Positions 1 through 64,000 of a stretch of DNA of 64,000 nt are shown piece after piece. The stretch is from Octopus sinensis. Lineage: Eukaryota. The stretch covers positions 73,780,001-73,844,000 of the forward strand of contig NC_043004.1 in NCBI RefSeq assembly GCF_006345805.1. Reading direction: 5' to 3'. Position 1 is the first letter of the stretch. Each line of letters begins with the position of its first letter. Position numbers and translations under genes: made by a program. The notes under the pieces are model-generated. The model saw only the letters and a list, made by a program, of their open reading frames with translations, had not been told where the DNA came from and did no database searches.

Positions 1-339
1 ACTTGTCATGAGTGCCAGAATTCTAATAATTTCCTGTTTTGCATGAACTCGCTAGCATTCTTTTTTTTTTATTATTATTATGTAAAACATAATTTGAAAA
101 GGAAGTGCCAAAACGTTGTGTGCTTATTAAAACTGGATCTGAAATAGGAATTCGTTGCTGGATTATGAGAAACTTGAGTTAAATGTATAATGAAAGCAGG
201 TGCAATATTTAACACCAGAAGAGCTAAACAGGTAACACTAATGGTTGTACGTTTTTTTGAAAGGTAAGAATGATTTCTAGCATGGAAAAGATACAGCTAT
301 GAATTGAAACAGTAAGGTATTAAATACGTAATATGTACG

Positions 340-556
340 TGCGTATATGTGTGTGTGTGCGCGAGCGTGTGTGTGTTCGTGCGTACGCATGAGTGTGTGT
401 GTGTGTGTGTGTTTACATGCACACATATGTACGACTGAATGCAAACACGATAAAACGAACTTAATACAAAGCCAGGAATAATATCCACATTCCGTGTGCA
501 TGTGAGTGTGTGTGTGCGCGCGTGTGTGTGTGTGTGTGTGTGTATGGATGTATGCA

Positions 557-598
<42 letters not shown>

Positions 599-654
599 CG
601 TTTATACACACGCACATATATATATGCATGTATATATATATATATATGTATGTA

Positions 655-697
<43 letters not shown>

Positions 698-890
698 ATT
701 ATTACGTTTATACATACATACATAAGCATCTTTACAAGTATATATCGATGTGTATATCTATATACATTCATACTTATACGTATTCATTCACATTCACATT
801 CACATACAAATACACATTCGCACACACGCGTAATATATACTTACACACAGGCAAACCCATACATACATACATACAAACATATATACATGC
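340..890. repeat. Compound (TG)n/(TA)n/(TACA)n microsatellite block
   Basis: Directly visible dinucleotide and tetranucleotide runs; the ORFs here are YI/HT/CV repeats. Confidence 0.95.
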
Positions 891-1100
891 ATGCATTTTC
901 GTACAACCTTTTGAAGTCCTCACAACATGGCCAACTCCCGCGAGTTGCGAAGAAAGAAACGCGCTTTTATAATTATTCCTTAATTATTCGGATATAAAAC
1001 CAGATTTTCTATTAAATAGCCACGCACTAAATCTTCACTTAGAATATCTGCTGAATTCTTTGTTCAATTTGGAAGAAAGTGCTTCTAAGACACACACACG

Positions 1101-1160
<60 letters not shown>

Positions 1161-1195
1161 GTGTGTATGTATATATGTATACACACACACACACT

Positions 1196-1235
<40 letters not shown>

Positions 1236-1446
1236 CATACATACCTATACATATATATTCAATTCAGTTTGGAACTCTGTTATGTCGTCTTATCTTAATT
1301 AATCCTTTCGTTGATTTCTCTTAATACCTACACACATGGATATACATTCTTAAACATGCACATACAGGCACGTATACATATACGTGTGTGGGAATGTATA
1401 TATGTGTATGTGCGCACGTGTGTGTGTGTATATATATGTATATATA

Positions 1447-1501
<55 letters not shown>

Positions 1502-1504
<3 letters not shown>

Positions 1505-1926
1505 AGAGGCTGTGTGGTAAGTAGCTTGCTTACTAACCACATAGTTCTGGGATCAGTCCCACTGCGTGGTACCTTGGGCAAGTGTCTTCTACTATAGCCT
1601 CGGGCCGACCAAAGCCTTGTGAGTGGATTTGGCAGACGAAAAATGAAAAAAAAACCGTCATATATATGTATGTATATAAATGCATGTGTGTATGTTTGTG
1701 TGTCTGTGTCCGTGTGTGTGTATGTTTGTGTGTCTATGTCCCTCGCAACATCGCTGATAACCGATGCTGGTGTGTTTACGTCTCCGTAACTTAGCGGTTC
1801 GGCAAAAGAGACCGTTTGAATAAGTACTAGGGTTACAAAGAATAAGTCCTGGGGTCGATTTGCTCGATTAAAGGCGGTGCTTCAGCATGGCCACAGTCAA
1901 ATGACTGAAACAAGTAATAGAGTAAA
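1502..1926 (+). mobile_element. Bipartite tRNA-derived SINE (family A), complete, with internal microsatellite
   Basis: Head GGCTGTGTGGTAAGTAGCTTGC... with a B-box-like segment and CORE-like ACCTTGGGCAAGTGTCTTCT, then a TA/TG tract, then the 3' half ending ...CAGTCAAATGACTGAAACAAGTAA; many homologous copies in the window. Confidence 0.9.
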
Positions 1927-1935
1927 TTAGTAATC

Positions 1936-1999
<64 letters not shown>

Positions 2000-2337
2000 C
2001 GTGTATATATATATATATATAAATATTTATATATACACGCGCGTATATGTCAGTATTTGAGTGTATGCGTATGTTATGTGTATAAGGGCGTTTGTTCGTC
2101 CCCCTTTGAATGTATGTGTTTGTGTACAACTAGAAAATCTGTGTGATAAAATTCAGCTTATTCAATATTTTCCATCCATCCTCCATGATGTCAGGCATGG
2201 GGACTAAATCCGACTCCACGCGGTTTCAAAGTGAGCTTCTTAACTACACAGTCATGTCTGCTACTGAACACAAGACGACTGCTCACAAGTGATACGGTCT
2301 TTCGGAGTAAAAGACAGAAATACATGAAGAACTTGTA

Positions 2338-2903
2338 CTGGGTTGTCCGGAAAGTTCGTGCCGATTTTTAAAGGAAAGATAAAGGTCAATAAATATTTGC
2401 CATTGCATTTTTAATCGACCAAATATGAACCATTTTGTTGCACAATGCGTCTCCATCTTCCCTTTAACTTAAAAATACAATCTTCCCAGAATTGAGGTGG
2501 TTTCATGGCAAAGAATTCATCAAGGTATCTTTTTACGTCATCCAAGGAATTGAAATTTTTACTATTAAGACTATTCTGCAGAGACCTGAATAAGTGGAAA
2601 TCCGAAGGAGCAATATCTGGTGAATATGGAGGGTGGGGTAACACGTCCCAGCCGAGTTGCAGCAATTTTTGTCTGGTTCCCAAAGCATCAAGTGCCGAAA
2701 ATGAACTTTCTTATCTTCCATTTTAAAGGGTTACAGAATTAACACAGGTTATAGGAACATAAACCTTCTTCCACGAAAAGATAGCTTAAACTGTGCTCAA
2801 AATGGAGGTGTAGTCAAATTCTATTTTATGGGCTCAACCATGTTCTAAAATAAGTCGAAAGCTAAGCTACTATAAATCGGCACGAACTTTCCGGACAATC
2901 CAG
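2338..2903 (-). mobile_element. Internally deleted mariner element (non-autonomous)
   Basis: 30-bp TIRs CTGGGTTGTCCGGAAAGTTCGTGCCGATTT (2338-2367; 2874-2903, 1 mismatch), TA on the left; N-terminus MEDKKVHFRHLMLWE joined to C-terminus TRQKLLQLGWDVLPHPPYSPDIAPSDFHLF (YSPDxAPxD mariner motif). Confidence 0.93.
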
Positions 2904-3712
2904 CAGTAACAGTATTAGGCAGCAATGAAAGAAATACAGTTGTATCCTACACCTTATATTGCGCATTCTTCTCCTGTGTGTGAGTGTGGAAGTGATCGAC
3001 TTTCGTGCAGGTTTCGTCTATTAAACATCAGTTACAAAGTATCTCTTTCCTCAAACCCGGAATCATAGATCAGACAGGGAATCAAAGCTGGCCATGGTGG
3101 GATTTGAACTCAGAGACCAGGAAATCGGAAAGAATAAAGGGTTGTAACGGACGCTTTGTTGACTGTGTCACTTCGCCGCCTCAGATTGGATTTAAGTGAT
3201 CTTTTTTTCCTTTAAGATTAATCGTAACCTTTATAATGCACTTTTGACAATGTCACGCAAGTGAGGTCACCATAACAGATTAAAGAATGCGAAGCCATAA
3301 TTTCTCTCTCTTCCCCCTCTCTCTCTCTCCTCTTTTATCCGTCTCTTTCTCTCACCTCGCTGTCCTTCTCTCTTTCATCTCTCCCCCCTCTCTCTCTGTT
3401 TCTCTTTTCTCTAATATTTTGCAACGAACGCCTCTACCACCATCACCTCCACTATAGCTTTTATTATTACAACTAACACCGTCACCACTTCCACTACCAT
3501 TATGATCCGCACCGTCTTCGCTCGCGTCACCATAAAGCTGTAGCACATATACACACACACACACCAAATGCTAAAGAAAGAATCTCCTTGTGGTTGCTTG
3601 ATTACTAGAAATAGCAGTCAAATATCACCACCATACCCTACCTCCTTTAAAAAAAAGTAAACACTTTGGACTATGTAGCACTATATATTAATACGATCGC
3701 CTGTGTGTATTA

Positions 3713-3930
3713 AGGTGCATAGCCTTGTAGTTAATGTCTTCGGCTCATCATCATAAAGTCGTAAGTTCAAATCATAGCAGTGCATTGTGTTCTTGAGCAG
3801 GGCACTTTATTTTGTGCTACTCCAGTCCACCCAGCTGGTAAAACATGAGTAATTCTGTGACAGACCGTCCAGGGAGGAACATATACGCCAGAGAAACTAG
3901 GAAACTGGTTCCATGCTCTTTACGGAGTAA
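3713..3930 (+). mobile_element. tRNA-derived SINE (family C), diverged
   Basis: A/B-box-like head followed by ...GTTCTTGAGCAGGGCACTTTATTT; homologous to copies at 15803, 29180 and 41880. Confidence 0.65.
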
Positions 3931-4284
3931 TGAGGTCTAGACATAAAGACCTGAACCATCTTAGTCCTTTCTTATTTCTTCTTTACTTACCCTTTCTTTG
4001 TTGCATCTTCCAAACCAAGATCTAAATATTATTTCATTCTTTCCAGCCTACACCCTACCTCTCTATTAAGTTTATTTTTAAAAATTGTTAGAAGATATAA
4101 CGTCAAAGGTAGCCTATAGAAAGAGGAGGGGTTAAGACTTATCAGCCCTTCTAGCTCTGACATTGGTGTACTTAATAAAAATATACTAGATAAATATGTC
4201 CCTACATTAATTAAAAAATAAAAACTTAGTTTATGCTCCATTTCATTCCAAGTCGTCGACTGGTATATATATATATGTATATGT

Positions 4285-4667
4285 GGAGGCGCAATGGCCC
4301 AATGGTTAGGGCAGCGGACTCGCGGTCATAGGATTGCGGTTTCGATTCCCAGACCGGGCGTTGTGAGTGTTTATTGAGCGAAAACACCTAAAAGCTCCAC
4401 GAATATCCGGCAGGGGATGGTGGTGATCCCTGCTGTACTCTTTCACCACAACTTTCTCTCACTCTTACTTCCTGTTTCTGTTGTACCTGTACTTCAAAGG
4501 GCCGGCCTTGTCACTCTCTGTGTCACGCTGAATATCCCCGAGAACTACGTTAAGGGTACACGTGTCTGTGGAGTGCTCAGCCACTTACACGTTAATTTCA
4601 CGAGCAGGCTGTTCCGTTGATTCGGATCAATCGGAACCCTCATCGTCGTAACCGACGGAGTGCTTCC
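4285..4667 (+). mobile_element. Long tRNA-derived SINE (family D), young copy
   Basis: tRNA-like head GGCGCAATGGCCCAATGGTTAGGGCAGCGGACTCGCGG...GGTTTCGATTCC; about 96% identical by hand alignment to 58495-58854. Confidence 0.9.
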
Positions 4668-4737
4668 TATATGTATAATCATATTTATACACATGCCTAT
4701 AATTATATGTGTATCTATATAAAATACATATATATAA

Positions 4738-5052
4738 GCCACCCTCTCAAATGTTGTACATCGCTTGTCACAATGCAGTTCCATTTCTTGTTTGCGCGAT
4801 TCGTTTCCATCTTATCCCAAATCGCTCAACTAAATCATGTTCGCATAGTCGTGAAGGTCTTCCGAGTAGCCTTTTCCCCTCACTTGGATACAACTCTACG
4901 GGTTCACCTACCGGCTCTAAATCTCGCGATATTCCCGGCCCAGCGAAAGTTGTGTTTTCGGTATTCTGTGATTATATCGCTCGCTCTGTTCCGTTTTTGA
5001 ATTATCCCTGCACATCTCAAGGAAGAATCAACGCGTCAAGACCTTCGATGTA
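4738..5052 (-). mobile_element. RTE-clade LINE, ORF C-terminal fragment
   Basis: Minus-strand translation DIITEYRKHNFRWAGNIARF and GKRLLGRPSRLCEHDLVERFGIRWKRIAQ matches the RTE C-terminal W.GH..R / RGRP..RW.D motifs. Confidence 0.8.
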
Positions 5053-5058
5053 ACGTAG

Positions 5059-5500
5059 TTGCAGGATGCTTCCAAGAAGGAAGTTTGGAGTCAACTTGAT
5101 CAGGATTACAATTCCCTGGTGCGAAAAATTAAAAGCTGCAAGCAGAAGGTGAGTACTGCAAGCCAGCTGGAGCCTGAGAGAAGGATCTCTGAGGAGACGA
5201 AGAAAATACTAGAGAATCAGAAAACTAGGAATGGAAACAGGAAAGATCACCTCGAGTATTTTTTTTTTCTCTGCAAAGCGATCGGACTACAGAAAGAAAA
5301 TAACTTCGTGAATTGTAGACTTAAGAAGACTGCAGAGGAAAAGTCTAAAAAGGTGCAGGAGAGAGCTGGCATTCTATAGGTCAGAGACTACGGCATTTAG
5401 AAACAAGGCCGGGCAGTGCAAGGTATCAAGGCACAAAACACCAAACTGCTCAGAGATGCGAACTCTGAATGCACCACAGATATAGCCCTGCTATCGCCAC
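5059..5500 (+). mobile_element. RTE-like LINE, endonuclease-RT linker fragment (inverted relative to 4738-5052)
   Basis: ORF 5059-5379 DQDYNSLVRKIKSC...ISEETKKIL...LEY..LCK resembles the RTE EN-RT linker. Confidence 0.6.
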
Positions 5501-5540
5501 CAGCAAGAGTTGCAGTTGTATATATATTCATATATATACA

Positions 5541-5665
5541 TATTCTTTCTAAGCCCAGTACTTATTCTATCGGTCTCTTTTGCCGAACCACTAAGTTACG
5601 GGGACGTAAACACACCAGCATCGGTTATCAAACACATGGGGACAAACACAGACACACAAACATAT

Positions 5666-5696
<31 letters not shown>

Positions 5697-5873
5697 CATA
5701 TACATATATACGATAGGCTTCTTTCAGTTTCCGTCTACCAAATCCACTCACAAGGCATTGGTCGGCCCGGGGCTATAGCAGAAGACACTTGCCTACGATG
5801 CCACGCAGTTGGACTGAACCCGGAACCATGTGGTTGGTAAGCAAGCTACTTACCACAAAGCCACTCCTGCGCC
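5541..5873 (-). mobile_element. SINE family A with internal (CA)n/(TA)n
   Basis: Reverse complement of the 1502-1926 element. Confidence 0.9.
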
Positions 5874-6184
5874 ATGTATATATGAATGTATGTGTGAACA
5901 TATGTATAAATAAGCGACGAACCACGTTTACAAATAAACTTATTCTGATGCAATATATATATTAAAAGAAAGGAAGATCTTTCTCAATATGCAAATATAT
6001 ATGCGTTTGGGGATTACACACTGGTCCCTATATAATTGCCAATGCATAATATGCCTGCATCCTCAAGGATGTACGTTTGAATATAGGAGGATTGGGTAAA
6101 ATGAAGTCCAGTAAGAAGTTATCTGTTAATGGTTATCTATAATTATCACGTCAGACTTCTTAATTCTGCAATGACACTCTCTTT

Positions 6185-6202
6185 CTCTCACTCTCTTCTT
6201 CT

Positions 6203-6234
<32 letters not shown>

Positions 6235-6370
6235 TTCTTCTTCTTCTTCTTCTTCTCCTTCTTCTTCTTCTTCTTCTTCTCCTTCTTCTTCTTCTTCTCT
6301 TCTTCTTCTCTTCTTCTTCTTCTTCTTCTTCTTCTTCTTCTTCTTCTTCTTCTCTTCTTCTTCTTCTTCA
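6185..6370. repeat. (TTC)n trinucleotide microsatellite
   Basis: Directly visible. Confidence 0.95.
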
Positions 6371-6506
6371 CTTTCAGTTTCTCTCTCCATTTCTATGTGC
6401 GCACGCGCATATCTGCGTATGTATGTGTGTATATATACGTCTGAACATCTAAATAGTCTGGAAACGACTTGTAGACTGACACGTGCATAAGTTATGTACG
6501 TGTGTG

Positions 6507-6539
<33 letters not shown>

Positions 6540-6578
6540 GTGTGTGTGTCTGTACATGCATATATATACATATATAAG

Positions 6579-6623
<45 letters not shown>

Positions 6624-6638
6624 ATGAATGCATATATG

Positions 6639-6899
6639 TGTTAAGATGAGAGTTACGACGTCCCCATGCAAGAAATAGATGGATCTGAATAATAGTAACG
6701 ATCCGAGTGTGTTCAAGTTTCAGGGTTCGGAATCGAATGGAGTTCGTGTTAGCTCACAGTGAAGTCGGAAGGTGCCGGTTGGTTAGTTCACAAGGAATAT
6801 TGATTGTTGCTTCGTAAAGAGATTTGTTAGCTTGTTACATTGTTTTGACTGTTGTCTGGTTATCTTACATATTGTACATAACAGAATTACGTTACAACA
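6639..6899 (+). repeat. 5' LTR
   Basis: TGTTAAGATGAGAGTTACGACG...GTTACAACA, homologous to 9343-9600. Confidence 0.85.
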
Positions 6900-7033
6900 T
6901 CTGGTGATGAAGTTTTTGAAGCTCACATAGGTTATTTAACAATTTGTTTATGATACAACTTGTTAAATAATGGAAGACCTATTGGCTTCCAGAGTACAGT
7001 TGAGTGAAGCTAGAACATGAGTAGCAACAGGAG

Positions 7034-7830
7034 TTGCAGATGCAACTACTACTGCAACAACAACCACAACAACAACAGTTATTGGAGCTACATTCAAAGA
7101 TGTCCAAAAATGAGGTAAGTTCATTTTCGCCAGACGGCGTGTCCAACTCGGTTAATGAATTCAGTTATAACCCAGAGGAGGGTATAACGGGATTTTTAAG
7201 CAAGATTGCAAATCATGGTCGATCGAACAAAAAGTTAGATTGTTATTGCGAAAATTAGCTCCATTAGAGTATGAACTTTACTGTAATTTCATATTGCCCC
7301 AAAAGCCCAATGAAATTTGTTTTAAAGAAACAATAGAATTACTGTCTAACATATTCGGTGATAAAACTCTCTATAGGAGTGTTGGAATATAATGAAAAAA
7401 TAGAATGATGATTTTATCACAAACGCAGGAACAGTCAACAGAATGTGTGAAAGTTTTAAACTCAAAGAACTTACACTTGACCTGTCCAAGTATCTTATTT
7501 TCGTACAAGGCCTTCTAGCAAGCGAAGATACAGAAATTCGGGCAATAATTCCTTCTAAATTGGAACAAGTGAACCAAGATCTAACTTTACAGTCTGTGGC
7601 AAAAGAATGTCAAAGGATGGTAAACCTGAAACACGATGTAGAAAAATTCAAGAAAGGATTCCTCAAAATACAAATATGCCGACCGGAAAAGTACAACCAA
7701 AAAAGAGCGCCACGTCCTAATCCAATTTCATGATGTGGGGCATACATTTCAGAAAAGACTGTCCATTTAAAAATCAAAAATGTTACAGTTGCAAAAGAAT
7801 TGGTCAGAAGAGTTCACACTGCAGAACAAA
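7034..7830 (+). pseudogene. gag: gag remnant with CCHC zinc knuckle
   Basis: NSVNEFSYNPEEGIT, LIFVQGL..SEDTEIR, and DCPFKNQKCYSCKRIGQKSSHC across frameshifts. Confidence 0.75.
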
Positions 7831-7861
7831 ATTACGAAGGTCAAACGTAGAAAATCCTTGA

Positions 7862-8158
7862 GTGCTCTCAGCAGAAACAAAAACCTCCTCCCAAATAAGA
7901 CACTTCGTACATGCACAAATAAATGGAATACATATTAAACTTCAACTGGATACTGGAAGTGATATTTCAATAATAAATAAGGACACATGGAAGAAAATAA
8001 GGAAACCTATGTTGAGAAAAACAGCGAAATCTGCTGGTAGTGTGACGGACGACAAAATATATTTCATAGGCGAAACGTGGACTTTCACATTTCTAGGGAA
8101 AACATGCAAGGCGAAAGTCTTCGTCCTTAAAAATGCAACCGATCTATTTGGTAGCTGA
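7862..8158 (+). pseudogene. pol: Retroviral-type aspartic protease remnant
   Basis: IKLQLDTGSDISII catalytic motif. Confidence 0.85.
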
Positions 8159-8319
8159 TTGGCTAGAATTATTCGATTTATGGGACCACCACTTAAATTT
8201 CTATTGTAAAAATGTAAATGGTTGTCTCTCTAGAAATAATTTGTCTGAAGAGTTAAAGAGGAAATTTTAAAAGATGTTCCCGCAAGTACTCTCGGACAAA
8301 TTAGGTCTATGCATAAAAA

Positions 8320-9180
8320 CCCAGAGCCCATGGTCCAGGATACATATCGACTACGCTAGACCAGTGAACGGCGCATACTATCTAATCGTTGTGGATAGCT
8401 ATACAAAGTGGCCAGAGATATGCAGATGCAATAAACCCACAGCAAAGTCAACAATAAAGTTCCCACTCGAGTTATTTGCTCGATACGGTAGACACGTTAG
8501 TTTCAGATAGTGGAACACAATTCACGCGATATGAATTAAGAAATTTCTGCAAAATATACGCTATAAAACACATCTTTACTCCGCCCTACCTCCCGAGCTC
8601 CAATGAGCAGGCGGAATGATCTGTCGACATGTTCAAAAGAGCTCTAAGAAAAGTTAGGAACGAGCTAGATAATGACGAGGCACTAACGAAATGTTTGAGA
8701 GTATATAAAATAACGCCAAATCCAAATATTAATTCAGGAATGTCACCAGCAGAGTCAATGATCGCGCGTAAAATAAAATCGATCTCCGATGAATTATAGC
8801 CAGGAAAAAATACATATAAATGAAAGACGAAAAATACATTTGAAGGAAATACAAGAAAGACTTCAAAACATTTCAAAGTAGGAGATAAAGTTTATTTTAG
8901 AAATCACAAATATGGTAAAGAAAGTTGGGAGGATGGCTGTGTAATCAAAAGATTAGGTAACATGATGTATTTAATTAAAGGACAACTTTCGGAATATAAG
9001 GGACACCTTAATCAGTTAAAGATGAGACATATAGAAGAACGAAAGGTAAAACCAATGGAAGTCTTCTATGATATGCTTGAAGTGCCAACATCGAGACTTA
9101 TTGAACCCCGTAGAATTAGCTATAGAAAACTAAAACAGACTGAATATCTGAAAGTATCATCTAAACGAAAAAAAAATTAA
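8320..9180 (+). pseudogene. pol: Integrase core and C-terminal remnant
   Basis: PWSRIHIDYA.PVNGAYYLIVVDSYTKWPE, a frameshifted VSD.GTQF motif, PPYLPSSNEQAE, and FKVGDKVYFR. Confidence 0.85.
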
Positions 9181-9342
9181 GTTTTCAAAAAAAGAGCGCT
9201 TAGTCAAGCGAAAAGAAAAAGTGCTGTGTGCAACGTACAATACTACCTTAAAAGTCGGGCAACAATTAATATATAGCAGCCAAAAATCAAAAACAGAGGC
9301 ATAGGTACTGGGAAAAAATAAAATAAATCTTAAAAGGGAAGA

Positions 9343-9600
9343 TGTTGTGATGAGAGTTACGACGCCACCGTGCGAGAGAGACTGGTTTGAGTAAAGTATA
9401 AATAGTAATGACCCGAGAGAGTTTAGGATTCAGAGTTTGGAGTCGAGTGAAGTTGGTGTTAGTTGGCAGTGAAATGGGAAGGTGTCAGTTAGTTAGTTTG
9501 CAATATTGATTGTTAGCTCGTTAAGAGATTTGTTAGTTCGTTATATTGTTTTCACTGTTGTCTGGTTATCTTATTTATTGTAACAAATTACGTTACAATA
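9343..9600 (+). repeat. 3' LTR
   Basis: TGTTGTGATGAGAGTTACGACG...GTTACAATA directly after the polypurine tract. Confidence 0.85.
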
Positions 9601-10415
9601 TGTATGTAGGAATGTATGTATGTATGAATGTATGTATATATGTATGAATGTATGTATGTATGCATGCATGCATGCATGCAAGTATGTATGTATGTACGTA
9701 CGTATGTATTAAAATACATGTATCCAATGCGACTCTAGACTTTCATATCTCAGTTTAATATGTTACACATACGATCATCAGCTGACGAAGCTCTTATATT
9801 CTATGCTCATACAATATCACAATAGTACCAGTTTATAAGAGCATGGTGTTGTGCGTTTTTCTTAAAATAAACGAAGCACAAACAAAATAATTTGAACAAC
9901 CCCAAAATAAATGTGCATAAAGAATACTCTAAAATAAAATGAGAATTCACTCGACTGTTTGGAGCTTTCATCGTCGAAAGACACGTGACTTTTATCGTTT
10001 TATCACACAACAGAACACATACACTGGCATATATGGTTTCTAGAGATAGCAGCAAAATCTCCCTCAAATCATATTATATGCTTTTAGAAGAGAAAAGACA
10101 CATTGCATAATGTTGTCCTTGATGTAAACAGACTGAAAAAAAAGATGAAGAAAAAACAAAATGTTCATGACTGAAAGGCCCGACGTATGTGTCTGTGTAT
10201 GTGCGTGTGTATGCGTGTGTTTGCGTGCATATGTGTTTGCGTATGTGTGTATGTGTATGCTTGCGTATATATGTTTGTGTGTGTGTGTGAATGTGCGTTT
10301 GTTTTTATTGATATTTAATGTGTAAGACAATACTTTCCTTCTTACTAGGTTTGTATATAACAAATTAAATTTATCAATTTGGCTGCCTTGCTACCAATAG
10401 TGTTAGTAACCATAC

Positions 10416-10475
10416 TATTATAATTGAAAGTTAATAGCGAGCCATCGCAATAATTATCATCGTTTGAAGTGAAAC
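10416..10475 (-). other. Candidate exon (60 nt, phase 1-1, FTSNDDNYCDGSLLTFNYN)
   Basis: Acceptor cattattccatacag and donor gtatgg, with an open frame between them; no homology recognised. Confidence 0.15.
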
Positions 10476-10732
10476 CTGTATGGAATAATGCATTTTGAAA
10501 TAAGTAGTGAGACATTTTGAAATTTCGATCGTAATAATGCATTTTAGAATAATTAATTACATTACAAAATGAACGGAGCGTTTTATCATTCTCTCATATT
10601 TTCTGTATTTCGTGACTTGTGTAGGATATTTCCAACTTAAGCATGGCCGTACGTGTGTGCAGGCAAAGATATACATAAAGAATTTTCTCTGGATGTTTAT
10701 CAATCTGTGTTTCCCTTTCTCTCGCTCTCCCT

Positions 10733-10736
<4 letters not shown>

Positions 10737-10772
<36 letters not shown>

Positions 10773-11219
10773 GTATGTATGTATGTATGTATATATATAT
10801 ATGTGTCTGTATGTATATATATGTACATATATATATATTCATATATATATATATACTTTTATGTATATACATGTATATATCTATAAATATATATATATGT
10901 ATCCATATATATGTATATATATATATATATACTTTTATGTATATATGTATATATATTTATATATATATGTATGCATATATATATGTATGCATATATATAT
11001 GTATGTTAATGTGTGTATATATATATATATACACATATATAAATATATATATGTACATACATCCACATATATATATATACATACATACACACACACAGAC
11101 ATATATATGGTCTCAAAAAGCTATAAATACATCAACACGAAATCATCTACATGAAAGCACGCACATACACACTAAACACTAGCATGACCCCAAGAATATA
11201 TATATTGACACATACATAC

Positions 11220-11272
<53 letters not shown>

Positions 11273-11346
11273 TGACACACATAGCTATACATACTATACA
11301 TGTATATGTGCAATATATATACATATATATATAAATATATATACAT

Positions 11347-11416
<70 letters not shown>

Positions 11417-11830
11417 TTTCACATATACATATACATAGGCCTGCCCTACTTTCACCCCCTGAAGGATACCCTCGCAATGCTGGATATTCAATCTAACATC
11501 AAAGAATCCAGCTATAATACAACCCATTTAATATAGTTTAATGATTTTAGTTTTGGACATTGAAGTTCCTGTTGAGATTTCACACACACACACAGTGACA
11601 CGCACACACATAAGCGCACATACAGACACACAGACAGACAGACAGATACACACACACACACACACACAAACACACAAATATACACATACACACATCAAAT
11701 TCTCCATATATAAATATGCATTATTATTATACATCAAGATATGCGAATACGAATACACATACACACGCAAATATACCCGCACAACGCACGCATGTATATA
11801 TGTATACAGAACACACACACACATATCTCT

Positions 11831-11862
<32 letters not shown>

Positions 11863-12034
11863 CTCTATACACGCACACACATAAACATTTATATATATAT
11901 ATAAATATATATATGTACATATATATATATACACATATATAAATATATATACATCCATATATATATATATATGTATGTTAATGTGTGTATATATATATAT
12001 ATAATATATATATAATATATATATATAATATATA

Positions 12035-12082
<48 letters not shown>

Positions 12083-12105
12083 TATATATATTATATATAT
12101 AGTAT

Positions 12106-12169
<64 letters not shown>

Positions 12170-12179
12170 TATATATATA

Positions 12180-12228
<49 letters not shown>

Positions 12229-12238
12229 ATATATATAT
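10737..12238. repeat. Large degenerate (TA)n/(CA)n/(CT)n microsatellite field
   Basis: Directly visible; interrupted by short unique islands. Confidence 0.9.
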
Positions 12239-12239
12239 A

Positions 12240-12463
12240 AGGCGAGCTGGCAGAAACGTTAGCACGCCGGGCGAAATGCTTTGTGATATTTCGTCTGTCG
12301 TTACGTTCTGAGTTCAAATTCCGCCGAGGTCGACTTTGCCTTTCATCCTTCCGGGGTCGATAAATAAAGTACCAGTTTCGCACTGGGGTCTATGTAATCG
12401 GCTTAATCCGTGTGTCTGTCCTTGTTTGTCCCCTCTATGTTTAGCCCCTTGTGGGTAATAGAG

Positions 12464-12467
<4 letters not shown>
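12240..12467 (+). mobile_element. tRNA-derived SINE (family B), complete
   Basis: GGCGAGCTGGCAGAAACGTTAG head, B box GAGTTCAAATT, and central GTCGACTTTGCCTTTCATCCTT..GGGTCGATAAAT..AGTACCAG (recalled as Meta-domain-like). Confidence 0.9.
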
Positions 12468-12514
<47 letters not shown>

Positions 12515-13139
12515 CGTACATACACACATATATTTATATAGGTACACACACGTACACACACACTCATACAGCTACACATATAGATTTACATTCACATGTA
12601 CTAGGTGTTTACCATGCATATTCATACGCACAGATATTCTGGTTTCAGCCCCAAACGGTTAAAGCTGTCTATTATTACCATCATAATTTTGATATATATA
12701 AAATTGGTCCGTTTACATGTGATGTGATGTGATGTGTGTGTGTGTGTGTGTGTAAAAAGATTGGAATATATATTGTATAGAGGATTTTATGTGGCATGAG
12801 AAATTACAAACGGAATCAAACAGGCGAGATATTGAGGGTTCGTATTTTCTTTTCAGTTGCACATTCGGTCGTTGACCAAGAGCAGTTCACTTGAAACGTG
12901 CAGAGAAAGAATGGACGCCAGGAGAGAGAAAGAGAATGTGTATGAATATGTCTACATATGTTTCTTTTATCTCTTACTTCAGTCATTTGACTGCGGCCAT
13001 GATTGAGCAACTTGTTCTATCGGTTTTTTTTTTCTGTTACGGGATGTCACCATACCAACACTGGTCGTCAAGCGGTGTATGGATTTGGTAGACGGAAACT
13101 GAAAAGAAGCCCATATATATATATATATATATAGTCATC

Positions 13140-13668
13140 TCACACCTAGGTTGTCCCGTAGGACGCCCCTCTAAAGGTTTCGGTTACGCGTACTATAGGA
13201 GTCACAGGATGTTGCTCCATGTGGTCCCGCAGTTTCCACCTAACTAGGAATATTAGGGTCTCATCCATTGCCTTGTATTCAAGATCCTCTGGATGACATC
13301 CTGCTAGTTCAAAGCCAGGAATCTGATCTGTTAGGTCCTACCGATAACTAAATCCACGCCCTACTGCCGACGCTTCGATTTATTGTCGTTAACGTTTTCT
13401 CTGTCTCCTACCCTTCGACCCGTCTGGCCTGGTAAGACCTGCCTGAAGATTTCTCTCCCTCCAGCATAGCTCTCCGGGTCAATGGAGCACACAAGCACTT
13501 CACCGCGACACGGCACTTGTTGAATTGGCCGTTGACTACACAGTAGTTCTTCCGCCCTTTGACGGAAGAACTACTGTGTCCAACAATCACCCTCCTCACT
13601 AAGCAAGTTTGATAGGGTTGCCAGTTTAGTCGCCGACGACCCGACCAGGTGACAGGCTGTATTGGGTT
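13140..13668 (-). mobile_element. RTE-type LINE 5' UTR remnant with structured RNA
   Basis: Minus strand carries TGCTTGTGTGCTCCATTGACCCGGAGAGCTATGCTGG...CAGGTC, which I recall from RTE/Expander 5' UTRs; upstream lie a perfect 17-bp hairpin and an HDV-like arrangement. Confidence 0.5.
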
Positions 13669-13932
13669 ACATAGAAGCGCTCAAGAGCGACCTGATAAAT
13701 ATAGTCAATACAAATAAATGAGGAAGAATTAATAGACAACAAGAGGGCGTGGACGAAAAATGTATTAGCTTGACCCTCGATGAAAAGAGAGAGATTGACG
13801 TTTCGAGCAAAGTCCAAAGAAGACAAAGTCCAAAGAAGGAAAAGAAATAGTCGGAAAGGGAAAAATCCAGAGAAGGAACAGAAATCGTCGGAAAGGGAAA
13901 AGTCGAAAGAAGGAAAAGAAATCGCCACCAGC

Positions 13933-14080
13933 ACGGGCTTCTTTTCCGCTTCCGTCTACCAGGCCCAGTCACAAGCTTTTGGTCAGACCGAGCTATAATA
14001 GAAGACACGTGCCCAAGGTGCCACACAGTGGGGCTCAACCCGGAGCCGTGTGGTTGGGAAGCAAGCTACTTACCACACAT
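13933..14080 (-). mobile_element. SINE family A, 5' half
   Basis: Homology to the 1502 copy. Confidence 0.85.
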
Positions 14081-14304
14081 TCAAACCTACTTGTTTCCGT
14101 CATTGGGCAACGGCCATACTGGGACACCACTTTAAAGAATTTCATTTTCAGCCTGCTACTTATTTAATTGCTCTATTTTGCTAAAATCGCTCGGTTACGG
14201 GCACGTAACCATAACAACACCGGTTATCAAGCGGTTTTATGGAACAAACACACACACGTACACGCTCACACACACATATACAAGTATATGTATATGTGTG
14301 CGCA

Positions 14305-14344
<40 letters not shown>

Positions 14345-14394
14345 TACATACATACACACATGTATATATGTATATATACACATATGTATATATA

Positions 14395-14451
<57 letters not shown>

Positions 14452-14467
14452 GCAATTTATAACAAAA

Positions 14468-14610
14468 CGAAAGGCGAAGACAGGTGTGTGAACAACATGC
14501 GAGTGTGTTAGTTTGACGCTCGGGAAAATGAAAAAAGTCTTTTACGTTTCGAGCCTACGCTTTTTAACAGAAAAGAATACGAGAAAATAAACAGAGAGAA
14601 AGAAAAAAGC
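14468..14610 (-). mobile_element. Penelope-like terminal-repeat fragment (tentative)
   Basis: Minus strand ...AAGCGTAGGCTCGAAACGTAAAAGAC resembles the GAAACGT hammerhead-like ends of PLEs. Confidence 0.3.
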
Positions 14611-14655
14611 TTGTAAATTTCAGCGCTCCATATACACACACACACAAACACCCAT

Positions 14656-14687
<32 letters not shown>

Positions 14688-14715
14688 ACACACACACACA
14701 TATATATTTATATAT

Positions 14716-14882
14716 ATATATGTATATAAGTGACGGGGTTCTTTCAGTTTCCATCTACCAAATCTACTGAAAAGACTTTGGTCGGCTCGAGACTATAGTA
14801 AAGGACGCAACCGTGCCACGCATTGAGACTGAACTCGGAACCATGTGGCTGGAAAGCAAAGTTCTTATCACACAACCACGTG
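14716..14882 (-). mobile_element. SINE family A, 5' half
   Basis: Homology to the 1502 copy. Confidence 0.8.
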
Positions 14883-14976
14883 TATTTGTTTGTGTGTGTG
14901 TGTGTGTGTGTTTGCTTCTTCTCCCTCATTAAGCTCTAAAATATATGTCGCAGTGTGAAATGTATGCGCGTACATA

Positions 14977-15488
14977 CGAGATCTGATCAATAAGTACCCG
15001 TACTGTTGCCATAGTAACGAAGCTAAAGCATGCAGAGTAAAGCCGGTTGGTACAGACTCTGCTGTGCATGCGCAGAAAGTTTTAACGTTCTAGCTCACTT
15101 CCGCTCTTTACAGCAGTGCTTGGAGGAAGGTGTGTAGTGTATGATCGTCACATTGACCATGACAGAGAAAGTTGTTATGGTGATACCTGCTCAGAGGCCA
15201 CCGCAAAGTTGCAGAAAGTGTATGGAGAGGAGTGCATGAGCCGCAGTGGTTCAGAAAAATGTCGATTTTGATAAACGTTCCGAGTGACCTACAACCAAGA
15301 GAACTGAGAAAAACATCGCAGAAGCGCGTGCTACTGTGAAGGGAAATCGTTGAATTACCATCCGTGAGTTATCAGAGGATGTGCAAATTCATTATGGTTC
15401 AGTTTAGTCCATTTTCACTGAAGGTTTGGGAATGAGACGTGTGTTTGCCAAATTTGTGCAAAAACGGCTTTCAGCTGATCAAGAAGAC
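14977..15488 (+). mobile_element. Mariner 5' fragment (irritans/Hsmar2-like)
   Basis: TA then CGAGATCTGATCAATAAGTA (TIR-like); frameshifted KLQKVYGEECMSR, TEKNIAEAR...NR.ITIRELSEDV and LGMRRVFAKFVQKRL (WVPR-equivalent linker). Confidence 0.8.
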
Positions 15489-15590
15489 TAAATCGATTTC
15501 GGTGGAATTTGAACTCAGAACGTAAAGACGGACGAAATACCGCTACGCATTTTGCCCTGTGAACTAATGATTCTGCCAGCTCACCGCCTT
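15489..15590 (-). mobile_element. SINE family B, truncated
   Basis: Reverse-complement head of family B abutting the mariner break. Confidence 0.8.
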
Positions 15591-15802
15591 AACACGAGAA
15601 TAAATATTGATTTAGCCAAACGTTATAATAATTCCCCCAATTCACCACCCGTTTCGGTACTTTATTTTATCGATTTTGGTCAAATCTAACCTCGATGGGA
15701 TTCGAATTTACATAATCAAGAACCGGAACAAATACCGCAAAACATTTTGTCCGATGCTTTAATGATTATGCAAATTTTCTGCCTTTATGCATATCTTAGC
15801 GA

Positions 15803-15975
15803 AGGCGAGTGGCCTAATGGTTAGGATGTTGTACTCACGATCTCAAGGTCATGATTTCGATTCCCGGGCCAGGTGATGCGTTTTACTCTTGAGCAAATTG
15901 CTTTATTTAACGTTGTTCCAGTTCACTCAACCGTAAATGATTAATCCTGCGTGGGACTGGTCCACCGTTCAGATG
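15803..15975 (+). mobile_element. SINE family C (tRNA-Arg-like head)
   Basis: GGCGAGTGGCCTAATGGTTAGG...ACTCACGATC...TTTCGATTCCC. Confidence 0.75.
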
Positions 15976-16279
15976 GAGTATTGTGATCTGGACGCGATAC
16001 AGTAATGTCCAGTGCATACCTGCAGCGAAGAGGAGTGGGTGATTCGAGGGCAAAGCATCTTAGTCACAACCATCCTGAGCTCTGTACGTTTATATGGAAT
16101 GAATCGTTGATGGTGGTGCTGATTTTGCAGCCCTAAATTAGCTCCGATCGAAAAGTCATTTGACATGTATGTAGGCAGCCTAACAAATGGTTTCAATCCC
16201 TAAATCCATATCTCCAGTTTTATACACCACACCCCTAAACTGGAACTAGAACCTCCCCCCCCCCAAAAAAAGCCACTAC

Positions 16280-16740
16280 AGATGCTAGATCTCATTAATA
16301 CTGTTGATTTCTTGGTGTCCTGAACACACGCTCTCCTCTTTAGGGTTCAAGAAATATTTCAATAACGAATTCCACACTGGTGCTGCAGCTACATAAAAAG
16401 GCATATTAAACTGAATAAAAGAAGCCATTCGTCTTATTGGTATTAAGTTGTCTTGTAGAATACTTCAACTCCTGGTCCACAGAAGTAGTCTTTTGATTCT
16501 GGTGCCTTTATATCGACCTCTGATCGTTGGATCTGATCGATCTCGTACCACATGTAACTGGGTTCAAACAAATCCCTCATATCTTCTGTTTTTCTCCGAC
16601 TTATGACCAGCTGACAAGCAGTGTACTCCTCACAACATCCAGTCCTTTATGCCAAGTACATCATGTCTCTGGCATAATCTTCCAGTTCATGTTTTTTTTT
16701 TACCCGACAGCAAACAAGTTACAACTGTTTTAGGATCACA
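16280..16740 (+). mobile_element. CR1/Jockey-group LINE 3' remnant
   Basis: Decayed HTGAAAT*KGILN*IKEAIRLIG, resembling the post-RT 'HIWGGA...LDRIQKKAIRLI' region. Confidence 0.5.
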
Positions 16741-17308
16741 CCAATCGCTTCGATCTTACTGGTCTCGGAGCAGTCGAAAAGGCTAGGAAGACATCCTCTT
16801 CTTCTACATCTCATTATTACCAAAATAATGTAATCGGTCGGTTCTAACGCGACCGATATTGCTTTCAGCTTTAATTATAACTATTGGTAATGTGCATACC
16901 AATTCATTGCATTTATCTTACTGTCATGTGTGCCTGTCATTTATGAACGAGTGAAATAGTCTTTGAACGCTGTTGCGGTAGTGTTCAAGAGTATTTTTGA
17001 TACGTCTGCTTGATGGATAGGAGATTATAAATGTAGCAGCTTCGTTTGTGGGATTTGGAGCTTGCAATTACAAACTTGTTTCTTTCATAAATCCAGATGG
17101 TCTTTCATTTTTAATATTTTCCTTTCGTTGTATATTTTTAAAAGAGACGGGTGAGAGAACGAGTGCTTGTTGTATCACGTTCGTAAACTGTATAATCTAG
17201 AATATTTAATTTCATGAATAGGAGACCAGAGAAACTCTCACCCACATATAGGATCACATTAAACTATTAGATATTAAAGATGTATTATTGATTATTGTAT
17301 AATCTCAT

Positions 17309-17355
17309 GTTGTTGTTGTTGTTGCTCTTCTTCTTCTTCTTCCACTTCTTCCATT

Positions 17356-17388
<33 letters not shown>

Positions 17389-17423
17389 ACTTCTTTTTCT
17401 TCTTCCACTTCTACTTCTTTTCC

Positions 17424-17454
<31 letters not shown>

Positions 17455-17516
17455 CTTCTTCTTCTTCTTCTTCTTCTTCTTCTCCTCCTCCTCTTCCTCC
17501 TTCTTCTTCTTCTTGT
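17309..17516. repeat. (TTG)n/(TTC)n microsatellite
   Basis: Directly visible. Confidence 0.95.
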
Positions 17517-18557
17517 CCCGATCGAAAAGACCTATGATGAAAGGCATCCCAGTTGCAGTTATCCGGTCTTTTTCATGTGTGCAAGAACCACAGGGCTACG
17601 TTACCCAAGGTGTTACTTTTGAAGTCTGATGGATGTAATCTGATAGATATTCGATTGCTGTTTCTGCAATACAGAACTTCTACGTACAATCTCACTCGAC
17701 TACTGCATGGGCTTAATGATATGAAATTTAAATATGAAATGATATGAAATGCAATTTAACCAGTGTTGGAGTTGAAATCTTTCTTTATGTCGATGGTAGT
17801 CTCATAATGCTTAATGAAATAACTTTTTAAATTTGATGAAGAGCCCTGCCTGAATCATCCTATCTTTCCTCTTCCTCATAGCAAAGAAATATCTAAAATC
17901 CCAGCAGACAAAATGGAAAAGGCGTTGCCCCGGAGAATGGCGAAGGAGACGCGCTGGAACTGCCACTCTGACTCACGGAACACGCATTTGCGCATTGTAG
18001 TTAGTAAAGTACATGTGATTTCTTCAGAACTTTGATATTTCTGATGCATGTTTGTGATTTGGAGAGTTTGGGTTTTAGATTTCTCTCTTAATTTTAGCGG
18101 AACGAATCGATATAAAAGATATTTTTCGTTTTTTATTACTTTAGTTTTGTATGTTTTTCACTGAAGGATTTCCACTTTACAAGGCTGCTATGGATTCGTG
18201 CTATGTCTCATTGAGTTGTTACACCCTATCAGGGCCCTAGACATGTGCGTTATGTCTGACGGAACCTGATTTACTTTACATAGACATTACAACTCGTTTC
18301 ACTGTACGGATCTGTCCCAGGGAACATGCTCCGCTTTTACTCAGACTTGAAAATCTTAATCGGCCCCAACAAATATAAACAATGCGTGTAAAGGGCTTGT
18401 CCCACTCTACCAGGCAAACACTGAAAGAGTTTGTATCTGTAGGGGCATGTCCCAACTTAGCATCCCCACCCTTCAGCTCTCATGGCTGAGACAGTGTCAG
18501 GAGCAGACAGAAAGGTTCCAGAAAAAGTACGAAGCCATTTCTAGACGTCGAGAGAGT

Positions 18558-18626
<69 letters not shown>

Positions 18627-19032
18627 GGGGAGAGAAAGAGGGAGAGAGAAAGAGAAGAAAAAGAAAGAAAGAGGAAGAGTGACAGATATGCAGACAGACA
18701 GACATGTTGCTCATAAATGCCAAAATGAGGAATTTTATGGCTGAAAAGATTATAAAAGGTAAGAAACAAACATAGCATCAGAGGAAAGGGATAGGGGAGT
18801 TGGTTATTATAACTTACCACCATCAGCAATGCCACCAGCTCCTCAACCTCCTTATCATCACCTCCTCCTCCTCCACCACCTACTACTACTACTAGTAGTA
18901 GTAGTAGTAGATCATATGAAATTATGGTGTCGCTTTCTATTTCTCTTTCTTTATCTCTCTCTTCCCATTCCTCACATGCTCTGTATCTTTCCCGCTTTCT
19001 CCCTCTCTGTTTTTTTCTTTCTCTCTCTCTCT

Positions 19033-19081
<49 letters not shown>

Positions 19082-19117
19082 TCCTGCTATTTTGTTGTTA
19101 TTATTACTATTGCTGAA

Positions 19118-19517
19118 GGCGGCGAGCTGGCAGAATGGTTAGCGCGCCGGGCGAGATGCTTAGCGGTATTTCGTCTGCCGTTTCGTTCTGAGTCCAAATT
19201 CCGCCGAGGTCGACTTTGCCTTTCATCCTTTCGGGATCGATTAAATAAGTACCAGTTACGCACTGGGATCGATATAATCGACTTAGTCCGTTTGTCTGTT
19301 CTTGTTTGTCCCCTTTGTGTGTAGCCCCTTGTGGGCAGTAAAGAAATAGGTATTTTGTCTGCCGCTACGTTTTGAGTTCAAACTCCGCCGAGGTCGACTT
19401 TGCCTTTCATCCTTTCGGGATCGATTAAATAAGTACCAGTTACGCACTGGGGCCGATGTAATCGACTATCCTCCTCCCCAAAACTTCAGGCCTTGTTCCT
19501 ATAGTAGAAAGGATTAT
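19118..19517 (+). mobile_element. SINE family B dimer (head + body, then a headless body)
   Basis: Junction AAAGAAATA|GGTATTTTGTCTG at about 19349. Confidence 0.85.
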
Positions 19518-19689
19518 TGCTATTGTTGTTGTCATTACTATTTTTGTTGTTTAAACAGTTTAAAATGTAACAAAATGCAATATTCAAAACATGGCAGTTT
19601 TCAAATATCGTTTTCTTTTTACATTCTGTTCGAGTAGTGCAGGGTAGAGTAAGGAATGTTAATAGGGTATTTAATGTTTGGAGAAGAAG

Positions 19690-20830
19690 AAACCGCTGAA
19701 TATTCAGTAAGATATTGTTGCGTTATATTTTACTGAGTCTGGAAGGAGTGCTGCTTGTGAAGTTTGCAGGTCGACCTGCCTGACGTTATTAATTTTCGGT
19801 TTAAATTGTTGCAGGTCGATACCTGCAGGAGAAATACAAGCTGGGATGTCCAAGAGAGAAAAAAAAGTGGTTAACGTGGGATGAACAGTGGACATATGAA
19901 GAATGATCTAGTGGGTTGGCAGTGTGTAAGCTGTGGCGATATCGGACGAATCGGTTCCGAAGAACACAAACCGTTATAGTAACGATAGAATAGGCAAAGA
20001 GTGAGAGAGAAACAACACACCTGTGGGACAGGTGCAGGAGCGTGTCCGTTAGTGATTGAAAAGCAGTTAGTCGAGCGGTCCAGGATGGCTGTATGCTTAG
20101 CAGTAGTACCATCCACTTTACTCCATTACTGACCTCTCTTCAACATTGTAGAGTGTCAGCAGGTATTCGGGCTGAAATATTTTCGAACCCTGAAGAGAAA
20201 GGCTTGACTTAGGGTTATGGTTTTAGCTTTGCTAAGAATGTGTTTCCATCAGAAGGGATCCTCGGTGATAGTGAGGCCTAGCATTTAGGGCAACTGCGAG
20301 GGCCCTAGTTGAGTGCCACTTATATTTAGTGAGATATGGTGTGCTTGCATCTTCTTGATATAAGTAGTGCTTGAGTTTTTTCGCTGTTAAAATAAACAAG
20401 GTTAGTATGATCCCACTTGAAGGAGGCGCTCAAAGTCTACGTTTCTAAAATTAATGTTGATGTAACATGCAGTGTGTAATCGTAAGTGGGGAAACCCGAA
20501 CCCTGACGAACACTAGAACTGATTGAAGGTGGGGTAGAAAGAGTTCCGTCAACATTTACCACAACAGAGCAATTAAATGGGCAGCTACTGGTCCAAGAAA
20601 TAAGAGATGGATTGAACCATACGGTGAGAAGATTTGACAGGAAAAGTTATATCTTAGACACTGCCGAAAGTCTTTTTTTGATGTCTGGGGTGATAACATT
20701 GTTTTCATTGAACATCTCTAAAGCGAGATCCTTTTAGTGAATGACATAAACTATTAGTACTTGATGTTTCCGGATACGTTCATATCACTACAAGATGAAC
20801 AACGTCAATGGCAGAATGCTCCCTCTTACA
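19690..20830 (-). mobile_element. CR1/Jockey-group LINE, RT to 3' end, decayed
   Basis: FNPSLISWTSS...NVDGTLSTP.SISSSVRQGS, NLVYFNSEKTQALLIS, FLFRVRKYFSP, LCLFYRYYNGLCSSE and DLQQFKPKINN. Confidence 0.85.
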
Positions 20831-20870
20831 TTCTACAATGATTAACTGTATTGGTAGGATTATCAGGCAG

Positions 20871-21103
20871 AGGAATTGTTCATAATTTTCAAACGTCTTT
20901 GACAAGGAGGTGTTAACTTGCTTGCATGACCGTTTCAGGAATTCTACGAGGATGATAATTCCGTTTGATAGACTTGTCTAGAATTCAGGAATTGTTTATA
21001 ATTTTCAAACGTCTTTGAGAAGGAAGCGCTAATTCCCTCGCATGACCGTTTCAGGAACTCTACGGATATATATGGTTATTCTGTCCTATAGACTTGTCTA
21101 GAA
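20871..21103 (+). repeat. Diverged tandem duplication, 2 x ~116 bp
   Basis: Units start AGGAATTGTT(C/T)ATAATTTTCAAACGTCTTTGA at 20871 and 20987; both end GACTTGTCTAGAA. Confidence 0.85.
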
Positions 21104-21853
21104 CATAAGGAAAACAAACAAAAAGTGCTCTGTATTCAAGTTTTGGGTCACGAGAACGTTGATCTACGCAATTATATCAAACGGCGGTTATCGCATGTAG
21201 GATGCTTTTAGTTATTATCAAGTGACTTTTGCCATGAGCGACCAACTGATTTTCTTTGGTAAAACGTGTTTATCTGTAAAGTGAAAAGACGTAATATGAT
21301 GGGAGAAACAGATATTCAGATATTCAACAAAGTACGCATGAACTTCTAACTATTGAGAAAAACTCTCAATGGCTTAAAAGATCATTCGACTTTTTAGAAA
21401 TAGCAGTCAAATCAACTTCAGTTATACCCATTATATCGTCTTATTAATGACCTATAAGGACACCGTATTTCGTTATGCAACCATAGTATACTTTGAAGTA
21501 TAATAAATGTTCTTTATTAGTCAATACTGTCTTCTACTGTGTTAGCAGAGCTATTGTATGATTTCTATAGAAAATCTGCCGAGATAATCTTAACAACTCT
21601 GTCGTCTTAATAGAATGGAAAAGAACAGTTGGAAAATGTAATCTATTTATGCTATTCCTGAAACTAATGTAGGATGGCCACAGATGAAAATTCTCTCGAC
21701 AGAGGTCTGCACAATCAGGGCTGGCTTGTGACTAAACAATAAACTCAACATACAAGTGGGAGTGAACCCGGAGCCATGTGGTTGGGAAGCAAGCTTCTTA
21801 CCACACATCCACTCCTGCGACTATATATATTATATATATATATGTATATGTAT

Positions 21854-22293
21854 ACTAGCTGGTGTACCCGGTAATTCCTGAATTCCCGGGGGTAAAGATG
21901 TTCTACTAAACACCTTATTACTTTGATATAAGAAAGCAATTTCGTTATAACTAATAAAGTATAAAAGTGATATTGTCTTTCAAAAATTAGAAATAGGACA
22001 CGCAAAAAATGAAATGGGTTATTTCCCTTGAGTGTTTAAAACATATTCTACAGGTGCTATGGGTTATTTCCTTTGGCTGTATAAAAAACAAAATAGCTAT
22101 ATGAGGTAGATATAAAGGTCCCTTCCAGGGGCCGTATTATCGGTTTTTTCAACAATCTAAGTATGTCACGAGCTTTCTAGACAAGAGTTCTACTCACAGG
22201 TCAAGTTTCATCAAAATCAATAAAACGACGTAGGAGGAGTTAGCTAACAACTCCACAAACAAACACAGAGACATAATTTCCCACATATGTAGT
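21854..22293 (+). mobile_element. Non-autonomous Helitron-like element
   Basis: Starts ACTAGCTGGTGTACCCGG; carries AAGTTTCATCAAAATC...GGAGGAGTTAGC and an (ACAA)n-like 3' part typical of animal Helitron-N elements. Confidence 0.55.
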
Positions 22294-22734
22294 GTATATA
22301 TATATATACATGTGTGTGTGTGTTTGTGTGTGTTTGTCCTCTCCACTACTTGACAACCGGTGCTAGTTTTTTTACGTTCCCTTAATTAAGCAGTTCGGCA
22401 AAAGACCCGATTGAATAAGTACCATACCTAAAATAAATAAATAAATATTTGGGTCGATTCGAGTGACTACTACCACCTCCACGACCACCACCACTCTCTT
22501 CCCTTCTAGGCGGTGCCCCATCCTGACCACAATACAATAACTGAATCAAGTAAAATATAAAAAAAAGGAGCAAATCAAATGTTTGTTGGACATTTACTTT
22601 CTGTCGTTGATCACATTTATGATGACGTAATTATATTATTAGATGATTATTCATAGAGAGTGAGTTGGTTCTATTTCCCGATATAATTATTTTGTAAAAT
22701 TTGCAATCAATATTCTAGTAATTGTTTTATGGCG

Positions 22735-22945
22735 GCGACGACGGCGGCTGCCAGAAGCGATCGCACACCAGGCAAAATGTTTAGCGACATTTCATACGTC
22801 TTTATGTTCTGAGTTCAAATTCTGCCGAGGTCGACTTTGCCTTTCATCCTTTCGGGGTCGATAAATTAAGTACCAGTTGCGTACTGGAGTCGATCTAATC
22901 GACTGGCCCGCTTCCAACAAAATTTCGGGCATTATGCCTAGAGTA
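22735..22945 (+). mobile_element. SINE family B, older copy
   Basis: Family B head and central domain. Confidence 0.8.
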
Positions 22946-22999
22946 GAAAAGAATATTGTTCATGTACATGTACGTGTGTATCCATCATTATTTAAAAAA

Positions 23000-23777
23000 G
23001 GCGGTGAACTGGCAGAAACGTTAGCACGCCGGCCGGAATGCTTAGCAGTATTTCGTCTGCCGTTACATTCTGAGTTCAAATTCCGCCGAGGTCGACTTTG
23101 CCTTTCATCCTTTCGGGGTCGATTAAAGAAGTACCAGTTACGCACTGGGGTTGATATAATCGACTTAATCCGTTTGTCTTTCCTTGTTTGTCCCTTCTGT
23201 GTTTAGCCCTTTGTGGGTAGTAAAGAAATAGGTATTTCGTCTGCCGTTACATTCTGAATTCAAATTCCGCCGAGGTCGACATTGCCTTTCAATTCTTTCA
23301 GAGTCGATAAATTAAGTACCAGTTACGCACTGGGGTCGATATAATCGACTTAATCCATTTGTCTGTCCTTGCTTGTTCCCTCTGTGTGTAGCCCCTTGTG
23401 GGCAGTAAAGAAATAGGTATTTCGTCTGTCTTTACGTTCTGAGTTCAAATTCCGCTGAGGTCGACTTTGCCTTTCATCCTTTCGAGGTCAATTAAATAAG
23501 TATCAGTTACGCACTGGGGTCGATATAATCGCCTTAATCCGTTTGTCTGTCCTTGTTTGTCCTCTCTGTGTTTAGTCCGTTGTGGGTCGTAAAGAAATAG
23601 AAATAGGTATTTCATCTGTCTTTACGTTCTGAGTTCAAATTCCGTGGAAGTCGACTTTGCGTTTCAATCCTTCCAGGGTTGTTAAATTAAGTGCCACTTG
23701 CGTACTGGGGTCGATCTAATTGACGGGCCACCTTCCCAAAAATGTCGGGCCTTGTGCCTACAGTAGAAAAGAATATT
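23000..23777 (+). mobile_element. SINE family B tandem array: one head and four ~185-bp bodies
   Basis: Body starts at 23047, 23231, 23416 and 23606, joined by AAAGAAATA|GGTATTTC. Confidence 0.9.
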
Positions 23778-23804
23778 CTAGTAATTGTTTTATGGTGGTA
23801 ACAG

Positions 23805-24018
23805 CGGCGACGGCGGCGGCTGGCAGAAGCGATAGGGCACCAGGCAAAATGCTTAGCGGCACTTCGTCTGCCGCTACGTTCTAAGTTCAAATTCCGGCGG
23901 GGTCGACTTTGCCTTTCATCCTTTCGGGGCCGATAAATTAAGAACCAGTCAAGCACTGGAGTCCATGTAACCGACTTTTCCCCTCCCTTGAAATTGCTAT
24001 CCTTGTGCTAAAATTTGG
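23805..24018 (+). mobile_element. SINE family B, older copy
   Basis: Shares the unusual head GGCGGCGGCTG(G/C)CAGAAGCGAT with the 22735 copy. Confidence 0.8.
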
Positions 24019-24057
24019 AATCAATATTCTAGTGATTGTTTCTTTGACTAGCCACAG

Positions 24058-24166
24058 AAATTTTACCAAATGTATCCCAAAAGGCTTTATTGAAATCATC
24101 CATCGTCGTCACTCGCAAACGAGCGTGCCTTAGCAGCGTTTACCATGCTTTCGTTAATTGTTTAGG
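24058..24166 (+). other. Candidate plus-strand exon (109 nt)
   Basis: ccacag acceptor, consensus AG|GTAAGT donor, and open frame ILPNVSQKALLKSSIVVTRKRACLSSVYHAFVNCF; no homology recognised. Confidence 0.15.
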
Positions 24167-25799
24167 TAAGTGTTTCTAAACCATTTTTCACTCGTAGGCC
24201 CCTGTGGACCCATAGCCATTCGATGTATTAAAAAATCCTATTATATTTTTAATAATTGAATATTATTAGGAATTATATTTAAAAAAACTATTAATATATT
24301 TTGTATATCGTAGAAGTATCACCAATTTATTGTATATGAATGTTAACATCAAACTCTTATATGAAACCCTAAGGGCCATATGAACCCCAGATGAGTGCAT
24401 ATATAGTTGCGAGCAGACTATAAGACTATACAGAAACTTTGGCCCAGCAGAACATGACGATGTGACAGCTGTAAAGAGAGAAGACGTGAATGAGTGGGTG
24501 AGAGAAAGGCTGCACGAGCATTAAGTAGAGACTTTCAGCTAAGTTGACTCTCCTTTCTTGAGAATACAACGTGCTGCCTATTCCACGAATCGAACGCACA
24601 ACTCTTTGATTGTGAGTCCCAAACCCTAACCTTTAGGCCACGCGTCAAGTAGCTAAAAATGAGTGCCTCGGTAATTTGATTTCTCAACAAGATTAGATGT
24701 AATGCTTACGGGTAGGATGAAGAGAGAGAGAGAGAGAAGGAGTAGGGAGGGAGAGGAAGAGACTCGTTAGACTCTCGGTATGAATAGTTGCAGTATTGAA
24801 TGTATAAAGCTTTGACAAGACGAAAGGATAAATAAATATTTAATTTAGTCTTTGTGATTGTTACAGCAGTGTGTACATGGATAACAGGCAACGCTCAGAA
24901 CACACAGCATGGGTGGAGCTCTGTTTGAAGAGAGGCGACCAATATAGAGACAGTTTCATTAAGAAATGCACGAAGTACATGCTACGTGAATAGGGAACCG
25001 GAGTGAGTGTCGGAGTGGAGAAGCGGCGGGGTGAATCGTTGGGCTTTAAGTGGGGAGGAAAAGGAAAAAAATCGTTGTAAAATAGTGAGGGAATAGGTCA
25101 AAGATTAAGATATAATGGCCAAAGAATAGATTATATAGATATAAAAATTTATGTTGTATGTAGATCAATAATGTTTAGAGTTCCACTGAAGTATAGGTCT
25201 GTTGGTTTAGAAGGAAGATTTCTCTAGAACTTACAAATGTTGCCATGTCAGAACAGCGATGTTAAGAGCTAGTATGGAACTACTTTTCTTGTTCTCACCG
25301 ATAGATCGTGGCTTCAAAGTAACGGAAAGCGATGTGTCTGTGGTCAGAACAACTAGACAGACATCAAATATATCTTTGCTTCGATGTGGTCAGTAACCGA
25401 AAAGAATGGCGTGAAACCACATTAAGAAGCAACGGTTTGCTCGAGGTTCATTTGGTCAGATTGATGTGTAGAACGACACCACCAACAACACCAACACCAC
25501 AACCACTGCCACTACCACCATCACCAACAAGTCTTGTATCTACCTACACCATAAATAGCTACTTGACGTATTAACATCGATTTGAGAATCGAGTCAAATG
25601 ACATATGTATGAAATATTAATTCCACATAGTGCTACCGCTGTCTGGTTGAGAGAATCCCTGATGACTGCAAAGTTAGGATCGATAAAGACAAGTGCTACA
25701 GAAGCAGATCTTAGGTTGACTTTTGAATTTGAAATCACAGCTGAGGGCTATGAGCAATACACTACAAGATGTGTGGTAGTAGTGCGCATACATGTATTC

Positions 25800-25869
25800 G
25801 TGTGTGTGTGTGTGTCTATACATACACATATACATACATGCGTGCATACATGCATACATACATTCATGC

Positions 25870-25900
<31 letters not shown>

Positions 25901-26310
25901 CATGTATACTTATATATATACACACATATATATATATAATATATATATATATATATACACATACATATATGTATATTTGTGTGTGGTTGTGTGTGTGTTT
26001 GTGTGTGTATGTATATATATGTACATGTATACATATATATGTGCGTGTGTATGTATACATGCATACATACACACACACACATATATATATATATAATATA
26101 TAAAAGTAAATATATATGTATACATGTATGCATACACACACATACACACATATATATATGTATGCATATATGCATGCATACACACACACACACACGCACA
26201 CACACACATATATATATATATACATACATATATACATACATACATACATACATATATACACCTATACATGTGTGCATATATGTATGTGTTGTGTGCGCGT
26301 GCGTGTGAGT
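25800..26310. repeat. Compound TG/TA/TACA microsatellite
   Basis: Directly visible. Confidence 0.9.
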
Positions 26311-26904
26311 GATAGTTACTATATGAATAAATGTGCATGTGTTAGTGTAACAGAGAGTGTATATGTAAGTATACGTATGTGCCTGTGTGTATGAATGTTC
26401 ACAAAAGGATATGAGTGAATGTATTCATCGGTGGGTTTAATCATGTGTGTATGTGTAAACGTCTGTTTACGCATATGGTTGTGTGCGTGTGTGCGTGCAC
26501 GTGGGTGCGTGCGTGCGTTTATGTGTGTACATTGGGGGATTGTTTGCAAATGATATCAACATTTGAATACTATGAATAAGAATAGTAACTAATAAGCTTC
26601 TGTATAACTAATGTGGTCATAGTTTCCAAAGCATCTCTGTTGATAATCAATAACATCGGAAAAGTTTCGTGTTAGATTTCTTTTACACTGGTAGTTCAAT
26701 GGAATTGTACTTGCTGGTAAGAAACAATACAAATATGATATTTTGTCGGTGGCTCAACCAGAGAAAGAAATATCCGTGGTCTCCGTAACGCCTCCATTAC
26801 TAGTGAGAGAATGGTAAGAAGCTAGATTTGGTCCGAATATTTGCAATAGACTAGATTCAGGTAATGGGGTGAAACTTGGTGACAGATTACGTTTTCTTCT
26901 TACC

Positions 26905-27310
26905 CTAGGATTCATCCCTCCTGAAAGAGGAACCCTTCCTGGACTCCTTCCACCGCTGTCTATCTTTGGTCATTTGTGCCCACGTAGGCCCCAGGTAGCG
27001 GGTGACATCATCTCGCCTTCTTGTCTTTGGTCGACCTCTTGATCTTGTCCATTGTCTTGGTGTCCATTGCATCATCCTGATTGTCCCTCGCGTCACCCTG
27101 ATTGTCCCTCGCGTCACCCTGATTGTCCCTCTGTTGTCCTTCACTCACCCGATGTGGCCAACCCATTTATATTTGTTCTCTTTGATGGTTCCTATGATGT
27201 TGACTCTCTCGTGCTGTCGAATCCTGGCGTGTGTTTTCTTGTCCCGCAATGTGATACCGAAGACGATTCGTTCTATTTTCCGTTGGGCTAAAAAAATTAA
27301 AACATAAGAA
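26905..27310 (-). mobile_element. RTE-clade LINE 3' fragment
   Basis: AQRKIERIVFGITLRDKK...KENKYKWVGHI and QWTPRQWTRSRGRPKTRRRDDV...WAQMTKDRQRWK. Confidence 0.9.
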
Positions 27311-27599
27311 TAATGGAACGGTCTTTCCCATGAACGCCACACAGTTTCATCAGATCAAATTTCATTCAGAAGGCATTGATCGAAGCTATGAAGTCGCTAA
27401 GTGTAATTCGGGACAACGTGGATTTGAAGCAAAATTCGGACACCTTATCTCTTCACACCTTCTGATAATTCTCTCCCTCTCATCACTGAATGTGAGTAGC
27501 CATGCAGCTCCTCTACAAGCACCTGCTCTGCCTATCCCCATTTTCCAAGTATATTTTGATCCTTCATCTCCCCACATAAAGGCTACCCCTTCCCTTGGG

Positions 27600-27824
27600 T
27601 TTGGTAGTCTTGCGAGTTGTATGCCGACCTCAGTAGTGCTGGCGACATGAAGAAAACACCCACTACACACAATGAAGTGTTTGGAGTTAGGAAGAGCATC
27701 CAACCGTGGAAATCCTGCCCATGCAGGCACTGGAGCACGATGCAATCTTTGGACCCACCGGATTCTTTCGAACTGTCCAACTCATGCAACATAGATGATG
27801 ATGATGATGACGACGACGACGACG

Positions 27825-27850
<26 letters not shown>
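27600..27850 (+). mobile_element. SINE 3' part (Nin/Deu-domain-like) with (GAT)n tail
   Basis: GGAGTTAGGAAGAGCATCCAACCGT resembles the GTCAGGAAGGGCATCC(A/G)GC domain; followed by a (GAT/GAC)n tail. Confidence 0.55.
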
Positions 27851-27855
<5 letters not shown>

Positions 27856-28081
27856 GGAGGAGGAGGAGGGAGGATGGGGGAGGGGAGGGGGAGGAATACG
27901 ATGAGGATGACGACGACGATAACGACAACATGCCTGCACAACCAGGGCTGTATTGCCATGGTAATGCCGCTACGCCTGCGATTATTTTAGTTGAACAATG
28001 CGTCGTGTTTGGAAAAAGGGGTTTATTCTGCTTCTGAAGAACACAATAATCACTTGAATATTTCAAATACTACCGAGTTAC

Positions 28082-28099
28082 CATTGTCTTCCATCCTAC
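28082..28099 (-). other. Candidate 18-nt microexon (VGWKTM)
   Basis: Acceptor tatttttactttaccgttccag and donor gtaact. Confidence 0.2.
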
Positions 28100-28493
28100 C
28101 TGGAACGGTAAAGTAAAAATACTTGTCATGTTCAGGAAGTCCATTTAGTCAACTACACCTTTTTCCTCGAATGTGTGGTTTTGTGGTCATGTTAAAAATC
28201 ATATTTACTATTACTACCGTAAAAGGATAGTGAATGACTAAATGCTTAAGCGTCGAACAAAATGCTGTATTTAGCTATATCTCCCTACATATTCAGGAAT
28301 TAAATCCCACCTGAGGTGACTTCGACTTTCCTCCTTCTAGATTCGACAAAATAGGAACCAGTTAAGGCAGATTTAATCCAATTTCCGTCTCCTAAAATCT
28401 GTCCTGTATTCTAGTATCAGAGATCATTATTATACTAAAAATTCAGTGAAATATGTTTGAGTTCTTACTGTCTTGTCTCTCTGTTATACTTAC

Positions 28494-28661
28494 CTGTCTG
28501 TTTATGATCTTTTCCTCGTATTTTCTCGACTCATTACTAAATACCTTTGTTCGAACTGTCGTCATTCTATCCTCTCCTCTGTTATCACAGTATTTAAAGA
28601 TCTTTATCAGTCTCACTATAATTACTCGGTATTTCATTGGGTCGAGACATCACCTCCATTT
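28494..28661 (-). other. Candidate exon (168 nt), UTR/start-type or non-coding
   Basis: Acceptor gtctcttag and consensus CAG|GTAAGT donor; all three frames have an early stop, and an internal ATG opens MKYRV...IINRQ up to the donor. Confidence 0.25.
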
Positions 28662-28735
28662 CTAAGAGACTAAGATATTATCAATCAAACACTACTACAG
28701 AATATGCGCTAATGTGGTTGTATATATATATATAT

Positions 28736-28825
<90 letters not shown>

Positions 28826-29179
28826 TGTGTGTGTGTGTGTGAATGTCTGTTTTTGTGTCGGGTTTTATATAGAAACAACATTAAACTGAAGGGTAATTCA
28901 ATACTTTTTAGTAGATTACATATATAGAACTTCTTTTAAGAAAAAGATTAACAGTGACTTCAAAGTTTTCTTTCTTCTCCTTCATCAGACTTCATACAGT
29001 ACATACACGTGCGTGCATATCCATGTTTACATTATGATTCATTGGCCAAATTCGAAAAGTTACAAACTTGTGAGCCAATAATAAGAAGATTTCCGTAGAA
29101 TCAATGAGTTTCCCTTCTTTTCCCAACAAGATTCTCCAGCTATCAGAATAATATTTAATTCTATAGTATGTTTGTAAAG

Positions 29180-29330
29180 ACGTATGGGCTAGTGGTTAGG
29201 GGCGTTCTACTGACAGTCATAAGGTTGCCGGCTCAATTACTAACTAAGGCGTTGCATTACGATCCTTGAGCAAGGTACTTCAATTCACGTTGCTCCAATT
29301 AACTCACCTATGGAGAGTAATAGCCATGTG
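29180..29330 (+). mobile_element. SINE family C, diverged
   Basis: GGGCTAGTGGTTAG...GATCCTTGAGCAAGGTACTT. Confidence 0.55.
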
Positions 29331-30619
29331 CAGGTTCGGCTCTCTCTTCCTCTAGCTATCACATCCTGGACGTTCCCTTGAATCACGTGTGAGGGAAACG
29401 AGAGCGTATCTATGTCCAGCCAGGTCTACATAAACAATTAACACAAAAGCACGGGGCTTCTTGCCAAGCCATACTCGCTTGTGAGTGACGGATGACTTCA
29501 CTGTACTTGCGATATAGTTTTTCTCTTTTCATATATATGCTTTGTAAATTTGATCTTCGATTCATAAACCAGTTCAGGAAGTCATACATTTGATACGAAA
29601 GTAGTTTCGATCATTTATCCGTTTTTTTACACAATTGCATTCTTCCTCTCCAATATTCAAAGCTGGATAAAACTGTGGCAAACACAAAAATTATATCCTA
29701 CGTATAATGTAACATCGTTGTTTACCATCCAGGTGTGATAACCTGCCGAGATAACCCGTAGAGAACAAAGATCAATTTCTTGATGCGGCCATCAATAATA
29801 TGTTATCTGTATTTTGATACAATGAAACATATCATCTTCGAGTGAAAGGTAGTGGTCGGTTATAAAGGACACTTCTTATCAATTGGTGTGAATTGTTACG
29901 AACCAACTGGTGTGATGTGCACATAGATGAATAGGTTTTTAATGATCTCAACAAGAGATGAGATTAAATATATAAGCTTCATAAAACTGAATGTATGGAG
30001 GTCATCTAAATATCATTATTATTATTAATAATACGAAGAAGAAGAATGTGACATTTTGGTAACTTTGTCTTCGGGCGTTATAAAGGTTATAAATCTGACT
30101 AACTAGATACTGTTGTGGCTATTTGGTACTTTTATGAATAAAAAGATGAAAACTAGCCTACATACATACTAGACAGGTGTTCTAAACATTTCCTTAGGGA
30201 ACGAAAGAGGGAGGAGGTTTCGTTATTGTATATAAAAGGCATCAAGTATACTTAGTAAAACTAAAACAAAACAAAAAACAAGCACTTAACGAGGTAGAGA
30301 TGCTTCAAGCGATTCAGGTTAAAGGGTAGAAGACAGCCAAGAAAAGTTGATACGCTCTTCTAGTGAGATCAAGTTTTCGTTATAATGCCAATATGCTGAC
30401 TGTTTAACGTTGTATATACTACGTACACTAAATATTTGTTTCACAGTCTTTTTCGGTACCTTAAGGGGTTATTGTCGGTAAATTATACACACTGATGCTA
30501 CGCAGATACCAATAAAACAGAAACAAATAGGTGCGTGTGTGTACGTGTTTATGTCCATACGTATATGTGTGTATAGGTGCGTGTGTGTGAGAGAGTTTGT
30601 GTGCGTGCGTGTGTGTTTA

Positions 30620-30654
<35 letters not shown>

Positions 30655-30860
30655 ATACGTGTATGTGTGTTTAATTTTAAGCAGAATGATAAATAAAAGC
30701 TGTCAAACATTAAATGCAACGCTTTCCAGTAGAGTATCATAAGTAACAATATGATGACAGCGAGTAAGTAGAAACTTCGAAGTCACTGTCAACATTTCCC
30801 TTGCACACACACATATGTATAGAGAAAAGTATGTATATATGTATGTATACAGAAAGAGAG

Positions 30861-30918
<58 letters not shown>

Positions 30919-31089
30919 AGAGAGGAAGAGATATTTATGCATATACACAAGCAGAAGGACCCGGTTTCACACGGGTTATAAACTCATAACCTTAACACAA
31001 TACAGTTTGATGCTTGAAGTGTAAGATTAGAGTATTTCTCAAAAATTATACCAACTTTTAACACTCAAGAACACAGGCTCTGAAATGAA

Positions 31090-31400
31090 ATAGAAGCGGT
31101 TATACATAAATGTGCGTGTCCAGGTAGCGATAGTTGCTACGTCAATACCGGAAGTAAACAATGAAAAACTTGTTATTACGTCAATAACGGAAGTTGACAC
31201 TGAAAAACTTTTTAAAAGAAGTGAATCAATGTATATAAAGCAGTATTATTTATTTTATTTAGTTTTAATAAAAAAATAATTGAAAACCCTGTTATGTATC
31301 CGAGTTCAAATTATTCATGCACCCCAAGTATGCGACCAATTCGAGCAGCCGTTTTTGCGTGAAAAGCGAATATACACACAGAAGACTATTTTGTATAATA
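31090..31400 (+). mobile_element. Helitron-like non-autonomous fragment (tentative)
   Basis: 3' CAGCCGTTTTTGCGTGAAAAGCGAA..ACACACAGAAGACTATTTTGTATAATA resembles Helitron-N ends; contains a 39-bp tandem duplication. Confidence 0.35.
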
Positions 31401-31450
31401 TGTTGACATTAATATATATAATGTATATATGTATGTATGTATATATATAT

Positions 31451-31510
<60 letters not shown>

Positions 31511-31583
31511 GTATATATATATATGTGTGTATGTATATTTATATATGGATATATGTATGTATATGAATATATATAATATATAT

Positions 31584-31657
<74 letters not shown>

Positions 31658-31819
31658 TAAATATCAGCGTATTAGGTGTCCTATTAGGGTCATCTTTTAT
31701 GTGTTTAAATGTACACTGTATATATATATATATATGTGTGTGTGTGCGCGTGTGTGTATGTATATCTACATATGCATATATATATATATATATGAATTTG
31801 TATAAATGCACAATCACGC

Positions 31820-31872
<53 letters not shown>

Positions 31873-31875
<3 letters not shown>

Positions 31876-32920
31876 AAGGGTTGTACTGAAAGTAATGCAA
31901 AGTGGGCACAACTTTTATTAACTGAAAACTGTTCGAACGGTAGTTGGTATGGTAACCCTCCCTCTTTACTTCCGATTCTTCATTGAAGACAAACAAATGG
32001 GTTCCAAGCAAACGTGGTGCGTTATCATTCAGTTGTTGACGGAAGAGGTGTGCAACTGTCTCACACCCACAGAAGGCTTCAGCTTGCTCGCGGCGATGAC
32101 ACTGACAGGAGTAGTGTGCACAGACAGACGAAGAAGTTTAAAAAAAGGTGGAAACGAGAACTGAACACAAACCACACAATGAAAGACCATCAACTATGGT
32201 TACTGTCGCGAATCATCCACGAATATACGAATTTATTCATGGGAATAGGCGAATCACAAATCTTGAGTCGATTGCACAATTGGATTACGGCCACAATGCA
32301 TCACAGAAGATGGAGGAAGACTTTTTATATCGAAAAGAGTTTGCAAAGCGACTACTTCGGCAGTTGATGCTCTCTTTAAAGGAGAGAATATTGGAAGTCT
32401 GCGCTGATCTGCTGTGAACCTTTAGAGCCAACGAAGGCACGCTTTTCTCGAACTGATGGCAGGGGATGAAAGACTTAGCTCATGGAATGGTGTCTCAAAG
32501 TCCTTCAAGAGTCAGCGATCAGCTCAGAAAAGTCATGGTAATTGGTTTGTAGGCTGACAAGTGTATCGATCTTCTTGGTTTTCTGGAATGTGGATGTTCT
32601 GTGAAGAACAAGTAGTACATTGGGACACTCAAAAACTTAGGGAAGTCATTAGGAGAGATATACCGAACGAGAATCTGAAAGCATTCTACATTAAACCATG
32701 ACAATGCACAAGTACACAAATCTTTGACAACAAATTAAGCAAGTTTCTTTGCGGTTGCTCTTCCCAAGCGCAGCCCAGCACAGCACAGATATGGCACCCT
32801 CTAGTTTCCACCTGTTCGGTTCCATGAAGTAATGTCTTCGTGGACAATCATCTGATGACACAGAAGTGGCTACAACAGTGGAATTTGAAAATTTTAGAAA
32901 AGGACACGTGAGTTGAATTC
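31873..32920 (+). mobile_element. Decayed mariner element, near-full transposase span
   Basis: TIR-like AAGGGTTGTACTGAAAGTAATGCA; remnants NRRIT (HTH), GDE (~32460), HDNA (~32700) and PDMAPSSFHLF (~32790). Confidence 0.8.
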
Positions 32921-34677
32921 AAGGACGGTGCAAATGCACCGCTTGTGAGGAACATTACGGTGAGTAGTACCTTTTTATAAGAGGAACGGTCACTCTGCCA
33001 ACATATGCAGTTTAAAAAAAGTGACGGGAACACCCTCGTCTGAGTATAGAGATGGTGATTGCTCCATCTTCACAAATGATTGTCGTTTCCTTGTTTCCTC
33101 GTTGTCAAAGGCAATTCTGACTTTTCATCCATGACCACTCATACGACTTCAGTCCCACTGCACATCTGCATGGCTTGAAACATAGGTGACAGACGAATCT
33201 TGCAAATTACTGTGCATCTCGAACTGGTTGGAGCTGCACACGTCACCATTCTTCCATCACCAGTAGATGGAATGACAAATGAGGTTACCATAGTGATAAT
33301 TAGATTATAGTAATAAAGACTTGCACAACACAAGTACCACAAGTATCCTAGGGATACGCCAAATCAAGATTACCAATAATCACGTGAAACCGTAGGTTTT
33401 ACAGTTGAATGCCCCTCTTCTAAAAGGATACTACACATATATACGTCTTCTCTGAGATTTTTTAAGCGACGAGAAAGTGTCAAATATTTTATATACAAGC
33501 CACTGCCATATATTTTATATACATATCATTGTAGGTCAGTATAGGGCAAAAAGTAAGCAGTTTAGCTAGTGTGAGCAATGCATATTAAAAATATAGGCAA
33601 TAAAATAACTGAAAAAGAATTTAAAGGAAAAGTAAAAAGAATAAAATACACAGGAAAGAAAAACTGGGCTAACTTTTGCTGTTAACTCTGATTGTTTGTT
33701 TTGTAGAAAATTGCTATAACTGTAGATTACAGTGAGGGGTATAAAGAGATTAAATATTTAAAAGGGTATAAAGGACAACATAAAGGAAATGCGAGATAGC
33801 TAATATATCTTTACGACAAATAACATTATATATAAAATATACAACTAAGTTACAGGAATATAGGGTTTGAGACATGCTTTCCTTTTTCTACCTAACTCTT
33901 TTGTAATAACAGTTATACAGCAAATCCCTTTCGCTGAAAGACATCTATTACAGCCACTACTACGACCACTTCCACTGCTGCAGCTAATCATAATAATTAC
34001 TCCTTAATGCCAACATTGCCAGTAAGGAACAAAAGATAACTACCACTGCTATGCCTACTACTATTTCGACCATCAGAAGGAAACCAATGATCAGCACCAT
34101 AGGAAATTTGCAAGAAAATCATCCCAAGATAATATTAAAAATTTATTTATTTCAATTATTTTCCCCTTTCTTAGAACATTACTACATTACTTAAGACAAT
34201 TGAAACCGGTAGCCTATTTTGAAACAGAAATGTAAATATTCTCTTTCTTTTCATAATAAATTTGGTAAAGCATTTTCTGCTTCTTTTGTTTTTTCTATGT
34301 AAATTTAATTTAAACCTCTTCACCTTTCAAGCACACACACACACACTTGTGTGTGTGCGTGCGTGCGTGTGTGTGCTTTCACCATCTTTAAGTGTAGCAT
34401 GTTTTTCAAAATAATCCAGCATGTTCATCCGATAAGCCATTATTGAGACTTAAAGTGACGGCAAATGGTATTAGTTGAGTAAATATCATTCTACTCTGTA
34501 CCATATACTGAGTATATTTCTGTTGTTTTGTTATATAGAAAGAATATATCTATATTCATATATATGGGTATGTCAATAAGTCTGTACGTATGCATGTTTG
34601 TGTTTGTATATATACATACATACGCAAACACACATACATATATATTTATATATCTAAACTGGATTATTTCTTCATAC

Positions 34678-34732
34678 CTACGTATCTCGTGCCAGTTGAC
34701 TTTACACGGAGTCAACGTACAAAGAAGCAAGA
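34678..34732 (-). other. Candidate exon (55 nt)
   Basis: Branch-like ttctaac plus ttccattttattattctag acceptor, AG|GTATGA donor; one open frame (LLLCTLTPCKVNWHEIR). Confidence 0.3.
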
Positions 34733-35539
34733 CTAGAATAATAAAATGGAAGTTAGAATATTTAAAAGCTTTGGTTACTTTTGACAACAGCATCACCAAG
34801 CCCATACAATTGATTGGGATAAACAGAACACACAACAAACATACATTCTTTCTCGCCTTACAGAGACCCTGCTTGTATAAAGAAAAGAAAAGAGGTTAAA
34901 AAAGGGGGACATAATTTACATCGGTGAATATAAATTTCTGTTCGAGGTTCCTTTGTATCGAGAAAAAAAATAAGGGCTTGAATCGTTATTTGCTGATTAA
35001 ATCTCCCCTAATACTTAGTACCTAATACACCGTTTTCGGTTGAGTAAATATAAATCTAATGGCAGTTTAAATAGAAAACTAGGGATCAACAAGCCCCATT
35101 TATCACATACAGTATATCACACAAATATATAAGTATTTTAGTCAACAAGCCGCTATATATGTACATATACATATATATGATATATTACATACATGCATAC
35201 ACGTACATATATACATACATATACATTCACATACATGTGTGTGTGTGCGTATTGTTTGTGTAAGCGTGTGTGCGTGCGTATTTGTGTGTGTATGAATACA
35301 CACACATACACACATATATTCATACACACATAAATATATGCCATGCGCTGCTGAATATGTGTATATTACATATGTATGTATGTGCATACGTATGCGTGTT
35401 AGTGTATATATGCTTATATCTATGCATGTGAATCTGCATGTATAATATATATAAAATAAATACACACACACACAAATATATATATATATATACACTAGTA
35501 TATGTACGTGTGTATTACACACATCTACATACAAGTGTG

Positions 35540-35973
35540 TATGTATGCATATAATGTATGTATGTATGTAGGTATGTGTGTGTGTATGTATGCATATAAT
35601 GTATGTATGTGTGTATGTATGTACGTGTGTGTGTATGTATGTATGTAAGTATGTATGTATGTATGTATGTGTGTATGTATGTATGTATGTATGTATGTAT
35701 TTATGTATGTATGTATGTACGTACGTACGTATGTATGTATGTGTGTATGTATTTATGTATGTATGTATTTATGTATGTATGTATGTATGTATTTATGTAT
35801 GTATGTATGTATGTGTGTATGTATGTATGTATGTATGTACGTATGTATGTGTGTATGTATGTATGTATGTATTTATGTATGTATGTATATATGTATGTAT
35901 GTATGTGTGTATGAATGTATGTATGCATGCATGTATGTATGTATGTATGTATGTATGTATGTGTGTGTGTGTG

Positions 35974-36004
<31 letters not shown>

Positions 36005-36132
36005 GTCTGTGTGTGTATGTATGAATGTATGTATGAAATGTATGTATGAATGTATGTATGAATGTATGTATGAATGTATGTATGAATGTATGTATGAATG
36101 TATGTATGTATGTATGTATGTATGTATGTATG
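35540..36132. repeat. (TATG)n array with a (TATGAATG)n sub-array
   Basis: Directly visible. Confidence 0.95.
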
Positions 36133-37210
36133 CATCCAATATTCTACAGCCGTGTATTTTGCTTCCTTTTCTCCCTTATTCTGATATATTTACATTTTGC
36201 TTCTTTAGAATTCTTGTTCTGGTCTCAGCCATTCAGTTTGTATCCCGTTGCAAGCATTTCAATCTGGTCTCCAGAGAAGACATCTACTTCCACTAGCTTC
36301 ACTCCTCATTTGATATATTCGTTGTTGTTGTCACTGTTGTTAATGTTGTCACTGTTGTTGCAGTTATTCTTATACTTGGTTCAATCATTTGACTGCGGCC
36401 ATTCTGGGGCATAGCATTTCAAGAAGAGGAGAGTCGATCAGATCAATCTCAGCACTTATTTATATTTTTAACCTGACACTTATTCTGTCGACATTTGTTT
36501 GCCGAACAGGAAGATTACATGGGTTGCACCACTTTCTCTTTTAATGTTAAGACTAACGTATCGTTAAGACAAGCGTCCATCATGGACAAGACCAAGTAAG
36601 GTCGAAAACACGTGTTTCTGGTGGTCTCATCGCTGGAGATAACGGGGATTTACCTCCCTGCTAGCAATATAAACAGGGGTGTATTTTACCTCAAAAGCCA
36701 ATACAAGAGTTTCTTTGCATGATATTTATCTACCGCATTTTAGTTTATTCTAACAGAACAGCCACATTTAAGTGGGCATAAATATTACCTAACGTACGTA
36801 GTTCCTGGCTGTAATTGACAAGCATTTCTCAAACAATATATGAAAATTTGTAAAAGACATTTAGTGAAGTTTTTACACAGATCCTGCTCTCCTACTTCAT
36901 ATTGTTACTGTATAACACTGGAAACTTGCCCACTTGAACAGATATGCATAATTAGCTCAGTGGTTTATAAAGTCACTCCAGTTCTCCAAAATAATGAAAC
37001 TCAAAAGAAAAAGTACATCGGTGCTACATTGTGTAGGTCTCCGTAACATAGCAACTAGGCAAAAAATCCCGATAGAATATCGAGCTCTGCGATATTTAAT
37101 GAAAAATGTACAGGAATTGGTTTGTTAAACTAAAATCCTTCAAGGCAGTGCTCCACCATGTCCGCAGCCCAATAACTAAAACAAGTAAAGAAAAATCATC
37201 ATCATCATCA

Positions 37211-37245
<35 letters not shown>

Positions 37246-37269
37246 GTTATCATTATTATTATTATCATA

Positions 37270-37515
37270 CTCTTTTACTTGTTTCAGTCATTTGACTGTG
37301 GCCATGCTGGAGCACCGCCTTTAGTCGAGCAAATCAACCCCAGAACTTACTTTCTAAGCCTAGTACTTATTGTATCAGTCTCTTTTGCCGAACCACTAGG
37401 TTACGGGGACGTAAACACACCAGCATCTGTTGTCAAGCGATGTTGGGGGGACAAACACAGACACACAAACATACACACACACACGTACATACACACACAC
37501 ATACACACACACACA

Positions 37516-37587
<72 letters not shown>

Positions 37588-37750
37588 GACGGACTTCTTT
37601 CAGTTTCCGTCTACCAAATCCACTCACAAGGCTTTGGTTGGCCCGAGGCTATAGTAGAAAACACTTGCCCAAGGTGCCACGCAGTGGGACTGAGCCCAAA
37701 ACCATGTGATTCGTAAGCAAGCTACTTACCACACAGCCTCTCCTGTGCCT
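37270..37750 (-). mobile_element. SINE family A, complete, with long internal (CA)n(TA)n
   Basis: Both halves present around the microsatellite. Confidence 0.92.
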
Positions 37751-37852
37751 ATTCTTCTTCTTCTTCTTATTATTATTATTTATTATTATTATTATTATAT
37801 TATTATTATTATATTATTATTATTATTATTATTATTATTATCATCATCATCA

Positions 37853-37884
<32 letters not shown>

Positions 37885-38258
37885 TATTATTATTATATTA
37901 TTATTATTATCATTATTATTTGCCGTTGTTGCTGCTGTTGTTATTATGCCATCTTAATTCTTTTCATATTCTTCATTTCCTTCATACCCGTCCTTTGTTC
38001 CCAATACCCTGTTCTCCACCCAAGTTCATGCGTTAATTAAGTAACGGGTGTCTAGTTACATTTCTGTTATGATGCTATTATTTATGTTATCTTCATCGGA
38101 TGGTGACACTCCAGTCATAAAATCTCCATAAACAATAACGATGCTGTAGTGAATCACAATCCTTCCGCCATGCTCTCTTCTCGGTTGTATAATTGATGCA
38201 ATATGTAAGTATATAAAAGTATACAATGATTTGTGTGTATATAGTGTGTTTGTATATG

Positions 38259-38296
<38 letters not shown>

Positions 38297-38514
38297 ACCG
38301 CGCACGCACACATATATTTGCATAATTATATATTTGTGTATATATATGCGCACACACATACCTGTTCATAATATACATATCTAATAGTTATATATATATA
38401 TGTATGTATGTATATATATGCATGAATATATAAATATATATATCCGTATATATATGCGTGAGTGTACATACCATGGTGTATATATTCATAAGAGGCTATG
38501 TATATATTTGTGTT

Positions 38515-38546
<32 letters not shown>

Positions 38547-38604
38547 CGCTGACGCACAAGCATCCGGTGAGAGAGACCTATATATATATTATTACACACA
38601 CACA

Positions 38605-38648
<44 letters not shown>

Positions 38649-38941
38649 ATTATGCACGCATACACACACACGCATATATATGCGTTTAGCTGCGTGTATA
38701 TGTGTATTGTATATGTATGCTTATTTTAACCTTGTGTTTAGTTATATATAACTATACACAAGGTTAAATATGACTATATGTATATGTGCCTGTGTGAGCG
38801 TGTGTGTATTTACATGTATATGATCATATTTGTGAGTATGCATATATATAAGTATGTATATATATGTGTGTGTGTGTCTATGTGTATGTGTATATATGTA
38901 TGTATGCATGTATGTATGTATACACACACATACACACATAA

Positions 38942-39825
38942 ATAGAGCGCGGTGAATATATTGTTGTCAAAATTACGCAAAAAGGAAAACAACATTGACA
39001 TCTCATTTTAAAATACATATATTTGCCAAAATTACATAAAAATATCTTGAAACACTAAAGAGTAAATGTATTCAATATCGCCATTGACGTCAACCACGGC
39101 CTGCAGACGACTTCGGAATTCCTGCAACTCTTCCGGACGGTCTCCTTGTTTAAGGTGATGAATGCTGCCATAATCCTTACCTTCAGTTCATCTCTGGTGT
39201 CACAAGGAGTTTTGTTTGTCTCTCGCTTAATTGCGCCCCACACATAATAATCAAGGGGGTGGCAGTCTTGGGAGTTAGGTGGCCAGATGTTAGGAGTGAT
39301 GTGGTCGGAGAAATTGACTGACAGCCATGACTGAGTTCTCTTGCTTGTGTGGCATGGTGCAGAGTCCTGTTGACAGACGTAAGGTCTTCCAGCAGCTATC
39401 CTTTCCACCTAGAGCAGCACTACCTCCTCCAGGCACTTGATGTAGGCCTCTTTGTTGATTCCGAGGCTGTGTGGGAAGATGAATGGAGGCATGACATCGC
39501 CATCACTAGTGATCACTGCAAACACCATGATGTTGACTGGATGTTTGATTTTTATCACTCTCAGTTCATGCTTCGAGAACACGGCAAGCCAACGGTTGTT
39601 CTGTGTGTTCACCATCAGTTCGCATTGGAGCTTCCGGTGTGAATGCCAAGCAATGCAGCATGTCATTTCCAAATTTCTGACAAAGTGACTTGCATCATGG
39701 TGCTATTTCATTCACAGACAGTGCCCAACTGACCCTTCTATACTGTGTAGTCGACAAAATAAAAGCAAACAATGCGCATGCACGAAATATAAAATGGCGA
39801 CAATCTACCCATCGCACCCCCTGTA

Positions 39826-39826
<1 letters not shown>
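38942..39826 (-). mobile_element. maT/DD37D Tc1-mariner element, internally deleted
   Basis: QQDSAPCH...WPPNSQDCHPLDY with exactly 37 residues between the two Ds; N-terminal MMQVTLSEIWK*HAALLGIHTGSSNAN fused at about 39618 to MVNTQNNRWLA; degenerate TIRs (15/22 matches). Confidence 0.9.
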
Positions 39827-39863
<37 letters not shown>

Positions 39864-39914
39864 TGTATCTATGTATGTATATATATATACTTACATACAA
39901 ACATACATACAAAC

Positions 39915-39974
<60 letters not shown>

Positions 39975-40249
39975 CATGAGGTTTAGATAAGGGAAGGTAA
40001 ATGATATATGAATATCCTGTCTTTCTTACAGATATGATAAACAAAGAATGAGAGTGATGGGCATAAAACAGGAAAGGAAACCAAATTATTAATTCCATTT
40101 AATGAAGTCAGCCTTCGTAAGAAATTACCTTCTTGTTCAAGGAATTATTGTTGTAGTTGTTGTTGTCGCTAGTGCTGTTATGATTTTACTGCTGTTGAAA
40201 TATGTCTTGCTGAGTAGTTGGTTTTCCTCTGACGGCTTCCTTATAACTC

Positions 40250-40600
40250 ACTAGTACTATGACCCGGCAACGCCGAGTCATAGTGCTAGCGCATGCATAT
40301 ACAGCTGCGTGAGTGCGCACGTACACGCGAGTACTGTCCAAATCTTCGACCAATCACATACAGCTAGCTGGAATTTAATTGGCGTATCAAGTTTCGGGCA
40401 TTTTGATTGGGTTTTGGATAGAAAATTCATAAAAAAGTCACTTCTATTGATTTTTTAATGGCTGGGGAAATGTAAAGATGTGCACGACCACCCTTGGACG
40501 GTTTTAAACGACCATAGAAAGTTCGAGCCCTCTAACGGAAAAATTGTGGATTTGTATAAAGGACACACACGCAGACATTTTGCCGTTTATATAGAGAGAT
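40250..40600 (+). mobile_element. Non-autonomous Helitron/Helentron-like element with 5' hairpin
   Basis: 5' hairpin CTAGTACTATGAC-C-CGGC-AAC-GCCG-A-GTCATAGTGCTAG; 3' end ...CACACACGCAGACATTTTGCCGTTTATATAGAGAGAT. Confidence 0.65.
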
Positions 40601-40628
40601 AACGTGATTAATACCTTATAACATTATT

Positions 40629-40748
40629 CTATATTCATTCACAAAATATTGAGTGACAATCCTCAATCAGTCCACTGATCGCTATATTCATTCACAAAAT
40701 ATTGAGTGACAATCCACAATCAGTCCACTGATCTCTATATTCATTCAT
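40629..40748 (+). repeat. 53-bp tandem duplication (2 copies plus a partial)
   Basis: CTATATTCATTCACAAAATATTGAGTGACAATCC(T/A)CAATCAGTCCACTGATC repeated. Confidence 0.9.
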
Positions 40749-41249
40749 CTGTCATTGAGCTGTATCCACCAACTGACTCCTAAAATGATAGAACACTAGA
40801 TTTGCAAAAATTGCCGGTTGACAGCGCTAAACAGTGATGTTTATAAATACAAACTTGTCACCAGTTCAAATATCCTTGAGACAGGTCCCTCTTATCATAT
40901 TCCCGTGATCGTTCAATCACTGGTTGCGTAGACATTCCTGTCAGTTCGTAACATCTAGCTTTCTGGTCTCTGCTGCTGAGAAGAGATATCCACCCCGAAA
41001 TGTATGCACCCAACTAACTGGATAGGGAGCGCTGTTAACTGACTCGGTGTGTTTTTACACCTTTCTATCGACCGCGAGGAATTTTCTCTATGACAATATA
41101 CAAAGAATGACTTTCTTACGGGTTCGAATAAGCCTCAAGCATATTTGAACCGGTAACAAATCATATTTTTATAAACTTATGACTATACAACTTCCACCTA
41201 AACTTACACATTGCACGATTCCTAATTTAGAACTTGGAGAAGCAATGGT

Positions 41250-41763
41250 CCTTTCTTCTATAAGCACAAGGCCTGAAATTTTGTTGTGAGGGGCTAGTCG
41301 ATTACATCGACCCCCAGTGCTTGACTGATAGTTATTTCATTGACCCTGAAAGGATGAAAAGCAAAGTCGACCACAGTGGAATTTGAACTCAGAACATAAA
41401 GTCGGAAGAAATGCCGCTAAGCATTTTTCCGGTACGGTAACGATTCTGCCTACCCGCCGCCTTGGAGTATTAATAATGATTTCATATTTTGGCACACAAA
41501 GCCAGCAAGTTCGTGGAGGGAGTAAGTGGGTAACATCGACCCCGGTGCTTGGCTGGTTCTTATTTTTATCGTCCTCAAGGACAGACAAACCGATTAAGTC
41601 GATTATATCGACCCCAGTGCGTAACTGGTACTTAATTTATCGACCCCAAAAGGATGAAAGGCAAAGTCGACATCGGCGGAATTTGAACTCAGAACGTAAC
41701 GGCAGACGAAATACGGCTACGCATTTCGCCCGACGTTCCAACGTTTCTGCCAGGTCGCCGTCT
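41250..41763 (-). mobile_element. Cluster of three family B SINE copies or fragments
   Basis: Repeated reverse-complement central domain (GGATGAAAGGCAAAGTCGAC). Confidence 0.85.
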
Positions 41764-41879
41764 TCTTGGAGGAAAAGTAATAGTAGCTATTATTCCTCCT
41801 TTCTCATCATTATGTCTTGATCAATCTCTGGACTCTCAAGCCCCGGGGCTTATAGAACCGATAATCCGGTTTTCGTGGT

Positions 41880-42084
41880 GTATAAGCGACCAAAAAATCA
41901 TAATATTCCTTTCCAATAGGGCGCCAGTCCTTTGCAGAGTTATTCATGCATAGAGCTGAGTGGACTAGAGCAACGTGAAGTGAAGTGTTTTGTTCAAAAA
42001 CACAACGCATCGCCCGGTCCAGGAATTGAAACCACGATCTTGTGATTGTTAGTGCAAACACTCTAACCACTAGGTGATGCGCTT
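41880..42084 (-). mobile_element. SINE family C
   Basis: Reverse complement of the 15803-type head. Confidence 0.7.
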
Positions 42085-42207
42085 TCAAGAAGAGTAATAC
42101 CAAGTGTTATTGCTCCTTCAGGTTCTAAATTAAACATTTCACTCCATACTTCTTTGTCAAGAACTATATACCTCTACATTGTGAAGGGGCATGGTTTAGT
42201 GGTTTTT

Positions 42208-42512
42208 ACGATTATAGGTAACCACTCGGGTTGTAACTTTTGAGCCCGAGTCAGGCGTGTGTGAACGATATCAAGAGAACGTCGGCTACGAATGACATTT
42301 TTTGACTCAGGGCATCTCTAAGACGATCTCTAGACGGTGAACGAAAATGAATGACCTGCGACCAGGCTCAATAAAAGGAGCCCGATTTCTTGGCTGCAAT
42401 TACACACTTGAAGTCAATGTTGGCAGAAATTAAATCAGCTCGCAAATACACGTTCACATTATTAAATTTATATTGGGGCTAATCCTGAACAGCCCGAGTG
42501 CCGGAGTCGCCA

Positions 42513-42515
<3 letters not shown>
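42208..42515 (+). mobile_element. Unclassified ~300-bp repeat with subterminal inverted repeats (HINE-like), copy 1
   Basis: Homologous to 54050-54350; ACTCGGG(T/C)TGT ... ACAGCCCGAGT. Confidence 0.75.
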
Positions 42516-42543
<28 letters not shown>

Positions 42544-42547
<4 letters not shown>

Positions 42548-42708
42548 GATGGGCTTCTTTCAGTTTCCGTCTACCAAATCCACTCAGAAGGCTTTGGTCA
42601 GCCCGAGTCTATAGATGACATTTACCCAAGGTGCCACACAGTAGCACTGAACCCGGAACAATGTGATTGGGAAGCAAGCTCCTTACCACAAAGCCACGCC
42701 TGCGCCTG
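42544..42708 (-). mobile_element. SINE family A, 5' half
   Basis: Homology to the 1502 copy. Confidence 0.85.
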
Positions 42709-43699
42709 TATCTTCTTTTTCCAATCTTTTACCCTGCTTATTCCTAGCACAAAGTCAGTAAGATTTTAGACTATATGTAAAGTGATTTCACCTCACGCAC
42801 TTATACTTCCATATTGTTTAAAATTCCCACGGATGCTAGAGACAGTGTCTTTCCTCAATCTAATAAAAATTATATTCCAGCCGTGAGTATCTATTTCAAA
42901 GAAACCGTAGATATTGTAACATTCACTCTTGTCTTTACAACAATGAAGATTTGCTTGGTCTATTAAGTGGAATCCACCGTATTATTTACGAGAAAATGTT
43001 TTAAAAAAAATGAAACAACTATAAAGTGTATGGCACCAATATATTGTGATTGCAGCTTTTATCACAGCTCCCATTTGTGAAAACCGTTCAAGCTGAGACG
43101 GGAGAAATTATTGCGCTTCGAGAAATCGTGGCTTTGGTTTTAGAATCCCCATTGTCATAAGTGTAACTACATCAGTCCTGTTAAGTCGCCTCGCAGTGCA
43201 GCCTAAACAATGGTCGGATATAAAAACACACAAATTTCTCATTCTGACACCATATCGAAAAATCTCACAAGAAATTAACGAAAAGAGTATTATGTGCTTT
43301 ATGGTGAAGTTTTGATGTGACGTTTTGGGTTCAACGTAAATGAGAAAAAAAGACTTATGTTGCGAGTTTTTTTTTTGTATGTATGTATGTTAGTTTATGC
43401 ATGACGGGAGGTATATATGCTTCTGTCTATTTGTTTTTTCGTAGTTTGTGCATGTTTTTATATGTATGTCTGTTTATTGGTTAAATATCTGTGCTTTGCT
43501 TTTATGAGTTTCTACAAGTTTTTAAGTCAATAAGTGCATATGTGTAAGTATGTTGACAAGTTTGTGTGTAACATATGTTTGTGTGTAAGTGTTTCTAAGC
43601 TGTTCACTATGATCAGATTTATGAGTCTTTTATTTTATTTATTTAAACAGAAATGGGAGGCTGGCGTCCATGACCCTTGTGGACTGGAGAAGTCTATAT

Positions 43700-43990
43700 A
43701 AATTATGTCGAGTTTTAATATCTGCAGCTTGATGCTTCTAGGGAAAAAGTTAAACATGGCGAGTATTCCACGGAGCTGCGGTTATGAGCAGAATGGGTTG
43801 AGCTAATTAAAGCCGGAGTTTGGGAAGTGAGACATAATTTGGATGACGGATGAAGGGGACGTGGGTGTAATTTGGGAGTTCGAGCGAAAGTGGTAACGCT
43901 GGCAGCTGATTCAAAGTAGAATGCGATATAGTAGTGATATAGACAGGAGTCTTTCAGTGGGCTGATGGTTGCAGCGTGCCGGTGGCTAAA
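43700..43990 (-). mobile_element. CR1/Jockey-group LINE 3' remnant
   Basis: SCLYHYYIAF...FART..LHPRPLHP resembles the same C-terminus as 19690-20120. Confidence 0.45.
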
Positions 43991-44339
43991 TGTTTGCCAA
44001 TGAGCCAAATGTTATACTTTAGAACAAGATCAAAGTGGTGTGTATGTGTGAAAGAGAGAGGGGGAGAGGAAGAGGGAGATAAAAAGAGAGAAAACGAGAG
44101 GGAGGAAGAGAGAGAGAGAGAAAGAAAGAGAGAGAGTGAGAGAGAGGGCACTCTTGATCTTCAAAGATTGTGAAACTAGCATTTTTAGTTATATGCCTGT
44201 ACTATGATAGGGAATAAAGAAAAGGAAAAAAAAATTGTGTTGGCAAACGTAATACAGAATGATCGCAGCTGGGACACTTGATTACAGATGCGCTCAAAGA
44301 GGGTTCTCCTGGGGTTAACCGGAAAAAATCTACGTGTAA

Positions 44340-44540
44340 TTGTCACTGTTGATGCTGCAGTGCTCAGTAAGTTGTATCCTGTTATCTAATTTCTTTATAT
44401 ATTAACGCCATCACCAAGTCTTTGGGACCTTTTTTTTTCCTAGCACAGTCCACTTGCTATTACTGGTTTGGAGATTCCCTCCTCCTTTCCGCTGGTGTCA
44501 GGTCTTTGTAAAAGGTCATGGACATTGCCCTTTCCTTCAA
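44340..44540 (-). mobile_element. R4/Dong/NeSL-like LINE C-terminal remnant (tentative)
   Basis: YKDL...KPVIASGL....PKDLV..L..EIR resembles the KY.DL / VPVIVGALG..PK.L restriction-like endonuclease tail. Confidence 0.3.
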
Positions 44541-44667
44541 TCTAAGCGATTACAATTAACAAATTTCCAACAATTTGATAAAAAATTTGGTACTCTTTAT
44601 TTATCTATTACTTGTCTCAGTCACTGAACTGCAGCAATGCTGGAGCGCCACCTTCAGTCGTTTAGAT

Positions 44668-44941
44668 GAGTGGTTCTCAATATGGGCAGTACTGCCCCCT
44701 TGGAACGATGGAAAGATCCAGGAGTAGGGCGTTGAAGAAAAGTGGGATGATAATGGGGTGGCCAAAATGAGATGATAGATGTAAAAAAAATATTAATAGA
44801 TTAATTAGGTTTAAGTTTTATCTGTGAAATACAGTTGTTTAGAATTTGTTGCAGAAAGTGGTCCATATTTGTGGGCGGGGTGCTAGGAATGTGGCCCGGG
44901 TGCCAAGGAGGCGGCAGCCTGAAAAAGTTTGGGAACTGCGG
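44668..44941 (+). mobile_element. hAT (Charlie-like) MITE inserted into a family A SINE
   Basis: 8-bp TSD GTTTAGAT (44660-44667) / GTTTAGAC (44942-44949); TIR-like (C)AGTGGTTCTCAA; the SINE sequence resumes after it. Confidence 0.8.
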
Positions 44942-45009
44942 GTTTAGACGAACAAATTGACCCCAGTACTTATTTTTAAGCCTGGTGTTTATTCTATCGA
45001 TGTATTCTT

Positions 45010-45190
45010 TTCTACTCTAGGCACAAGGCCCGAAATTTTGGGGGATGGGCCCAGTCGATTAGATCGACTCCAGTACGCAACTGGTACTTAATTTATCGAC
45101 CCCTAGAGAATAAAAAGCAGAGTCGAACTCAGAACGTAAAGACAGACGAAATACCGCTATGCATTTCGTGCAGCGAGCTAAATTCTGTCG
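45010..45190 (-). mobile_element. SINE family B with internal deletion
   Basis: Reverse-complement family B tail, central domain and head. Confidence 0.8.
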
Positions 45191-45829
45191 ATATATTGAT
45201 GCAGCTCCTCTCTACTGAAATAACATATACGGGTCGTAGCTTCATCTTCCACTAATTGAGAACTTCTTGCAAAGATAGGTTTTCGCTGCTGCCATTCATC
45301 TTCAGATTCAGCCACACTTTTTGAGTTTCATTTTTAAAATAAACGCGTTTCCCTAACTGTATAAAATGAAGCAGAATAATATAAGTATTGAATGAAGGCG
45401 TAAAATCATGTCGACATGTTAATCATCTTCACCAATGGCAGCTGTACATTTGCAATGTATCTGAGGAGGGATCAACGTGTCATTCCGTCAGACGGAATGG
45501 GACGGAAGATACCTTGTTATGAGAATTTTTGGAGATTTCAATTCAGATATTGTTTATGTTACAAAACATTAGTAGAAATATTACTACTCTTTACAACTTC
45601 TTTCTACTGCGACTTCAAAGAAGAAAACTTGTTGTTGTTGTTGTTTTTGTTGTTGCTTCTGCTGCTGCTGTTTTTGTTGTATAAGTTCTATGTTAAGAAT
45701 ATGTATAGCTAAGTACCTTCCAATCTACGATTCCTATTCACATGGCTACCAAACAGAATTTTTGCCAACTGATTAGTAACAGTCGTATAGGTTCTTGTTT
45801 AATTTCCATTACCTTCTTTCTCTGTTCTT

Positions 45830-46801
45830 GGAACATTTGCCGTAAACATTTTTACCGCAGTAAAATTCGCCGTCGGAAATTTCGCCATATAGATAATTTC
45901 AAAGATATAGCAGGCAACCCGATTTAGAGAAATCGGGGATCTTTTCGGTTTGAACGGCAGTTTTTAACATAATTTCTAGGTAACTAAAAAATTTTAAACT
46001 TCGTATACTGGTAGAATGTGTTTATAAAACATCTTTTTCTCTTGGCTTTATTGAGAAAATTCTATAGTTTGTAAGATATTTGTTGTTTTTTCTTCAATTT
46101 CTGCAATTTCAACCAATCGATGACGTCCATTGAGGTAAAAAAAACATTCTGTGACGTATGAATATGTCCCTCGTTTAAGAAACAGATTGGGTTTATTTAC
46201 ATTTCTGAAGAAAAAAAGATACCCTTCCCACCACTCCTAACCCTAACCCTAAAACAGATTGAAATGCAATAGATCGATACTAGGGTCATAATTATAGGTG
46301 ACAATTTCATATGACACCGCTAGAAAAAACTGCCGTTCAAACCGAAAAGATCCGAAATTGGCGATCTGAAAAAAATTGTCTTATATATATGTGCGTGTGT
46401 GAGCCCATGTATGTATGTGTGTGTGTGTGTGTGTGTGTGCGTAAGTGTGTGCGCTTGTGTGTGTGTTTATAATTCTGTTTTATAATTAACTGTTTTTTAT
46501 TCTCTTTTTGTTCTTTGTAAATGTTTTATTTATATTGTGATATATTTTATTTAAACAGAATTTTGTTTTTTAAACATTATCATCTTTTAGATTGCTTTAT
46601 TTTGGCCCGCATCCCCTGTAGCTTTGCCATAATAATATAATAGATAGGTTGGTTGAAACAATTATATACCAAGGGAGCAATTCATCTTTTTTTTTTTGTG
46701 ACATTGTCTTGCAGCAAAATTTCCAATGCACCGAACTTTCCTACGGCCAAAAATCCTGAGGTGTATTCTCCTGCGGCAAAAATGTTTGCGGCACTCTTTC
46801 C
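45830..46801. mobile_element. Older TIR element with short subterminal repeats (host of nested MITE)
   Basis: GGAACATTTGCCGTAAACATTTTTACCGCAG (45830-45860) is an inverted match to 46771-46801; both arms carry TTCGCCG/TTTGCCG-type repeats. Confidence 0.55.
45937..46353. mobile_element. MITE with perfect 29-bp TIRs
   Basis: GGATCTTTTCGGTTTGAACGGCAGTTTTT (45937-45965) and its exact reverse complement (46325-46353); internal CCTAACCCTAACCCTAA. Confidence 0.9.
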
Positions 46802-46965
46802 AGATACGTATTTTCTTATCCCTAGCGTCGCAGAACCTATGTACATATTTGTTTATGATTTATACTAGGTTTTGGATAATGTACAACCTTCTGGAACAAG
46901 ATTGAATCTCGCATTAAAAAATACATTTTTGTTCATTTCATATTACACACACATACACACATGTG

Positions 46966-47009
<44 letters not shown>

Positions 47010-47069
47010 TATATACACGTATATATATATATATATGTATGTATGTATATGTGTGTGTGTGTGTGTGTG

Positions 47070-47100
<31 letters not shown>

Positions 47101-47721
47101 TACATATGTATCTATGTGTATATTAAGTCATTGAAAAATCGCTTTTATATTTCTGTTCCTTTGATGTTTATTGCAACATTTTCTCAAAAGTTGTAATAAC
47201 ATTTTTGTAAATATTTAATAACATTTCTTTTAATCTAATATAAATTTATTAGATTACACTTAATTCAACATAGTCTTCAAACAGAGAAAGGCTCTTCACC
47301 TCTGATTTACGTGTTCCTCAATTACATATCCCAATAAATTTTAAGACGAAATCAAGAGTCGAAACAAGATTTCAAGTATATAAGCACAAGCTTATATCAA
47401 ATTTGAAAAAAAATAATGTCTAGATAAAGTTCGAGACCGTCAGAGAACATCTGAAAACCCAGTTGTGGGTCGCGGCTAACTTTGAACAGACCTTTGAACA
47501 ATGCATTTCAGATGACACTACTCTGTCGTCGTTTTCATACAGCATGTCTGGGATTACCTGTCTGTAGGCCCTGATATTTTTGTGAGACATAGGGTGTGAT
47601 TAAAAGGACATTTGGTTATTATTTGTAGCAGGTCGAGCGACCAAATAGAGGTTTCCGTGTTTATGTTTCAAAGAATAACTATCGACGCAAGCACCAAATA
47701 TTTGTATTACGAGCTAAATAA

Positions 47722-47935
47722 AGGCGGCGGAGCTGGCAGAACGGTTAGCAGGCCGGGCAAAATACATAGCGGCATTTCACCCATCGCTACGTTCTGAGTT
47801 CAAATCCCGCTGAAGTCGACTTTCCCTTTCATCCTTTCGGGGTTGATAAATTAAGTACCAGTTGTGTACTGGGGTCGACCTAATTGACTATCCCCCTCCC
47901 TCAAATTTCAGATCCTGTGGTTATAGTAGAAAGGA
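47722..47935 (+). mobile_element. SINE family B
   Basis: Head and central domain. Confidence 0.85.
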
Positions 47936-47951
47936 TTACTAGCTAAATAAA

Positions 47952-48174
47952 TCTTTTTTGTGTTTCAGTCATTAGACTGCTGCCATGCTGGAGTACCACA
48001 TTGGATTTTAAAGCGAATGAAACGACTCCAATACCTATTTCTTAAGCTTGGTACTTATTCTATCGTTCTCTTCTGCCTAACCGCTATGTTATGGGGGTGT
48101 AAACGCGCCAACACCGGTGGTCAAGCGGTGGGGTGGGAGACAAACACAGACACAAAGACAGCCCAATAAATATA

Positions 48175-48209
<35 letters not shown>

Positions 48210-48373
48210 TCGACAGGCGTCCTTCAGCTTCCTTCATCTAAATCCACTCACAAGACTTTGGTCGACCCGAGGCTATAACAGACAACACTTGCCCAAACTG
48301 CCACGCCGTAAAACTGAACCCAGAACCATGTGGTTGGGAAGCAAGCCTCTTACCACACGGCCATACCTGCACC
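47952..48373 (-). mobile_element. SINE family A, complete, diverged
   Basis: Both halves around (TA)n. Confidence 0.85.
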
Positions 48374-48442
48374 TATAAATAAAATAAATGAATGAATAAA
48401 TGAATGATTAAAACACGTTGTCTATTTATCATTATACGACTT

Positions 48443-48492
<50 letters not shown>

Positions 48493-49014
48493 ATCTCCTC
48501 ATGATTTTAGAAACAGCTATTTGTATGGAATGAGGGGAGGACGTCCAGATGAACGGATGGCTGAGCGGATGCATGGACGGATGGACGGATACATATGCAT
48601 GTCTATGGATAGAAGAATGGATGAGTGAACACCGACACCAGCTAATATATTGATGTGTGGCTAATAGAGAATCAAAAATGGCTGTACCCAACCAAAATAA
48701 TATTGTAAGTGAAGGCCATAACAGTTTGGGAGTAAATATTTGAATAAGTCTATTTATGTAAATATTAACGCATCTAATGTACACGCATGCGATTGTATAT
48801 ATGTGCGTACATGCGTGTCTTTGCATGTAGCTGTCTGTATATTGGTATATGTGTGTGTGCAAACACTCAGAGAAGTTGTTATTGACCACAACACACCCTT
48901 ACCAAACCATACACACGGGTACAGATGTTCTTTCCCATGTACACGTATCTGTAAGTGGCGAAGTATGCTTATGTGAGTAAGTGTTTTACAGTGATTATGT
49001 GTATATGTAGACAT

Positions 49015-49421
49015 GGGTACAGGAGTGGCTGTGTGGTAAGTAGCTTGCTTACCAACCACATGGCTGCGGGCTCATTCCCACTGCGTAGCCCCTTGGGTGT
49101 CTTCTACTATCGCCTCGAGCCGACCAAAGCCTTGTAAGTGGATTTGGTAGCCGGAAACTGAAAGAAGCCCATCGAGCACATATATATATATATATAATAT
49201 ATGTATATGTATGTGTGTGTATTTATGCGTTTGTGTTTTTCCCCCCCCCCACCCCAACATCGCTTGACAACAGATGCTGGTGTGTTTACGTCCCCGTAAC
49301 TTAGTGGTTCGGCAATAGAGACCAATAGAATAAGTACAAGGCTTACAAAGAATAAGTTCTGAGGTCGATTTGCTCGACTAAAGGCGGTGCTCAAATGACT
49401 GAAACAAATAAAAGAGTAAAA
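49015..49421 (+). mobile_element. SINE family A, complete
   Basis: Both halves around (TA)n/(TG)n. Confidence 0.9.
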
Positions 49422-49782
49422 AAGTATATATGTGTCTGTGTAAGTCTGGGAAAGAGAGGAAATAAGGTTTGGGTTTGTGAAAGTGTTTTATATGTGTGAG
49501 ACCTCAAGTTTGAATATGCATATAACAGAGTGTGGGTTTATGTGAATTTGTGTTTGTGTGTGTGTGCGTGTGTGTGTGGGGGTGCATGCGTGTGTGCATG
49601 TGTATTCGTGTGTCTGTCTGTGTGTGCACTCATGCGCGTGTGTGTGTGTGTGTGTCTGTGTCTGTGTGTGCACATACACGCATAGAGAAAGTGGGAATAA
49701 ATAGACAGATGCACACATACATACATATAATGTATTTGTATGTATGTGTATGAGTGAGAAAGAGAGAGAGAGAGAGAGAAAT

Positions 49783-49980
<198 letters not shown>

Positions 49981-50122
49981 TGAACTGTTTTATGGGACAG
50001 CATAAAACTTATATTGCCAGCCAAACTCAGTTAAAATTCTCGATTGTTAGTGTGAAATAGCGTTATAACTCTAATTCTGTTCGTGCAACAACTTTGCAAT
50101 CTATTTAAACAAATCACACATT

Positions 50123-50168
<46 letters not shown>

Positions 50169-50195
50169 TACACACGTTGACAGAACGTGTCTGTT

Positions 50196-50249
<54 letters not shown>

Positions 50250-50317
50250 CACATCTAGACGCACATACGCAAATACAAGACTAAAACACGTAGTTATATA
50301 AAACGATAAAGTATGTG

Positions 50318-50364
<47 letters not shown>

Positions 50365-50695
50365 TTCATACTTGTACGATATATGTTTGCAAATAAGTGC
50401 ATAAGTATACACACACAAGCACAAATACACACACACACACTTACACAAAGAAGCATACAAACACAAATACTTATATATACATGACTGTATGCATATATAT
50501 ATATATCGATACACATATGCACACATACACATATGCACGCATACACATATACACACTCATACGCACACACAAAGACATACATTTATAATCATGCTTGCAT
50601 ATATATACGTATATGCACATATGTATATTCACTATGCAGGCGAACATGCAAATGCAAGGGTGAGTGTGTGTATATATATATATATGTACACACAA

Positions 50696-50729
<34 letters not shown>

Positions 50730-50796
50730 TATATATATATATACATACATACATATATATATGTACACACAGACACACATATATATATATATAATA

Positions 50797-50870
<74 letters not shown>

Positions 50871-51657
50871 TATGTACACAGACACACACACATATACGGA
50901 TGTATATTTGAACTGGGGGTTAGTTACTCACTGACCTTTACTTTGGGAGAGAGTTATGAATATATTTAATACAGTGTGGGGTCTGCATGTGCATATAACA
51001 GTAAGTATGCGTACATACATTACCTTTTTAGACCAGTCTCTCACACACACACACATACATATAAATACATACATACCTACATACAGAGAGTGGTTAAACG
51101 TGTCTCTGATCAGTAGAAATTGTTATGAAGACTTGAAAGGAGCAAAAATGAAATGTGTTGAATCAATTAGATTTATGAGTAAAGTATAATGGTGATCGGT
51201 GATAGATATGAGAGTGACATCAATGGAGGTGGTTACCATTCTATTTGTGTGCATGATGGGTCCTTATTATTGCTGTTATACTTTCTCCATATCAAATCCG
51301 AATAAATAGGCTTTTGATGAAAGATCTTCCAGAAATGACCATCCTGTCTTTATTCGTACATTTTTTCTCTCTTTCGCTTTTTGAAGACGTTACCGTGTTG
51401 TTTGAGGTGTTTTTGACAGCTATTTCACAGATGTCGGGAGGAAAAGTTGACACTTCCTCTTGGCCCGTGTTATTAATATTAAACATCAGGTTAGCCCTGC
51501 TTGAACTGAATTATGATTAAAGACATTCCAGCCGTGAGCATCCTGCTTTTTTAGAGCATAGTACATCCTGGATAAGATATAGCAGAATGGTAACTTAGCT
51601 GCTATTTCTGCCAAATCCAGTGATCACATTGGCTCATTGCAGTTTGATACATACTTA

Positions 51658-51735
51658 TATAACTTGACAGACATGTATAACTTGACACACACATGTATAA
51701 CTTGACACACACATGTATAACTTGACACAAACATA
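51658..51735 (+). repeat. Minisatellite, 4 x 18-20 bp (TATAACTTGACACACACATG)
   Basis: Directly visible. Confidence 0.9.
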
Positions 51736-51971
51736 CAGGCATACTCCCTACCCTTTCTTCATATGTCTCTCTTATAGACATACTATATCCGTCTCCACAG
51801 TTTACTATAGATAATCCGTATCTTCTCTTCCACACTTGGGTTAAATTATACAAATAATGACTTCATCTTTATCCACTGTATTTATGTCTATGCTGCGTTT
51901 CAATGCTCCATCTTCGATCGTCTGATATTCCATCTTTAACCGTGAGAAGAGCAGAAATATAACCCCACACT

Positions 51972-52461
51972 GACAGGGGAAGTAACCGCCTCATGACTCT
52001 CCCGAGGATCTACCAGATTAGGCTAGTTTCGCCTATTCTGTAAGCATTTCAGTGGTGACTTCTCGAACGACTCGTGGTCGGCTAATTCCGTCTACCAACA
52101 TATATATTTACCATAAAAATTTATGGCTGATTTAGTGAAATGCTAATGCGTATACTAAAAAATACTATAACAGCCAGGCGCTATTTTATTTCTAGCACCC
52201 TTAGTCACACATAATTACGACTGAATTTTTCCTTTATGATATCATATTGCATTTGGGTGTTTATATTAAATTTTAGTGTACGCGTTAGCATTTCGCTAAA
52301 TCATCTCTAAATTTTTATGGTAAATGTATAAATATGCTGGCAGACGAAATTAGCCGACCATGAGGAGCCATCACCATTTGACGGTGCGTACAGTAGAGGC
52401 GAAAACTAAGCTTAGTCTGGTCGATCCTCGAGACAATCATAGAGCGATTACTTCCACTGTC
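51972..52461. mobile_element. Foldback element with ~190-bp imperfect inverted arms
   Basis: 51972-52160 aligns to the reverse complement of 52271-52461 (e.g. TTTACCATAAAAATTTA, GGTCGGCTAATT). Confidence 0.85.
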
Positions 52462-52635
52462 GATGTATGAGTATCTATTTGCGCTCTTCTTACAGCATTA
52501 AGAGAACTTTAACTCTTATTTCTAGCAATGTAGGTGTATCGGTTCCCTTAGTCACACTTAGTAACGATTGAATCTTTCCTTTATAGTATCACATTGTACC
52601 TGGCTGTTTATATCAATTTACATGTGTGTGTGTGT

Positions 52636-52805
52636 GTGACAACCGAAGCTGGTGTGTTTACGACCCCGTAACTTAGCGGTGCGACAAAAGAGACCGACAG
52701 AATAAGTACTAGGCTTACAAAGAATAAGTCATGTGCTCGATTCGTTCGATTAAAGGCGGTGCTCCAGCATGGCTGCAGTCAAATAACTGCAGCAAATAAA
52801 AAAAT
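52636..52805 (+). mobile_element. SINE family A, 3' half
   Basis: Homology to the 1502 copy. Confidence 0.85.
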
Positions 52806-52910
52806 GAAAGAATATATTCAAGAGCTGTTATTCACTACATGTAGCAGATATTCGAATATTCGAAGTTAATATTTCACTACTTCATTACTCAGAACTTAAT
52901 ATATAATACA

Positions 52911-52942
<32 letters not shown>

Positions 52943-53008
<66 letters not shown>
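52943..53008. repeat. (GATA)n
   Basis: Directly visible. Confidence 0.95.
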
Positions 53009-53009
<1 letters not shown>

Positions 53010-53632
53010 TGGAAGAAAATACACATTATGTACAGAACATCACCAACAAGTGAAAAATACGGAAACACATAAGTAGAAGCAAGTACGGAACAAAATATCA
53101 AAAGAGGTTACAACCCGTGTTTTTATCTATAAGCGTAAAAATTAAAAGTAATTAAAATTCAATGTATTCTTGAAAGGAGAAATTTCTATATAGATTCGGA
53201 TTTAAATTCCAATCTGTGAAAAATTTCCGTTCTACAATATTCTTAAAGGGACGAATAATTATCCAGCAACTCGGGCTGATACGAACGAGCCTGGTCGGCT
53301 TAAAAGACTAACTGACATCTTTTGTCCAAGAGTACAGGCGACATGATGTAGAGCTCGCTGATGTTTGTTGAGCACTCTGCTGTTATTCTGTGCATCTGTG
53401 AGTGAAGATCAGTTGAGTTTTGGTGGGATGCTTTGTTTTTACCCTTAACTTAGAAAGGAAGAAAAACATTGTGCTAGGTATAAAAAATTAGCCATTTGGG
53501 GTTAGAAAGAAAGCGAAAAAAACGTGAAATTCTTGGAGCAGGAATGTGGATTATGCGAAACTTGTGATGAGCCCGAGTGACGCTCATAACATTGAGCCGC
53601 CATGGATGTGTGTGTGTGGTGTGTGTGTGTGT

Positions 53633-53679
<47 letters not shown>

Positions 53680-53802
53680 TGTATGTGTGTGTGTGTATAA
53701 AAATATAGAGGTAAAAATTAATAGAGATAATTTAATTGCATGCTGGTCACTGATATTATTTTATAATAATAATAATTTTATACTTTTATATATATTTTTT
53801 AT

Positions 53803-53995
53803 TCTTTTACTTGTTTCAGTCATTTAACTGCAGCCATGCTTGAGCACTGCATTTAGTGGAGCAAATCGACCTCAAGACTTATTCTTTGTAAGCCTATACT
53901 TATTCTATCGGTACTTGAGTCGAACCACTAAGTTACGGGGACGTAAACACACCAGTATCGGTTGTCAAGTGATGTTGGGGGGACAAACACAGATA
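53803..53995 (-). mobile_element. SINE family A, 3' half
   Basis: Homology to the 1502 copy. Confidence 0.85.
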
Positions 53996-54049
53996 CGCAA
54001 ACACATACACACACATATATGTATGTATATATATATATGTGTGTATATA

Positions 54050-54350
54050 TACGATTATAGATAATAACTCGGGCTGTAACTTTTGAGCCCGAATCAGGCG
54101 CGTGTGGACGATGTCGAGAAAACGTCTGCTACTTTTTGACACGGGGCACCCCTAAGACGACCGCCAGACGCTGAACGAAAAGAAATGAAGTGCAACCAGG
54201 CTCAATAAAAGGAGTCAGACTTATTGGCTTCAATTAAACACTTGAAGTCAATGTTGGCAGAAATTAAATCAGTTTGCAAATTACATGTCCACTTTATTAA
54301 ATTTATACTCGGGTGAAACCCGAACAGCCCGAGTGCTGGAGTCGCCACTG
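54050..54350 (+). mobile_element. Unclassified HINE-like repeat, copy 2
   Basis: Perfect 11-bp inverted pair ACTCGGGCTGT/ACAGCCCGAGT; short hairpins near both ends. Confidence 0.75.
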
Positions 54351-54413
<63 letters not shown>

Positions 54414-54417
<4 letters not shown>

Positions 54418-55128
54418 ATGGGGCAGAGAGGATGGACGTCTTTGAAAAATTCACAAAATCATTAATTTTAGCTGCAAACAAATTTTATTGATATCAATGT
54501 GTTTGCATTGAATTAACATTTTCCATAATTACGTGTGGAAAGCAACATCCGTCATGTGGTGTTCGCTTTTCATTGATGTGTTTCTGAAGGTGTACTTTCT
54601 CAAGCATAGTCCCATGGTTTAAACTATTGGCCAATAACCAATTTGTACGGGTGGAAATGCAGGTTTTCATGCAAAATATGCGATTACCGATGTCAAGTTC
54701 AGTGGAATGCCTCTGAGCAGAGCGATTCGAACTTCGTATCAAAGTTTGTCTGACGCGTTCCACATTTTCCGGGGTCCGTACCGTTCGTGGCGCCCCCACC
54801 GGTCTCCTATTCATTAGCATACCTCGTGTACGCAGTGCATTCACCCAACGTAATATTGTGTTACGGGTGGAAACAGTTTGATTTCGGTGAATGTTGAAGT
54901 GGGGCCGAAACTCACGTTGAACTGCTGTCACAGTCTCATTACTCTTCACGTAACTATCGTAGCCAAAAACACTAAGCTTTATCAACCACCGCGCCATGGC
55001 TTCACCTGAAAAGAAAAAAGAAATGCTGAGACACTACTGACCGAATGGCACCTGTTGGACGTATGTCCACCAACCTGGGGCTGAGTAACAGCCATTTCAA
55101 AAACGTCCGTATTCTCTGTCCCACCCTC
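54414..55128 (-). mobile_element. Tc1/mariner-superfamily element (DUF4817-type N-terminus, rosa/DD41D-like), catalytic domain deleted
   Basis: ORF 54997-54494 SNETVTAVQREFRPHF...RNTILRWV...RTVRTPENVERVR; frameshifted ILHENLHFHPYKL; tail HMTDVAFHT*; TIRs AGG(A/G)TGGG(G/A)CAGAGA..GGACGT.TTTGAAA inserted in (TA)n. Confidence 0.88.
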
Positions 55129-55380
55129 TTTTACTTGTTTCAGTCATTTTGACTGTAGCCATGCTGGAGTTCCGCCTTTTAGTCGAGCAAATCGCCCCCG
55201 GGTCTTATTCTTTGTAAGCCTAGTACTTATTCTATCGGTCTCTTTTGCCGAATCGCTAAGTTATGAGGACGTAAACACACGTAAACACACATATGAACGA
55301 CGGGCTTCTTTTAGTTTCCGTCTACCAAATCCACTCACAAGGCTTTGGTCGGCCCGAGGCCATAGTAGAAGACACAGCAC
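55129..55380 (-). mobile_element. SINE family A, internally shortened
   Basis: 3' half joined to a truncated 5' half with almost no microsatellite. Confidence 0.85.
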
Positions 55381-55408
55381 TTCTACGCCTATATATATAT
55401 ATATATAA

Positions 55409-55444
<36 letters not shown>

Positions 55445-55735
55445 TGTATGTATGTATGTATGTATGTATATATATATATACAGTTTGCACATTGAAGAGA
55501 ACTCGTGTCTAAATGTCATTAATCTGTGTGTGTGTGTTGTGTGGTTGTGTACGTAAGAAAGGAAGTGAGAAAGAAATTATTCATGTAGAGAGAGATGTAG
55601 ATAGCAGATGCCGAGAAGTACAGAGAAATGGAGGCAGAAACATGTGGCGAAAAATGAGAAATTTTAAGAGAAATTTCTTATTCATTACAACTAATAACTC
55701 TCTTCTATGCATTTGCACGCTCGTGAGTGTTAGCA

Positions 55736-55776
<41 letters not shown>

Positions 55777-56026
55777 AATTATATTTGGAATATACGTGTA
55801 TATGTGTGTGAGGATGTATAGGAATGCATGTATAACTATCTGCGTGTATACATATGCACATGCATGTGTGTATAAATACGAACATACATACTTGAATGCG
55901 AGCATACATAGTACATGCATATATATTTAGGTGTATACATACATAACGCACATACATATAGATATAAGCATAAATATAAACACACATACATTTGTAATAT
56001 ATATTTCGTGGATATATACATTACAT

Positions 56027-56137
56027 ACATACATACATACATATCTACATACATACATACATACATACATATATACATACATACATATATACATACATAC
56101 ATATATACATAAATACATACATACACACACACATACA

Positions 56138-56171
<34 letters not shown>

Positions 56172-56316
56172 CATACATACATATATACATAAATACATAC
56201 ATACACACACACATACATACATACATACATACATACATACATACATACATACATACACACATACATACATACATACATACATACATACATACATACATAC
56301 ATACATACACACATAC
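56027..56316. repeat. (TACA)n array
   Basis: Directly visible. Confidence 0.95.
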
Positions 56317-56539
56317 ATCGAAAAATCGAACTCCGTTCAAGAGCAACAATAACAAAAAACGGTGATCATAGATCAAGGAACGAATCGAAGAATTCCTTTC
56401 ATAAAGCTTTGTCCTTTCGAATCTTGCCAAAAGCAGAGACTTCCGACAGAAGAACGATTCCATTGAAATCTTGTCACCATTAACTTTTCCTCTTATCACT
56501 AACCAAAAGAGATTCCAGAATGTTCCAAGTTCAATCACT
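56317..56539 (-). other. Candidate exon (223 nt, one open frame)
   Basis: Acceptor ttatgtatttcag; the donor gtatgt is supplied by the microsatellite edge; no homology recognised. Confidence 0.15.
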
Positions 56540-56617
56540 CTGAAATACATAACTCAAAGTCCAATTGAACTGTTGGCTCTAAGTATATATTTATACATGC
56601 GTACATATATACATACT

Positions 56618-56667
<50 letters not shown>

Positions 56668-56713
56668 CAGAAAGAGAGAGGGGCAGAGGGAGAGAGAGAG
56701 AGATTGGTAGGTG

Positions 56714-56745
<32 letters not shown>

Positions 56746-57080
56746 CATGTATACATGCATACATATATACATACATTCGTATATACATATGTACATATTT
56801 ACATTTATATAAATACATGTATATGTGTGTAGCGTACATGCGCGCGTGTTCGTATGTGTGTGTTTGCGTGTGTGTGTGCATGTTTGTGTGTATGTGTGTG
56901 TGTGTGTGTATGCGCGCGCACATACACACACATAGCACCATGTAAAGGTCAGAACAGAATGCATTGTTATCTTAACACGACACAATTCTTCCAACAATTG
57001 CTTATATTTTTCTTTTCCTTTTTTTATTTATTTAACGAAAGAAAAATTCATTAAATAAGACTACGTGGTTTCAGGTTCAA

Positions 57081-57165
57081 TCAGCGACGCTTTCCGTATT
57101 CGTGTCTACTCTTACTCTTGAATAAGCAGAGTAAGAGCACACACGAAGACGGAAAGCGTCACTGA
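57081..57165 (-). ncRNA. Candidate pre-miRNA-like hairpin
   Basis: 38-bp arms (57081-57118 / 57128-57165) with a 9-nt loop; the minus strand gives 2 G-U wobbles and 2 mismatches, versus 4 mismatches on the plus strand. Confidence 0.45.
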
Positions 57166-57345
57166 GGAGGTCACAGGTGTGTGAAGATTTCCGGACAATG
57201 GGCATGAGTTGGAATAAGAACAGTAATAAACGAGTAAAGAACGAAGACACAGTGCGAGTGTTTATTTGTCCAAAAAAGAAAAAAAATTACCATCCCGAAA
57301 TACAACAATATTTTTTTTTTAATCATGCAACACAAATTCATAACC

Positions 57346-57405
<60 letters not shown>

Positions 57406-57649
57406 TCAGCAAAAATTTAGATTCAAATGAATATGGTACTTAATTTAGATGCACCAGAAATCTGTATGGTGTTATCCATAAAAATCTGTGGGGTGATTAT
57501 AATCAAAATAAGCAACAAGAATGACTCCGGTAATTTGGTACGATCGTTTCGTACTACATCATTTTATTAAATGTTGTAAGTATTACAACAGTTTTTAAAT
57601 GCTGAGCACTCATCAGCCAATTATAGAGGTTTTCCATTAATACAAAAAA

Positions 57650-58350
57650 TTTCATATCAAGAGGCAACATTATAGAGAAGGTAGATACATAGACAAAGAT
57701 GTGGATTTAAATTTTAAGAACATTTGAGGTAGTGGAGCCCATCAACTGACTGACTAAGATTTGGTTGTTCCAGACTACTGTAAGGTTCTGAGAATGAAAA
57801 ACAAATGAGAGGAGACAATAAAGATTTTCTAATTATAGAAATGGGGTAAAGGGGATGTCATAGCTCCATATAAGGAATTTATGTGGAAGACAGCATTGTC
57901 ACAACTAAATGCCAATTACTACTATTTGATGAACAGATTCAGCGTTAGGAGAACTAGGTCAATGTCAAGTGGTCACAATAACATTCACAGAGAATGCAGA
58001 GACCTTACAAACCCTATGCATATCATCACATCAGCTGGTCAATAAGTTCCAAGTACTTTGACACGTTAGAATAAAGGAAAAAATATAAATCTAAAATTTA
58101 TTCAAATTTGGAGAAAGAGACTATCACTTATTATGAGTAGGCATAGTACTTATTAACTGGGGGAAAAAGCCTTATTAATCAAGTGAACATAATAGGGGTC
58201 AAAATATATGCTAAGAAAGATGGAAGAGAGAAAATCAAAGAAAGAAGATATTCATAGGCTCAGTGGAAGAGGGGTAATTTAGAAGAGTAAATTATTCAAA
58301 TTTCATGGATAGTCAGTTGATATTAATGAATTAAAATATAGGATCTATTG
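57650..58350 (+). mobile_element. Highly decayed L1/Tx1-like RT 3' remnant (tentative)
   Basis: VNIIGVKIY...AQWKRGNL..IIQ weakly recalls the YLGV / WK..L motifs of L1-clade RTs. Confidence 0.2.
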
Positions 58351-58494
58351 GAAATAAAATTTACTACCTGCGGATTAAAGTTAATTAGTTAGGTAAAAAT
58401 ATCTTAGGTTAATTATATATTTGACTGAAACATAAAAGAATAAAAGAATACGCATATACACACATGTGTGAGTATGTACATATGTATGTGTCGT

Positions 58495-58854
58495 GGAGGC
58501 GCAATGGCCCAGTGGTTAGGGCAGCGGACTCGCGGTCGTAGGATCGCGGTTTCGATTCCCAGACCGGGCGTTGTGAGTGTTTATTGAGCGAAAACACCTA
58601 AAGCTCCACGAGGCTCCGGCAGGGATGGTGGTGATCCCTGCTGTACTCTTTCACCACAACTTTCTCTCACTCTTACTTCCTGTTTCTGTTGTACCTGTAT
58701 TTCAAAGGGCCGGCCTTGTCACTCTCTGTGTCACGCTGAATATCCCCGAGAACTACGTTAAGGTTACACGTGTCTGTGGAGTGCTCAGCCGCTTGCACGT
58801 TAATTTCACGAGCAGGCTGTTCCGTTGATCGGATCAACCGGAACCCTCGTCGTC
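58495..58854 (+). mobile_element. SINE family D, young copy
   Basis: About 96% identical to 4285-4667. Confidence 0.9.
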
Positions 58855-59088
58855 ATATGTATGTGTGTGTGTGTGCAGTTGTGTGGTTAAGTAGTTCATT
58901 TCGCATCCACACGCTTTCAGATTCTGTCACACTACGCTGCACTGGGGGGGGGGTGCTAGTGTGTCCTGTTACAGCCCTCAGTCAGTTAATGTGGTGTAAA
59001 TGGGAAACCCGTCGCATGTACGTGTGTGTGTGTGTGTGTGTATGTGTGTGTGTGTGTGTATGTGTGTGTGTGTGTGTGAAAGATAGAT

Positions 59089-59143
<55 letters not shown>

Positions 59144-59146
59144 CAC

Positions 59147-59342
59147 CTTCTCATATATTTTGCTATAAAAACATCTCTGGCTTTTGTTAGGGGAGATTTT
59201 CAGTTTAAATTCTTCTGTTGCCGATGATTCATAGTTTCGTCCATGTTGTTCGCAAACAGCAGCAGTAACTTTCTTCAGCTGAATACACGCCATTAATTGG
59301 GTAAAATTACCCAAATACGACAACTTTAACACAAAATAAATT
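59147..59342 (-). other. Candidate exon (196 nt, phase 2-0)
   Basis: Acceptor attctgtattttag, donor AAG|gtgtct; open frame IYFVLKLSYLGNFTQLMACIQLKKVTAAVCEQHGRNYESSATEEFKLKISPNKSQRCFYSKIYEK. Confidence 0.25.
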
Positions 59343-59916
59343 CTAAAATACAGAATTTTGTCAAAAACATTAAGAGTAAACCATGTTCTACGTGACACAT
59401 TCAACCAGTATCAAACTGTTTATTGAAAAAATTTGGCAATCTGTGACTGAGATTCAACAGGTCCAAAGGAACAGCAGAATAGGTACCAGACTTAGAAAAT
59501 AAGAACTGGAGGCCGATTTGATCGACTAAACCCTTCAAGGCGCTACCCAATATGGCTGCCACACAATATGGTTGCAACAAGTAAAAGAATAAAATAATAT
59601 GTAAATACATACATCCGTTACAGATCTGCATAGTTTGAAGCATAAACAACGGACGAAAGCTGTAACTTTCTGTGCCCTTCCAACTGGTTAGGTCAACACA
59701 TGTCATTATTCTTCCATTACCATAGGACTTTGAATAGATGGAATGACAAATGAGGTCACCAAAAGCAGATACCTGCACGATATTGAATTATAGTGATTAA
59801 TGGCTGTGCAACACCACTACCACTCTCTGAGTTTCAATGACTCGTACTTAGAGACAGTCCGAAGCGAGATGACCACTAATCGTGCCCAACCAGTTTTACA
59901 TCAGGAGCAAAATGCC

Positions 59917-60007
59917 ATACATACATACATACATACATACATACACACACACACATACATGCACACACACATACATACATACAAACATACATACATACAT
60001 ACATACA

Positions 60008-60041
<34 letters not shown>

Positions 60042-60108
60042 CACACATACATACATACATACACACACATACATACATACATACATACATTCATACATGC
60101 ATGCATAC
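59917..60108. repeat. (TACA)n array
   Basis: Directly visible. Confidence 0.95.
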
Positions 60109-60600
60109 ATGACGGAAGTCAACTCGTGACCAAGCAAGACCACTCCCTTAACCCTGTAAGTTCGTGCAAACGTACCCAGAGTCTACGAAGTTCTCGTTCG
60201 TGAATTTGTTTTGAATAGATGAACTGTTGCACGCTACTGAACCGACTTTCAGCGTGATCAGCTGTAAACCCGGTGACACAAGTGGAGACGACGACCAGGA
60301 CCCAACCGCGCTTCCTGTTTGTTCGTGCGTATTTACTTTCCCCGAGAAGGAAGTTCTATTCCGGATCAGAGTAGGCTTGAGTACAAATAGTGACTAACAA
60401 GTGGTTCCACATCCCTTAAAACCCTGGAATTCCTGTACCAGGGTCTCGATCATACTCAGAACGATCGTATAAAAAAAAACTAGTAGCTTTTCTTTGAATT
60501 TTTGTGCCAAAACCAGACTAGTTCTCAATACACCCGTCTGTGTTAGATATGTGTCGAATCTGCCCCAATTGTTTGTTGATACGGTTGTATTTCATCATAC

Positions 60601-60681
60601 TTGAAACTTTTCGTGAGATTTCAGCAAATGTGAAGGCATTCACTTCGGGAATATTGCTCACAGAGGCATCAGAGTTGAGCA
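60601..60681 (-). other. Candidate exon (81 nt, phase 1-1; alternative donor at 60534)
   Basis: Strong acceptor tttttttttctttacttcgttag, donor AA|gtatga; LNSDASVSNIPEVNAFTFAEISRKVS. Confidence 0.3.
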
Positions 60682-61344
60682 CTAACGAAGTAAAGAAAAA
60701 AAAAATTTCAATTCCATATTCGAAAACTTTCAACAGATCAAACACCGCTATAGGCACCCATGAACAAGGTGGTGGTGGTGGTGGTGGCTGGTGGTGGTGG
60801 TGGTGGTAAAGTGGCTGGTGTAACGTACAAACCCAAATGACCCGCCAAAAAAATTGCAGACTCGAATTGCTATAGCTGCTATAATACTGTTATACTCTTG
60901 TTGGTGGTGTTGGTGGGTGGTGGTGGTGGTGGGGTGGTGGTGGTGGTGGTGGTGGTGGTGGTAGTGGTGGTGGTGGTGGTGGTGGTGATGGTGGTGGTGG
61001 CGGTGGTACAATACCTTTATTTGTTTACCTGATTAGATCGGCTGGCTGGCTCGCAGGCTGGCTACATAATTCTGCTCTTAATTTCATTGTTATCTTTAAA
61101 CAACCACACGGAGAAGCGCGCATGTCTATTTGTTGTTGCTATTGTTGTTGCTGTTGTTGTTGTTGCTATTGTTGTTGCTGCTGCTGCTGCTGTTTTCATT
61201 GTTGTTGTCGTTGTTGTTGTTGCTGCTGTTTTTGATACTGGAGCTAATTTTGATGTTTTTATACTTTTATCAGTCAAGGTTCAGTTTCTATTAACCATAA
61301 TGACTTCGATTATAATTAAATTGTTATAGCAATTTATTGTTTGC

Positions 61345-61415
<71 letters not shown>

Positions 61416-61427
61416 AACTACTACTAC

Positions 61428-61481
<54 letters not shown>
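61345..61481. repeat. (ATT)n-(ACT)n-(ATT)n compound microsatellite
   Basis: Directly visible. Confidence 0.95.
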
Positions 61482-62013
61482 CTCTTAAACATTTTGCGAT
61501 CTTAAAAAATAAATGATTTTAAAGATTTTTTTTCACCTTCTAATGGAAACTTTCTTGTCCTAAGCACAGACACAGCATTATATACAGAAACTTGGACCCA
61601 CGCTTGCTCACAGAACAGAAACACACTCACAAGTACACGTACATACACACACATACACACACACACACACAAATACACACACATGTACGCAAGCAAACAA
61701 ACTCACACACATTCACAGAAACACAGAAACACACTGACTTATAGAAAAATAAAAAAACCTTCTCTTCAAGAGACAACTTTAAATATCTTCATATATCCAG
61801 AGAAGCATTAAAAATTAAATGAGTTTAAAATGTCCATCATTATCGTCACCAACATCACCGCCGTATTAACCACATTTGTCTTCATCATCACCATCATTAT
61901 CATCGTTACTACCATTATCATCTGCAGCGTCATTATCAACTACCATCAACCTGGTGGTCTTTGACAATTATATCTGCACAATTTACCTTAATCTCCCTGT
62001 CTACACGAGTTAA

Positions 62014-62089
<76 letters not shown>

Positions 62090-62475
62090 GCGATGACGAT
62101 GACGACGATGATGATGATGATGATCTATAACGCTTACTCTTTTTTTTTATTCTTTTTCCTGTTTCAGTCATTTGACTGTGACCATGCTGGAGCACCGCCT
62201 TTAGACCTGACGCGACACAGAGGCAGATTACAGAGGCCATACACATAGTAATATATGACATGGGTGTATGACAACAGTTCTCAGATTATGGACATAGAAT
62301 AAGAACAATAATAGTAAACAAGTGAAGAGCGACTATACAGTGCGTGTGTTTATTTAACAAGAAAAACGACAGTCCCGAAATATAACTACACACACACACA
62401 CACACAACACACATATATATATATATATATATACATACATATATATAATGTGTGTGTATTCTTTTATTCTTTTAT

Positions 62476-62691
62476 TCTTTTACTTGTTTCAGCCATTTGA
62501 CTGCCGCCACGCTGGAGCTCCGCCTTTACTCAAAGAAATCAACCCCAGGACTAATTCTTTGTAAGCATAGAACTTATTCTATCGGTCTCTTTTGCCGAAC
62601 CGCTTGTTACGGGGACATAAACACACCAGCATCGGTTGTCAAGCGATGGTGGGGGACAAGTCGGATACACAAATAACACACACACACACAC

Positions 62692-62777
<86 letters not shown>

Positions 62778-62790
62778 CATACGACGGGCT
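62476..62790 (-). mobile_element. SINE family A (3' half, microsatellite, start of 5' half)
   Basis: Homology to the 1502 copy. Confidence 0.85.
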
Positions 62791-63106
62791 CCCCCAACTA
62801 GCAATATATGTTGTATATAAAGGGTGCAGCGTCGCACCGATAACCAGCCGGCGGACGATCTGCTTGGGGTTAAACTAGTAGTAATATGGAACAGCCACTT
62901 TGTTTTTATGCGACTGACTACTTTTTATATCTGATTCGTTTTTGGAATCGTCTCTCGAAGTAATATAACGCAATAAACAATTGCATGAAATTTGAAGATG
63001 AAATATGTATATGTGTGCGTGTATTTGTATTAACAGCTTCATTCACAATTACGATACGTACCTATCTGCATCTGCGCGCACACACACACACACACATTTA
63101 CATCCA

Positions 63107-63462
63107 TCCATCCATCCATACATACATACATATATACATACATACATACATACATACATACATACATACATACATACATACATACATACATACATACATA
63201 CATACTACACACACACATACATACATACATACATACATACATACATACATACATACATACATGCATGCATACATTACATACATACATACACGCATACATT
63301 ACATACATACATACACGCATACATTACATATATACATACATACATACATACATACATACATACATACATGCATACATACATACATACATACATACATACA
63401 TACATACATACATACATACATACATACATACATACATACATACATACATACATACATACATA
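63107..63462. repeat. (TACA)n array
   Basis: Directly visible. Confidence 0.95.
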
Positions 63463-64000
63463 AACTGTAATCATTTTCAAACTTATGGGTTTTCCTCCTC
63501 GCCGCTGTGTTTGTTGTCAGTTCCGCACCAATTCTTTCAACAACCCACTCAAAAGTTCACATCAGACGCTCAGTCATTTCCACCCAACCTAGGTTTTATG
63601 CCACGGGGAACAACCTACCCACGCTCGTTTCTTAGTCACCAAAATATGGTGACATATAAAAGACAGGGTCAACAAGGTCAGTAGAATGGACTTCTCATTT
63701 TTTGTCTTTTCCTCTTTAATTTTGCAATCCCACATGAAATTTCCTGCATCTGACTTCATTTCGTGATGTTCTATGTACATACATATTATTTTGCATAGAG
63801 GGCAGCACGGAATATTTCCCTTATCAGCTATTAATTGGAGTTGACCTCAACGATTTGTATGTATACATATACATGCATTTATATGTGTGTGTGGTGTGTG
63901 TGTGTATGTGTGTGTGTGTGCGTGTGTGCCTGCGTGTGTGTGCTTATGAAGGGACATGGCCTAGTGGTACATATGGTAGGGCCTGTTGAGGAAAAGAAAT

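What the first reader, a model, noticed from the sequence alone, without database searches (positions are those of the whole stretch)
57081..57165. Drosha-sized hairpin in unique sequence: candidate novel microRNA on the minus strand
Seen: arms TCAGCGACGCTTTCCGTATTCGTGTCTACTCTTACTCT and AGAGTAAGAGCACACACGAAGACGGAAAGCGTCACTGA form a 38-bp stem with a 9-nt loop. There is no second copy in the window and no TSD or TE context. Two of the four arm differences become G-U pairs only in the minus-strand RNA, so it folds better on that strand. Known: Drosha substrates have ~35-bp stems with a few mismatches, and coleoid cephalopods have an expanded lineage-specific miRNA repertoire. Inference: an intronic miRNA or hairpin/endo-siRNA source. 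I did not find a canonical CNNC motif at the expected offset.
Basis: partly seen in the sequence, partly recalled or inferred. Interest (0 to 1): 0.7.

Follow-up and report, generated by a model that had tools for sequence, protein, structure and literature searches.

The report
Isolated near-perfect 85-nt hairpin repeat
A real 85-base inverted repeat sits in repeat-rich, octopus-like non-coding DNA; it has the size and shape of a microRNA precursor, but nothing available here shows it is a gene, and it is most likely a fairly recent DNA copying accident.

Summary
The hairpin is real and lies exactly where reported, at 57081-57165, with 38-nt arms and a 9-nt loop. The arms match at 34 of 38 positions. 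The minus-strand RNA folds at -61.8 kcal/mol (z -13.5) and the plus strand at -50.5 (z -10.8). It is the only short-loop hairpin in the 64 kb that is not a microsatellite.

Stem length, pairing and loop size fall within published ranges for Microprocessor substrates. Both strands lack a correctly placed CNNC, a basal UG and an apical UGU/GUG. No Rfam family matches. The minus-strand call rests on two transition differences, which is statistically empty (p about 0.25-0.5).

"No TE context" is only partly right. A dispersed repeat copy starts 10 nt downstream, and microsatellites flank the region. No target-site duplication exists, and the arms match no SINE or other sequence in the window.

Genomic copy number, conservation and small-RNA expression could not be tested, because a control showed the accessible databases hold almost no octopus non-coding DNA.

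The best reading is a non-genic inverted duplication of the template-switch type, now decaying neutrally. A Made1-like MITE and a young lineage-specific miRNA remain possible. Interest is low.

The parts
57081..57118 (.). Left arm of the inverted repeat (38 nt; TCAGCGACGCTTTCCGTATTCGTGTCTACTCTTACTCT)
   Evidence: It carries 4 CpGs. It has no homologue elsewhere in the window.
57119..57127 (.). 9-nt spacer or apical loop (TGAATAAGC on +, GCUUAUUCA on the minus-strand RNA)
   Evidence: It contains no UGU or GUG on either strand.
57128..57165 (.). Right arm of the inverted repeat (38 nt). It differs from the reverse complement of the left arm at positions 5 (C/T, in a CpG), 18 (A/C), 26 (C/G) and 28 (A/G).
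   Evidence: Arm divergence is 4/38 = 10.5% (95% CI 3-25%).
57176..57306 (+). Context: a copy of a dispersed repeat that starts 10 nt after the hairpin. A second copy lies at 62263-62386. Both end in a microsatellite.
   Evidence: blastn gives 69% identity over 137 nt, E 4e-13; alignment. The octopus-type SINE profile does not cover it. The hairpin itself has no counterpart at the second copy.
56580..56935 (.). Context: compound (TA)n/(GA)n/(CA)n/(TG)n microsatellite block that bounds the island on the left
   Evidence: It is the source of the spurious sub-threshold mir-297/mir-466 Rfam hits.
57350..57400 (.). Context: (TA)n microsatellite that bounds the island on the right

Best explanation
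This is a non-genic inverted duplication, a DNA palindrome with a 9-nt spacer. It probably arose locally in one step and has been decaying neutrally since.

The most likely mechanism is a replication template switch. The nascent strand folds back on itself, or jumps to the opposite strand, copies about 40 nt in reverse complement, and then returns to the original template. That makes a perfect hairpin-forming repeat with no target-site duplication and no other genomic copy. Four later substitutions, one of them a CpG>TpG transition, produced the present 34/38 match.

Shown here: the structure, its uniqueness in the window, the absence of a TSD, the absence of similarity to the SINE or any other window sequence, and the absence of miRNA sequence motifs and known-family matches.

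Inferred: the template-switch origin and the lack of function.

If the locus is transcribed, which is unknown, either strand would form a 38-bp duplex. By its dimensions, that duplex is an acceptable substrate for Microprocessor/Dicer, and also for the very active coleoid ADARs. The locus is therefore raw material for a miRNA rather than a demonstrated one.
For: - The repeat is near-perfect with a very short spacer: 34/38 complementary, 9-nt loop.
- It is the only non-microsatellite hairpin of its class in 64 kb, and the arms have no second copy.
- No TSD of any length sits at the repeat boundaries; there is no TA or TTAA, and flank similarity has p = 0.19.
- The arms are not related to the abundant SINE. 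An nhmmer profile of 8 SINE heads gave no hit at E<=100 against the whole window, and a full-length SINE profile gave no hit at E<=1000 against the hairpin region and locus B. They are also unrelated to the second copy of the neighbouring repeat.
- The pattern of arm differences fits neutral decay: 2 transitions and 2 transversions. Two differences break pairing on both strands. The G-U bias toward the minus strand is not significant; P(>=2 of 4 G-U-compatible | p about 0.3) is about 0.35, by my own calculation.
- The hairpin is over-stable compared with typical animal pre-miRNAs, which have MFEI about 0.7-1.0 (my own knowledge). MFEI here is 1.54 on the minus strand and 1.26 on the plus strand.
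- None of CNNC, basal UG or apical UGU is present.
- Template switching is documented to create whole perfect hairpins 30-55 nt long in one event, from sequence with no pre-existing repeat (PMC10710096).
Against: - No outgroup or ancestral sequence was available, so the template-switch event itself is not demonstrated.
- Genome-wide copy number could not be measured, so a low- or medium-copy MITE family is not excluded.
- Seven of eight CpGs in the arms are retained (hairpin CpG o/e 1.49 against 0.83 for the window). Stem length, pairing and loop are all in the Microprocessor-preferred range. Both observations are compatible with some constraint or with function.
- 21% of human pri-miRNAs also lack all three sequence motifs (PMC6004053, abstract listed), so their absence is weak evidence.
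Confidence: 0.5

Rival explanations
1. A TIR-only miniature transposon (MITE): a single copy of a family made of two roughly 38-bp terminal inverted repeats around a few internal bases. Human Made1 is like this (2 x 37 bp + 6 bp). Made1 copies are near-perfect palindromes, and some of them became the mir-548 genes.
For: - The architecture is almost the same as Made1 (PMC1784062).
- The termini read CAG(C/T)G...CACTG, which resembles Tc1-type ends (my own knowledge).
- The window carries DNA-transposon debris, including a DUF4817 HTH transposase fragment at 54494-54997. By eye, ORFs at 2411-2683 and 39055-39408 also look like transposase, but neither matched a Pfam family.
- The 10.5% arm divergence fits an old insertion.
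- One copy per 64 kb says nothing about genome copy number.
Against: - There is no TSD at the repeat boundaries. Flanks are AA and GG, there is no TA or TTAA, and there is no 3-8 bp direct repeat (p = 0.19). At about 5% divergence per arm, a TA on both sides should mostly have survived.
- No related TIR or second copy exists in the window.
Confidence: 0.2
2. A genuine, evolutionarily young (species- or genus-specific) microRNA gene, most likely on the minus strand. Drosha would cut about 11-13 nt from the base and Dicer near the loop. The products would be roughly CCGUCUUCGUGUGUGCUCUUAC (5p) and AAGAGUAGACACGAAUACGGAA (3p).
For: - A 38-nt stem, 95% pairing and a 9-nt loop fall in the ranges enriched in processed pri-miRNAs (PMC5340965).
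- The flanks at the base are mostly unpaired.
- Coleoids have a documented miRNA expansion, and the published octopus set is said to be an underestimate because a locus had to be present in two species (PMC9699675).
- Molluscan short hairpins would be expected to enter the miRNA Argonaute (PMC12479628).
Against: - No expression data are available.
- There is no CNNC at the required offset; the only one is at flank position 13, against the expected 5-7. There is also no basal UG and no apical UGU/GUG.
- A mismatch at position 18 lies inside a region depleted of unpaired bases.
- No known family matches. The best hit, mir-4716, scores 41.5 bits against a gathering score of 76, and this reflects generic hairpin scoring.
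- The hairpin k-mers are absent from the held supplements of the octopus miRNA paper and from the literature, although those supplements hold no precursor sequences.
- The stem is far more perfect and stable than typical conserved miRNAs.
- The base rate is under about 1-2% of suitable hairpins.
Confidence: 0.07
3. A transcribed but unprocessed intronic or UTR hairpin whose main fate is A-to-I hyper-editing by ADAR. It would act as a dsRNA editing substrate rather than a small-RNA source.
For: - A 38-bp almost perfect duplex forms on either strand.
- In octopus, most A-to-I editing falls in introns and 3'UTRs, which are rich in hairpin ADAR substrates (PMC9699675).
- Editing has been proposed as the way molluscs 'melt' dsRNA from inverted repeats (PMC12479628).
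Against: - Transcription of the locus is unknown.
- No host gene or exon was identified in the window.
- This describes a passive fate rather than a function.
Confidence: 0.15
4. An assembly or sequencing artefact, such as a fold-back chimera.
For: Fold-back artefacts do occur in long-read data (my own knowledge).
Against: - The arms are only 38 nt long and differ at 4 positions, whereas artefactual fold-backs are long and identical.
- The flanks are ordinary and different on the two sides.
Confidence: 0.02

Closest known systems
Template-switch-mutation (TSM) hairpins, the raw material of de novo miRNAs (Monttinen, Frilander & Loytynoja 2023, PMC10710096)
   Same: It is a single-locus, near-perfect inverted repeat with a 30-55 nt stem and a short central loop. 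It has no TSD and arose from non-repetitive sequence. Structurally it is fit for Microprocessor.
   Different: The event is not demonstrated here because there is no outgroup. The known cases are in primates and rodents. Transcription and processing of this locus are unknown.
Made1 MITEs and the hsa-mir-548 family (Piriyapongsa & Jordan 2007, PMC1784062)
   Same: Both are palindromes of about 80-85 bp, built from two 37-38 bp arms around a 6-9 bp core, and both form a very stable hairpin when transcribed.
   Different: Made1 has TA target-site duplications, thousands of copies and a known parent (Hsmar1). This hairpin has no TSD, no second copy in 64 kb and no related TIR.
Canonical animal pri-miRNA, including the octopus-specific 'Novel' families of Zolotarov et al. 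2022 (PMC9699675)
   Same: Stem length, percentage pairing, loop size and single-stranded flanks all fit.
   Different: There are no reads, no conservation evidence, no sequence motifs and no family match. The stem is much more perfect than in established miRNAs.
Drosophila-type hpRNA / endo-siRNA loci
   Same: Both are inverted repeats that give an intramolecular dsRNA.
   Different: hpRNA stems are hundreds of bp long and need a dedicated siRNA Dicer and Argonaute. This stem is 38 bp, and molluscs appear to lack that pathway (PMC12479628).

Membership tests
Canonical animal microRNA (Microprocessor substrate; MirGeneDB-type criteria) | Imperfect hairpin with a stem of about 35 bp (33-39) and >=82% pairing | tested here: met
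   38 positions. 36 are paired on the minus strand and 34 on the plus strand. Ranges are from PMC5340965.
Canonical animal microRNA (Microprocessor substrate; MirGeneDB-type criteria) | Unstructured apical loop of about 8-16 nt (>=10 nt preferred), with single-stranded basal flanks | tested here: met
   The loop is 9 nt, which is marginal. In the 165-nt folds, the bases flanking the stem are largely unpaired on the minus strand.
Canonical animal microRNA (Microprocessor substrate; MirGeneDB-type criteria) | At least one primary-sequence determinant in register: basal UG, apical UGU/GUG, or CNNC 16-18 nt from the cut | tested here: not met
   None is present on either strand. The only CNNC is at flank position 13 on the minus strand, against the expected 5-7. 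This feature is not obligatory: about 21% of human pri-miRNAs lack all three (PMC6004053, abstract listed). The relevance of these motifs to molluscs is assumed.
Canonical animal microRNA (Microprocessor substrate; MirGeneDB-type criteria) | 5p and 3p reads of about 22 nt with homogeneous 5' ends and 2-nt 3' overhangs | not testable with these tools
   No small-RNA read data are accessible.
Canonical animal microRNA (Microprocessor substrate; MirGeneDB-type criteria) | Presence in a second species, with arms conserved more than the loop | not testable with these tools
   No cephalopod genomes are in the searchable collections. A control with the very high-copy SINE ORF returned a single protein, so the negative results are uninformative. 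The 20-mer scans of metagenome and prokaryote contigs gave only chance bacterial hits.
Canonical animal microRNA (Microprocessor substrate; MirGeneDB-type criteria) | Match to a described miRNA family | tested here: not met
   Rfam 15 gave no match at gathering score in the whole window. The sub-threshold hits on the hairpin were mir-4716 at 41.5 bits against 76 and mir-4773 at 38.9 bits against 100.
MITE (TIR-only, Made1-like) | Element made almost entirely of two terminal inverted repeats | tested here: met
   2 x 38 nt + 9 nt.
MITE (TIR-only, Made1-like) | Target-site duplication flanking the TIRs | tested here: not met
   The flanks are ...TTCAA and GGAGG... There is no TA or TTAA, and the best direct similarity between flanks has p = 0.19.
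MITE (TIR-only, Made1-like) | Multiple dispersed copies, and TIRs shared with an autonomous element | tested here: inconclusive
   No other copy or related TIR exists in the 64-kb window. Genome-wide copy number is not testable here.
Template-switch-mutation hairpin | Adjacent reverse-complement repeat with a short spacer, single locus, no TSD | tested here: met
Template-switch-mutation hairpin | An ancestral or outgroup sequence lacks the repeat and is convertible to the present sequence by one reverse-complement copy | not testable with these tools
   No orthologous sequence is available. The paralogous repeat copy at 62130-62262 shows no homology to either arm.
Mirtron | Hairpin ends coincide with 5' GU and 3' AG splice sites | tested here: not met
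   Read directly from the sequence. The minus-strand hairpin starts UCAGUG and ends GCUGA. The plus-strand hairpin starts UCAGCG and ends ACUGA. Neither strand has a GU...AG frame.
hpRNA / endo-siRNA locus | Long inverted repeat processed by a dedicated siRNA pathway | tested here: not met
   The stem is only 38 bp. Molluscs show no detectable endo-siRNA pathway (PMC12479628).
Octopus tRNA-derived SINE | Sequence homology to the SINE consensus | tested here: not met
   A pairwise local alignment of the left flank and arm to one SINE head scored 15, against shuffles of 9.3 +/- 1.4. nhmmer with profiles of 8 heads and of 4 full-length copies gave no hit on the hairpin.

The most novel reading that the evidence does not exclude
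The hairpin is a newborn octopus miRNA caught near its birth. A template-switch event in repeat-rich DNA made a Microprocessor-sized stem. The stem is already transcribed (minus strand) and processed, and it has begun to acquire the mismatches typical of mature miRNA precursors. That would give a concrete mechanistic example of how the unusually large coleoid miRNA expansion was fuelled. Its source is explicitly called unknown in PMC9699675.
Probability: 0.05. Interest if true: 0.5.

Novelty: new member of a known kind. Interest (0 to 1): 0.17.

Why it matters
As it stands the locus matters little. Animal genomes hold very many hairpin-forming inverted repeats, and only a small fraction are genes.

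It would matter if small-RNA data showed precise processing. The source of the roughly 90 novel miRNA families of octopuses is an open question, and a single-copy hairpin with no TSD and a traceable one-step origin would be a clean test case for the 'template switching makes miRNAs' model outside mammals.

There is also a practical point for the scan. Near-perfect isolated hairpins need copy-number and read evidence before being called miRNA candidates, and a strand call based on two G-U pairs carries no statistical weight.

Tried and rejected
1. Known RNA family. Rfam in e-value mode around the locus and in gathering mode on the whole window gave only generic sub-threshold hairpin hits. The mir-297/mir-466 hits nearby are microsatellite artefacts.

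2. Other copies in public data.
- 20-mer scans of metagenome and prokaryote contigs gave 9 hits. All share only the 20-mer inside unrelated bacterial sequence.
- Exact-protein look-ups of three window ORFs on or next to the hairpin found nothing.
- A homology search with the stop-free frame through the hairpin found nothing.
- A control with the SINE ORF returned one protein. These databases therefore contain almost no octopus non-coding DNA, and the negative results are void.

3. Reaching octopus DNA through the neighbouring transposase ORF. The best relatives are 76-80% identical paralogues. The two contigs fetched (L010 at GC 0.51, L011 at GC 0.36) share only the TE with the window and show no SINE match to it, so they are probably other organisms. 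The O. bimaculoides protein is not on record.

4. Octopus miRNA paper supplements. They hold seeds, targets and expression values but no precursor sequences, and no hairpin k-mer matched. A full-text k-mer search found only unrelated PCR primers.

5. SINE origin of the left arm. A B-box-like GGTTCAATC and a pairwise score of 15 looked suggestive. Profile searches did not confirm it, so I rejected it.

6. Hairpin as part of the neighbouring dispersed repeat. The second copy has no homologue of either arm.

7. tRNA-like or Pol III unit. ARAGORN found no tRNA, and I saw no A box by eye.

8. Mirtron. There is no GU...AG frame.

9. TSD of any length. None was found.

10. Assembly artefact. The arms differ at 4 sites.

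Full report
**Observation.** It consists of two 38-nt arms (57081-57118 and 57128-57165) around a 9-nt spacer.
- The arms are complementary at 34 of 38 positions. The four differences lie at positions 5, 18, 26 and 28 from the base.
- As RNA, the minus strand folds into one uninterrupted stem with two 1x1 mismatches and two G-U pairs: -61.8 kcal/mol, z = -13.45, and 0 of 200 dinucleotide shuffles fold as well.
- The plus strand gives the same stem with four unpaired sites: -50.5 kcal/mol, z = -10.8.
- The stem survives folding with 40-nt flanks on both strands. As single-stranded DNA it folds at -32.5 kcal/mol.
- A scan of the whole window for ungapped hairpins (arm >=24, loop 3-40) found 75. 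The other 74 are (TA)n/(TG)n microsatellites, so this is the only one of normal sequence complexity.

**Surroundings.** The window looks like octopus DNA.
- It carries about nine heads and ten tails of a tRNA-derived SINE (consensus).
- It also carries a DUF4817 transposase fragment, whose best named relative is an Octopus bimaculoides protein at 70% identity, retroelement protease debris and very many microsatellites.
- No host exon, tRNA or Rfam family was found anywhere in the 64 kb. 'Intronic' is therefore unverified, and no neighbouring miRNA raises the prior.
- The hairpin sits in a roughly 415-nt island between two microsatellite blocks.
- 'No TE context' is only partly right. Window 57176-57306, which starts 10 nt after the right arm, is a 69%-identical copy of 62263-62386 (E 4e-13). 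This is a dispersed repeat different from the SINE. The second copy has nothing resembling either hairpin arm.

**miRNA features.** Measured against published pri-miRNA rules, the shape is acceptable. The stem is 38 nt (optimal 36 +/- 3), pairing is 95% (>=82%) and the loop is 9 nt (enriched range 8-16) (PMC5340965). The rest gives no support.
- Neither strand has a CNNC at flank positions 5-7. The only one, on the minus strand, is at position 13.
- Neither strand has a UG at the basal junction, or a UGU/GUG at the apical junction.
- About 79% of human pri-miRNAs have at least one of these motifs (PMC6004053, abstract listed), so their joint absence is mild negative evidence. It assumes the motifs matter in molluscs.
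- One of the two minus-strand mismatches (position 18) falls in the stretch 16-21 nt from the base, where miRNA stems are depleted of unpaired bases.
- The hairpin is much more stable than established precursors. MFEI is 1.54 on the minus strand and 1.26 on the plus strand, against roughly 0.7-1.0 for typical animal pre-miRNAs (my own knowledge).
- The hairpin ends lack a GU...AG frame, so it is not a mirtron.

**Strand.** It is statistically empty, however.
- Each transition difference favours one strand or the other at random. Two of two on a named strand has probability 0.25, or 0.5 for 'the same strand'.
- The position-5 change is a CpG>TpG transition, the commonest neutral mutation.
- Two of four differences break pairing on both strands.
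- With an expected G-U-compatible fraction of about 0.3 per substitution, seeing at least 2 of 4 has probability about 0.35.

The arm differences therefore look like neutral decay of a once-perfect palindrome.

**Copy number and conservation.** I could not test these.
- The searchable DNA collections are prokaryotic, viral or metagenomic. A 20-mer from the arm found nine loci that share nothing beyond the 20-mer.
- Exact look-ups of three ORFs on or beside the hairpin, and a homology search with the open frame through it, found nothing.
- A control search with the ORF of the extremely abundant SINE returned a single protein. The protein collection therefore holds essentially no octopus non-coding sequence, and these negatives mean nothing.
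- Contigs reached through the neighbouring transposase are other organisms carrying the same TE family.
- The octopus miRNA paper's held supplements contain no precursor sequences. The hairpin k-mers occur nowhere in the searchable literature except as chance primer matches.

**Origin.**
- The exact repeat boundaries are flanked by AA and GG. There is no TA or TTAA, and no 3-8 bp direct repeat. The best flank-to-flank similarity (AGGTTCA against AGGTCA, offset from the boundaries) has p = 0.19. That argues against a transposon insertion, although the architecture (2 x 38 + 9) is strikingly like Made1 (2 x 37 + 6), the MITE that gave rise to mir-548 (PMC1784062).
- A tempting resemblance of the left flank and arm to the SINE B-box region was not confirmed by profile searches.
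- A single-locus, TSD-less, short-spacer inverted repeat is what replication template switching produces in one event, including from sequence with no prior repeat (PMC10710096).
- The arm divergence is 10.5% (CI 3-25%). That is about the same as between the two most similar SINE heads in the window, which are 89% identical. The duplication is therefore not brand new.

**Most likely mechanism.** I commit to a non-genic inverted duplication of the template-switch type that has since decayed neutrally (confidence 0.5).
- If the locus is transcribed, either strand forms a 38-bp duplex. That duplex fits Microprocessor and Dicer by size and would also be a natural ADAR substrate.
- Octopus editing is concentrated in hairpin-rich introns and UTRs (PMC9699675).
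- The rivals are a Made1-like MITE (0.2), a passive ADAR-edited hairpin (0.15), a true young miRNA (0.07) and an artefact (0.02). Origin and function are partly independent, since a TSM or MITE hairpin can also become a miRNA.
- For a base rate, more than 6,000 suitable TSM hairpins in primates yielded 18 curated miRNAs.

**Novelty and verdict.** This is a real and clean feature of a known kind. It is a new, unannotated instance of a hairpin-forming inverted duplication, not shown to be a gene. Whether it is a miRNA cannot be told with these tools, and the prior is low. It would become moderately interesting only if small-RNA reads showed precise processing, because it would then be a traceable example of miRNA birth in the lineage with the largest invertebrate miRNA expansion. 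Interest 0.17.

Noticed in passing
window 57176-57306 and 62263-62386: These are two copies of an unnamed dispersed repeat, 69% identical over 137 nt (E 4e-13), each ending in a microsatellite. At the second locus the repeat follows a truncated SINE tail (62150-62205). The SINE profile does not cover it.
   Followed up: partly
window, e.g. 5560-5875(-), 37265-37756(-), 1490-1930(+), 47945-48380(-), 49009-49420(+): This is a tRNA-derived SINE with an internal (TA)n(TG)n tract. The 64 kb holds about 9 heads and 10 tails. Head-to-head identity is 77-89% against the copy at 5715-5875. Its tail ORF reads FQSFDCGHAGAPPL. It fits the abundant octopus SINE as I remember it.
   Followed up: partly
window 58877-58977 and 2183-2264: These are weak, diverged matches to the SINE head profile (E 1.6e-6 and 7e-6). 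They may be older or related tRNA-derived elements.
   Followed up: no
window 54411-54997(-); loci L010 6262-7458 and L011 10012-11216: The DUF4817 helix-turn-helix transposase fragment is 83.6% (L010, GC 0.51) and 76% (L011, GC 0.36) identical at the DNA level to contigs from two ENA assemblies. Those contigs show no SINE match to the window. Protein relatives include insects (Lygus, Blattella, Homalodisca). The same TE family therefore occurs in very different hosts, so horizontal transfer is possible.
   Followed up: partly
window 7443-8158(+): Retroelement debris: a gag-like ORF followed by an aspartic-protease ORF (Asp_protease_2, E 4e-5).
   Followed up: no
window 55380-57410: Dozens of sub-threshold Rfam hits to mir-297, mir-466, mir-3149 and mir-1277 all lie on (TG)n/(TA)n microsatellites. 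They are low-complexity artefacts, not miRNA candidates.
   Followed up: yes
window 35578-36296, 55836-56318, 63005-63470: Long arrays of a period-12 'ATGTATGTATGC'-type repeat, seen as MYVC/IHTY pseudo-ORFs of up to 213 aa. A separate tract at 6129-6633 reads as poly-Leu/Ser on one strand and poly-Glu/Lys on the other, and an (ATA)n tract lies at 62016-62090.
   Followed up: no
window 57081-57165: The hairpin keeps 7 CpGs (o/e 1.49) in a window whose CpG o/e is 0.83. That could mean low methylation, a young age, or simply small numbers.
   Followed up: no
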